This document shows, piece by piece, positions 1 to 64,000 of a stretch of 64,000 nt of DNA (position 1 is the first letter of the stretch; each line of letters begins with the position of its first letter). The DNA is from Mobula hypostoma (Eukaryota). The DNA lies in the NCBI RefSeq assembly GCF_963921235.1, contig NC_086104.1:63426001-63490000 (forward strand), read 5' to 3'. Under the pieces are notes generated by a model, which was not told the DNA's origin, made no database searches, and was given only the letters and a program-made list of their open reading frames with translations. A program made the translations under genes and the position numbers.

Positions 1-1852
1 TCTGGAGAGACACTGGAGCTTGTCAGTCATTGATCTTAAAGAGTGTGTTAGACTTTAGTTCAGAGACTCAGACTGGGGAGGTCAGGCTGATAAAAGGCAT
101 TGGAAAAGGGACCGAAGCAGTACCTTTGCACCAGATACACCTAAAAAGTGACTTGGTCTCCGGACCGGTCACGATTGGGGTGAGGCCCGAACTACCGATG
201 GAAGACGTGGAGGTCTTACTCGGTAATGACCTTGCCGGCGGAGAGGTGTACCCAGCAGTAAGATTGACAAGCCAGCCTGCCAGCATTGAGGCCCCGCCCA
301 TGGACTCACAGGTTTATCCCGTTTGCGCAGTGACTCGGTGCATGTCCAGAAAGGCTGCCGAAGTGAATATAGATTTAGCTGAGATGTTTTTACCAGCCTT
401 GTACCAGGAGGAGTTAGAAAGTGAGAAGCAGCGTAGTGAAACAGAAGGAGGTAGACTTATCATTAGCAAGGAAGGAATTTATACAGGCACAGGAGCGAGA
501 CGAGGAGCTGATGGTTTTGACGGAGACAGCTCTCTCCGAAGCAGAATTAAAAAGGGAGCCAGTGGGCTATTATGTGAAGGAGGGAGTACTAAGGAGGAAA
601 TGGAGACCAAGTACCCTGCCCGCAGATGAGGAATGGGGGGTGGTGCCAAAAATTTATGGGGATGAGATTCTTAACCTGGCCCACAAGATACCCCTCGGTG
701 GACATTTTAGGGTAAGGAAGACAGTCGATAGAATCATGAAAGAGTTTTACTGGCCACACAGGAGGAAGGATGCTATTGACTATTGTAGACGTGAGCTAAC
801 ACAGTTACAGGCTATTGATATGCTAACAGCTTGCCACAATAGGCGAGCAGACCTAGTCAGTGTTATCACAAAAATTAATGAGGCTAGGGTGCCACCTGAT
901 AAGGGGAAAACCCATTTTGAAAAGATAAGTATGGTGCCGACCAGATGGGAGAACTCTATTGTTTTGGCCAACTTTGCTGATGAGTTCTCTCACTTAACCC
1001 CTGAACAGAGCGAGCCGCTGATAAAGCTAACTAACCGGCACGCAGATGTATGTCCGGATGTCCCGAGGCGATGCTAAGAGCCGGGACATGGTGTTGTTGT
1101 CACATCAGGTCAGCCTAGTAAGCAACACCCCTATAAGATGATTAAATCAGTGACAAAAGGGCTAAGGAACGCTGAAGCGTATATTGACGATTTAGTGGTC
1201 TGGAGTGACACGTGGGAGGAGCACATTGTGGCAGTAGAGGAACTGTTTAAAAAGCTGGTTGAAACCAGTCTGACAGTGAACCTCGCAAAAAGTGAATTCA
1301 GCCACGCGAACGTCACTTATATGGGATTATGGGATTTGTGGTAGGACAGGGGCAGCTGGTTCTGATGCAGGCTAAGGTGCGGGCTATCTCTGAAGTCCTC
1401 ACCCCGACAGACAAGAGAGCCCTGAGAAGGTTCTTGGGGATGGTGGGGTACTATCGGAAGTTTTGCAAAAACTTTGCGGATATCACCTTCCCTCTTACTA
1501 AGCTCTTGCCAAAGAATGCTAAGTCTGTGTGGGATGACCTTTGTTATATGTGTCCGGGACGGAAACCACTGAGAATTTACACTGATCACAACCCATTAGT
1601 GTTTTTGGCCACTATGAAGGATAAAAACAAAAGGTTACTCAGTTGGAGCCTGGTCTTAGAGGGACTTGATATTAAAATAAAACATATAAAAGGAACGGAA
1701 AATGTGATTGCTGACTGTCTGTCGAGGTGTTGAATACTTAAAAGTTCTCTGTATTAGCCGAATAGCTGATGACCCTGTATATTAGTGTGTATCTAATAAT
1801 GTATTCATGCCTATAATTTTTACCCCGGTAAAAATCCTTTGAAGGATAGGGG
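1..1852 (+). mobile_element. Gypsy LTR retrotransposon internal region, Gmr1-type domain order (protease - integrase Zn finger - RT - RNase H), internally deleted and frameshifted
   Basis: ORF 30-629 has LLGNDLAGG (protease C-terminal region). ORF 421-1077 has the integrase zinc-binding segment AHKIPLGGH...FYWP...DYCR. ORF 1138-1344 has YIDD (RT). ORF 1329-1733 has FLGMVGYYRKF and YTDHNPLVF...IKHIKGTENVIADCLSR* (RNase H end). Polypurine tract gaaggatagggg at 1841-1852. Confidence 0.9.
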
Positions 1853-2683
1853 TGTGACGACAAACCAAGTTATCAGAAGATTGATGCTGATGAGAGAGAT
1901 AAGGGAGACAATGGAGAAATATTCAAAATGCTAATAAGAGAGAAGAGAGAGTTTAACGAGAAAGAAATACATTTCAGAATATTGACAGACTGGTTGCTTT
2001 GAACCTGAACTGTTTGAAGTTTGATGGACAGGCGATACCCCAGCAGGGGGATAAAAAGAACAGGTTTGCTAAGGCATGACACACACCACAAGATCACGAG
2101 ATAACGAGGCCCTGGAAGAGCGGAGTGCCCCCACAAATTGGTGTGAGTTGGAGGTCTGGTTCGAGGGAACCAACCATAGACTGACAGGGTGAAAAGGGAC
2201 GATCGGCGGGAACCTGGTGTGTGTCTCCGCCCTTGCCTGGGTGCCGGGTTCACCGCGGAAGAAAGGTCGTATCCGGAACAGAGGGGTCACAGTCGGTGAC
2301 CACAGAAGACATAAAAGGGTTCGCCCGAAAGCTAACTGCGAAGAACATCAAAGGTCTGTTTGAATCAAAATTTGCATTCTCTCTCTCTCTCCAACGGCAC
2401 AACAGCGATTACTGCGAACTGTACTAAGCTGAACTGAACTCTGCGTCACTTGAGACTGATCATTTTACCCCTAGACTGCCATAGAGCTTGATTGATTCCT
2501 ATTACCCTAGTTCTGTGTACATGTGTGTTTTATCATTGCTAACCTGTTGCATTTATATCCTTACGATTAGAGTACTGTGTTACTTATTTCTTTAATAAAA
2601 CTTTACTAGTTTCTGTTAAACCAGACTCCAACTAAGTGGTCCATTTCTGCTGGTTTGGCAACCCAGTTACGGGGTACGTAACA
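1853..2683 (+). mobile_element. 3' LTR of the Gmr1-type element (831 bp)
   Basis: Starts TGTGACG directly after the PPT and ends CGTAACA (TG...CA with imperfect terminal inverted repeat). AATAAA near 2594. Confidence 0.8.
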
Positions 2684-2916
2684 CTAAAAAGGAATTCGAT
2701 TTTTGTTTGATATCTGAGATTTGGAACCTAAACAGAATGTTGGATTTTTGAATTGTTCTTACTCATGTAAATATTTTGTATATATAGTTTTTTTTATATA
2801 TAAACAAAACTTACCTCTAGAAGTATGTGTTTTCTATTCACTGCCTCCTTCCAATACCTAAAGCTTCTGATGACCCACTAGCACCTAGTACAACGTAATT
2901 TTATTTTCTCATAAAG

Positions 2917-3560
2917 AGTGTGACGACCAGTCACACAAGATAAGAACGGTGCTACACAGGTGTCACACCTAGGTGACAGTCACCTTGTTCCTGGTGAGAG
3001 GTAATGGAATTAGAACACATTAATTCAATAAAACAAACCCTGGGATTTACCAAATGTGCATTACAACTACAATAATGTCTTCATTTTGACGCTGTTTGAT
3101 TAACATTGGAATTAAATGATCAAATTTCAATACATGTCACCAAAAAGTACAGAATATCTTTACACACCCTACCAGGTAAAACTTATTCATAAACATTACA
3201 AGAGGCAATGTTGTTGCAATTCTTACTCACACATGTTTTATGTACATGTGTTTTAACAAGGGTGTTACCAAATATTTTCTTCTTTGGTTGCTGACATGAA
3301 TGAATGAAGTGTGGAGATGTATATTATCAGGTTTTGTGAAATTATTGACACCGAAAAACTAACACCAAATCTTGTGAAGAATGTTTTGTAGATTGGGAAC
3401 AAAGGCTGTTGACATCTGTTTATCTAAAGTCAACAAATGTATAGATATGACTCCCCTATCATGTCATCCTTACCTGCACATGGAATTGCTAAAACTAGGT
3501 AAACAAGGAACACACACATATTTATCAAGCTAAGCCTGAAGTACTGCTTTCATCTGTGTT
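2917..3560. promoter_or_regulatory. Candidate T-box/Fox enhancer (putative Brachyury autoregulatory element)
   Basis: TCACACCTAGGTGACA at 2963-2978 is 14/16 to TCACACCTAGGTGTGA. Also AGGTGTCA 2958, AGGTGACAGTCACCT 2971-2985, AGTGTGA 2917, TCACAC 2931, GGTGTTA 3261, TGACACC 3346, TAACACC 3360, and Fox-type GTAAACA 3499 and TGTTTAT near 3417. PRR18/SFT2D1 synteny with TBXT supports the context. Confidence 0.5.
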
Positions 3561-5350
3561 TGTCCAATAGCGGCACTTTGTCATTTAACAAAAAAGGACG
3601 AGCTCCAAGGAGAAAAATCTATGTTAAATTTCAGTGCGCTACTGAAGGAGTCTGCACCATCATTCAGGTAGAATGCTAAATTAAGCTCCCTTCTTAAGGT
3701 CCCTCTTAAATGGCAGTAAAAGTTCACGTGACATTAAAATAATGATTGATTCTCTGCTCAATTCTTAACAGTAAGGCCACAGTCGGTCCATGTGGGTAGC
3801 AACGTCTCTCATCCCATTACACTGAGTACTGGCACCTGGCAAGGCTGCATGCTCAGCCCGCTGCTGTTTGCACTTCTGATGCATAACTGGGTCGCAGGTT
3901 CCAGCTCAAACCGTGTCATCAGGTTTGCAGATGATACAACTGTGGTTGGTCTTATCAAGAATGCTGACGAGATGGAGTATAGAGAGGAAGTAGAGTGGCT
4001 GGTGGATTGGTGTGAGAAGGACAACCTAAGCCTGTATGTGGAGAAGACACAGGAAATCATTGTAGGTTTCAGGAAGGTGCAGACAGACTGTCCCCCTCTG
4101 CAAATACTTGGCTCCTCCATAGAGAGAGTTAAGTGCATCAAGTTCCTGGGACCTCACACAACGGATCATCTCTCCTGGAACCTCCATATCACCTCCTTGA
4201 AAAAGAAGGCACAGCAGTACCTCCACTTCCTAAGAACATTGCGGCAAGCAAGGCTCCCTGAAACCCCTTCCCCCATATTAACTGCATTTTACAGGAGCAA
4301 CATTAGCACCTTCCTAACAAGCTGCATCACCATCTGGTATGGGAGCAGTTGAGCATCGGACCAGAAGGCCCTACAAATGACTGTGGGAATAGCTGAGAGG
4401 ATCATAGGAGTCTCCCTACCATCCAACGGGGCATTTACCAGGAGTCCTGCAAACGCAGAGCCTTTGGTATTATTAAGGATCCCACCCATCCATTCAGCAT
4501 CCTCTTTGACTTTCTACCATCAAGCAGGAGAATATGATGCATAAAAACAAGAAATGTCAGGATGAGAAACAGTTTCTACTGCCAGGCCATTAGGCTTCTG
4601 AACTCCTGGACGCATCATATTCGAAGTGTCACTGGTTAATCTGTTCTGTACCTTCCAATATTTAAAATGAATGCACTTTAGTTTGCTACTTTTGTGTGAT
4701 TCATCTGTAGATTTTATCTGTACCTTCATAAGTTATTGTGTGTTATATGTACTACTGTGCTTTACACCCTGGTTCGAAGAAACATCTTGTTTCTATATAT
4801 ATATAATATGGTTATATATATGTATATAGTTAAACGACAATAAACTTGACTTTGAATATTACTGTGCTGTCTGTTTCACAGTGTTCACTTCACGTGCATA
4901 TTGTTGAGGCTTGAAAGGCCTTCGGAAACAGAACTCAGTCCCCTTACAAAGAAAGTTGCAAAGGGAAAAAGTTGCAGAACCTCATAGATATGAGAGAAGA
5001 GTAATAAATAAACTTTATATATCAAAAATTTCTTCAGAATTAAGTATCATGTTTAGAAGAAAATCAAGAGCTGCTTAGAAAATACATCCACAGATTAGTT
5101 GGTGACAAAATGATACAAACTAAATAACATTTTGCTTCGTAGTTAGAACCCATGCAATGGTAGTAATCTGATGGGTAATGCAAGTCCAAGAGTCAATCAT
5201 TTTTTTCCATCTAGTACTCAGATTAGGTGTTCTTTTGGGAACATTATGTGACTGGGTGTCATCTTCATCTTCCTGGTGTTCATGAAAGATTTGCTTTGTT
5301 TGGAATGTACTGTGAGGAGACCATCAGGCACACTCCAGGAAGAGGGCAGT
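2971..5350 (+). repeat. Local duplication, copy 1 (interrupted by a Rex1-type LINE)
   Basis: Collinear with 7798-9001. Exact shared runs include 3370-3399 = 8161-8190 and 3401-3441 = 8192-8232. Confidence 0.9.
3761..4856 (+). mobile_element. Rex1/Babar-type LINE, 5'-truncated (RT C-terminal half plus 3' UTR)
   Basis: QGCMLSPLLF...FADDTTVVGLI...KKAQQYLHFLR. Tail aataaacttgactttga. The corresponding site in duplicate copy 2 (about 8418) is empty. Confidence 0.9.
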
Positions 5351-6126
5351 AGTGTCGCCATATAAGGCTCTTCAGAATAGATGAAACAAAAGTGGGCACT
5401 AACATGCATTTTAAAAGCCTCTCATTATCTTTTAATATTTTAGTAACACACTGTACATCAATATGCTAGGTAATGCTTCTGCACAGGTTTTTAAAATTTT
5501 TGGTTAATGAAACTCTGATTTCCTAATTTTCAGCTTTGTTAAATCAAACTGCACCCCAGATTTCTAATCAAAGAATATTTTTAATGCATATTTTTAAATG
5601 AGTATTTTAAAATGCAATTCACTTGCACTAGTACAGGAAGCATTTTGACCTCTTGGCTGGATGCAAATGAATGAAATTAGACCAAGTAATCCCTTTCAAA
5701 GCTACTGTAATTCTGAGTTCATTTATCACTCTGATCAACAACTGGTCCAAAACAAAAACTTCTCACTCTAAACTTGACTCAAATCCTAACATGTTATGAT
5801 CTATTCAAAAACTGTGACATCTGTGCCATTATTTAGAAGACTGTATGCAAAACAAAGCATCTGTATTTATTAGAACTGCTCTGTACAATAAATGAAAGGC
5901 TTCCATAAATATAGCACAGAGCTTCACAACCTTTTTCTCAGCAGGATCTCACTAAATAAATTAAATTTCTGTGATCCCAAAATGACACTAATCAGCCCTC
6001 CAGGTAAAATTACATTTAATTAAATTTAAGCTGAAATTGCACTGTCAAATATTTTTGCATACCTATTTTTGGGATATCCCCAAAGCAATTTATACTAATC
6101 AACATCCTTTTGAAATTAACTCTGTT

Positions 6127-6910
6127 ATTGCCCGAAATTAAGTTTATATTGGGAAGGTATTCATAGAACATTAGGTAAGGTATTTAAGTCCTAGATACCT
6201 CTGAATTTTGAGACTCTCTACTTGGGGTATGTATTGTTTTTGGAACAGAAGAAAGATATAAAGCTGCTGCAAGCCCTTCTAGCGGCAAGTAAGAAATCAA
6301 TCACCAGAAAGTGGTTAAATCCAACATCACCTACATTAGAAGATTGGCAGGAAATCGTTTTGGAAATATTTAAAATGGAAAAAATGACCTACTCTCTGAG
6401 AATTCAAAAGAAATTTTTTTTTATCAAATTTGGAATAAATGATTGAATTTATAACCTCAGAGCGAGCAGACTTTAGATGACTCTCCGAATGGTTTATACT
6501 GTTTGTCTCACCAACATAGTAATAGTGTTAACGTAAGCATCCTTGGCTCAAAAGTTTACTGTTCTTTTTTTTGGAAAATGTGGAATTATCACAAGTAAAG
6601 AAAAGATCTGGGGAAATTTTGGACCAGAAAGAAATGGACCAGAAGAGATACATGGAAATTAGTATTCAACCAATATTATTAATATTTTTATAACAACTAT
6701 TATCATTATTTAGTTTAATAAAGTGGAATAACAATTGCACATAAACATCTATTTGAGTGTCTAATTATTTTCTATATTATCTCAATGTGCACTTGTGAAT
6801 GTACAATTTAGACTTACTTACATAAAAATTGGAAAAGGTTATATATGTAAAAAAAAGTTTGTGTATTACTTGTGAATACCTTATCCAAATAAAAATAAAA
6901 TAAAGGAAAA
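6127..6910 (+). mobile_element. L1-clade LINE 3' end, 5'-truncated, with 15-bp TSD
   Basis: ORF2 C-terminus LLAASKKSITRKWLNPTSPTLEDW, A-rich tail, and TSD GAAATTAACTCTGTT at 6112-6126 and 6911-6925. Confidence 0.85.
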
Positions 6911-7797
6911 GAAATTAACTCTGTTGTGGTTTAGTAATCACATTGGCAAATGCAAATATATATGTGAACAGAAAAGAACCAAGATTCCTCTGCTGTAGTT
7001 TTGTCACATTGTGCATACATGTGACTTAACTGGGCTGTTACCAAATATTCAATGTATTGAGTGAGCATATTGATAAATAAAGCTTGGCAGGCAGACTTGC
7101 ACTAATCATACTTAGACAAGTTAAATTACTTTTTTAAAAATCCTAAGAAGAATGCATTACAAATTTGGAATCTGTATATAATCATATTATGACCAACCCA
7201 GATTTTTCTTCTGTAGCACTTTAATAAAATTAGGGTGAGATTTGTACAGTGTTCACCATGCTTTACTCACCCCCTAAATCAGACACTATTTTAAGAGTGT
7301 AGATAGTTGAAATCATACCTTCTACTTCAAGAGCTTAGATCTACACAGTTTTTTTTCTACAAGTATTGAGGAGTGCTGGACTATTTGATCTAGTGTCTTG
7401 GCATTAAATAGTTGCCAGTATCCACACTTTTAGATGGACAGCAAAATCCTTTGCCATATAAACACAATCTGGTTATAACATTGCTGCTTGTGGGAGTAGC
7501 CTGTGCTCAAAATGGCTGTTGCATTTCACGCACATTTCAGTTTCACCTTTTGGATATGGACACCCTGTAAGAAATAATTGTAATGCCCTGAGCAGATTTC
7601 TACAGCTACGCTGTGAGGTATCTTTATTTTAGCAGTTTTCTGTAAAAGCAACGTGTCCCGCTAGTATAAGTGTTTTGGCTTTGGCTAAAGATAAGGAGCC
7701 ATGTTTTCCAACTTAGGAATGTGGTGTCAGACAGTCAGGGTTGTCCCAAAGTGGCTACGTGAGGAAGTATCAGAGACAGATGGCATCTTGATGGCTG

Positions 7798-9001
7798 AGG
7801 TGACAGTCACCTTCTTTCTGCACTAGAGGTCATGGAATTTGAACAACTTTAATTTGATAATACAAACCCTGCGTTACAACTGCAATAATGTCTTCATTTT
7901 GATGCTGCTTAATTAACATTGGAGTTAATTTGTCAAATTTTAATGCATGTCACCAAAAAGCAATGAATGTTCATAGACACTACAAGAGGTAATGTTTTTG
8001 CATTAACTTACTCACAGACGTTTTATGTACATGTGTTTTAATAAGGGAGTGACCAAACATTTTCTACTTTGGTTGATGACATGAATGAAATGAGACTTGG
8101 AGATGTATACAGTATCATCATATTTTGTGAAATGATTGATACTGAAAAGCTAATGCCCGATCTTGTGAAGAATGTTTTGTAGATTGGGAAGAAAGGCTGT
8201 TGACATCTGTTTATCTAAAGTCAACAAATGTACACATAGATATGACTACCTTATCATGTCATCCTTCAAGTAAAAAAATCTATGTTGAAATCTCAGTGCA
8301 CTGCTGAAAGAGTCTACATCATATTTAAGGTGGGACGTTGAAATGAGGTCCTTTCTTATTCTCTCAAACGGCAGTAAAAGTTCATGTGACATTAAAATCA
8401 CAATGCATTCTCCGCTCACTATTACTGTGCTGCATGTTTCCCAATAAATTAGCAGCTGTGCTTCCAATGTTTACAGTTCACGTGCAAAATGTTGAGGCTT
8501 GAAATCAGTTCCTTTTTAAAAATGTTGCAAAGAACAAAGAAGAGGCAGATCCTCATAGATATGAGACAAGAGTAATAAATAAACTTTATATATCAACAAT
8601 ATCTTCAGAATTAAATATAATATTTAGAAGAAAGTCAAGAACTGCTTGGAAAAACATCCAAAGATTAGTTGGTGACAAAATGATACAAACTAGATAACAT
8701 TTTGTGTCGTAGTTAGAACCCATGCAATGGTAGTAATCTGGTGGGTAATGTAAGTCCAACAGTCAATCATCTTTATGCATCCAGTACTCAGATTAGGTGT
8801 TCTTTTGAGAACATTATGGTTCTGGATGTCGTATTCATGGTGTGCATGAAGGAATTGCTTTGTTTGGATTGTGCTGTAAGGACAGCATCAGGCACACTCT
8901 ACAGCAGTGGTTCCCAACCTGACACCCGTAGACTCCTTGCTGTGGTGTTGGTCCATGGCATAAAAAAGGTTGGGAACCCCTGCTCTACAGGAATGGGGCA
9001 G
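7798..9001 (+). repeat. Local duplication, copy 2 (interrupted by a hAT MITE)
   Basis: Begins with AGGTGACAGTCACCT as copy 1 does and stays collinear to about 9000. It lacks the Rex1 insertion and the segment at about 3473-3605. Confidence 0.9.
8905..8982. mobile_element. hAT (Charlie-like) MITE, 78 bp
   Basis: TIRs CAGTGGTTCCCAACCT / AGGTTGGGAACCCCTG. 8-bp TSD CTCTACAG at 8897-8904 and 8983-8990. Confidence 0.9.
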
Positions 9002-9139
9002 TTTTATCACATAGTCTGGTGCTGAATCTCAGGACAGACACTCCTCTGCTGGAATCTTGTGCTAGGAATGGAGCTGCAGGCCTACAGCTGGGCTCTTGGC
9101 CATTCAAACTCTGACTGTCACTGGAGACGTGCAAGCCAG

Positions 9140-9465
9140 ACGTCCTGAGGAGATAAATTCGCTTGCCCCAACACTGAACTGTTCCCACAGCCTATGAGCT
9201 CACTTTCAATGACTTCTCATCTCATGTTCTCAATATTCATTGCTTATTTATTTATTATTAATATTTCTTTTTGTCCTCTCTCTTTTTGTATTTGCAGTTT
9301 TCCATTTTTTATAGATTGGTTGTTCCTGCATCCTGCTGGGTGTGGTCTTTTATTCACTCTGTTGTGTTTCTTGTATTTAGTGTGATTGCCCACAGGACAA
9401 TGAACCTCAGAGTGCAATATGGTGACATATATGTACTTTGATAATACATTTATTTTAAACTTTGA
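9140..9465 (+). mobile_element. Rex1-type LINE 3' UTR fragment
   Basis: T-rich body ending tactttgataatacatttattttaaactttga, a tail similar to other Rex1-like ends in this window. Confidence 0.5.
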
Positions 9466-10616
9466 GCTGAGACACAAATGCCCTCCCAGGAAAATAAAAT
9501 GCAGAGATTTTTTTAAAACCAGCTAGGTTTTGTAGAAAATGCCAAGTGTTCCCCATGCATATGCCAACACTTCCCTGTCTAGCTGTCCACAAATTGATGA
9601 TGAAGTCATGGTCTGAGACTCATGACTGTTCTGCCGAGCAGGCTCCTGTTCTAAAGGCCTCATGGAGCTCAGTGGACCACGCAGTGCCCATGGTTTCCCA
9701 CCATCTACCATCAGTGGGGCTTCTGCACTGACAACATATTAGACCTGGCAGAGGACTTGCTCCTCTTTTCACCAGTTCATTAGAGGAAAGAGGCTGCAAG
9801 AACTAGGTATTAGTTAATTTAGATACATTTATCCTGTTTATTTCAAAAGCTTAATCTTAAACTATTGTTAAGTGTTAAACTCAGACTTAAATAGTTTATC
9901 TTTAACTACTGTTGGGTTGCGAAAGCCATGATATCCATATTCAATTCGAATCCAGAAGGTAAGCTACGCTTTGGCCTGAATCGCTGGGATTTATGCACTT
10001 TCGTGAAGTTGTGGGACGGACAGTGGTCACCATTTAACATTTGCCCCAATAAAGTCAATATTCATGACGTAGTGGGAAACTTCTTCCAATTACTCCTTAA
10101 ACTTGCATGTGAAAATCAAAGCCAATAGCTTGCTTTTTAAATAAAGTCCATTTAAAAAAGATCAATTTATTTCTGAAATTTCTACAATGTCCTTCTTGCA
10201 CCATAGTTTAACGTTTGATGCAATCCTGTTTTTATGCAACAAAAATATTTATGTTCACCTTGGCTGCATTTATGTTCTTTCCAAAACAATGCACTAGATG
10301 GAGCTCACTAGCTTCCAAAACTCTCAGCACAGAGGAAGTTGCCTTCCAGTTAAAAGTAGATGACCCACCAGTGGAGATCACATGATTGGAGAAGCATTGA
10401 AGAAAGTTATCCCTCAATGCAGTTCCTACTTGTGTTCCAATATGATGATGGTCTTGAAGTTCTTGTTAGTATTAATGTACACTTGTAACAGAGGATATTT
10501 GTTGACTTGGCTTCGATTGTAACTATCACCCAAAATTCCAAAAGCAATGCTAAGAGAGGAGGATGGAGGTTGCTTTTAATATATTCACCCAACTTGTATT
10601 TGAGGTCCTCTATTAC

Positions 10617-13029
10617 GTTTTGTAACTTCAAAACATTAAACTAATTTGAAGGAAGACTCGGGAGTCCAAAATGAGAGTCTAACTTCAAGTTTATTTTAAG
10701 CGAGGCACACACGTATCATGTGGTAGCGTAATGACGTATTTATTCATATAACCTGTAATGAATTATCCAAATGAAGAACGCTTAATCAATATATACACAC
10801 ACACATTTAAACACATATGCATATGTAAAAATGCACATACATGATTACTCAAATATTACTGAAATATTGAATACTCAACATGCCTTGCTTAACTATAAGC
10901 TCCAAGTCAATACAGAATGCATCTAAACTATATACACACTATATTATATAATACAACTATTATACACAGACATCGACAGTATAGTAAATTTTAAATTGTC
11001 CCTTTCAGGCCTAAAGTTTTAATCGCTGTGGAGGATTTCTTATTCTTGTGGGATAATGTCTTTCCTGACATTGGGGATCACTCTGCTTGGTAGGTGAGAC
11101 TTGTGGCTGTGTAACAATCTCAGGTTCTGGGTCTCCTCTGTGGTTGTTGTAGGAGTTTACTCTCAGACTGCAGGAAGTGGTTCTGCTCGGGTAGCCAACT
11201 TTCTTCTTTAACAATTGACTCTGTTCTCTTCAATGGATTGATACGTCATCTCCACATGGCATCAGACGCAGTCTCCACTGTGTAGGAGTGTGATCCAGTT
11301 CTGTCCTTAATCATTCTGAGTACTCAGTTTTCATCACCGCTGTAGTTCCTTGCTAGGACTGCTTGTCCGGCAATGAAACATTAAACGTCCTTGTTTGAGG
11401 AGCCTGTCATTTGCCTCAGCTGTTTGTCTTGCATCCTCCTTCTGGGACTGAATTTCAGGAGATCCAAGTGTGAATGCAAGGGACAACCCAGGAACAGCAT
11501 AGCTGGGGAGTTGTTGGCTGTGGAGTGTGTTGCAAATAGGAAATTGGCGAGCTTCTGGTCCAGTGTTAGTGTAGTGTATTCTGCTAATGTTGCTCACAGT
11601 GCTTTTAGGCTCTGGGCAAACCTTTTCTCCAAGCCATTTGTAGCTGGGTGGTACAGTGCAGATGTAATACGTCGTATTCCATTCATTTTTAGGAATGACT
11701 GAAGCTGTTGCCCCTACGAACTGTTGTGCACTGTCACTGACAAAGTGTTCTGGAACACCAGTGTTTGTGAAGAGGCTTCTCAATACATCAACAGTGTTCA
11801 AGGCTGTAGTGGAGGCTATTGTGAACACTCTAGACCATTTTGTAGCTGCATTCACTATTACCAAGAAATTTGTGCCCATGAACCATCCAACAAAATCCAC
11901 ATGAATCCTCTGCAGGGCAAGCAGGCCATTCCCAGGGATGGCGAGGTGCTGCTCTTGGCATCTTCTGGACGTGTTGGCATCCCAAACAGTGTATGGCAAG
12001 CTGCTCAATCTGCTGATCTTCCCCAGGCCACCAGACAAAGCTTCAAGGCAACGCTTTCATTTTGACTATGCCTAGATGACCGACATGTAGCTCCTCCAAC
12101 ACCTTAGCTCTCAGCTTGGATGGTACGACAATTCTCAATCCCCACATGAGGAAACATCCGTCAAGGGTAAGTTCATTATGACCCTGGTAAAACTGGGGGA
12201 AGTGGGATTTCTGTTCCACATTCCAGTCATTTGGGTGGCCATATAGACCTGAGACAGTATGGGTTTTTTTTTTCTGGTTTCTCTTTGGATCATCTTCGCT
12301 ATAATAGGGAGATTTTCAATTTGCGTTAGGGAGAATACATCGAGACATGTTTTTTTTGTAGATTTTTCAGGTATTTCCTTTTCATGGGTAAACAGGACAA
12401 CCCATCAGCATTTCCATGATGAGTTACCCACTTGAATTCAATCTTGTAATTCTGTCTTCCAAGAACCAGAGCCTATCTCTGCATTCGTGCTGCTGTGTTA
12501 GTGGAGCACCTTTCTGGGAATTGAAAATGGATACTTATGGTTGATGATCAGGAATGAGGGTAAACTCTCTCCCATACTAGTACCGGTTGAAAAGTGTTTT
12601 ACATCCCAAATCAATCTGTGCATAATTTTTCTCTGCAGCTGTAAAGGATCGTGATGCAAATGCTATGGGATGTTCACTTCCGTCACTCGTAACATGTGAC
12701 ATGACGGCACCCATAACATAAGGAAAGGCGATACAGACAAGCCTCAATGGATAATGTGGATCATAATGTGACGTCACTATTTCCTTTACCTTTTTGAAAG
12801 CCATCTCACGCTGCATTGTCCAATTCCAGTTCTTCCGGATTTGCAGAAATGAGTTAAAGGGTGGAGACAGGAACCTGAATTAGTAATTGACAAATCCTAA
12901 AAAGGAACACAACTGTGACACATCCTTTGGCCCTGGGCATCCACCACTGCCTGAATTTTCTTGGCAGACTTGTGCAATTCTTGTGCGTCAATCATGTGTA
13001 ATGATTAAGAATGCTTAATCAATATATAT
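10617..13029 (-). mobile_element. Degenerate Mag-type Gypsy element (RT thumb, RNase H, integrase, 3' LTR at about 10617-10880)
   Basis: Minus-strand ORFs carry GAVMSHVTSDGSEHPIAFASRSFTAAEKNYAQID (RNase H) and RIHVDFVGWFMGTNFLVIVNAATKW (integrase core). Multiple frameshifts. Confidence 0.85.
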
Positions 13030-16000
13030 TGTTATGTATGGATCTATTTCTTTTAGAGCTATGACCCTCTTAGCATGTTGTCTGAGCACGTGCATTGTTC
13101 TCTGTCTCTCTCCCTCTCACGCTGCAACGTGAATACACCAGTTAAATCAGTGCGCATTTTTATTTGATTGATATATAGTTGCAAAAACACAAAAAATCAG
13201 TGGCGAGTAAAAAACCTGAATGTCAGAGAATATCATCATATGCAGAGTTAAACAGTACGGAGAAGGCCATAGACGCTAACAAAGGGATGCGCGAGTACAG
13301 CATAGTAGACAGTGAAAGATGTGCAACTGACAAAGTTAAAGTGAAAATAACATGGTGATGGCTTCAGTCAGGAAAGTTGATAGTGCTAATGAAGGGTGGC
13401 AGTCGTATAATCGAGAGGGTCAAACTGTATTGTGAGCCAAACAATGTGGATCAGCAAAAGAAAGCCTCCACACTTTTTAGCTTAATGGGTGCAAGGATGT
13501 ACAGTCTCTAATGCAACTTAGTAACCTCCGCAAAGCCAGCAAGCAAGATATTTGATGAAATTGTTACAACTTTACAAAATTACTTGAGCCCTAAACCGCT
13601 GATACTAGTTGAGAGATTTAGATTTTACAAAAGGAACCAGTCAAAGGATAAAAGCATTTCTGAATACATTGTAGAACTGTGCAAACTTTCCCAGTATTAT
13701 GACTTTAGAGATGGACTTTCTGATGTATTAAGGGACAGGCTTGTATGTGACATGCATAGTCAAAGCACTCAAACGAGGCTACTGGCAGAAAGAGACCTAA
13801 CCTTAGAACAGGCATTGACCATCACAATATCATTAGAGTCTGCAGCAAAGGATGCAGTAGAACTACAGAAAAAGAGGTTAGAATGTGAAATGCACAAAAT
13901 GTCCCAGAATGGTGAAAAAAGCCAAAAATGTTATCAATGTAGCAAATCCTCCCATGATGCAAATAACTGTTGGTTCAAAGAAAAAGTTTGCAGAAAGTGT
14001 CACAGACAAGGTCACATAGAAAGACAGACAAAAAGAACAAAGAGAAAAAACATGCCAAGTGAAAAGTTTCAAACACAAAGCTAAGCAAATGTATAAAGAG
14101 ACCAACAAGACAGTACAGAGTCAGGCAAAGGTGAGCTGCCATGCCTAGAACTGCATAGTATTATTGAAGCAGAGCACAAAATCATATGAATCACAATAGA
14201 TGTGTCTGGTGTAAAACTGAAAATGGAACTGGACACAGGGTCAGCTTTGCCCATAACTCCAGGGGCTGACTACAACAGACTATTTTCTAAGATACCATTA
14301 GAGAAGACCTCAGTGATGCTAAAGACTTACACAGATGAAAAAGTGATTCCCAAAGACAAACTGAAAGTGAATGTGACGTATGGAGGCCAAACCCAGCAGT
14401 TAGGCCTTGTAAACTACTACCACTGACTTTTCCCAGACATTGCTACAGTGCTTTACCCATTGAATACACTGTTGCAGACAGGAACAAAATGGGAATGATC
14501 AGAAAGATATGAAAGAGCTTTCAAGAAAACAAAGAGACTAATATTATCAGATGAACTGCTCACCCGTTATGATTCATCCTTGCCCATCAGATTAGCAAGC
14601 AGTACATCCCCTTATAGCATTAGGGCTATTTTGTAACACATTATGAAAGATGGATCTGAATGCTTGATTGCATTTGCTTCAAGATCACTGACAAGCGCAG
14701 AATGCAACTACACACAGATTGTCCAAGAGGCCCTTAGTCTAGCATGGGGAATAAAGAAGTTCTACCACTACTTCTACAGACAAGAGTTTATGCTAGTGAC
14801 AGATCTCCAGCCCCTTGTGTTCATTTTCAATCCCAGGAAGGGAACTCCAATGATGACTGCTACACGGTTACAACGTTGGGCACTTTCCCTAGCAGCCCAC
14901 TCATATGGCACAGAGTTCAAGGGTACCAAACAACACAGCAATGCTGATGGCTTGTCATGTCTTCCACTGTTGGTAACTGAAGAAGAAAAGTCTTCATTCT
15001 GTGACCCAGCAGAAGTGTTCCACTCAGCACTGGTGGACCAATTGCTGGTAACAAATTCAGAAATATGAAGGGAAACAAGGAATGACCTGACATTGTCCAA
15101 AGTGTATGAAATCACCATGCAAGGATGGCCAGCTCATGTTAACCCTGTTTTGAGAGTTCTCAGTCAGACAAGACCAACTGTCGGTATGTCAAAGAACACT
15201 GATGTGTGGATCTCGTGTTGTGGTTCCCTCTGAACTGCATGCCAGAGTGTTAGAGAATCTGCATGAAGGACATCTGGGTATAGTCAAGATGAAGAAGCTC
15301 ACATGGAGCTACATGTGGTGGCTGGGAATAGATAAGTGGATTGAAAATTTGGCCAAGGGCTGTTCAGGATGCCAAAAAGTTCAAAATGTACTCCCACAGG
15401 CACCATTACACCTGTGACAGTGGCGGTCGTCACCATGGCAAAAAGTACATATTGACTTTGCTGGGCTATTCATGCTTCTGAAATATTGTGCATACTCATT
15501 CAAAATGGCCAGAGGTTTCACCAATGAAGTCAACCACTGCAGCAAAGACTGTCCCTGCTCTGAGGACTATCTTCACCAGAAACAGCTTACCAGAACTTAC
15601 TTGGGGTGACAATGGACCAGAATACACGTCAAAAGAATTCCAATTGTTCATGAAGAAAAATGCCATCAGACATTTCAAGACTGTTCCTCACCACCCAGCG
15701 ATGAATGGGTTAGCAGAAAGGTTTATCTAAACCTTCAAGAAGTCCATTAAAACTATGAACAAGAAGAACATTTCTCAACAGCACAAGTTGGACAACTTCT
15801 TTTTTGTGTATCAGAACTCTGTCCATATGATGGCAAATCAAACACCTGCAATGATGTTCATGAGCAGGAAACTGAGATCTTGCATAGACCTCCTGAAACT
15901 AGATCTACAGAGGAAAATGCAGAATAAACAAGTCAACTAGCTGCCAAGTAAAGCAGCAAGGAGCTTCAAAGTTGGATAGGAAGTCCTTGTGCCTGATTAC

Positions 16001-16599
16001 CGAGAAGACAAGTGGACACCTGGTAGGATAACTACAAGAACTGAACCAATGATGTACACAGTACATGTTGCAATCATACATAGAGATGTCATGTGGAGCA
16101 GATACAGGATGCTCTTTGCATCCAAAGAGACAGACACTTACCTCTCAGTGATGATGTCACTGACAGCAACGTAACACCGGCAACTAAGAACGCTGTCTTA
16201 GCCAAGACACCTACCAAACCTGATGCCATTCCACAGGCCCAGAGGCGCTATCCTAAAATAAACAGAACTCCACCCAAAAGTCTGAATCTTTAGAACAGGA
16301 AGTCAATTATGGACTGTAATGGTGCAAGCATGCTTATTTGAATATGGTTCATGAAAGGGAAATTGAATGTTTTGTACATATACGGTTTTGTATTACATTA
16401 ATCTAAAGGGGGAGGAAATGTAATGTATGGATCTATTTCTTTTAGAGCAATGGCCCCCTTAGCACTACGTATGGATCTGTTGTCTAAGCATTTGCATTGA
16501 TCTCGCTCTCCGTCTTGCTGCAATGTGAATACACCAGTTAAAGCCATCTTCCGCATGAGTGCTTTTATTTATTTGATATGTAGTTGCACAGACACAACA
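13030..16599 (+). mobile_element. Mag-clade Gypsy LTR retrotransposon with both LTRs and the RT core deleted
   Basis: LTRs at about 13030-13194 and 16419-16599 share tg(t)atgtatggatctatttcttttagagc...cacaa(c)a. PBS-like tggcgag at 13201; PPT aaagggggaggaaa at 16405-16418. Gag with two CCHC-type knuckles (13584-14084), protease LDTGS (14202-14426), RNase H (14643-15068), integrase fragments (15202-15940). Confidence 0.92.
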
Positions 16600-17439
16600 G
16601 ATATTATGAATGGAAGGGAACAAGTGGGAATTGAGCTGTTGGGTTAGAGCATGATTTTAGTGAATTATAATTAAAGATCGTGATCAACTTCAGAGAGCAA
16701 CGACATATTGCCCCTGCTGATCCTCCCCATACATACAAATTTGTGATGCACATGTATGTTTCAATGTACATGTGACAAATAAAGCTAATCTTTTCTTTTT
16801 CCAATCTTGGGATGAAATTGCTGTTTAAAAAAATGTATCAAAGGTCAAGGAATACACCTTTCTGATTCACCAGCATGTAGATGGACATTTTATTGTTAAA
16901 ATTTATGTCCTTTAAGAGTAAATAGGATGGAAAAGGAAGAGCCCACGTACATTCAATATCTAAAGAGAACTACCCATATTTGCACAATGTGATTCACTTT
17001 AACTTCCTCCTTTTAACTCTTGTATCTATGATTAATTACATGGAAACGATGCTGCGACCATTCTTCACCACGTCCAAACTACTGGTATGCTTAAAACTAT
17101 TGTTCCAAGATACAGTATTGTACCCTTAAATGGTAAATATACAAAGAATAATATTAATATTGTACCATCATATTGCACCCCCCCATGTTAATTAAGAACA
17201 GAGCAAAGTGATATAAAGATTAATGATATTAAAGACTGACACAGGCCAGACAATATGCAAGTGAAGCAGGGATTACTTAGGTTTCAAACACACACTGAAG
17301 AAAATGAGTGGCTCAGGCAGCCTTCTTGAAGCAGGAACCTGCATCAGGATGGAGAGTGCAGAAGGGAGATAACTGGTATAAGGATGTGAAGTAAAGGGGT
17401 GTGCTAAGAGCAATAGGCAGAAAGTGGAGCCAGTTGAGG

Positions 17440-17925
17440 AAGAATTGGATGATGAGCGAGGTTGTTGCTTTGGCACCATTCAGCCAGGTGTCTCATCTCA
17501 TTCTGGTAAGATGACTCATCAGCACCTGTGGTTTGTTGAACACCAATTATATCATCGTCAAATCTGAAGATGGTATTTGAGCTGTGTTGAGCCACAGAGT
17601 TTGCGCTGAGTATACTATCGAGAGTAAAGCAGGGGGCTAAGCACACAACCTTGAGATGCATCTGTGTTGATGATTAGTGAGGGGGAGATGTTGTCCTCAC
17701 TGATTGAGGTTTGCCGATGAAGAAGCTGAGTGTCTAGCTGTAGAGGAAGATACAGAGGCCCAGGTTTTGATGACAAGTTCGGATGGGATGATGGTGTTAG
17801 CATTGAGCTGTAGTCGATGAACAGCGGCCTGATGCTTGTGTTCCTGTTGTCCAACTGGCCCAGAAGTGGGTGAAGAGCTAGAGAAATTGCATTTGATGTA
17901 GTGTTGTTGTGCCCTAACCCCATGT
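17440..17925 (-). mobile_element. Rex1/Babar LINE RT fragment
   Basis: PLFIDYSS, SQGCVLSPLLYS and IFRFDDD in minus-strand ORFs. Confidence 0.8.
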
Positions 17926-18060
17926 GTCTGCATTAAATCCATATCCATCTCCAGTATGCCTTTCTCATTCAAGTATCTGCCAACACACCTTTTAATTCAT
18001 GGTTGGCTTTGGTTTTCATATTGTAGTTTTAGGTCATTATTAGAAATTATTCTGATATTT

Positions 18061-18350
18061 GGGGCACGGTGGTAGGATAGCAGTTAGTGCAACACTATTG
18101 CAACTTGGAGTGTTAGAGTTTGGATTTCAATTCTGGGACCGTCTGGAAGGAGATGGTATGTTCTTCCGTGACTGCATGGGTTTCCTCCGGGTGCTTCAGT
18201 TTCCTGCCACATTCCAAAGACATACCGGTTAGCAGGTTAATTGTAAATTGTTCAGTGATTAGGCGTGTGTTAGAAAAAAATAGGTTGGTTGCTGGGTTGC
18301 ACAACTCGGACCGAAAGGACCTGTTCAATGTTGTATCACTAAATAAAAAT
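18061..18350 (+). mobile_element. tRNA-derived V-SINE-type element
   Basis: Head ggggcacggtgg..., V-core gggtttcctccgggtgcttcagtttcctgccacattccaaagac, tail ctaaataaaaa. Confidence 0.8.
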
Positions 18351-19529
18351 GTGCTAGGAAATTCTACATGCCCAAGGTTTAAATATGGTTACATTCCTGT
18401 AGATGAGACTGACAGAAAGAATGGAGAATGCTCCCTAGTGAGTATTTTGTGTGATTAAGCATTGGATGAATTAAAAGACCCTTGTTTGCCTCAGAATTTT
18501 GCAAAAATGTATCTGATAATTTCCAATAAATGTAGTAACACAGTGCCTTATTACTGTAGCAAGAGAAGGGAACAGATAGAGTCGACTTTGAGAAATCTGG
18601 AATCTTCTGTCATTTCTTTCTGCCTCTGTGGGAGTGTGTCAGTGTTTGCCATGGGATGGACATTCCAAGGCGAAGGACTATGGGATGACAGACACACTAA
18701 TAATTGGTGCAGTGACCTCAAAGACTCTGTGGGGAAGCAGCACAGTATAAGGTCTTCCCACAAGTAGACACTGAGGTGTAATAACCTTTCAAACATTTCA
18801 CTTGGGATTGGGGAACAGGTAACACTAGTTACCTATTGACATATTATAAATATTTTAAGGAAATGTGATGATATGTTTAGAACTAGGTAATGCAATGTCC
18901 TGATTTTTTGTAAAATATACAATTAAACTATAAAGCATAGGGAGAAAAAAAACACTTCAAATCACTTCACTGCAGCCAGTGGAAAATTTCTGGCTCATCA
19001 GAAACCTTCTCTATTGTGTACATAAGATTTTAATCTTAAATTGGAAACTGTGCTAATATTTATAACTTTAGGGCTATTTAAGTACAAAATTAGTATTTGG
19101 GTAATGCTAATTAAGAGAACATGAGTACTCACTCTCGTCCCTCATTGTGACAACTACAAGCAACACTCTATAGCATACCTGCGGCTTTTGGCACTTCATC
19201 GATATTCAATAGTAGCTCAATCAATTTCAAATGCACATTTAAACCACATGCTGTTCAAGCATTAAACTTCCGCCAAGCAAACAGAAACCTGGCATATACA
19301 CACAAAAACACAGACAACTCCAAGCAGCCAATGTTTCTGAAACAAGATCATAGCATTACAGCAGCTCTTTCACCTCTAAGCCAATGTAAGCTGACTCTTT
19401 CAAGTTCTGGAAAGGTCAGGATGTTGATCAATAAGTATTCAATGACCAAGTCTCCCTCAGCATATGGACAATAGATTGCACCATTTACCATTTCACATAT
19501 GAGGAGATGAAATTGCACATAATATTAAT

Positions 19530-21995
19530 ATAACCTGCTTACGGATGCCCAGTTGGGGTTCCACTAAGGCCACTCTGCTCCTGACCTCATCATCTCCTTG
19601 GTCCAAACATGGATCAAAGAGCTAAATACCAGGGGTGAGGTGAAAGTGAAGTCAAAGCAGCATTTGACTGAGTATCAAGGTGTCCTAGCTAAAATGGAGC
19701 CAATAGGAATTAGGGGGAAAACCCTCCACTGGTTGGAATCATACCTGACACAAAGGAAGATGGTTGTGGTGGTTAGAGGTCAATCATTGACTACAGCTCT
19801 GCCTTTAATACCATCATTCCAAATAAACTGATTCCTAAGCTCCGGAACCTGGGCCTTATATCACTCAGATCTGCAGCTGGATCTTCAACTTCCTCACAGA
19901 TAGGGCCCAGGCTGTAAAAATAGGGGACAAGCTCTCCCTCTACAATCACTCTGAGCACCGGTGCCCCACAAGGCTGTGTACTCAGCCCCCTGCTGTACTC
20001 ACTGTACACCTATGATTGTGTAGCCAAGTTTCCATCAAACCCAATATATAAGTTTGCTGATGACACAACAATTGTAGGCCGTATCTCGGGAAATGATGAG
20101 TTTGAGTACAGAGAGGAAATTAAGAACCTGGTGGCATGGTGCGAAGACAATAACCTATCCCTCAATGTCAGCAAGACATAGGAATTGGTTGTTGACTTCA
20201 GAAGGAGTAGCGGATCGTACGACCCAATTTACATCGGTGGTGCGCAAGTGGAACAGGTCAAAAACTTTAAGTTCCTCGGGGACAATATCACAAATGACCC
20301 AACTTGGTCCAACCAAGCAGAGTTCACTGCCAAGAAGGCCCACTAGTGCCTTTACTTCCTGAGAAAACTAAAGAAATTTGGCCCGTCCCCTAAAACCCTC
20401 ACTAATTTTTATAGATGCACCACAGAAAGCATTCTTTTAGGGTGCATCACAACCTGGTATGGAAGTTGTCCTGTCCGAGACTGAAAGAAGCTGCAGGAGA
20501 TCGTGAACACAACGCAGCACATCACACAAACCAATCTTCCGTCCGTGGACTCACTTTACACCGCACGCTGTCGGAGCAGTGCTGCCAGGATAATCAAGGA
20601 CACGACCCACCCAGCCAACACACTTTTCATCCCTCTTCCCTCTGGGAGAAGGCTCAGGAGCTTGTAGACTCGTACGGCCAGGTTTGGGAACAGCTTCTTT
20701 CTAACTGTGATAAGACTGCTGAACGGATCCTGACCTGGATCTGGGCCGTACCCTCGAAATATCCGGACCTGCTTCTTGGTTTTTTTGCACTACCTTACTT
20801 CCCATTTTTCTATTTTCTATTTATGATTTACAATTTAAATTTTTAATATTTACTAATTTTAACTATTTTTAATATTCTTAGTAAATATTTGTAATCCAGG
20901 GAGTGGGAAGCGCAGAATCAAGTATTGCTGTGATGATTGTACGTTCTAGTACCAATTGTTTGGCGACAATAAAGTATAAAGTATAAAAGCATCTCATCTT
21001 CAGGACATCACTGCAGGAGTTCCTCAGTGAAGAGTCCTAGGAACAATCATCTTCAGCTGCTTCATCAATGACCTTCCTTCCGTCATAAGGTCAAAAGTGG
21101 GGATGTTTGCAAATGACTGCACAATGTTCTGCACCATTCATGACTCCTCAGATAGCGAAGCAGTTCATACCCAAATGTAGCAGGACCTGGACAATATCCA
21201 GGCTTGTTCTGACAAGTGGCAAGTAATATTCAAGCCATACAAGTGCCAGGCAATGACCGTCTCCAACAAGAGAGGCTCTAACCATCATCCCTTGACATTC
21301 AGTGGCATCACCATCACTGAATCTCTTATTATCAACATCCTGGGAGTTACCACTGACAGGGAACTGAACTGCTCTAGCCATATACACACTGTGTCTACCA
21401 GAGCAGGTCAAAGACCAGGAGTCCTGCAGCATGCAACTCACTTCCTGACTGCTCAAAGCCTGTCCGTCATCTACAAGGCTCAGGTCAGGAGTGTAATGGA
21501 ATACTTGCCACTCGCCTGGATGAGTGCAGCTCCATTAACACTCAAAAAGCTTGACACCATCCAGTACAAGGCAGCCCACTTGTTGGTACCCCTTCCTTAA
21601 GCATCCAATCCCTCTACCATCGATGAACAGCTGCAGCAGTGTGTACTCTCTACAAGATAAATTGCAACAACACACCAAAGTTCCTAAGGCAGCACCTTCC
21701 AGACCCACGACCACTACAATACAGAGGACGAGAACAGCAGATACCTGGGAACACCACCACTTGGAAATCCCCCTCCAAGTCACTCACCATCCTTACTTGG
21801 AAACATATCATCTTTCATTGTTGCTGGTCAAATCTGGGAATTCCCTCCCTAACAGCACTATGGGTGCACCTACACCTCAGGGACAGCAACAGTTCACGAA
21901 GGCAGCTCATCACCACCTTCTCAAGGGCAACTGGGGATGGGCAATAAATGCTGACATAGCTGGTGACGCCCACATCCCGTAAATGAATTTTAAAA
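19530..21995 (+). mobile_element. CR1-group LINE (RT to 3' end) interrupted by a nested Rex1 element
   Basis: GIRGKTLHWLESYLTQRKMVVVVRGQS is followed, after the insertion, by LQDITAGVPQ...IFSCFINDLP...MFANDC and IYKAQVRSVMEY. A-rich end near 21995. Confidence 0.8.
19787..20988 (+). mobile_element. Rex1/Babar LINE nested in the CR1-group LINE
   Basis: GAPQGCVLSPLLYSLYT...KFADDTT. Tail aataaa(gtataaa)2. The same 3' end recurs at 53406-53707. Confidence 0.9.
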
Positions 21996-22109
21996 AATTA
22001 ATGTCCTCAAACAATTTGAAGGTGATAATCATTCTTTGGAATGCAGTAATGATTCACCAGAAGTTAAATATGATGAGAATCTCTCAAAGGCAATTGACGT
22101 GATCAGGCT

Positions 22110-23020
22110 GTATCAGGCTGATACAACCCTGTATTTCCGGCACCATTCTAACATCTGCCTGCTTACCTGCTCCTCGGTGTCCCTAGGGCTATTTGGGGGC
22201 CTATAGACTACTCCCAGCACAGTGATTGATCCCTTCCTATTTCTGACTTCCACCCACACTGACTCAGTGGACACTCCCTCTGCAGCGTCCTCCCTTTCTA
22301 TAGCCATGATACTATCCCTGACCAGTAATGCTACTCCCCCGCCACCCGCCCCCCCCTCCACTTTCCTACCTCCCATCCTATTCCTTTTAAAACACCTAAA
22401 TCCCGGTACGTGCATCAGCCAATTCTGCCTTTCCTCCAGCCAAGTTTCAGTAACGGCCACAATATCGTAGTTCCACGTACTGATCCATGCTCTAAGTTCA
22501 TCCCCTTTATTCCTAATACTCTTGGCGCTGAAATAGACACATTTCAACCCCTCTGACTGGTTACATTTATGTTTTGTCCCCTGCCTGTCCTTCCTCACCA
22601 ACTCAGATCACATAGCATCATGCCCTTGTCCTTCTATCCTATTCTCTGCACTCATGTTCTGATTCCCACCATTCCTGCCAAACTAGTTTAAAGCCTCCCC
22701 AACAGCTCTAGCAAACCTGCCCACCAGGATATTGGTTCCTTTCCAGTTCAGGTGCAGCCCGTCCTTTTTGTACAGGTCAGACCTTCCCCAGAAGAGATCC
22801 CAATGATCCAGAAATCTGAACCCCTGCCTCCTGCACCAACTCTGCAGCCACGCATTCATCTGTCATAACTTCCTGTTTCTACCCTCTCTGTCTCGTGGCA
22901 CAGGCAACAATCCCGAGATTACCCCCCTTGAGGTCCTGCTTTTTAACTTCTTTCCTAACTCCCTATATTCCTTCTTCAGGACCTCACCCCTACTCCTATC
23001 TATGCCATTGGTCCCCACCG
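22110..23020 (-). mobile_element. CR1 LINE fragment (end of ORF1 plus ORF2 endonuclease)
   Basis: SIRNKGDELRAWISTWNYDIVAVTETWL...GGGGVALLVR...GVVYRPPNS. Confidence 0.9.
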
Positions 23021-23809
23021 CATTGTCTGGATTCCAATGACTTGATCATTGTCTCCATGCTCAGGATACTCCTCAGAGGCTGAGAATGGGCTGTCTCTTT
23101 TTCCACTGTCATTCAATGTCAACAAATGATGCTACACGTTGGAACTTCATTATATACTGCAGCCCATAGGATGTATTGGCTTTCAGTCACTTATGGTTCC
23201 AACTGTTTGGTATCAAGGGCCTACACTCCAGGCATTACCTGAATGATTCTTTCTGAAGATTCATTTTGACCAGAGTGCTTTTAACAAATCTAAGTTTAGA
23301 TTTGTCACATCATGATTTTACTTTTTTGACACATTTGAGATACCTAATACTTTATATTTTACAGAGGCGATCTTACTGTACCAGGTGTGGATGAGTTCTC
23401 TCTAAAAGAGATTTTCATTAATGCATTTCAATACAAATTAAATATTAAAGCTGCCAAATAAATTAGACCATTTCTATGGGCAAGTGAGCCAAGGTAAAAT
23501 GCAGGACAGAAGGACATCTGATAAGGAAGTCTGGAAATGGTTCAGTTCTTACATTTGCCAAGGGGTAATCATTTTGTGTACACCTCCCATGGTAAGCATG
23601 CAGGCAATCAGGAAAAAAAAATACAGATGCCAAGGAGTATATTCTAACCTAACTGGAATAACTGGATGTGGAGAAATATTCCTATGATAGATGTATTTAG
23701 CATTAATATCAACAGATCAGTTGCAGTGCCTGCAATTCTGATACATAAATGCCCTTCGATTTCACAAGATACAGAATATTAAATTGAATAAACAAAGTCA
23801 CATAATTTA

Positions 23810-24716
23810 TAAGATAGGTGGAGGAGCAGGTAGTTTTGAGGAGGCAGAGAGGCTACAGAAGGACTTGGACAGATTAGGAGAACAGGCAAAGAAGCGGCAG
23901 ATGGAATACAGTGTCGGGAAGTGTATGTTCATGCACGCTGGTAAAAGAAAAAGGATAGACTATTTTCTAAATGGAGAGAAATTCAAAAATCTGAGGCCCA
24001 GAGAGAATTGGGAGTCTTCGTGAAGGATTCACTAAAGGTTAATTTGCAGGTTTGATGGTGGGGAAGGCAAATGCGATGTCAGCATTCATTTCAAGAGGAC
24101 TAGGATATAAAAGCAAGGAAGTAATGTTGAGGCTTTATAAAGCACTGATGAGGCCTCACTTGGACTATTGTGAGCAGTTTTGGGCCCTGTATCTATGAAA
24201 GGATGTGCTGACATTGGAAAGCATTCAAAGGAGGTTCATGAAAATGGCTCCTGAATTGAAAGGTTTATCATGTAAGGAATGTTTGATGGTTATGGGCTTG
24301 TACACTCTGGAATTCAGAAGAATGAGGGGTAACCCCTTTGAAACCTAGCAAGTGGTGAAAGGTCTCAATAGAGTGGATGTGGAGAGGGTGTGTCCTATGG
24401 TGGGAGAGTCTAGGACCAGAGGACACTGCCTCAGAAAAGAGAGGTGTCCTTTTAGAATGGAGATGAGGAGGAATTTACTTTGCCAGACTGTGGTGAATCT
24501 GTGGAACATGTTCCCACAGGTGACTGTGGGGGCCAAGTCATTGGGTATATTTAAGGCAGAGGTTGCTGGATTCTTGATTAGTCAGCGCATGAAGGGATAT
24601 GGGAAGAAGGTAGGAGATTGGGGCTGAGAGGGAAAATAGATCAGCCATGATGAAATAGAGGAGCAGTCTCAGTGGGCCAAATGGCCTAATTCTGTTCCTA
24701 TATCTTATGGTCTTAT
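23810..24716 (+). mobile_element. CR1 LINE 3' end
   Basis: RLQKDLDRLGE, SRTRGH, VVNLWN and the tail tcttatggtctta. Confidence 0.9.
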
Positions 24717-25214
24717 ATCAGTTGGTCTATATTTCTGAACAAATGCTACATAGTTTTGTTAGCATAAACAAAATATACACTCCGTGGCCACTTTATTTAG
24801 TACCTCCTTTACCTTATGAAGTGGCTATTGAGTGTATACTTGTGGTCTTCTGCTGCTGTAGCCCATCCACTTCAAGCTGCGTGTGGTGCATTCAGAGATG
24901 CTCTTCTGCATACCACAGTTGTAACATGTGGTTATTTGAGTTACTGTCACCTTCCTGTCAGTTTGAACTGGTCTCGCCATTCTCCTCTGCTCTCTCTCAT
25001 TAACAAGGTGCTTTCACCCACAGAACTGCTGCTCACTAGCTCACTAATTTTTTTTTGTTTTTTGCACCATTCTTTGTAAACTCCAAAGACAGTTGTGTGT
25101 GATAATCCCAGACCAGAAGTTTCTGAGATACTGAAACCACCCTGTCTGGCACCAACAATTATTCCATGGTCAAAATCACTTAGATCACATTTCTTTCCCA
25201 TTCTGTTGTTTGAC

Positions 25215-25820
25215 TTTTTAAAAATCAAAATATACTTTATTCAAAATAAAATGATTTACAATAAACCATTCAATGACTCTGAATCCTTTACAGACATTAC
25301 CATTACATTCTATACATTTCCACACTTTCAGCCACCCACATGACACTCTGTTGGTTCATCTTTACCCACTATTGTTGAGGGGTATACTCCCCGCCACCCA
25401 ACCCCTCCCACTCATGCGGGAGAAGAACCCTAAACTGTAGTCCTTCCCACCCGGCCCTTGCAGTGGCTGCACCAAGTTTCAGTGCATCCCTCAGCACGTA
25501 CTCCTGCAGCCGGGAATGTGCCAGTCGGCAGCATTCTCCCACGGACATCTCCATGTGCTGGTAGATCATCAAGTTTCGGGCCGACCAAAGAGCATCTTTC
25601 ACCGAGTTGATGATTTGCCAGCAGCACCAGATGTTGGTCCCCATGTGCATCTCCGGGAACAGCCCGTAGATCAGAGAGTCCTCTGTTACGCAGCTGCTGG
25701 GGATGAAGCGTGACACTAGCCCTTCCATCCTCCTCCACACCTTCTTCACAAACTCACAGTGTGCAAAGAGGTGAGTCACTGACTCCTCCTCACTGCAGTC
25801 CTCCCGTGGGCAGCGAGATG
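25215..25820 (-). mobile_element. Tx1-clade LINE 3' end nested in the Tc1 element
   Basis: HLFAHCEFVKKVW...WQIINSVKDALWSARN (ORF2 C-terminus). aataaa and an A-rich tail on the minus strand. Confidence 0.8.
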
Positions 25821-25839
25821 TGATTCAACTGAACTTCTT

Positions 25840-26022
25840 AAGACCATAAGATATAGGAGAAGAAGTAGGCCATTTGGCCCATTGAGTCTGCTCCACCATT
25901 CAATCATGAGCTGATCCAATTCTTCCAGTCATCCTCACTCCCCTGCTTTCACCCCATACCCTTTGATGCCCTGGCTAATCAAGAACCTATCTATCTCTGC
26001 CTTAAATACACCCAATGACTTG
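25840..26022 (-). mobile_element. CR1 3'-end fragment nested in the Tc1 element
   Basis: Reverse complement of the CR1 3' tail (agaccataagatatagg...ggccatttggccc). Confidence 0.8.
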
Positions 26023-26751
26023 ACCAAGTATCCATGCTTTTATGCATTGAGTTGCCGTCATATGATTGGCTGATAAGATATTTGCAGGTGTACCTAATAA
26101 AATGGTCACTTAATGCATAACAGTGAACTGTTTCTGCAATATGCTTAACTCATGCTGTCCAAAAAAAACAATTTGTCACAATTTACTGATCAAAATGTGA
26201 TTGATACATTTCCAACTGTCCTCACACTAGATGAGTAGGGACCTTCTCCCCTATACAACACAAGTCAGAGCAGATGATTAATCAGCTAAATTCCTCTCTG
26301 CATTTAAGAGTAGGCTTTGTTCTCTCACTCTGCTGCCACATTATTTATGGTCCTGTTGCTATGGTAACAGTGGGCACCATGGAGATGAGCAAACAATGCT
26401 TCCAGTCCACAGGAAACAACTATTTTGTGCTTGAAGGGTGCTGATTATTGGGCCTTTGAAGCAGAGCAGCAGCCAAGAGTCTGATTTGCAAACTTAGGCC
26501 ATGAATTAAGTGAAGGTGAAGCAAGCCATCTAAGTGGCACTTAGCATAGGATGCCATAAATTCTCTGAAATTTTAGTTTCTTTCAGCCTCAAAGTTTAAA
26601 CATCTTAACTTCTTTTGGTAGAATTATGTGCAGAGGCATTCACCACTTAGACCAGTGGGAAGTAAGTGGGAACAAGAGGAGCACTATCATGTGTTTCTAC
26701 AACAAAGCACTAGCTAGTGATTCTTAATATTCTTGATGGTTGTCTTAATGG

Positions 26752-27316
26752 AATATGACCTTGGTCAGACCCCACTTGGAGTACTGTGCTCATTTCTGGT
26801 CACCTCACTACAGGAAGGATGTGGAAATCACAGAAAGGGTGCAGAGGAGACTCATAAGGATGTTGCCTGGATTGGGGAGCATGCCTTATGAGAATAGGTT
26901 GACTGAACTCGGCCTTTTTTTGTTGGAGCGACAGAGAATGAGAGGTGACCTGATAGGGGTGTATAAGATGATGAGAGGCATTGATCATATGGATAGTCGA
27001 GGCTTTTTCCCAGGGTTGAAATGGCTAGAACGGGAGGGCACAATTTTAAGGTGGTTGGAAGTAGGTACAGAGGGGATGTCAGGGGTAAGTTTTTTTAACG
27101 CAGAGAGTGGTGAGTGCATGGAACAGGTTACCAGTGACATTGGTGGAGGCGGATACGATAGGGTCTTTTAAGAGACTCCTGGATAGGTAAATGGAGCCTA
27201 GAAAAATAGAGGGCTATGGGTAACCCTAGGTAAATTTCTATGGTAAGGACCTGTTCGGCACAGCTTTGTGGGCCGAAGGGCCTGTATTGGGCTGTAGGTT
27301 TTCTATGTTTCTATGC
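26752..27316 (+). mobile_element. CR1 LINE 3' end
   Basis: TLVRPHLEYCAHFWSPHYRKD...RMRGDLI and the tail (tttctatg)2. Confidence 0.9.
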
Positions 27317-27589
27317 TATATCAGTTATATAAACAGAGACAAAAGAAATTCTGCAGATACTGGAGGAACTTGGCAGGTTAGGTAGCACCTACAGAGGGAA
27401 ATGAATGGTCGACACTTCAGGTGTATTGCTCAGTGATACAAGTGCCAGCTCCCAGATACCAGTCCATTCACAGCATACTGAGGATCTGCATAATGACACA
27501 CTACCGGATGGTATTATAGGCTGTGAGAGAGTGCAGCAGGCACTTCACAAACTCCAAATACATTACGTGAATAGGTTACGGAATATAAT

Positions 27590-28060
27590 GTTGAAAATAT
27601 GAATCATACATTGTGGGAGAAAATGCCAAAAGGTGGAGTTTCCTTTAGATAATTCACAGTTGAAAGGTGCTGGTGTTCACAGGGATTTGTGAAAACTTGA
27701 GCATGAAACCAACAAAAGCTAACATGTTGGTTTAGCAAGAAATTATCAAGGCAAATGTTGGTTTGGCTCTTATTCCAAAGGGGTTTAAGTAAAGATATCT
27801 TGCTCCAATTATACAGAGAGAGCTCCTTGAACAATGTGTACTGGGCTGATCTTCCCATTCAAGGAAAAACATATATTCAAAACAGGGAGTGCAGCAAAGG
27901 TTTGGCATATTCATTCCTGGAATGACAGTGGGTGGGGGAGAGGAATTGTCCTCTGAAGAGAGATTAAGTAGACTAAGCCTACACTCTCAAATTTACAAAT
28001 GAGAGGTGATCTCACTAAAGTGCACCAAATATTTGCAGGGCTTGACGATATAGATACAGC
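27590..28060 (+). mobile_element. Highly degenerate CR1 fragment
   Basis: Remnants such as gagaggtgatctcactaaag (RGDL) and ggcaaatgttggtttgg. Confidence 0.55.
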
Positions 28061-28062
28061 TA

Positions 28063-28900
28063 TCACAAATAAGAGAAAATCTGCAGATGCTGGAAATCCA
28101 AACAACACTCAACACACAATGCTGGAGGAACTCAGCAGGCCAGGCAGCATCTATGGAAAAGAGTACAGTTGATGTTTCAGGCTGAAACCCTCCATCAGGA
28201 CTAGAGAAAAAAAAGATGAGGAGTCAGAAAAGAAGATGGGGGGAGGGGAGGAAGAAACACAAGGTGATAGGTGAAGTCAGGAGGGGGTGGAGGGATGAAG
28301 TAAAGAGCTGGGAAGTTGATTGGTGAAAGAGATACAGGACTGGAGAAGGGGAAATCTGACAGGAGAGGACAGAAGGACATGGAAGAATAAAAAGGGGGCA
28401 GAGCACCAAAGGGAGGTGATGGGCAGGTAAGGAGATAAGGTGAGAGAGGGAAGTAGGAATGAGGAATGGTGAACAAAAGCAGGGGCAGGGCCATTACCAG
28501 AAGTCCGAGAAATTGATGTTCGTGCCATCAGATTGGAGGCTACCCAGAAGGAATATAAGGTGTTTCTCTTTCAACCTAAGCGTGACCTCCTCGCGACTGT
28601 AGAGAAGGCCATGGACTGACATGTCGGAATGGGAATGGGAAGTGGAATTATAATGGGTGGCCACTGGGAGATCCCACTTTTTCTGGTGGATGGAGCATAG
28701 GTGCTCGATGAAGTGGTCACCCAATCTACGCGGGTCTCATCAATATTCAGAAGCCACACCAGGAGCACCAGGAGCAGTATATGACCCCAACAGACTCACA
28801 GGTGAAGTGTCACCTCACCTGGAAGGACTGTTTGGAGCCCTGAATGGCAGTGAGGGATGAGGGGTAAGGGCAGGTGGAGCACTTGTTCCGCTTGCAAGAA
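28063..28900 (-). mobile_element. Penelope-like element, inverted arm (GIY-YIG end and terminal repeat)
   Basis: GDHFIEHLCSIH...PVATHYNSTSHSHSDM...RLKEKHLIFLLGSLQSDG. It is the reverse-complement counterpart of about 30115-30470. Confidence 0.85.
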
Positions 28901-28904
28901 TAAG

Positions 28905-30510
28905 AGCCCCAGGTGGAGCTCATCGACTTCATCAACTTTGCCTGCAAATTCCACCCTGCCCTCAAATTTACCTGGTCCATTTCCAACAACATCCTCCCCT
29001 TTCTCAATCTCTCTGCCTCTATCTCTGAAGGCAGCTTATCTACTGATGTCTACTATAAACTCACGGACTCTCACAGCTACCTGGACTATACCTCCTCCCA
29101 CCCTATTCCTTGTTAAAATGCCATCCCCCTTCTCTCAATTCCTCCATCTCCACTGCATCTACTCTCAGGAAGAGGCTTCTCATTACAGAATGAAGAAGAT
29201 GCCTTCCTTCTTCAAAGAAAGGGGCTTCCCTTCCTCCACCATTAACACTGCACATCTCTTCTATTTCATGCATGTCTGCCCTCACCCCATCCTCCTGCCA
29301 CTCCACCAGGGATAGAGTTCCTCTTGACCTCACCTACCACCCCAGCAGCCTCTGCGTCCAGCACATAATTCTCCGGAACTTCCGCCACCTCCCACAGATC
29401 CCACCACCAAGCACATCTTCCCCCACCCCAGCTTTCTGCTTTCCACGGAGATTGGTCCCATGTGACTCCCTTGTCCATTCATCCCTCACCACTGATTTCC
29501 CTCCTGGCAAGCGGAACAGGTGCATTTTAATATCCCAAGGACAGGACCTGTAAGGTGAGCGCATTTTCAGGGTTCCGGATTTTTGTGGCTTTGGATTCTA
29601 GGCTGGTGCCCCTGACTGAAACATCCTGGGAGAACACGGAGTATTGGGAGCAGCGGGTTATCTGCTGGGGGTTGTGCGTCCGGAGAGCTGTGCCTTTTTA
29701 GTGCCGACTCTCTGGGCGCAGAGCTTGGTAAAAGCAAAGCAACAGACTTTTAACATCATAAATCAGCAGTGAAATGGGGACACCCCTTTTTCACTTATTA
29801 GAGAGAGAGCCTGCAGTATGTTGAATTACAAGTAGTCTTTGGGGTATTGCAATTCTGTGTCTTTATTGATACTTGCTGCACGCTTGAGTGCTCGGTGGTG
29901 GGTGCTGATGCTTTTTTTGCTGCTAGGGGTGGAGTGGGGTCGTTGCCTTGCTGCTGTTCGTGTGTGTGGGGGAGCTTGGGGGGGGTTGGGGTTCTATGTT
30001 TAACTGTCATTCATTTTTTGGGACACTCCTCTGTTTTCGTGGATGTTTGCAAAGAAAAAGTATTTCAGGATGTATATTGTATACATTTCTCTGACATTAA
30101 ATGTACCTATTGAAACCTACCCCTATACCTCCTCCCTCACTACCATTCAGGGCCCCAAACTGTCCTCCAGGTGAGGTGACACTTCACCTGTGAGTCTGTT
30201 GGTGCTGTATTTGATGCTCCCGGTGTCGCCTCCTGTATATCAGTGAGAATTGATGTAGATTGAGAGACTGCCTCACCAAGCACTTAGTGGCATCTCCCAC
30301 TGGCCACCCATTTTAATTTCGCTTCCCATTCTGACATGTCAGTCCATGGCCTCCTCTACTAAGGTGAGGAGGCCACACTCAGGTTGAAGGAACAACACCT
30401 TATATACCGTCTGGGTAGCCTCCAAACTGATGGCATGAACATCAATTTTTTGAACTTACATTAATGCCCCACTCCCCCCCACCCCGCTCTCCTTCACCAT
30501 TCCTCATTCC
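28905..30510 (+). mobile_element. Penelope-like element (RT end, linker, GIY-YIG), interrupted at about 29524-30115
   Basis: FINFACKFHPALKFTW...LPFLNL...STDVYYKLTDSHSYLDYTSSHP (Penelope RT thumb). GIY-YIG remnant after 30115. Confidence 0.85.
29524..30115 (+). mobile_element. Unclassified non-coding retroposon of about 590 bp inserted in the Penelope element
   Basis: Interrupts the Penelope sequence between ...gcggaacaggtgc and acctacccctatacc. Ends ctctgacattaaatgtacctattgaa. Confidence 0.6.
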
Positions 30511-31057
30511 CTTATCTGTAGTGTAAGAGACCAAGTGTAGGAGACCAAGAGGAGAACCAAATAGAGGTGGGTAACATCATGAAGAAAATACTGCAGATAA
30601 GTGGAATATTCACTTTCTTCCAGTGAAAGTGAATCTCACACCAAATGCCATAGGTTTAAGGAGCCAGATTATTGAAGGAGGAGTTAGGTATTGCAGTTAG
30701 GGATAGAGAAAGTGAAGAATATGAGAAAATACTGGAACAGAATATGAAAATTGGGTGATCAACCATGATCGTACTAAATGGCCAAGCACTCTCAAATGGA
30801 CTATAACTTCTGATTTCTAGGTTTATATCAACATGAGAATATAGAACAGAGGTAGAGAATTTCAAAATATCTCTGTGCATTTTGAAGAAACATGATTGCC
30901 CTTAATTTGTAAGCTTCAATTCAAACGTTATATGCTATAAAGAGTTTGCTTAACAAGAATTCCATAATGATACACTACACATACAAGTATGGCAACATGC
31001 CAAATTACATTTGTGTATGCAATCTGATGAGACACAAACAATTTGGTTCAGACTGAG

Positions 31058-31239
31058 TAACACATACAGAATGCTGGAGGAACTCAGCAGGTCAGGCAGC
31101 ATCAATGGATAAACTTTTGATGTCTCAGTCTGAAACGTTAACTGTTTATTTCTTTCCATAGATGCTGACTGACCCGCTGAGTTCCTCCAGCAGTTTGTGT
31201 GCGTTACACTGGATTTCCGGCAGCTGCAGAGACTCCTGT
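31058..31239. mobile_element. Fold-back Penelope terminal-repeat insertion with a degenerate 17-bp TSD
   Basis: Arms tgctggaggaactcagcaggtcaggcagcatc and gatgctgactgacccgctgagttcctccagca. Flanks atttggttcagactgag (31041-31057) and atttgattcaggctgag (31240-31256). Confidence 0.75.
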
Positions 31240-31280
31240 ATTTGATTCAGGCTGAGGTTTGTTGGGGATGAAAAGATGTC

Positions 31281-31594
31281 AGGTCACGGCAGCGTTGTGG
31301 TTAGCATGGCACAATCCCAGCTCAGGGTGTTCGGGGTTCAGAGTTCAATTCCAGCGCCATCAGTAAGGAGCTTGTATGTTCTCCCCGTGACTGCTTGTGT
31401 TTCCTCCAGGTGTCCTGGTTTCCTCCCACGGTCCAAAGACATACCGGTTAGTAGGTTATTTGTAGGTCATTGTAAATTGTCCTGTGATTAAGCTATTGTT
31501 AAATAGGTGCGTTGCTGGGCGATGCAGCTCGTTGGACTGGAAGGGCCTGTACCATTCTAGATCTCTAAATAAGTACGCAAATAAATAAATAAAA
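31281..31594 (+). mobile_element. V-SINE-type element
   Basis: B-box-like gagttcaattcc, V-core gtttcctccaggtgtcctggtttcctcccacggtccaaagac, and a (taaa)n tail. Confidence 0.8.
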
Positions 31595-32121
31595 CCAATT
31601 CATTAGTGGGATTGAATTTATTAGGTGGGAGTGTATTAGGAGGAGGCTAATGTCCATTTGGGTCTAGCACACAGAACTGAACTGGGAAGTTCCTTCACTC
31701 TACAGAGAAAATTGCCTTAACTAAGTGTTCTTGGATAAAAGAAGACACTTGAATGCATTAATACAAGTATTTCTCCATTCTTTCCTCTCTTCTGACATCT
31801 TTTATTTCAAAAAATACAAAGCAATTTGTAAACAGAGAAGTTCTAATTATTTCAGCAAAAGTGTCCAGCTGATGTTTATATACTTGCAAGCCAGCCAAAC
31901 AGTTTCTGTTCTATTTGAGAAGTTTATAATGAAAATGAGATTGTGGGTTCTACCTGCTTCTTGAGCTGAGGTGGGAGATATGCATCCAGGAGAGAAGGCA
32001 GGCTGCTCTTCATGTGTGTACACATTGTAGCTGAAGGACAGCTGCAAGTAAAGAAACAGAATTAATCAGTGATGACTACAAGACTTTAATCAGCGATATG
32101 ACTGAGCACTGACAGGTCTTC

Positions 32122-33414
32122 CAAAGATTCAAAGGTTCATTTTATTATTGAAGTAAGTATGCAGAATACAACTCTGACATTTGTCTTCTCCAGATAGCCA
32201 TAAAGTACAGAAAACCATAGAAGTAGTTGAAAGAAAGACATCAACCCCACCGCACGTGAAAAAACCCTCATAAACCCCAAACATCCCAACCCCTCCCTCA
32301 TACAAAAACTAACAGATCACCCACATGGAGAAACAACAAGAGCATGAAACCATAAAACCCCAACCTGTCATTCGGCAATCAGAAAGAATGGGCAAAAACA
32401 CACAAAAAAAACTTGGAACTGAAAGAGGCTGATAGGAACTACAGTTAGTTTGAACTACAGTCCAATCTATAAATCTCAGAATTTCAATAACATCTCCAAG
32501 AGAATCGGACCCAACAGCCCCTCCCAGGACAGCGACTTGAACCAGCGGCCCCCTCTGAGGGAGGAAACTCAAACCAGCGGTCCCCCTCCCAGGGCAGTGA
32601 CTCGAACCAGTGGCCCCCCCTCCCAGGGCAGTGACTCGAGCCAGTGGCCCCCCTCCCAGGGCAGTGACTCGAACTAGTGGCCCCCCCTCCGAGGGCAGTG
32701 ACTTGAACCAGCGGCCCCCCCTCCCAGGGCAGTGACTCAAACCAGCGGCCCCCCTTCCCAGGGCAGTGACTCGGACCAGCGGCCCCCCTTCCCAGGGCAG
32801 TGACCTGAACCAGTGGCCGCCTCTGAGGGAAGCAACTTGAGCCAACAGCCCCCTCCGAGGGAAGTGACTTGAGCCAACGGCCCCCTCCGAGGGAAGTGAC
32901 TTGAGCCAACGGCCCCCTCCGAGGGAAGTGACTTGAGCCAACGGCCCTCTCCGAGGGAAGTGACTTGAACCAACAGCCCCCTCCGAGGCAAGTGACTTGA
33001 ACCAACGTTCCCCTCCAAAGGAAGTGACTTGAACCAACATCCCCTCCAAAAGAAGTGACTTGAACCCAGCCGCTTCTCTGAGAACGGTTCGCTCACCTCT
33101 GCATTAGCTTCAATGTTTCAACCTTCCTCGACACTTTAAGCGGATAGAGATGTAGTCTCGTGGCCCCTTGTCTCATCTCTGAGCTTCTCCACGTGGTAAC
33201 TTGTGCTTGCATTTCTGTTCTGGAGTTTTCGCGGGGACAGCAGACTACTAGCTCACTCAATCAAGCATCACACATTTAAGTCAGTCTCCAATTTCACAAA
33301 CAGAATTAAGATAAAAAGAATATGTAGAGATGTAGGAAAATTGAAATGATCGAATATCTGGAAGATGTCACCCGAGGAGTCATTGTTCGCTGGTGCCATC
33401 TTGACTGGAAGAGT
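32122..33414 (-). mobile_element. Non-coding retroposon of about 1.3 kb with an internal minisatellite
   Basis: Minus-strand 5' end cttccagtcaagatggcac (YY1-like, LINE 5'-UTR style). 3' end aataaaatgaacctttgaatctttg. Confidence 0.55.
32505..33070. repeat. GC-rich minisatellite, about 17 units of 32-34 bp
   Basis: Units cagtgactYgaaccagYggccccc(c)tcccaggg change to aagtgacttgagccaacggccccctccgaggg. Confidence 0.95.
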
Positions 33415-33587
33415 CAAGATTTTTCAGTGATCTCCTGGAGAGTTTCACTGCAGGCAAAGCCCTGATCAGGCTTGATGGATTTGAGAAGTTTCCAGGGGTT
33501 TTTCACATTTTAAAATGTCTGACATACAGAGAAGATTAAATTTTAAACTTTAAAATAGAATTAAAAAACTCCATAACGAGAAAAAAA

Positions 33588-34130
33588 CACAAACAGGAGA
33601 TTCTCCAAATGCTGGAAATCCAGAGCACATACATAAAATACTGAAGGAACTCAGCAGGTCAGGCAGCATCTCTGGAGAGGACAGGAAAGGAAGGGTGAAG
33701 AAGACAGAATAAGAAGATGGGGGAGTGGAGGAGTACAAGATGACAGATGATCAGTGAAACCATGTTGGGTGGGGGGAAATGAAGAGAGAAGCTGAGAGAT
33801 AATAGGTGGAAAATGTCAAGGGCTAAGGCGGAAGGAATCTGATGGGGGAGGAGAATGGAGCATGGGACAACGGGAGGGAGGAGGGGCACGAGAGGGAGGT
33901 GACAGGCAGGTGAGAAGGGGTAAGAGGGGAGTCAAATTGGGAACGGAAACAGAGAAGAGTGGGGAGGGAGAAATTACTAAAAGTTAGAGAAATCAATGTT
34001 CGTGCCATCAGGTTGGAGGCCACCCCGACAGAATATCAGGCGTTTCTCCTCCAACCTGAGAGTGGCCTCATTTTGGCAGCACAGGGGATCACGGACAGCC
34101 ATTTTGGAATAGGAAGTAGAACTAAAATGG
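33588..34130 (-). mobile_element. Penelope-like element 3' fragment
   Basis: Similar to 28063-28600 (tgctggaaatcc, aactcagcaggtcaggcagcatc, gttcgtgccatcaggttggaggc). Confidence 0.8.
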
Positions 34131-34569
34131 TATAGTATTATGGTCAGGAGAAATCTGTGGGAAAAGAAACAGGTGATATTTCAGATATAAGATACTTCAT
34201 CATAACTGGGAAAAAGTTTGATAAAGGGTGCTCCATTTGAAACATGCTGTTTCTCTTTCCAAACCCGACCTGATTATACCATTTCCAGCATTGCATGCTT
34301 TTGATTTCACTGCTGTCATTGCCTAATAACCAAGATGAAAAGCTTTCATATCTGATCAATATCTTTCATATCTGTTTACAAACTGTGAGTTCAGTCAGAG
34401 CTTCCAGCAATGTTCCACTGTTGACTGATAAACAGAAAATATGCAAAATTTTACTTCCTAGAACAGGAACTTTCTTCTGGCCCTGATATTCAGCTGGTTG
34501 GATATGTACCTTTGTTAAGGAAATTAACCTGGTGACGCTGTGATCTCTGTCTCGGAGGCCAACGTCAGG

Positions 34570-36090
34570 CTGTCCCTCAAGAAGTTGAACCCTTGCAAGG
34601 TGATAGGCCTGATGGAATACCTGGTAAGGCTCTGAAAACCTGGGCCAACCATCCGGCGGGAGTGTTCAAAGACAGTTTCAATCTCTCATTGCTACAGTTG
34701 GAAGTTTCCAACTGCTTCAAAAGGGTAACAATTATACCAGTGCCCAAGAGCAGGGTGAGCTGCCTTAACAATGATCATATAGTAGCCCTCACATCTATGG
34801 TGGTGAAATGCTTTACAAGGTTAGTTATGGCTAGAATCAATTCCTTCCTCAGTAAGGACCTGGACCCCCTGCAATTTGCCTATTCCCACAATAGGTCTAT
34901 AGCAAACACAATCTCATTGGCTCTTCACATAGCCTTGGATCACCTAGACAATACTAACACCTATGTCACTATAGCTCAGCATTTCATGCCATCGTTCCTG
35001 CAGTTCTGATCGAAAAGCTCCAGAACCTGGGTGTTGGTGCCTCTCTCTGCATCTGGATCCTTGACTTCCTAACTGGAAGACCACAATCTGTGTGGATTGG
35101 AAATAACATCTGCACCTCGCAGACAATCAACACTGGCACACAGCAAGGATGTGTGCTTAGCCTACTGCTCCACTCTCTCTATACCCACGACTGTGTGGGT
35201 AGGCACAGCTCAAATACCATCTATAAATTTGCTGACAATGCAAACATTGTTAGCAGAATCTCAGATGGTGAGGAGAGGGCGTACAGGAGCGAGATATATC
35301 AGCTAGTTGAGTGGTGTCGCAGCAACAAACTTGCACTCAATGTCAGTAAGACCAAAGAAATGATTGTGGACTTCGGAAAGGCTAAGACAAGGGAACACAC
35401 AGCAGTCCTCATTGAGGGATTAGAAGTGGAGAGAGTGAGCAATTTCAAATTCCTGGGTGTCAATACCTCTGAGGACCTAACCTGGTCCCAACATACCAAT
35501 GAGACCATAACGAAGGCAAGGCAGCAGCTATATTTAATTAGGAGTTTGTGGAGTTTTAGTATGACACCAAATACACTCTCAAGTTTCTTCAGATGTACCA
35601 TTCTAACTGGCAGCATCACTGTCTGGTAAGGTGGTGGGGGGGTGGTGGTGGTGGTGGTGGCTACTGCACAGGATCTAAGTAAGCTGCAGAGTTGTAGAAT
35701 TAGTCAGCTCCATCATGGGCACTAGCCTCCGTAGTATCTATGCCAGCTTCAAGGAGTGGTGCCTCAAAAAGGCGGCACCCATCATAAAGGATCCCATCAC
35801 TCAGGACATGCCCTGTTCGCATTGCTACCACGGAGTTGCAGAAGCCTGAAAGCACACACTCAACGATTCAGGAACAGTTTCTTCCCCTCTGCCATCCGAT
35901 TTCAGAATGGACATTGAACCTGTGAACAGTACGTCACTACTTTTTTATTAATTTTTGCACTACTTGTTTAATTTAACTCTAATTCACGGTTTTTTCTCTC
36001 TATATTGTTACGTATTGCATTGTGTGGGGGCCGCAAAGTTAACAAATTTCAGGACATATGCCAGCGATATTAAACCTGATTCTGATTCAG
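34570..36090 (+). mobile_element. Rex1/Babar LINE, 5'-truncated and degenerate
   Basis: PDGIPGKALK...TIIPVPK...VALTS...LDPLQFAY and QGCVLSLLL...KFADN. Tail attaaacctgattctgattc. Confidence 0.9.
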
Positions 36091-36099
36091 ACACTGACG

Positions 36100-37140
36100 A
36101 ACTCGAGAAACAGGTACAGATGGCGGTGAAGTGACGTCAGCAGCATCACCAGCACAAGAATATTAAGCCACCGAGATACTGTGCGGATGAAACTTACCGG
36201 TCAGAGTGCTGGACATTCAGCGGTACTGCGTCTTAGACAAGAAACTGATGGACATCCGGGAGATGGTTTCGATTATCTTGTATCGATGACCCGCCTATAA
36301 ACGAAACTCGCAGAATTAAGGACATTCGTTAAACTCAATCCCCCAGCGATCCGCAGTCTGTCACCGTCTCCTAACAACCGATGTCCCGATAACACAAACG
36401 CAAAATAACTCTCAATTTGAATAGGAGAACTGTTTTTGAATTGCCTACATTTGATTCTGGGGTTTGTTACAGATTTCTTTGCGTGTGACCAGGAAATATA
36501 TTTACCGAGGAGAAATACGTGAAGCAGGGTGTTTTAGTATTTTCGGAGGCGTGAGTTACAGTGGCGTGCGACCCAGTTATTCCTTAAGTATTGGTTTTAT
36601 GGTTAATACAGCATTTAAAAAACTCTTTAAACCATAAGCGTAGCCTAATTTGTAAGGCACACAGAGTCCTTCTTTGTATTCGCTGCGAGATTTTTTTAAA
36701 CCACGGAATTAATGTTGTGTATCCAGAAGGAAACGTAAACAAACTGCCTCGGAATTTTCTCCTGTTATCAAACCAATGAATTAAGGGGAAAGAGTCAGGA
36801 GTACAATAGGAAAAAAAGTATGGAATACTCCGAAACCAAACCTCTACCAAAGTAATTAAAAGTTTACCGGTAAAAAAGACTCGAGTCCCGTGGAGTACTC
36901 ACCCTGAGCGGCGCCGAGTTGCCAAGTTTGCGCCGAGCTGTCGCTCCGGGTGATGGGAGACGCGGTGTGAGAGGCACCCCACGTGCCACGCTCCACCGCC
37001 ACCCCTTTGCTTTAATGTTGGTACGCATACGGGGGTCGATGCAAATGTGTGACAGGTTTTTCCGATTTGCATCTTGCCTCTCTATAGCAATGGAGAGACT
37101 GAGTGCACACAGCTCACAGTGGAATGGGAAGGCGAGGTAA
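36100..37140 (+). promoter_or_regulatory. CpG-rich unique region; candidate PRR18 promoter and non-coding first exon
   Basis: Many CpGs are retained in a CpG-poor window. CRE palindrome TGACGTCA near 36132, possible donor GAG|gtaaaa near 37136, and possible acceptor tcttgcccactcag near 42504. Confidence 0.45.
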
Positions 37141-37269
37141 AATGACATGCTCCCATCCACTCGGAGATAATGACCCCTTCCATGGCCACAGAGAGGGCAA
37201 ATGCAAATTGGAAGGACAACATCTGGTATTCTGCTTGGGTAGCTTAAACCCAATAGACCACTGAATTTT

Positions 37270-37560
37270 GCATTTTCTGTTAACCCACACCCTTTCTGTT
37301 CTTCCACACCAACCCACCTACCTGTTCACCTAGATTTCTTCTCCTTTTGTTTCCCTTCCCCTACCTAGTTCCATCTGCCCATCATGCCATTGTCTGGTCC
37401 CATCTCACCTCCCCCAGCTGTTCCACCATCACCCTCTATCCCCACTGCTCCTCCCTGAGCCTGATATTGCTAAGTATATGCAATCCCAATGTGGGACCTT
37501 TAGCTGAAACATCACCTTCTCTAAAATTGGTCATAGATGTTTATCAGCCTCTAGGATGAC
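37270..37560 (+). mobile_element. Degenerate Penelope-like 3' fragment
   Basis: C/T-rich tract followed by ctgaaacatc...atagatgtt, as in other Penelope ends here. Confidence 0.45.
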
Positions 37561-39109
37561 TGTGACTTCAAACAGAAGCTGGTGATGTTAACCCTGTGTA
37601 GAGAGGCTTTGACCCATAGGTTGGGACTGTCACCCCACTTAAGCCAGAGTATGTTTTTGTCTTCTTACAAACCTTTTACCTCTCAAACAAGACCAAGAGG
37701 GAAGGCAACCTTGCCTGACTGCAGACCTGACTAGGAAGTTTCCCATTTCTCACTCCTTGTTTTGCTCTGCACTACTATGTATCCAATCATGAATTCCCTC
37801 TCTGAAGGCCATTTTGGACAAAGCATTTGTTGTGCATGTGTATAATATTCTGTCTAACCCTTTCGTATTGTCCAAGCTAATGAGTCAAATGTTCACCCCC
37901 TCCAAACCCATGCTATATTAAAGCAAATATATCTTAAATTGACACAAAACTGGCAGGGGTGCACTAAATGTGATACTGGTCTATCACCAACCCGCAAAAA
38001 ACCTATCTTGATTGGCTTTGAATTTTGACTACAAACCTCATTTAGCAGTCAGATGGGTCTCCAAGTTCTGATCTCTTTCCTTTTCTTCATCTCCTTGTAG
38101 ATATGAGTGGTGGTGCATTTCTTCATAGGCTCTGATATACTGCCAGCTTGAAGGACACTTCCAGTCCAACAGGGCCAAGTGTACTTCAGCTGTGGGATTT
38201 TATCCCTGTCGAATGAACAGATAGACCCAATTAGCTCATTAAGATTTTGATGGTACATCTCTTTTCTTTATCATCTTCTTGAGTGGTTATTACACAAGGC
38301 CACAAAATCAGTGTAAATCAGTTAGATCAAATGATTCACTGGACAGTTAATCTTAGCTGGTGGGGACTGGGCTGCTTCTTCCTGCCTATCTTACTCATGT
38401 TAGCCCAGTGCAAGTTTTTTTCTTCTAAGTGGTAAATAATTTCAAGATGTTTCTGTTCTGATTAGATTTATACTTTAAATACGTTATTACTTTAAATTGG
38501 TTCTGTTCCTTGACCTTCTTCCCTGGTTGCCGTGGGTAACCATCTGTATCTGTCTGGCTGTTGTCTATTTACTTATTTCTTTGCTATAGCTTGAAAATCA
38601 ACTGACAGCAATATTTTACTTTTAATTAGGTTAATCAGTCCTTTCCACACAAATGATTGAGAAATCTAGTAACTTGATCTAGATTTCTGTTAATGTTGAA
38701 AATCATCCTTTTATACTTGCAGAACAATACAACAATCTCCTTATTTCTCTAATTTGCACATTTACAGGATTTCTGCAAAAGATAAATCCATCTTCTAATA
38801 CTTTCTTTGTAATATTGTTAATACATCATGATTTTACTCTCCTACTCCAAAACCAGAAGAGTGAATGTTTTATGATTAAAGTTTCTGATTATAGTTTTAT
38901 TAACTAATTTATTAATTAAACCACACACGGGTGTGAGTGTAAGTACTTTCTTAACAGTATGTCAAGTGTTAATGATTGCCCATAAGAATTCTGATAAGAA
39001 ATGCTAGTGGTTATCTGTGTGATCTTATACCTTTATTCTGAAAATTGTTTCTGGTGACCAAACTGTTTGTTCTTATTGCGACATTATTAGATGTTTGGAT
39101 TTACCTTGT

Positions 39110-40958
39110 ATAAGGGCAAACTAGCCAATAATATAAAGCAGGACACTATAAGTTTTTTTTTTCAGTTGTATAAAGAGAAAAAGAGAGGTGAGAGTTGATA
39201 TTTAACCACTGGAAAATGATGCTGGTGAGGTAGTAATGTGGGACAAAGAAATGGCAGATGAACTTAATGGGTACTTTGCATCTGTCTTCATTGTGGAAGA
39301 CACTAGAAGTGTGCCAGGTGTTTGTGAGTGTCAGGGAGCAGAAGGGAGTGCCATTGCTATTACAAAGGAAAAAGTGCTAAGCATACTTAAAGGTCTTAAG
39401 GTGGATAAGTCTTCTGGACCAGACAGACTACATCCCAGAGTCCTGAGAGAGATTGCTGAAGAGAAAATGGATGCATTGGTCATGATCTTTCAAGAATCAC
39501 TTGATTCTGGCAAGGTCTCAGAGGACTGGAAGATTGAAAATGTCACTCCACTCTTTAAGAAGGGAGGAAGGCAAAAGAAAGGAAATTATATGCTAGTTAG
39601 CCTAACCTCAGAGTTTGGGAAAGTGTTGGAGTCTATCATTAAGGATGAGGTTTTGGGGTATTTGGAGACTGATGATAAAATAAGTCAAAGTCAGCGTAGC
39701 TTCTGTAAATCGAAATCTTGGCTGATAAATCTGTTAGAGTTCTTCAAGGAAGTAATAAGCAGGATGGTCAAAGAGGAGGCAGTGGATGTCATTTACTTGG
39801 ATTTTCAGAAGGTACTTGATAAGGTGACTCACATGAAGCTGCTTAACAAGATAAAATCCCAAGGTGTTACAGGAAAGATACTGGCACGGATAGTGGAATG
39901 GCTGACAGGCAGGAGGCAGTGAGTTGGAATAAAGGGGGTCTTTTCTGGTTGGCTGCCAGTCACTAGTGGTGTTCCTCAGCAGTCAGTATTGGGATGACAA
40001 CTTTTCACATTGTTTGTCAATGATTTAGATTATACAATTGATCAGTTTGTGGGAAAGTTTACCATTGCTACAAAGATAGGTGGAGACTTAGGTAGTGCTT
40101 AGGAATCAATGCATTTGAAGCAGGATTAGACAAGTTGGAAGAATGGTCATAAAAATGGCAGATGGAATACAGCGTTGGGAAATGTGTGATAATGCACTTT
40201 GGTAAAAGGAACAATAGCGCGGACCATTATCTAAATGAGGAGAAGGTTCAAACATCAAAGGTACAGAGGACTTAGGAGTTCTTCTGCAAGACTCACAGAA
40301 GATCTGTGGTAAAGAAGGCAATGGCAATGTTGGCATTTCTTTCAAGGGGAATAGAATATAAAAGGAAGAGATAATGCTGAGCCTTTATAAGGCACTAGTC
40401 AGGCTGCACTTGGAGTATTGTCAACAGTTTTGGGCCCCATATATCAGAAAGGATGTGTTGTCATTGGAGAGAGTCTAGAGGAGGTTCACAAGGATGATTC
40501 TGGGAATGAAGGGGTTAACATATGAGGAGCTTTGGGCTTTCAGTCACTAGAAATTAGAAGAATATGTTGGGATCTCATTGAAACCTACGAATGTTGAAAG
40601 GATCAGATAGGGTGGATGTGGAGCAGATGTTTCCTGTGGTGGGGGTGTCCAGAACTAGAGGGTACAGCCTCAAAACTGATGGGCGACCTTTTAGAACAGA
40701 GTTAAGGAGAAATTTTTTTTAGCCAGAGTCGTGAATCTGTGGAATGTTCTGCCACAGACTGTGGTGGAGGCTAAGTCTGTGGGTATATTTAAGACAGAAG
40801 TTGATTGTTTCCTGATCAGTCAGAGGATCAAAGGATATGGCGAGAAGGCAGGTGTATGGGGTTGAGTGGGATCTGGGTTCCGTCATGATGGTATAGCAGA
40901 GCAGACTTGATGGGCTGAATGGCCTAATTCTGCTCCTATGTCTTATGGTCTCATGGTC
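39110..40958 (+). mobile_element. CR1 LINE ORF2 (RT) through the 3' end
   Basis: KSSGPDRLHPRVLRE...ENVTPLFKKG...NYMLVSLTS...VDVIYLDFQK. Tail tcttatggtctcatgg. Confidence 0.92.
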
Positions 40959-42654
40959 ATGATCATTCTTGCTGATGTATTGGTTAAGTTACTAGAAATC
41001 GGAGGCCCGGATAATCAATTGAGAAACTAGAGTTCAGATTCCATCATGCCAATAGTGGAATTTGAGTTCAGTGAATAATCTGCACGTGGTAGTTATAAAG
41101 ACCCATCAGATTTAAATAATGTCATTCATTAGAGAAAAGCTGCCCTCCCTACCTCATCTGGCCTGCATATGCTTCCAAATGCAGATCCATGATGTTGATT
41201 CATGTATATCCTTTGTATGGGCATAGTGAGATGCAGTATGTAGCTACAAGTAGGGGTGGACAGTTGGAAGGCTTTGTCCTCCCTAAATAATAAAAGCTCC
41301 AACAATATTTTTATATATCATAATTTACTCCTAGAGTATACCTCTTCCTCATTGTCATTTCATTCTCATTATTTATTGCTGCTTCCTAATGGTTGCAACC
41401 CTTAGATTTGTTCTCTTCCTGGTAATGTTCCAAAATTCACCCTGAAATTATCCTAAACCTCCTTCAGTGGCCATTGGTGAATTACTTTTCTTGTAGTTTG
41501 CATTTCTCAATGAATTATCTGTTCATTGCAAATTTCCCCAGCCTCCCAACATACCTACATAACTGGGTTCATATGAGTTTACAACTCAGTTTGAACGACA
41601 TCTACACTAAGGAGCCTATGACTTGCTCATTGTTGGAGCTTAGTCAGCAAATGATTGATGGAAAAGTTTGGAAAGTATACCCCAAAGATGCAGTGAGCAA
41701 GGAAATATGGATAGTTACATGACAATCAGCATTTACTGCCTTAGCATGGTCGTCAATTTGACATTAATATTCTGTCATTACGGTTTCTTTCTCTGACTCT
41801 GAATCTCCTTGCTATACTTCTGATTTACAATTGAATTTATCCATTTTAGCTTACACTATGGTAGCAAAAAACAGAAGAAATGTGATGAAAATGATCACGC
41901 ATATCTCATACCTTGAGTGCTGCCTACGGAGTATTGCACATTTTCCCTGTGACCATGTGTTTTTTGCCCAGGTATTTTGATTTCCTTCGAAATCCCAAAG
42001 AGATGCGCGTTTACTGTAAATTGCAGTTGAATGCGTCTGTTGCTGGCAAATACAGCCTACCTCTTCCTAGAGATGCTGCCTGGCCTGCTGCGCTCACCAG
42101 CAACTTTGACGTGTGTTGCTGCTCTTAAGCAGTTGGAAAACATGCGGTCAGGCAGGTGAAAAAAAGGAACCGTTTCAGGTCAGTTAATTTTCATCAGAAT
42201 TAGGCGACGTTTTAATTAACAGGGAAAGGTGAGACCATAAGAGAAGAAATTGAATGTCTGTGGGAATCAGGAAAGACTGAGTGACACAAGAGGGAACAAA
42301 AGCCGGCTGTTTGTAAAGCATATACTATATAATTAATTTCTGCTATTTAATCTGGTAGCTGGGGATTTAATTTCTGTGAATTGGCTGGCATGGGTGCGAA
42401 CCACTTTTTTTTGGATCTAATACCTTATCCTTGTTGTGGCTTTGCTACTTGTACAAAACAATACTGTAACTGGAGGGTACTGAAGCTGGATCTTGCCCAC
42501 TCAGACCCTGACTCCGCCCCACTGGTCCGCCCCTGGACTCAGGCTGCCTTTGCCATCCAGTGGAGGTCCATGGTCCTCCCAACGGCAGCATCCCATATAA
42601 AGACGTGAGTGGTAGACGCGAGAAGTTGCTGCATCCTCCGTCCCGCCTGCTGCA

Positions 42655-43257
42655 ATGAAGACAGACATCCCGCCCAGAGCGGCGGTACCTTTCCCTCCGA
42701 TCCGCCAAGCCGGGTGCTGTCCTGGCAGGCAGCAGGAGCCCCAGCGACCGCTGAGAAAGAAAGTGCAGCCGCCGCAAAATTTCTCCCACTCATGGCCCAA
42801 GGCGGGATTCCAGCTTGGGGGCCGCCGGCCGCAGCCCCGCCTGCTTGAGCCAAGGTTAACGGGCAGCTTGTGTGTCAGCGTGCTGGCTTCCGCCAAGCAC
42901 TCGGACCGCACCGGGCAGCCGGACGGTAGCGCGGGGGAGTGCTTCTCGCTCAGCCTCACTCCCGAGGCCGTGCAGGTCATCCAGAAGCGCAATTTGGAGC
43001 GGCAGCAGCTGGCGGGCCGGACAAAGGAGAAGGCGGCGACTCGGTGTCCGGCCGCACCACCCTCGTCCGATATCAGGAAGCTGCTGAAAATCTCGCTGCT
43101 AAACGACCAACACAAATATGACGACGTGGAATATGAGGAGGGCGACGGGCCGCCCGACCGCTCGGTCCTGCAGAAATGTCTGGAGTGGCTGGAGGGAGTG
43201 GAGAGCGCTCGCGGGCCCGTGGGCAAGCTGGCAAGGTTACCCCAGCTGGCCAACTAG
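42655..43257 (+). CDS. PRR18: Proline-rich protein 18 (single coding exon, 200 aa)
   Basis: Family motifs PFPP, SHSWP, FSLSLTPEAVQVIQKRNLE and DIRKLLKISLLNDQHKYDDVEYEE...VLQKCLEWLEGVESA. GC/CpG-rich, in-frame stop upstream at 42613, and adjacent to SFT2D1 as in other vertebrates. Confidence 0.9.
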   Translation: MKTDIPPRAAVPFPPIRQAGCCPGRQQEPQRPLRKKVQPPQNFSHSWPKAGFQLGGRRPQPRLLEPRLTGSLCVSVLASAKHSDRTGQPDGSAGECFSLSLTPEAVQVIQKRNLERQQLAGRTKEKAATRCPAAPPSSDIRKLLKISLLNDQHKYDDVEYEEGDGPPDRSVLQKCLEWLEGVESARGPVGKLARLPQLAN

Positions 43258-43753
43258 CTCAACAAGTTACTGCTGGCATCAGGGACACTTTCCCATGAAC
43301 GTACTTCAATCACTGTTCCAGCAAACCAAACACCTGGGACAACATCAATGGAGCCCTAAGGGGGCTCTTGAATAAACTATGTGAACATCGGTGCCTCGAA
43401 AAACTAATGGATGTTTAGTGTGCAAGTATTACCTGAAAGCTTCCGGATTCAGAAAATCTTGAGTAATTGTGCATTTTAACATGTTTGGTTTTTTTTTAAC
43501 TGCGACTGTGGGCTTGACAATACTGGCACCAGATGTTTACATGACATTACACCGGTTTCCAATAACCAACTTCCAGAATGAGCCTTTTCCCGCATTTGCT
43601 TCAAGCGGGCATGCACTGAAAAGGAGACTGGGGCGAAGTTTATTTTTGTAGTTACTATTTGCTGGCGACATATAACTGTACTCAAATCTAAAATTAGTTT
43701 TAAGTCATGCATACAACGATTATTGCATAAATTGTTTTCATGTTTCAGCCTTT

Positions 43754-43859
43754 AATAAAACTCATTCCTTGTGTATTCCTGGTATTTTTCAAATTGCTGA
43801 GAATAAAATTTTTGAAAATGTGCTTTTACACAGTGTGTTGCACTATTCACCTAAATAAA
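43754..43859 (+). terminator. Candidate PRR18 polyadenylation signals
   Basis: AATAAA at 43754, near 43802 and near 43854, about 0.5 kb after the stop codon. Confidence 0.55.
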
Positions 43860-43999
43860 ATTCCAGATAGGTATTTCTTATAAAATGGTTGCTGGAGAAT
43901 AATTTCCATTTTAAATAATTTGTGACTTACCAAAATAATTTTAAACAATTTTGGTATGGTGAACATGTATTTACCAAATTATTCTGAGAGGATAGAAGG

Positions 44000-44490
44000 T
44001 TCAGAGTCAGGTTTAATATATGTATTTTAAAAGTTACATTAAATAAGCAGTGCAAAAATAGGAAAAACAAGTACCGAATGGTACTGAAGTCCTGTTCATG
44101 GGTTCAAAGTCCATTCAGAAATCTGATGGCATAGGGGAAGAAGCTGTTCCTGAATCGTTGAGTGTGTGCCTTCGGGCTCCTGTACCTCATCCCTGATGGT
44201 AGCAATGAGAAGAACATATGTCCTGAGTGACGGGGGCCCTTACTGATGGATGCCACCTTTTTGAGGCATCACTCCTTGAAGATGTCTTGGATGCTGGGGA
44301 GGCTATTGCCCATGATGGAGATGACTGAGTTTACAACTTTCTGCAGCTTATCTTGATCCTGTGCAGTGGCCCCTCCATACCATTTGGTGATGCAGCCTGT
44401 TAGAATGCTCTCCATGGTACGTACATCTGTAGAAATTTGCAAGTTTCTTTGGTGACATACCAAATCTCAAACTCCCAATGAAATATAGCT
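44000..44490 (-). mobile_element. Rex1-type LINE 3' end
   Basis: ESILTGCITKWYG...KLQKVV. Same family as 35580-36090. Confidence 0.8.
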
Positions 44491-44589
44491 AGAAAATTCC
44501 AGGCAAAACAGAATGTGCTTGAATTACATAGCAGGTCACGCTGCATTTGTGAGATGAGAAACAGTCAATATTTTAGGTCAGAGATGCTT

Positions 44590-46640
44590 TATTATTAGCA
44601 TTTCCACAGCACAAATAGCCAACACTTGCTTGACAGGCCAAGGCTTTGAGCTGTGACTTTTTAGAAAACATTTGTTAGGCTGCATTTGGAGCTTTATGTA
44701 GAGTTCTGATTGTCACACTTGAGGAAGCTTTAAGAGTGCAGAAGAGATACACCAGGATGATATCTGCAATGGAGAACTTTAGCATAGGCTGGGTGTCTTC
44801 TCTCTAAAGCAGAGGAAGCTGCAGGGTAACCAATGTAAAGGTTTATAACATGGAGGGAAAAAATAAGATAGAGTCTTTTTCTCAGGGTAGGGGAGTCTAA
44901 AACTAGAGGACATAAGTTGAAGGTGAGAAGAGAGGGGCATTTCATTTTTGCATGAGGATAGTGGATATTGGAGCCAGCAGCCAGAAGAGGCAATAGAATT
45001 AGTGACCTTGTGTTGCAAGGTACTGCCTTCCTAGGAAACAGTTAATCACCAATTTCCCTAACAGGGTTGCCATCTCTGCACCCATCAAGGAAAGAGTGTT
45101 GAAAAAAAGATTAAAAATTGCACATGAATTCCACAAGCATGTAGCTAGGCCAGCTAAAACATGACAGTTACATTCCTAAGAAACCCCACTTGTAAAGATT
45201 GTAAAGTTGTGTTGTTGCAGAACAGGTGTAGTTGCCTTCAACGCGCAGATTTAGGCATGTTTCCCAATTGTGCTGCAATTAATGTGGCCTGCATAATTCA
45301 AATAATTTTCCCTAATTCATCTCTTGCATTATTTCCAATTCATGCTATGGAAATTTTTGCACTGTGATTAGTGGCTCTTGTAGGAGTGAATTCTGCAAGG
45401 GTGAAAATTTGTTAAATAAGTGGCTGTAATACAGGGGTCATGTGTACAAAGTTTAAAAAGCATTTGGGCAGGTACTTGTGTAGGAAAGGAATATCGGCAT
45501 AATGCAGGCATTTAGGATTAGCATGGATAGGCATCATGGTTGATATGGAGAACTTGGGCTGAAGGGCCTGTTTCTGTGGTGTACAGCTGTGACTTAAAAA
45601 TGGAAATGTCTTCTGATTTTAATTTAACTATTTATCTTTTAAAAAAATATTTAACTATCTCCATCTTGTCTTTGTTTGCTCACTCGTTGAAGAATCCAAT
45701 AGATAGGCTAATAGACATGGAAAAGAATTTAAAGAGACTTCAAGCAGATACAGAGAAAAGCTGAGCGGGTGAGAACATGGTAGGTGAAATATATTGGGAA
45801 AAGTGTGAGGCCACCTACTTCAACAAAAAGAAAAGCATAGTATTTGTTAAATGGTGAGTGTTGGGTAGTGTTAGTATTCAAAGAAACTTAATATATAGCA
45901 CCTTTCATACATTAAGATCAGGCTTCAAGTGTTTTACATAGATTGTAAAGATTAGTCAAAAAATATAAAACAAAATTAAAAATCATATACATTATATAGA
46001 ACAAAATGTAATAGAATATACCAAATTATAGAAATGTAATCAACATCAAGACATTAAGAATCCTATAAGTATGCTAAGAGTAGGTTTTCAGAATGTTTGA
46101 AATGTTCCACAGTACTAGCCTAGTGTATCTATCTCTCAGTCGGTAGACTTGGGCATTGTTTGCACAGGAGTCACTGAACACGAACAAGAAGGTATAGCAA
46201 GTGGTTTAGAGAACGAATGGTGTTAGCTTTTCATTATGAGGACACAATCTTGTGATGAGAGGCAAATTCAGCAAGTTATAGAGAAAGGAAAAGTCAATAG
46301 TGTAATGGAGCATAAACAAGTAGATGAATCCGATTCTTGAAGCAAGGGCCGGAACATGAAGATATCTCCAATTGGAATGAGGTGAGGGAACGTGGAGATA
46401 TGACTGAAGCCACTTTATGTATACATACAATATTTTTAAAACAGACAAATTCTTAAAAGCAAAACAAATGGAGATCCAATAGGAATTACAGAGATGTTGC
46501 AAGCTCAATCTGGGAAGAATTCTCTGGTGGTGATTTTTGGCTCAGTATGTTCAGGAGCCAGCAAGTGAACAGGCTATTATAAGTCTCTCATGGTGCAGTG
46601 AGAAAGGAGTAATTAGTACCCTGGTAACTAAGGAAGAGTA
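44590..46640 (+). mobile_element. Scattered, highly degenerate CR1 fragments
   Basis: Remnants ttaggctgcatttggag, aactagaggacataag and gggctgaagggcctgtttctg, interspersed with unassigned sequence. Confidence 0.5.
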
Positions 46641-46647
46641 ATCATCA

Positions 46648-46856
46648 AACAACAGGAATTCTGCAGATGCTGGAAATTCAAGCAACACACATCAAAGTTA
46701 CTGGTGAACGCAGCAGGCCAGGCAGCATCTGTAGGAAGAGGTGCAGTCGACGTTTCAGGCCGAGACCGAGGTCAGGACGAAGGGTCTCGGCCTGAAACGT
46801 TGACTGCACCTCTTCCTACAGATGCTGCCTAGCCTGCTGTGTTCACCAGCAACTTT
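46648..46856. mobile_element. Fold-back Penelope terminal-repeat insertion with a perfect 15-bp TSD
   Basis: Inverted arms of about 75 bp flank the centre near 46770-46780. TSD GAAGAGTAATCATCA at 46633-46647 and 46857-46871. Confidence 0.88.
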
Positions 46857-47097
46857 GAAGAGTAATCATCACTTATTTGAAGCACAAAATTTTTCTTGGA
46901 CTCCTTATTCACCCTGAATTGAACTAGAGTGATTTTGGTCAAAATGTGACTCTGCGGTAGGGTTGGAGGAGTCTTGGCCCTTTTCTTCATCCAATGTAAA
47001 TGAGGTTCTTAAAGACCATTTGAATGAGAGTACAGATTGCAGGGAGCAGCCATTCAAGTGGGAGTTTGAAAAAAATTGCGATAGACTTGTGACAGTA

Positions 47098-48494
47098 TTC
47101 CTGTGCTGTGGAAGATGTCCTGCCTCGTCCCTGTGCCGAAGGCGCTGCGCCCCAGCAGCCTCAATGACTACAGACTGGTGGCATTGACCTCCCACATCAT
47201 GAAGACCCTGGAGAGACTTGTTCTGGAGCTGCTCCGGCCTATGGTCAGGCCAGACTTAGATCCCCTCCAGTTCGTCTACCAGCCCCGACTAGGAGTTGAG
47301 GATGCCATCGTCTACCTGCTGAACCGTGTCTACGCCCACCTGGACAAGCCAGCGAGCACTGTGAGGGTCATGTTTTTTGACTTCTCCAGTGCGTTCAACA
47401 CCACCCGCCCTGCTCTGCTGGAGGAGAAGCTGACAGCGATGCAGGTGGATGCTTTCCTGGTGTCATGGATTCTTGATTACCTGACTGGCAGACCACAGTA
47501 CCTGTGCTTGCAACACTGTGTGTCCGACAGAGTGATCAGCAGCACTGGGGCTCCACAGGGGACTGTCCTGTCTCCCTTTCTCTTCACCATTTACACCTCG
47601 GACTTCAACTACTGCACAGAGTTTTGTCATTTTCAGAAATTTTCTGATGACTCTGCCATAGTTGGATGCATCAGCAAGGGAGATGAGGCTGAGTACAGGG
47701 CTACGGTAGGAAACTTTGTCACATGGTGTGAGCAGAATTATCTGCAGCTTAATGTGAAAAAGACTAAGGAGCTGGTGGTAGACCTGAGGAGGGCTAAGGC
47801 ACCGATGACCCCTGTTTCCATCCAGGGGGTCAGTGTGGACATGGTGGAGGATTACAAATACCTGGGGATACGAATTGACAATAAACTGGACTGGTCAAAG
47901 AACACTGAGGCTGTCTAAAAGAAGGGTCAGAGCCATCTCTATTTCCTGAGGAGACTGAGGTCCTTTAACATCTGTCGGACGATGCTGAGGATGTTCTACG
48001 AGTCTGTGGTGGCCAGTGCTATCATGTTTGCTGTTGTGTGCTGGGGCAGCAGGTTGATGGTAGCAGACACCAACAGAATCAACAAACTCATTTGTAAGGC
48101 CAGCGATGTTGTGGGGATGGAACTAGACTCTCTGACGGTGGTGTCTGAAAAGAGGACGCTGTCCAAGATGCATGCCATCTTGGACAATGTCTCCCATCCA
48201 CTACATGATGGACTGGTTGGGCACAGGAGTACATTCAGCCAGAGACTCATTCCACTGAGATGCAATACTGAGTGTCATAGGAAGTCATTCCTGCCTGTGG
48301 CCACCAAACTTTACAACTCCTCCCTTGGAGGGTCAGACACCCTGAGCCAATAGGCTGGTCCTGGACTTATTTCCTGGCATAATTTAAATATTACTATTTA
48401 ATTATTTATGGTTTATTACTATCTAATTATTTATAGTGCAACTGTAACGAAAACCAATTTCCTTTGGGATCAATAAAGTATGACTATGACTATG
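47098..48494 (+). mobile_element. Young Rex1/Babar-type LINE, 5'-truncated
   Basis: 271-aa RT ORF (LDPLQF, FFDFSSAFN, GAPQGTVLSPFLF, KFSDD). One premature stop at 47916, then the frame continues to 48353. Tail aataaagta(tgacta)2. Confidence 0.93.
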
Positions 48495-49099
48495 TATAGA
48501 AGATGATTTTGTTCTTTGTAGTCCTTAATATGAATCCCAAAGACTGTCGTCTCTCCAATTCTAGGGTTAAAGATGAGTCTTGGTGGTGATGGAAAAACTT
48601 GCTGATAGGGTAACGATTCAAATGTTGTGTTCCGGTGAGCACAACAACAAAGTACAGATAAGAAAAGGCTCTGGTGAGATTGAAGAATTAGAAAGGAAAA
48701 CTATAAAGGCGATAATCTCTTATTTCAGACCCCTGCAAATCAGCATGGTTCAAAGCTTATCATGGGAGAATTTGGCTTCTGTTAACTGGAGTGTGAGGGA
48801 ACTGTTTCATAGAGATGGACCACTTGAATTGAGCTACGTGCAAATAGAGTAAATACAAGGTTTTAACCAAGTTGAAGAGGAATGGTGGAGTTGGGGATTT
48901 CAGGAGAGAGGGACAGTGAAATTGGTAATTATATCTAACACGTTAAACTGTCCCAATTCAGGATCTGCAATAATCTAGTATGCAAGACATTCAAATAATT
49001 AAAAATTAATATAATTTATTGCTCAGGCAAATAATAAAAAAGTGGGATGTTACTCTTTGAAGAACTGAATGGAGTACTGAAAGAAATGACTTCAATATT

Positions 49100-49325
49100 T
49101 ATTTATTTTTATTTATTGAGGTACAGCATGGAACAGGCTCTTCTGGCCCTTCGAGTTGCACCACCCAGCATCCTAGCTTTAACCCTAGCCTAATCACGGG
49201 ACAGTTTTCAATGACCCATAAACCTACCAACCATACATCTTTGGACTAGGGGAGAAAACCGGAGCCCAGAGGAAACCCACATCGGGAGAACATATAAACT
49301 CCTTGCAGACAGTGGCAGGAAGCTT
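49100..49325 (-). mobile_element. V-SINE-type element
   Basis: Reverse-complement V-core (ctttggac...gaaaaccggagcccagaggaaaccca) and (tatt)n tail. Confidence 0.7.
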
Positions 49326-51208
49326 TTCAGAGATTTAATAGTTAACCACCTGAAATGGTCTTATAAGGAAAGGTTAGACAGGCTTGCTTTGATTCAGCTG
49401 GACCTTAGAAGAATGAGAGATGACTTAATTCAAACATCCAAAACCTTTAAGCATCTTACAGGAAGAATGAGGAGAGGATGTTTTCTCTAGTGGGAAAATC
49501 AAGAACTAGAGGTTAGTGTTGAAAAATTAAGGGGTAACCCTTTAAAGATTGGTAAGGTGAAATTCTTTCCAATAAATTTGACCAGATTTTGATATATTGA
49601 TCTAGGACAGCTGAGCATAAATGTTCAAAATTATATCCTATGCTGATCACAAACATTACTTTGTATTACCCTCTAACCTTAATCAAAAGCCTCTGCAGAG
49701 CTCTGCTTACTCATTCTCTGCAGCTACATAGGACTGAATGTCTCATTTTTCCCTCCATTCCAGATCTCCATATGGTAGATTTTGTCTGACCAAGATTGGC
49801 AGGATCGCCATAATCCCAAGTTCTTCAGCCACAAATAGAACCAACAACACATATTGGGATGCTGTAAAAGAAACAAAAATGAAGTTCTGAAATATTAAGA
49901 TTGACTAAAGTGCCACATCGGTATATAGGTGACTGTGCCATATTGCACAAGGATGCAATTATTCTACGAGCGCATCAGTAAATTATTCAAATGACAGAAA
50001 TTTGTGTCATAAAACAGAAATTTATAAAAGGGTTTGAGCAATAAGGGAAAGGAATGTTTGAAATAGAACCAACGTTAATGGACACAGCTCTTCTCAGTAT
50101 TCTCCAATGTCAGCCAGTTTTTAAAAGACACACATTCCTTTCATTTTTGTTATTTTTTATTTTAATGAAAGCATCAATGCAACAGAAATCATTCAACTTT
50201 TGAATGAGGAAATAAATACCACCATCAGCATTTACTGCTCCTTCAATATCCATGTCTGAACTTGGATTCCCAGAATTAATCTCACCCATCCTCTATCCTA
50301 AAGACTGAGGAAGTTGTTGAAAGCTCTCCTCAGATAAAGGAATGGAAGAGACCTGGGACCAAGTATAAAGCACAGGTATAATATTTCTACCTCTGATCAG
50401 ATCACACAAAATACAGAAGAAAGCAAGTAGCCTGAAGTTTAGTATAAATTGAGTCCATTAAAATACTACTTCAGAATAAACAAATACTATTGCCTTTTAA
50501 ATATTTGCTTTTTGGATACTGTGTGGAGCTTTTTGATTCTGACATAAAATGTAAATTAATTATTTCAAACTGTAATTGAAGGATTTTTAATGAATGGAAC
50601 CCAAGAAAAAAACATATTCTTCACACTCTAAAAGCAGCTCCTTGCATTTGCAGTATAAAATCACTTAGCAACCTTCCTGGCTTCAAGAAAGTAGTTTAAT
50701 AAATCACTACTACACAATTTTAACTAAATAGTGGTTCTTTAATTGAGCGAAATGTTACTTCAAATCTCGTAAACAAGCTCTTGTTTCTAGTACAAGGAAT
50801 AAGCATTAAAAAGTAGCACTGGTTCAGTCTTCATAAAATAAATGTAGCCTTATACAAACTTATTAGTAAAACTTAATCATCACAATAGCACAGCAATTTA
50901 AGGCATTGGCAATGTAAATATATTAGAATGGCATCAAACATGAAATAATTACTTTAAAATATTTAAATTCCTTGAAAAAGAACAAAGGCTTGATTCTTTG
51001 GTTGAGTATAAATCAGTACTGTGCAGAAGACATTTTTGGAACAAAATATTACATCATTGTTTTTTGAAATAGATGAAAGTAAACAAAAATGTAGAACTTG
51101 GGACTTATCCAAGAAACAAAATATGCAGACTGCAGATCTCCCTCAACAGCTACAAAGAACTACCGGAAAGTGTCTTGGGATTTGACCAGTTTTTTCTTCA
51201 CCCTGGAG

Positions 51209-51248
51209 TTATCCGATGCAGGAAGTGCAACACTTTATTATAGCATCT
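51209..51248 (-). CDS. SFT2D1: SFT2D1 terminal coding exon: (R)DAIIKCCTSCIG*
   Basis: Acceptor ttgccttacag. 40 nt, phase-compatible with the previous exon, TAA at 51211-51209. Confidence 0.9.
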
Positions 51249-53405
51249 CTGTAAGGCAACCAAAAAGTATTAGGAAGTCAAAAAATAATTTATATTGTGC
51301 TTTTCGTAAGCTCAGGGTAAACGATTTACAGCCTTGTATTTCTCAGACAAAAGCAGAGCCCTTTGGTTGCACAATTGGATTTGTAGGTTTGACGAACAAT
51401 AAACTACAGATGCTGGAAGTACAAAGTAAAAGTAAAATGCTGGAAACAATCAGCAAATGACACTTTATATCATAAAGAGAATTTCTTCAGGTTTCTTAAT
51501 TAATCTTATTGAAATTGTGAAGATGTCGGTTAACAAATGTACATTATTTAACAACATAATGCATTAACAATATAATACACATTTATAGCTTTATTCTAAG
51601 CATAAATATTTCTGTAACAATATATGAGGAACCAGAGATGTAAAGTGATAAGCTTCCAAGCTAAAGTTGTTTGCAAGAAAAGTCTGAACATATCCTTCTA
51701 AACTTTTCCTATTCTTGTATCTACCTGTCTGCATTTTCCCCTGGCAGTTTATTTGACATACCCACCAGTCTCTGAAAAGTTGCTCTCTAAGTTTCTATTA
51801 AGTTTTCCCCCTCTCATCTTAAATCTAGGCCCTGTAGTTTTAGATTCCTTTACCCTAGGAAAACGGTTGTGATGATTCATCTTATTTACTAACCTCATGA
51901 TTTTCTATTCTGCTATAAGGTAATTTCTGAGCTTTCTATGCTCCAGGGAAAAAAAAACTTCTAGCTTATCCAGCCTCTTCTTACAAGCCAAGTCCTCCAG
52001 TCCTAAAGATGATGTAGACAGCATCCTCTTTTCATTCTCTTCATTCACTCTTCAAAGAACTCAAACAAATTTATGAGACCTGATCCCCATACAAAGCCAT
52101 GCTGACTATCCTTAATCAGTTCTTGCCTTTTCAAATGCTGGTTAAACCCCTCCAGTAAGTTTCCCATCCTTAATTTAGGCCCACTGTCCTATGGTTCCCT
52201 GATTACCATTGTGGCCCTTTTTAAGATAAGGCAGAACATTAACCATCCTACGGTCTTCCAGCACCTCAGCTATGACCAAATCCGGGGAAAATATCTCTAG
52301 CACAGGTCTGCAATTTCTCCTCTAGCTTCTGATAAAGGCAAGTTCTGTGGTCTAGATACTCTATGCCAACTAAAAATGACCATCCAAGCTGGTCCCATCT
52401 GCCAGCATTTGGCCCACAATCTTTTAAATTTTTCCAATCCATGTACCTGTTCAACTGGTTTTAAAAAGTTGTTGTTGCACCTACCTCAGCAATTTCCACA
52501 GGCAACTCATTCCACAGACATACCATCTTTTGTTTAAAAAATAAGTTGCCCCTCAAGCTCTTAATAAATCTCTCTTCTCTCACCTCTGCCCTCCAGTTCT
52601 TACTTCCTGAACCTTGACAAAAAACTGAGTGCATTCACCTTGTCTATGCCCCTCATGATTTTATACATCTCTATAAGATCATCTCTCAGTTTTCTGTGGT
52701 CAAAGTCCGTGCCTATACAGCCTCTTCCTATAACTCAATACTTCAAGTTCTGGCAACATCCTTGTTAATCTTTTCTGCACTTTTTCCATTTTAATTATGT
52801 CCTTCCTTTAGCAGGGTGATCCAAATAGAATGCAATTTTCCAAATGCAGGCGCAGTAGCGTTTTGTAAAACTGCATGTGACCTCCCAACTTGTATACTCA
52901 ATGCTCTGATTGATGAAAGTCAGCAAGCCAAAAGCCTCTCCATCACTCTGTCTACCTGTGACTTTTGGGGAACCACATAGCTAAACTCCAAGATCCCTCT
53001 GTCCCCCCACCCACCCAGAGTCCGACTGGTCACTGCAAAAGTGCTATCCGAATTTGACTTTCTAAAATGCACAGCTCAAACCATAGAATAGTAAACTCCA
53101 TTTACCATTCTTCAGCTGACTTGACCAGCCGATTAAGATCCCCTATAATCTTTGACAACCTTCTTCACTGTCCACTATACTATCCATTTTAGTTTTATCT
53201 GCAAACTTACTAATCGTGCCTTGTACATTCTCATCCAAATTGTTGATATAAATGACAAGCAATGAGCCCAGCACCAACTACTGAGTCACGCAACTAGCCT
53301 CCTGTCCGAGAAACAACCTTTCATTATCACTATCTGCTTCTGATCATCAAGCCAAATATTTATCCAATTAGCCAACTCTCTCTGGATTCCATGCAAGATT
53401 CCATT

Positions 53406-53707
53406 CCAGATTTGGGAACAGCTTCTTTCCAACTGTGATAAGACTGCTGAACGAATCCTGACCCGGATCTGGGCTGTACCCTCCAAATATCCGGACCTGC
53501 CTCTCGGTTTTTTTTTGCACTACCTTACTTTCCATTTTTCTATTTTCTATTTATGATTTATAATTTAAATTTTTAATATTTACTAAATTTTACTATTTTT
53601 AATATTTAATATTTGTAATCCAGGGAGCGGGAAGCGCAGAATCAAATATCACTGTGATGATTGTACGTTCTAGTATCAATTGTTTGGCAACAATAAAGTA
53701 TAAAGTA
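53406..53707 (+). mobile_element. Rex1 3'-end insertion (same family as 20678-20986)
   Basis: Near-identical tttgggaacagcttcttt...caataaagtataaagta. Confidence 0.9.
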
Positions 53708-54790
53708 TTTAACCTCCCAGATCAGTCTATCATCTATTATTAAAAGTCTTACTGAAGTCCACATAGACTACATCTACCATCTTGCCCTAATCAACCTTCA
53801 TGGTCATATCATCCAAAAACCAAATCAAGTTCACCTACACAAAGCCATGCAGGCTAGCCCTAATCAACCCTTCTTTCCAGATGGATGTCTATCTTATCTT
53901 TCATAATACTCTCCACTAACTAACTTACGACAGATGTTAGAACTATAGTTCTCAGGATTTTCTTTGTAGCCTTTCTTAAATAAAGGCATAACATTTGTTA
54001 ACCTCTAGTCTACTGACACCTCACCCATGGCTAATGATGATACAAATATCTTAGCCAGGGCTCCTGCAATTTCTTCTCTAGCCTTTCACAGTGATCTTGA
54101 ATACACTAGAGGACTATTTCCAGGACCTTCCACTATATAACAAAAACAGAAGAGGAGAAATATTCATTGAGGTACTTGCATCTTTCCTGCAGTTCCATAC
54201 ATCAATGTATATTTAGGTCTCTAGTTACGCTTTTCCCCTAAATATACTTCTAAATGCTTATTCTCCTTAATCTTTTTCTGTCAAATCCATGTCATGCCCC
54301 TTTCCTTCTTGAGTATTCATACATTGATCTCCCACTATCTGCCCTAAAAGCCACCCCTTGCCTGCAAACAACCTACTCCAATCAAACTTTACAAGTTGTC
54401 TCATAAAATTTGCCTACCCAATGTAGAATTTAAAACTGTGGACCAGTTCTGTCCCTTTCTACACTACTTTAAAAGTAATAGAATTATGGCCACTGGTCCC
54501 AAAGTTTTCTCTCACTGCACCTCAGTTACTTGCCCTGCCTATTACCTGAGAGTAGGTTGAGCTTTGCTCTCTCCCTTGGAAGGGCCTCTATTCAGGAAAC
54601 CTTCCTGAATACATTTAACAGATTTCACCCACATAATTACCCAACAGTATGGCAGTCCTAGTTTATGTTCGGAAAGTTAAAATTTTTCTACTATGATAAC
54701 CCCTTTATTCTTGCAGCTTTCCACATATTGTTATTCCAATTCCAACTTGAAAAAGGCAATCATCTTTTTTAATTTCTCAGCACCCATAAA

Positions 54791-55353
54791 TCAGACGTGA
54801 GAGCACAGCAGAACATCTAGAAAACTTCTGAAATGCCCGCTTTGCTGCCGCTGCTACTGTGTGGTAACCGGAATCTCCGGAGCTGAAGGCCCTGAAATCC
54901 TCGGCTTTGCGTGTTTCAGCGGCCAGGGAGAGGTCGAAGGCACTTGGGAGGCTGTATCGGAGAGGCTGGTCGGAAGCTCTAAGTTTTCGGACGGATGGAC
55001 TCAGTGTCGGCTGTGGTCTGCTGCTTCCAAGGTATCGGCAAGTTGACGGTGCCTGGAGGTTTATGGCAGGAAGTTTCTCCCTTTTGCCGCCTGCTATCAG
55101 GGACTTGGGAGTCGATCGACTCGGGACTTTGAGACTTTTTTTTACTGTGCCCATGGTCTGCTTTTAGTCAAAATATGGTATTGTTTTGCACTGCGGTAAC
55201 TATATGTTATAATTATGTGGTTCTGTCAGTGTTAGTCTTTGGTCTATCCTGTTTTTTGTGATATCACTCCATAGAAACATTGTATCATTTCTTAATGAAT
55301 GTATGCATTTCTAAATGACAATAAAAGAGGACTGAGTGTTCTCATAATCTAAT
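54791..55353 (+). mobile_element. Unclassified CpG-rich non-coding retroposon nested in CR1
   Basis: CpG-rich body, with an end reading caataaaagagg...taatctaatc. The CR1 host sequence resumes on both sides. Confidence 0.6.
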
Positions 55354-56442
55354 CCTCCCTAGATGATCCTTTAATAATTTTACTTTTGGCAACTGCTGAG
55401 ATGTTCCCTTTAATAAAAATGCAACTGCCCCCCTATTTTTGCTTCACTTTTATCCTGTCTAGAGCTGTATCTCCGTACCCAGGAACTTGTTCAAGGCCTG
55501 GGGATTTATACGTTTTTGTGTGCTTTAGACCACCAGCACTTTCTCTTTTGTAATGACAATATGTTGTAAGGCATCATTTTTCATTTCCCTTCATTCTGTA
55601 AAAACATCACTGACATGTGCAATTACAAGTATGTTGCAATAATGTTACTAAGTAATTTTTACTCGAGTGTTTTGTTGCCAGCTGCCAGAGGCTGAAGTTG
55701 TCATTTATGAATTTAAGGACTTGGCCATCTTGGTTGGTATTGTGCTACCAACCACACGGTGAAAGATACTGAAGTCCAAAGTCACAATACTTTCTTTGGT
55801 TTTGCTTTGCAGTGCTTATTCTAAATGGTGTTCAACATGGTAAATACTGATGCAGCTAATGATCTTTTGTTGCCCATGTCTGACCTGGTAACACATTGTC
55901 TTTTTGGTCAGGTATTCTATGGTCACTATTTCCAAATTGTTTATAATTGTGCAAACATCTCCGGGGTGGGAAGGAACAAACCCAGGGATAATAATAAATA
56001 GAAGGAACATAGGAAGAAGCCACTTAGCCCATTAACAGCTCCTAGCAGAGGAACCTCATCAGTTTCATTCTCCCATAGACCTATACTTATTTTTTAAAAA
56101 ATCACATAACCATCAACTTCACTTTGCCATTATTCACATGGAAATCGGTAACGAAGGAAATCCTTGTAGTTACAGGGAGAACATGCGAAGTCCACACATG
56201 TAGCAACAGAGGTTTGGATAGAACGTGGATTTCTTAACCTGTGAGGGAGCAGTACTACATGCCCCAGACAAACTTCACCCTTGGATGAAAGAGCAGTGAG
56301 GTAATCCAATCATCCACTCCCTTTCTTTTACTAACTAAATCTTATATAACGATAATGTATAACTTGGAGCTGTTAAATGCCTTTCAAACTTTGCAGAAAG
56401 AATATGTTCATGACTTCTAGTTAAAGAGATATTTTCACATAA

Positions 56443-56683
56443 TGTGTGTGTGTATGTGTGCGTGCGCGCCCTTAACTCCTGGTGGAGTCGTTGGGTGCCA
56501 TCATGACAAGCTTTTGGTATGCTCATCGTACGGCGTGTCTTGGGACCTGAAACCTGGTAGAGCCCATCCCTCTCCAGGTTTTTTTTCTAGCTCAACCCAG
56601 GCATACAAGGGAGCCGGCCGGATTCGAACTTGGGACCTCTCGCCCCAAAGTCCAGCGTTGATGCCACTATGCCACCAGTCGGC
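56443..56683 (-). mobile_element. tRNA-derived SINE with intact Pol III boxes
   Basis: On the minus strand: A box TGGCATAGTGG, B box GTTCGAATCC, a unique body and a (CA)n tail. Confidence 0.85.
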
Positions 56684-57012
56684 ACAATTATATGTTAAAT
56701 AACTAAACTCTAGTTCTCAACTGCATGTAGCATAAATTGGCATCCTTAAAACAATAACAATTTGAAAACTAGAAGTCTCCATTTCAGAGGACACTTAGTC
56801 ATAACACATGCAGATTATGTATGAAAGTGGAATTGATTGAGGAAATCAGTATTGGTTATATTGAATGGTAGCGTGGACAAGAGGGATCATGCAGCCTATT
56901 CCTACTCTTACTTTATGTCCATAAAATATTCAATCAATTAAATATTGCAACAAAGAAACACATAATCAAAGAATACTGTATCATAATAAAATCAGTTTTT
57001 CAAAAGACTCAC

Positions 57013-57042
57013 CTTGCAAAGGGAATGTATGACAGACTGTAC
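57013..57042 (-). CDS. SFT2D1: SFT2D1 penultimate exon: (W)YSLSYIPFA(R)
   Basis: ctttcag|GTACAGTCTGTCATACATTCCCTTTGCAAG|gtgag. Encodes the Got1/Sft2-family WYSLSYIP motif. Confidence 0.93.
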
Positions 57043-58397
57043 CTGAAAGGAAAATTGGGATAAAATTCAAAAATCTGAATAAGCTTTGTCCATAATCTAT
57101 CACCTTTCCTTAAGTGCTATCAAAACAAATTTAATATTTCTCATTTGATTTAATTAATGAATACAATCATTGCGAATGGGTTGAACATATGATTCATAAA
57201 TATAAATATTTAGTACTTTTTTCAATTAAACTAAATAAAAATTACTACTCTAGTGCAAAACACTCTTTCAATTGCTCAGGTAGATGCATCAAATTTAGAA
57301 AATAAAAGAAATGTATCATCACAATTATTAAGGAACCACTTATATTAACTCAATAAAAACACATGTATTTATACCTGAGAAACTACGCAATAAATACGCA
57401 CACACTGAACTCAAATTTCCACCCAATATGCTCTAGAAAGAAAAAAAAAGCTACATGACTTTTAGTCTTGGACAATATTTGTTAATTTTATATGTAGAGG
57501 ATAACACACTGGATAAAAAGACAGAAAGGGAATAAGAAATACTGGAAAGGGAATACGAAATAACAGGATTGAGTTACTAAATTAGGCTGTGAAGCATTAT
57601 TTCAATGTGCCAAATGTTTGCACCATTACAAGAATGTGAAACTAACACTACAACATTAAACTTCAAACTTTAACAAATTTTAAGATTTTCAATGAAAGTA
57701 GTATTAATATCGTAAGATGGCTTTAGAGTGTCAGATCACAGGCATTCCAACAGAACGAACAGCAGCTTGTAAAACAATCCTTGCAAAAGAAGTTCTTGCT
57801 GGTGGCCTGACTTTTGGATTCATAAGGTTACAATTGGTTGCCACAACAATTTTTGAAGAACGCAGTAACTATTCAAGCTGCAGTTTTGTGAGATTTATCG
57901 TACTTTGTTTAGATTTAGAAATAGAGAACAAAATTGGAATTGGGGCAAGGGGTGCAAGGAAAAGACTAGGCTTTTTCATAGGGGCATAGCAAAGAAAGTC
58001 TGGAAATCTCCAAGTGATGAAGACAAAAGGTATAAACACATTTTATTAATAATTGGTTTTGACAGAAAGTTTCCTTTAAATTAGAGGGTCATCTATCTGA
58101 ATTAAAAATGACAGGGTTTAATAGGGAAAATGTAGAAAAAAGCATTTCATTTCAATCATTCAGAGTAGATTAATTATCTATAAAAACTGGCTTCTGTGAT
58201 AAATAAATCTTTAAGAACAAGATTTTAAAATTCTACTTGATTAAGGATATGGGTGACCTATGTGTTATAACTCTAAGTAAGAGAAACTTGTCTTACAGAA
58301 TTTATCAATAACTAGCAAAATATGTGAGATATAGAATAAAATCTGCTGTAACAGAACTTATGGAAAAATGTAAATAAATTCATATAAAGTTAAATAT

Positions 58398-58790
58398 AGG
58401 CCCCACCTCCCCCTGGTACCCCATCTGTTACTCATTTTTATGCACACATTCTTTCTCTCACTCTCCTTTTTCTCCCTCTGTCCCTCTGAATATACCTCTT
58501 GCCCATTCTCTGGTCTCCCCCCCACCCTTGTCTTTCTCCCCGGGCCTCCTGTCCCATGATCCTCCCATATCCCCTTTGCCAATCATCTGTCCAGCTCTTG
58601 GCTCCATCCCTCCCCCTCCTGTCTTCTCCTATCATTTTGGATCTCCCCCTCCCACTCCCACTTTCAAATCTCTTACTAGCTCTTCCTTCAGTTAGCCCTG
58701 ACGAAGGGTCTCGGCCTGAAACATCGACTGTACCTCTTCCTATTGATGCTGCCTGGCCTGCTGTGTTCACCAGCAACTTTGATGTGTGTT
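58398..58790 (+). mobile_element. Penelope-like terminal repeat containing a hammerhead core
   Basis: C/T-rich tract followed by CTGACGA-agggtctcggcct-GAAAC-atcgactg and gatgctgcctggcctgctg. Confidence 0.8.
58694..58729 (+). ncRNA. Minimal type I hammerhead ribozyme motif (probably decayed)
   Basis: CUGANGA at 58698-58704, stem II agg...cct, GAAAC at 58718-58722, AUC triplet, and stem I agcc/gact with one mismatch. Confidence 0.55.
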
Positions 58791-59269
58791 TTTTCTCTAA
58801 ATGATTTAGTAGGTAGATCTTGCCTTTCACTGAGGTCGAGGTAGGGGATCTTGGGCTTAAAAAGGTTGGTGACCAGTAGTCTACTGAGTCTCTGTGAGTG
58901 GAAGTTAGGAACAGGAAGGAGTCAATAACTGTACTGGGTGTTTTTGAAACTGAAACGTCGACTGCGCCTCTTCCTATAGATGCTGCCTTTATGACTAAAA
59001 GTAGTTTTCACCTGATGCTCTTTTGCATCTTTAACAGTTGTTGATCTACTCAGTCTCAGGCACTAGTTAATACCAACTACTTTTGTTGTCATTATTGTTG
59101 CAGTCACCTCTTTTCCATTCCAATAACAGAACACTTATATTTTTTGCCTTATTTGCTCCCTCACATTTTCTTCAATCTATTCTGAGGGATGAAAGTTCAT
59201 GTACAGCTTATCACTGTGTAGTATCACAATCATGAGCCTATTCCTCTTACTAGCCCAGTGAGTCTGATT

Positions 59270-61625
59270 TTTAACGTTCTATATGAACTTTGCATCCCTC
59301 AGAATAAATACATTGCACACGGCATCATATAAGTAGCATTCACAACAAAAAAAACATAAATTATACAATTTTAACAAAAACACAACTGGACAGCAAACAT
59401 TTATTTTTACTACAAAATGATCAGAGTAGTCATATTGTTACTAAACTGTAGTGATGATTAGGGTTTTGCTGGTTGGTTCAAGAACCAAGTGGTTGAAGTG
59501 AAGTAGCTGTTCTTAAATCTGGTGGTAAGGGACTTCAAGCTTCCGTACCACCTGCACAATGGTAGCTGCAAATAGATGGCATGTCCCATATGATGGGGAT
59601 CATTGATGGATATTGCCATCTTGAGGCAGTACCTCCTGTAGATACAACCACTTGTGGGGACGGATGTGCCTGTGAAGTACTGGGCAGAGTCTCCTACTCC
59701 GTGCAACTTCTTAGGTTCCTGCCATACCAGATCATGATGGATTCTGTCAACAGTCCACCTGTAGAAGTTTGCTAGTGTTCAATACTAAGCCAGGATACCT
59801 GCCAGGATACTGTCAACAGTCCACCTGAAGAAGTTTGCTAGTGTTCAATACTAAGCTGAGCCCCCTTAGCCACCCAAGTAAAGAAAATGCTGGTGTGCTT
59901 TCTTCATGATTATATCTACGAGCTGGACCCAGGACAGGTTATCTAATATGTTAATGTCCAGGAATTTCAAGCTGCTGACCCTCTCCACCATCAATCACCC
60001 AACATAGTCTGATGCACGTTGCCTTCCTTCCCTTCCTGAAGTGTGGCCTAAACAATGTCTTGTACTGTAATGTGACACCCCAACTCTTATACGCAATGCC
60101 TTGCCCAATGAAAATAAGCATGCCATATGCCTTCCTTACCATCTTGTTTACCGCATTCCCATTTCAGTGAATTATACAGACTTGTCTATTCAACACTTGC
60201 CATTAACTATGTATGTCTTAATTTCCCAAATGCATCACTTCCTATTCTATTTGTTATTCTCTCATCCACTTTCCCTTTTGATCTACATCCTGTGGTAATT
60301 TTGGGATAATTTTCTTCAGGTGCAGCAGATGCGACTTCTCTAGCTCTTCACTATGCTCTGGACAACAAGAACTCGTTTGTCAGGCTGCTGTTCATTGACA
60401 ACAGCTTGGAATTCAACAATCATCTTATCCAAACTCATCATTAAGCTTCAAGATCTGGGCCACTGTGCTTTCCTATGTAACGAGATACTCTACTTCACCA
60501 TTGGCAGACCACAATCAATGCGGAATGGTAACAACAACATCTCCTTGATGAACATCAAAACTGGTGTACCTCAAGGCTATGAGTTTAACCCTCTGCTCTA
60601 CTGTCTATATGCACATAACAGCGTGGCTAAGCATGGTTCCAAAGCCACATACAAATTTGCCAAAGACACCACTGTTGTTAGATGAATCACAAGTCTGCTT
60701 ACTAGAGAGAAGGGTGCCGCAACAACTTCCCACTCAATGTCGGTAAAGCTAAAGAGCTGACAGTTGACTTCAGCAAGTGTAAGGAGGGAAAATATGTGCC
60801 TATCTACATTGAGGGAAATGAGCAGTGGAGAGATTCAGCAGCTTTAAATTCCTGTGTGCTAAAATATCAGAAGATACAGCCCAGCACATAAATAATACCC
60901 AAGGAGTTCACGCCTGCGTTTTTACTTTCTTTGGAGGTTCAGTGTGTCACCGGATACCCTAACAAATTTCTACAGGCGATCTGTATCCTGAATGGTTTTA
61001 AGATGGTCTGGTACGGCAATTCAAATGCACAGGAACTTGAGAAGTTGCAGAGAGTGGTGAACTCTGCCCAATACATCACAGACATCTCCCTCCCCATCAT
61101 CAGCAATATCTACAGGAGGCACTGCCTCAAATATCTCCACCATCCTGGCAATTCCATCTTCTTACAGCCACCATTAGGCAGAAAGTACAGAAGCCTGAAG
61201 TCCTACACCACCAGGTTCAAGAACAGCTAAATCCTTTTAGCTATTCAGTTCATAAAGCAACCTACAAAACCTTAATTATCTCCACAGTTTAGCAACATGA
61301 CGACTACTCTGATTATTTTGAATAAGAATGGACTTCGCTTTTTTTCTTGTTCTAATTGTTTTTGTAAAAAATTGTGTATAATTTCTGTTCAGTTTATGTT
61401 TTTCTTGTGCCTGTGATGCTGCTGCAAGTAAATAAACTTGACTTTGACCTTACTGTGCATTATACAAGCAATTTTGGTGTCATCTGCAAACTTATTATTT
61501 GTGCCACTTACTTTTTCATCCAAATCATTAACATACATTGCAAACAAAAGCAGACCCAACACACTACTGGTCATAGCCTTCCAAACTGAAAATCCACTCC
61601 CCTCCTTTACCACCCTCTGCCTCAT
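59270..61625. mobile_element. Nested degenerate Rex1 (- at 59270-60010; + at 60320-61447) and CR1 (-) fragments
   Basis: TGVPQGYEFNPLLY...KFAKDTT, LKSYTTRFKNS, and YVNDLD...KFADDTKI. Confidence 0.75.
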
Positions 61626-61994
61626 AATATTATTACTGTTTATTAAATTTAAAACACAAAGTGTTATTCTGGTTGCTGAAGGATCCCATGGAGGTTAAAC
61701 TAATTTTATAACATATTTAGTTTGAAGCCTGTACATGGACAAACAAATATATACATTAGAAATCACTGTTTGGTGTGTTGGGTTGTTGTGAAACTAAAAC
61801 CAAAAAGAGAATAAAATTAGTTAAACAAATTTAATTTGCAATAATTGAATAGTGGAATAAATTTGCAGCTTTCTACCATCTATGCTCCAACAGATATAGT
61901 AGATTAAACAGTTATGATATCAAATGTCAACTACAACAAACATAAGAATAAAAATGTCCTGAGATATTTAATTTTGGTTTAATTTTATCTTTAG

Positions 61995-62032
<38 letters not shown>
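61995..62032. repeat. (AAT)n microsatellite, about 12 units
   Basis: Perfect trinucleotide run next to the SFT2D1 donor site. Confidence 0.95.
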
Positions 62033-62034
<2 letters not shown>

Positions 62035-62041
62035 ATCTTAC

Positions 62042-62100
62042 CAAGTTGTTGCTAGGAACTGTAATATACAGAAGACTAAGGCAAGTCCTTTCTTGTGCCA
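62042..62100 (-). CDS. SFT2D1: SFT2D1 internal exon: WHKKGLALVFCILQFLATT(W)
   Basis: tttttacttttag|TGG...ACTTG|gtaag, 59 nt. Joins in frame to 57042 and 51248. Upstream exons were not found and presumably lie beyond 64000. SFT2D1 is preferred over SFT2D2 because of WHKKGLA and adjacency to PRR18. Confidence 0.92.
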
Positions 62101-64000
62101 CTAAAAGTAAAAAAAAAGTTTGACTAGTTCTAAAATGTTAAAAATATTTAGCAATTAGATAATTACTAGCCACTTGTCATCATAGGAATTCATCTGCTAT
62201 GGTGCAACCTCTCATTCTACTTAAAGATATCAAACAATGCACAGGGTTTCTGCTTCTGTGCATGGATAACATTTTAGTTGTAATTTTTAATTTTGCCCAT
62301 TTCCAACATTACAGTAAAATGAATTTCAAAAGCAAATACATTTAAGCAACAGTGCACTCCTGATTTTATTGACATCCATACAAGAGTCATTTTTTTTTAG
62401 ACTTACTGTATGTTACTAAGATATTCAGAATGCACTGCTAGGAGCAAGAGTACTACTGAAGTTAGTGCCATAAAGGATCATTATATTACTATACACAGAC
62501 AAATGTGTTATGGACAGCATTGCTGTGCTAGGCACCTGCCTCATTGCATTGGTGGCTCATGTCACACCAAGCCATGAGATCACCATTTCACTATTCTGAC
62601 AGTATCAGTGGAGGACAGAGGTTTTTACTAGTTCCCTGGCACAGCAGCACAAAGCCTGAGTGTGTCTTTTGCTCTCTAGGTACCAGTGGTATCCTAGTTC
62701 AGAAGAAAACAAAAGCTTTAACAATTTCAGCTAAGCCATGCACAGTGACATCAGGAAAAGGTTCTTCACACAAAAGCAATTTCAAAAGTGAGAATCCTGC
62801 AACCAAAAAGCTGTTGTGCTTAGATTAAGTGAAATTTTTAATTGATAGGGATTTGTTAAGTAGTGGTGACCGGTACAAACCAAGTAGATGGAGGCAGCAT
62901 ATAGATACACTAGAACTGAAAGGATGGCAAAATGGGCTCAAGGGATTGAATTTTCCCCTCCAGTTGCCATCTCTTTAATGTTTTATATGCAAAATTCTAT
63001 CCACAGAATAGTCAGTAACACAGGTGAGGAGGCAACAGTTTATAATATTCCATGAAACTGTAAACTGATGATTACTGTGACAACAAATTTGGAAACACCA
63101 GTTGATTGACAAACGTGGAATCTGACAATTCCTTAGTTGTGGTATATTAACGTCCATGGCTGTTATTCATTTGAAAGCGAACAGTGGAAATTCTGTTCAA
63201 ATCTAATACTACCCATTCACAAGTTTTCTAATAAACATCACTAAGATATTTAACTTGAAGAAGCAATGCTATTTCTCTTTTACCCCTTTCCAAACTACAG
63301 CGGCACAAAAGTCAACTTAACTTTTTAACTGAAATCAACTTACCTGCCAAAACACAAACATTGAACTAGGGACATTATAGTCCAGGTAGTTCAGGGTGTT
63401 GGAGGTTTGTGAATTTAAAGACCGTCAACTGGGGACCAACACAATGTATAATTCTTAATATGCTGACAATTTATTTCAAAGTGAAAAGGCCATAGTAAAT
63501 GGTACCTACCCAAAATACTGCGCATAATGTTAAAATGAAGCACAGCTGCAGGGGAAAAAAGAGAAAACGTTTTTCTTTTTTAAAAGAAGTTGCAGTACAA
63601 CATATATTTAAGTTAGGCATAAACATCACGAATTTGACAACAATGCAACTGTTGCCAAACCCAAGAGGTACAGTCTTCTGTTCCTTTAATACTCATTTAC
63701 TTTGTTTTGACACTAATTGCCTGTGGCTGCTGAAGGAAGAAAAATACCCTTTGTTCAGTACTTATTGATTCAGTATATATTAGTTGCCTAACAAAGAAAT
63801 ACTACCAGGGAAAATACAAATTTTGAAATTATACTGTTGTATTTGGCCATATGGAACTACAGGTGTTTACCCAAGAACCTGAAATTTTATAACTCACATG
63901 TGAAATCCAGATCCCGTTCTTGTTGACTAAATTCTATTACAATTTTTTAGCTGTGCTTTGTCACTGGACTCTGAAAGGAGTCAAATGAAGAGCAGTTCGT

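What the first reader, a model, noticed from the sequence alone, without database searches (positions are those of the whole stretch)
2917..3560. Dense Brachyury-type T-box site cluster in the inferred TBXT upstream region
Seen: within 70 bp there are AGTGTGA...TCACAC (inverted), AGGTGTCA, TCACACCTAGGTGACA (14/16 to the Brachyury palindrome TCACACCTAGGTGTGA) and the palindrome AGGTGACAGTCACCT. Three more half-sites (3261, 3346, 3360) and Fox-type sites (3417, 3499) follow. Known: PRR18 and SFT2D1 flank TBXT in mammals, and Brachyury notochord enhancers in that interval are T-box-dependent and autoregulatory. Inference: this is a cartilaginous-fish Brachyury notochord enhancer, with TBXT to the left of the window.
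Basis: partly seen in the sequence, partly recalled or inferred. Interest (0 to 1): 0.8.

Follow-up and report, generated by a model that had tools for sequence, protein, structure and literature searches.

The report
Transposon end mimicking Brachyury binding sites
The apparent cluster of Brachyury (T-box) binding sites upstream of tbxt is the end of a common mobile-element repeat and the scar of its insertion, not a conserved notochord enhancer; the genuine conserved T3/TNE enhancer lies 55 kb away.

Summary

Window 2683-2967 is the last 285 bp of a dispersed LTR-like repeat of about 1.35 kb. Its last 29 bp match 292 genome sites at two mismatches or fewer (control 0). All 26 other copies inspected carry a form of the GTGTGAC..GTCACAC hairpin, and 21 carry the AGGTGT[T/C]A half-site at the ACAGGTGTTACA end.

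The "14/16 Brachyury palindrome" is a junction. It consists of the repeat's end (..TCACA), a 4-bp target-site duplication (CCTA) and older flank (GGTGACA). A local paralog at 7780-7813 keeps the empty site.

In three related species the repeat part shows roughly 100-fold or more the depth of the neighbouring single-copy DNA.

The ortholog of the published T3/TNE enhancer is at C22:63,373,4xx-63,373,9xx. That is 108 kb 5' of tbxt and 52 kb outside the window.

The remaining half-sites are 2-mismatch matches, only mildly enriched, and they vary between paralogs and relatives.

Verdict: an ordinary transposon relic. One loose end remains: a 72-bp block (3369-3440) is 71/72 identical to its paralog.

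The parts
1..2684 (+). Younger LTR retroelement nested inside the older repeat. It holds an internal region with pol remnants and a 292-bp 3' LTR at 2393-2684. Its 5' LTR lies left of the window at C22:63,424,271-63,424,561.
   Evidence: The 5' and 3' LTRs are 96.6% identical. Pfam Integrase_H2C2 matches the ORF at 421-1077 and RT_RNaseH the ORF at 1329-1733. The genome search gave 7757 first-look candidates, with scored copies at 85-93% identity ending at 2683-2686. The LTR part alone gave 3460 or more candidates at 96-99%.
2683..2967 (+). Last 285 bp of an older dispersed LTR-like repeat of about 1.35 kb (termini TGTAAC...GTTACA, 4-bp target-site duplications, no ORF). It contains most of the 'T-box cluster'.
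   Evidence: It is 75-88% identical to 26 other copies, which all end at the same base. Full copies share 5' TGTAACCCAGGT and 3' ACAGGTGTTACA with target-site duplications TCAG and CCAT. The last 29 bp have 292 genome matches at two mismatches or fewer, control 0. The rest of this copy lies at window -3855..-2948 and -2317..-2268.
2917..2936 (+). Terminal hairpin of the repeat: stem GTGTGAC (2918-2924) pairs with GTCACAC (2930-2936), loop GACCA.
   Evidence: A version of the hairpin is present in all 26 other copies; 22 of them keep an exact AGTCACAC arm, and several carry G-to-A or T-to-C changes that would keep pairing as G-U in RNA. It is predicted as a 7-bp stem.
2958..2967 (+). The repeat's 3' terminus, AGGTGTCACA (family form AGGTGTTACA). 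It supplies the half-site AGGTGTCA and the left arm TCACA of the apparent palindrome.
   Evidence: The other copies end in ACAGGTGT[T/C]ACA or a close variant; 21 of 26 hold an exact AGGTGT[T/C]A.
2968..2971 (+). Target-site duplication CCTA. Its partner TCTA is at C22:63,422,141-63,422,144, immediately 5' of the repeat's TGTAAC start.
   Evidence: Flanks read ..GATGGTCTA|TGTAAC.. and ..GTGTCACA|CCTAGGTGAC.. The uninterrupted paralog reads ..GATGGCTGAGGTGAC...
2972..2986 (+). Pre-existing palindrome AGGTGACAGTCACCT in the flank. It has two mismatches per half-site to the T-box consensus, and its arms face the opposite way to the Brachyury palindrome.
   Evidence: It is identical in the local paralog at 7799-7813. 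No difference is listed at 2976-3018 in the contigs of related species.
2971..5335 (+). Copy A of a local duplication of about 1.1 kb, in segments 2971-3471, 3603-3760 and 4886-5335. It is interrupted by a 132-bp stretch absent from copy B and by a high-copy repeat at about 3760-4886.
   Evidence: Self-BLAST gives 77-83% identity; alignment. Apart from the paralog it is unique in the genome. Depth in relatives is 4-42 in the unique parts against 1,700-190,000 at 3728-4855.
7745..8899 (+). Copy B of the local duplication. It carries the empty site for the old repeat's insertion at about 7793-7798.
   Evidence: Homology continues 50 bp to the left of the insertion point at 82%.
3369..3440 (+). 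A 72-bp block that is 71/72 identical between the paralogs (copy B 8160-8231), against about 84% overall. It contains the Fox-like TGTTTAT at 3417 and the inverted repeat TGTTGAC..GTCAACA.
   Evidence: Only 10 of 5000 column shuffles reach 71/72. There is no Rfam match and no fold better than shuffles. The one paralog difference (3400 C) is G in three relatives, and the Fox-like site is changed at 3419 in one relative.
42655..43257 (+). PRR18 coding ORF (200 aa), which confirms the locus.
   Evidence: Pfam PF15671, 95.9 bits, E 4.5e-27; the only genome hit for that family.

Best explanation
The motif cluster at 2917-2986 is a by-product of transposon history, not a selected array of Brachyury sites.

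An LTR-like repeat of about 1.35 kb (termini TGTAAC...GTTACA) inserted into copy A of a local duplication and made a 4-bp target-site duplication (TCTA/CCTA). A younger LTR retroelement and other insertions later split this copy, so only its last 285 bp (2683-2967) lie next to the flank.

The repeat's own 3' end supplies the GTGTGAC-N5-GTCACAC hairpin and the terminal AGGTGT(C/T)ACA. The 14/16 'Brachyury palindrome' arose by chance where ...TCACA met CCTA plus the older flank GGTGACAGTCACCT.

The weaker half-sites and Fox-like sites further right are close to what this AT-rich single-copy DNA yields by chance. The most likely function is none.

Shown: repeat identity, copy number, insertion junction, empty site, presence of the insertion in related species, and the position of the real T3 enhancer. 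Inferred: lack of enhancer function.
For: 1. Window 2886-2967 matches hundreds of dispersed copies: 407 first-look candidates, with the 38 scored dispersed copies at 80-90%. With flanks, 2683-2967 aligns to 26 copies, all ending at the same base and followed by unrelated sequence.
2. All 26 copies carry a form of the hairpin (22 with an exact AGTCACAC arm) and 21 hold an exact AGGTGT[T/C]A at the ACAGGTGT[T/C]ACA terminus. The last 29 bp have 292 genome matches at two mismatches or fewer, against 0 for the reversed control.
3. Full copies have TGTAAC...GTTACA ends and 4-bp target-site duplications. The window copy's 5' portion lies 6.8 kb upstream and is flanked by TCTA. The paralog at 7780-7813 keeps the uninterrupted site GATGG-CTGA-GGTGACAGTCACC.
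4. In contigs of three related species, depth over 2694-2975 is 866-21,216 against 4-42 over 2976-3727. Contigs spanning 2932-3260 and 2912-3342 bridge the junction, so the insertion is shared but of repeat origin.
5. The skate T3 core sequences from the supplement of PMC10584899 match once in the genome, at C22:63,373,760. Two further collinear cores lie beside it with 3 mismatches each. This is 107.7 kb 5' of the tbxt ATG and 52 kb outside the window.
6. The sites at 3260, 3346 and 3360 are 2-mismatch matches. They differ in copy B, and 3346 also changes in relatives (3343, 3349, 3352). Their count of 11 is only at the 4.3% tail.
Against: - The junction does hold the only perfect TCACACCT in the 64 kb, next to a second half-site in the spacing of the Brachyury palindrome, and it lies in the tbxt regulatory interval. 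Transposon-derived transcription-factor sites are sometimes co-opted.
- The insertion and the flank palindrome are retained in at least two related species.
- Fox-like motifs are mildly over-represented, 4 in 700 bp against about 1 per kb in the window, and a 72-bp block is unusually well kept between the paralogs.
- No chromatin, ChIP or reporter data could be consulted.
- Conservation in more distant sharks, rays or chimaeras could not be tested with these tools.
Confidence: 0.86

Rival explanations
1. Co-opted transposon: the junction-born near-palindrome TCACACCTAGGTGACA, together with the repeat's half-sites, has been recruited as a lineage-restricted Brachyury-responsive element. It would act on tbxt (163 kb away) or on PRR18 (39 kb away).
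For: The junction has the only perfect T-box half-site in the window, with a palindromic partner. The motif density is in the top 0.44% of 70-bp windows. It lies inside the tbxt-PRR18 interval. The insertion is shared with at least two related species.
Against: Hundreds of other copies carry the same hairpin and terminal half-site with similar motif counts. This copy is as diverged from other family members (75-88%) as they are from one another. It has been broken up by later nested insertions. Six equally dense places occur in 64 kb. No expression or chromatin evidence exists.
Confidence: 0.05
2. A real but T-box-independent regulatory or RNA element lies in the adjacent single-copy duplicated unit, centred on the 72-bp block at 3369-3440 (paralog 8160-8231). 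The T-box cluster would be irrelevant to it.
For: The block is 71/72 identical between paralogs against about 84% overall, and only 10 of 5000 shuffles reach this. Only two differences are listed at 3353-3451 in three relatives, against about one every 14 bp at 3019-3352 (that list is truncated). The block contains a Fox-like site and an inverted repeat.
Against: A short gene-conversion tract between the paralogs would give the same picture. There is no Rfam match and no fold better than shuffles (z = +0.85 and -0.91). No other organism holds the block's exact 31-letter words, and no RNA run holds it. The Fox-like core is changed (3419 T>C) in one relative, and the Sox-like AACAAAG is specific to this species' copy A.
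Confidence: 0.08
3. One reading: an ancient cartilaginous-fish Brachyury notochord enhancer, autoregulatory through T-box sites and related to T3/TNE, C or I.
For: The genomic neighbourhood is correct. Published enhancers of this gene depend on T-box motifs (PMC10584899).
Against: The core is a transposon terminus plus its junction, absent from the paralogous empty site. T3 is found elsewhere. The published positions put C between T3 and the gene and I downstream of it, so both lie farther from the window than T3. The segment matches nothing else in the genome.
Confidence: 0.01

Closest known systems
TBXT/Brachyury notochord enhancers T3 (containing the mouse TNE), C and I (Kemmler et al. 2023, PMC10584899; mouse TNE2 in PMC10651091)
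   Same: It lies on the 5' side of tbxt in the tbxt-PRR18 interval and contains T-box-like motifs, as the published autoregulatory enhancers do.
   Different: There is no sequence relationship. The T3 ortholog of this genome is at C22:63,373,4xx-63,373,9xx, 55 kb nearer the gene, and is about 91% identical to thorny skate T3 over three collinear cores. The published enhancers are single-copy and conserved across jawed vertebrates, with conservation centred on the T-box motifs. Here the motifs come from a repeat and an insertion junction.
Solo LTRs of LTR retrotransposons or endogenous retroviruses
   Same: TG...CA termini with a short terminal inverted repeat (TGTAAC/GTTACA), 4-bp target-site duplications, a length of about 1.2-1.4 kb without ORFs, hundreds to thousands of dispersed copies, and nesting of younger elements.
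   Different: No full-length element with paired LTRs, primer-binding site, polypurine tract and gag-pol was found for this family; one paired hit on C40 proved to be a full copy plus a fragment. A non-autonomous terminal-inverted-repeat DNA element with 4-bp duplications is therefore not excluded.
Palindromic Brachyury binding site TCACACCTAGGTGTGA
   Same: TCACACCTAGGTGACA at 2963-2978 matches 14 of 16 positions with the same arm orientation.
   Different: The right arm has two mismatches in its half-site (GACA for GTGA). The sequence is a chimera of transposon end, target-site duplication and flank. Binding was not tested.

Membership tests
Conserved TBXT notochord enhancers (T3/TNE, C, I) | Located in the regulatory landscape of TBXT | tested here: met
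   The site is 162.9 kb 5' of the tbxt ATG and 39 kb from PRR18 on the same contig.
Conserved TBXT notochord enhancers (T3/TNE, C, I) | Sequence orthology to T3, C or I of other jawed vertebrates | tested here: not met
   The skate T3 cores hit only C22:63,373,760 and its neighbours and do not occur in the window. Window 2880-3760 matches only repeat copies and one local paralog in the genome. My two guessed cores for C and I found nothing anywhere in the genome, so C and I were not located. Their published positions lie nearer to or beyond the gene.
Conserved TBXT notochord enhancers (T3/TNE, C, I) | Single-copy sequence with deep conservation centred on the T-box motifs | tested here: not met
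   The core motifs lie in a high-copy repeat. The junction is absent from the paralogous empty site. Outlying half-sites differ in the paralog and in relatives. Conservation beyond close relatives was not testable.
Conserved TBXT notochord enhancers (T3/TNE, C, I) | T-box-dependent notochord reporter activity; Brachyury occupancy and open chromatin in embryos | not testable with these tools
   No ATAC, ChIP or embryo RNA runs were offered. The RNA-like runs of this species hold none of the stretch.
LTR-type dispersed repeat (solo LTR) | TG...CA termini with a short terminal inverted repeat | tested here: met
   5' TGTAACCCAGGT and 3' ACAGGTGTTACA in L006, L007, L008 and the window copy.
LTR-type dispersed repeat (solo LTR) | Short target-site duplication of fixed length | tested here: met
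   The duplication is 4 bp: TCAG (L006), CCAT (L007), AACG/AATG (L008) and TCTA/CCTA (window copy), with an empty site in the paralog.
LTR-type dispersed repeat (solo LTR) | Many dispersed copies with a common 3' end | tested here: met
   292 matches to the last 29 bp at two mismatches or fewer, control 0. All 26 copies end at the same base.
LTR-type dispersed repeat (solo LTR) | Full-length relatives with two LTRs flanking primer-binding site, gag-pol and polypurine tract | tested here: inconclusive
   No ORFs occur in 1.4-kb copies. The one candidate pair on C40 is a full copy plus a 155-bp fragment, not a provirus. No systematic search was done.
Palindromic Brachyury binding site | Two inverted AGGTGTGA half-sites abutting as TCACACCT-AGGTGTGA | tested here: inconclusive
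   The left arm is perfect and the right arm has 2 of 8 mismatches. Protein binding cannot be tested here.

The most novel reading that the evidence does not exclude
A transposon insertion created, at its junction with the host DNA, a near-perfect palindromic Brachyury site inside the tbxt regulatory landscape. This lineage-restricted site, shared by several related elasmobranch species, would have been co-opted as an extra autoregulatory input to tbxt. It might work with the neighbouring paralog-conserved 72-bp block that carries a Fox-like motif.
Probability: 0.05. Interest if true: 0.5.

Novelty: not a real feature. Interest (0 to 1): 0.1.

Why it matters
As it stands this is a cautionary case. 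Motif clusters read from raw sequence can be the conserved termini of mobile elements, and palindromic transcription-factor sites can arise at insertion junctions.

The useful by-products are three:
- The tbxt-PRR18-SFT2D1 locus is confirmed in this large elasmobranch-like genome.
- The real T3/TNE ortholog is placed 108 kb 5' of tbxt, which is where functional work on Brachyury regulation in this species should start.
- The nested insertions and the local duplication can be ordered in time.

If the co-option reading were true, it would be an example of a transposon adding an autoregulatory site to a key developmental gene. Nothing here supports that reading beyond the letters themselves.

Tried and rejected
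- **C and I orthologs.** I searched the genome with 33-letter stretches taken from the thorny skate C and I sequences in the paper's supplement, allowing 3 mismatches. Neither matched. The stretches were arbitrary picks and probably lie outside the conserved cores, so this says nothing about absence.
- **Other skate T3 stretches.** Three further stretches failed at 3 mismatches or fewer, apparently because of extra substitutions or an indel visible by eye. Three stretches matched.
- **LINE tail.** I first read the repeat as the 3' tail of a LINE. I dropped that when full copies showed a common 5' end, TG..CA termini and 4-bp duplications.
- **Full-length element.** A search for a full-length element of the old family through two nearby hits on C40 gave a full copy plus a fragment, not a provirus.
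- **The 72-bp block and the cluster as RNA.** There is no Rfam match. The block does not fold better than shuffles. The cluster folds at z = -2.2 and -2.9 because of the repeat's hairpin and the palindromes.
- **Exact-word search for the block.** A search of public runs found only this species, but it was weak, with 7 sampled words.
- **Single-exon T-box ORFs.** The ORFs on C1 and C40 were checked as possible tbxt retrocopies. Their sequences look MGA-like from memory, not Brachyury-like, and were not pursued.
- **Position-weight matrix.** No JASPAR matrix was available offline, so motif scoring used mismatch counts to AGGTGTGA.

Full report
**Observation.**
- AGTGTGAC-GACCA-GTCACAC at 2917-2936
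- AGGTGTCA at 2958
- TCACACCTAGGTGACA at 2963-2978
- AGGTGACAGTCACCT at 2972-2986
- weaker half-sites at 3260, 3346 and 3360
- Fox-like heptamers at 3417 and 3499

I scored the sequence against AGGTGTGA on both strands.
- Only the two overlapping sites at 2958 and 2963 have one mismatch or fewer. The perfect TCACACCT at 2963 is the only one in the 64-kb window.
- At two mismatches or fewer there are five hits in 2910-2990. This places the cluster in the top 0.44% of 70-bp windows, yet six places in the window are at least as dense.
- The remainder, 2987-3560, has 11 two-mismatch hits against 5.9 +/- 2.4 expected, a count that 4.3% of windows reach.

The enrichment is therefore real but modest.

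**Locus.** The window is contig C22:63,426,001-63,490,000 of a 3.48-Gb genome.
- A Pfam T-box scan finds exons on the minus strand at C22:63,264,307-63,265,435.
- The neighbouring ORFs read MSSSGADSGKSGQYRVDHLLSAVE... and MFPVLKVNVSGLDPNAMYSF.... The second scores 202 bits to human TBXT and Xenopus Brachyury structures, against 90 bits to TBX5.
- The start codon is at C22:63,266,015, so window 2917 is 162.9 kb on the 5' side of tbxt.
- PRR18 is the only genome hit for PF15671. It forms a 200-aa ORF at window 42655-43257 that scores 95.9 bits.
- A Got1/SFT2-like exon lies at C22:63,506,067, 16 kb beyond the window.

**The core cluster is the end of a dispersed repeat.**
- A whole-genome search with 2880-3600 returned 407 first-look candidates. 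Of the 40 scored, 38 were dispersed copies covering roughly 2880-2980 at 80-90% identity.
- With flanks included, 2683-2967 aligns at 75-88% to 26 fetched copies. All 26 stop at the same base and are followed by unrelated DNA.
- All 26 carry a form of the hairpin (AGAGTG[T/C]G..GAC.AGTCACAC); 22 keep an exact AGTCACAC arm. Twenty-one hold an exact AGGTGT[T/C]A within the terminal ACAGGTGT[T/C]ACA.
- The last 29 bp have 292 genome matches at two mismatches or fewer, and none for the reversed control.
- Other copies average 2.4 T-box-like hits in their last 60 bp.
- Full copies are about 1.2-1.4 kb with no ORF. They begin TGTAACCCAGGT, end ACAGGTGTTACA, and are flanked by 4-bp duplications such as TCAG and CCAT.

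This is the signature of a solo LTR. I found no full-length element, so the class is not settled.

**The "palindrome" is an insertion junction.**
- The window's copy of the repeat is complete but has been broken up. Its first 900 bp lie at window -3855..-2948, a 50-bp piece at -2317..-2268, and the last 285 bp at 2683-2967.
- Between the pieces sits a younger LTR retroelement. Its 292-bp LTRs are 96.6% identical to each other. The element as a whole has thousands of genomic copies at 85-93% identity, and its LTR alone matches thousands more at 96-99%. It also carries Integrase_H2C2 and RT_RNaseH remnants.
- The outer flanks read ...GATGGTCTA|TGTAAC... and ...GGTGTCACA|CCTAGGTGACAGTCACC...
- A local paralog at 7780-7813 reads ...GATGGCTGAGGTGACAGTCACC... 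without any insertion.

TCACACCTAGGTGACA is therefore repeat terminus plus target-site duplication plus older flank. The sequence did not exist before the insertion. The flank palindrome AGGTGACAGTCACCT predates the duplication, since it is identical in both paralogs. Each of its half-sites has two mismatches to the consensus, and its arms face the opposite way to the Brachyury palindrome.

**Related species.** Six other organisms hold about 5% of the exact words of 2971-3760. I laid contigs from four of them on 2600-5400.
- In the three deeply sampled runs, summed depth is 866-21,216 over 2694-2975, against 4-42 over 2976-3727 and 7-63 over 4856-5400. The repeat is thus high-copy in the relatives too.
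- Summed depth is 1,700-190,000 over 3728-4855, which marks another transposon inserted in copy A.
- Contigs spanning 2932-3260 and 2912-3342 bridge the junction, so the insertion is shared with at least two relatives.
- The single-copy part is about 92-93% identical between species, which indicates close relatives.
- The half-site at 3346 changes in the relatives (3343, 3349, 3352). The Fox-like core changes at 3419 in one relative. The C at 3400 is private to this species.
- The sites at 3260, 3346 and 3360 also differ in copy B.
- The Fox-like site at 3499 lies in a 132-bp stretch that copy B lacks.

**Where the known enhancers are.** Kemmler et al. 2023 (PMC10584899) reported T3, C and I in cartilaginous fishes, with conservation centred on the T-box motifs. 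They list coordinates for thorny skate and elephant shark.
- A 33-letter core of the skate T3 sequence from their supplement (identified as skate) matches once in this genome, at C22:63,373,760-63,373,792, with 3 mismatches. It does not occur in the window.
- Two further skate cores of 42 and 32 letters lie collinear beside it, each with 3 mismatches.
- By eye the similarity runs over more than 350 bp.
- T3 is thus 107.7 kb 5' of the tbxt start codon, 52 kb left of the window and 55 kb from the finding.
- In the published maps C lies between T3 and the gene, and I lies downstream of the gene. I did not locate either.
- Window 2880-3760 matches nothing in the genome except repeat copies and its local paralog, so it is not a diverged copy of any of the three.

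**The rest of the interval.** Window 2971-3471, 3603-3760 and 4886-5335 are paralogous to 7798-8899 at 77-83% and are otherwise unique. One 72-bp block (3369-3440, paralog 8160-8231) is 71/72 identical, and only 10 of 5000 shuffles reach this. It has no Rfam match, no significant fold, no RNA support, and no exact-word matches in other organisms. Either a gene-conversion tract or a small constrained element would explain it. I leave it as an open side observation.

**Verdict.** The palindrome is an insertion junction, and the bona fide T3 enhancer is elsewhere. I put 0.86 on "transposon relic, no enhancer function", about 0.05 on lineage-specific co-option of the junction site, and about 0.08 on an unrelated small functional element in the adjacent duplicated unit. 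Function itself was not tested, and only chromatin or reporter data could overturn this.

**Earlier scan notes.** Note s1-143697 describes the same local duplication on this window, and I confirmed it independently. The scan's other note on this stretch is the present finding itself.

Noticed in passing
L052:1150-1700 (C22:63,373,409-63,373,959), outside the window: This is the ortholog of the published T3/TNE Brachyury notochord enhancer. Three collinear cores match thorny skate T3 with 3 mismatches each, including the conserved CCTCAC(T/G)GTTTGGTGACAT motif. It lies 107.7 kb 5' of the tbxt start codon.
   Followed up: partly
window 1-2684, extending left to C22:63,424,271: A near-complete young LTR retroelement of about 4.4 kb is nested in the older repeat. 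Its 292-bp LTRs are 96.6% identical, and it carries Integrase_H2C2 and RT_RNaseH remnants. The family gave 7757 first-look candidates at 85-93% identity, and the LTR alone matches at 96-99%.
   Followed up: partly
window 3369-3440 and 8160-8231: A 72-bp block is 71/72 identical between two local paralogs that are otherwise about 84% alike (10 of 5000 shuffles reach this). It contains TGTTTAT and the inverted repeat TGTTGAC..GTCAACA. It has no Rfam match, no significant fold and no RNA evidence. Gene conversion or constraint could each explain it.
   Followed up: partly
window ~3760-4886: A high-copy repeat is inserted in copy A of the local duplication and is absent from copy B. Summed contig depth in three related species is 1,700-190,000, against about 10-40 in the flanks.
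   Followed up: no
window 42655-43257 (+): This is the PRR18 coding ORF of 200 aa (Pfam PF15671, 95.9 bits). It is the only PRR18-family hit in the genome.
   Followed up: partly
G000:C18:32,370,720-32,377,068 (-) and C18:32,414,173-32,414,367 (-): A second T-box gene has a Got1/SFT2-like exon about 37 kb away, mirroring the tbxt-SFT2D1 arrangement. This probably represents the paralogous TBX19-SFT2D2 pair; that naming is inferred from memory of human synteny and was not tested.
   Followed up: no
L009:1264-2376 (C1:93.43 Mb) and L010:1393-2085 (C40:0.66 Mb): Two ORFs (370 and 230 aa) each encode a whole T-box domain without introns (255 and 201 bits to PF00907). Their sequences look MGA-like rather than Brachyury-like, judged from memory and not tested. 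They are not tbxt retrocopies.
   Followed up: partly
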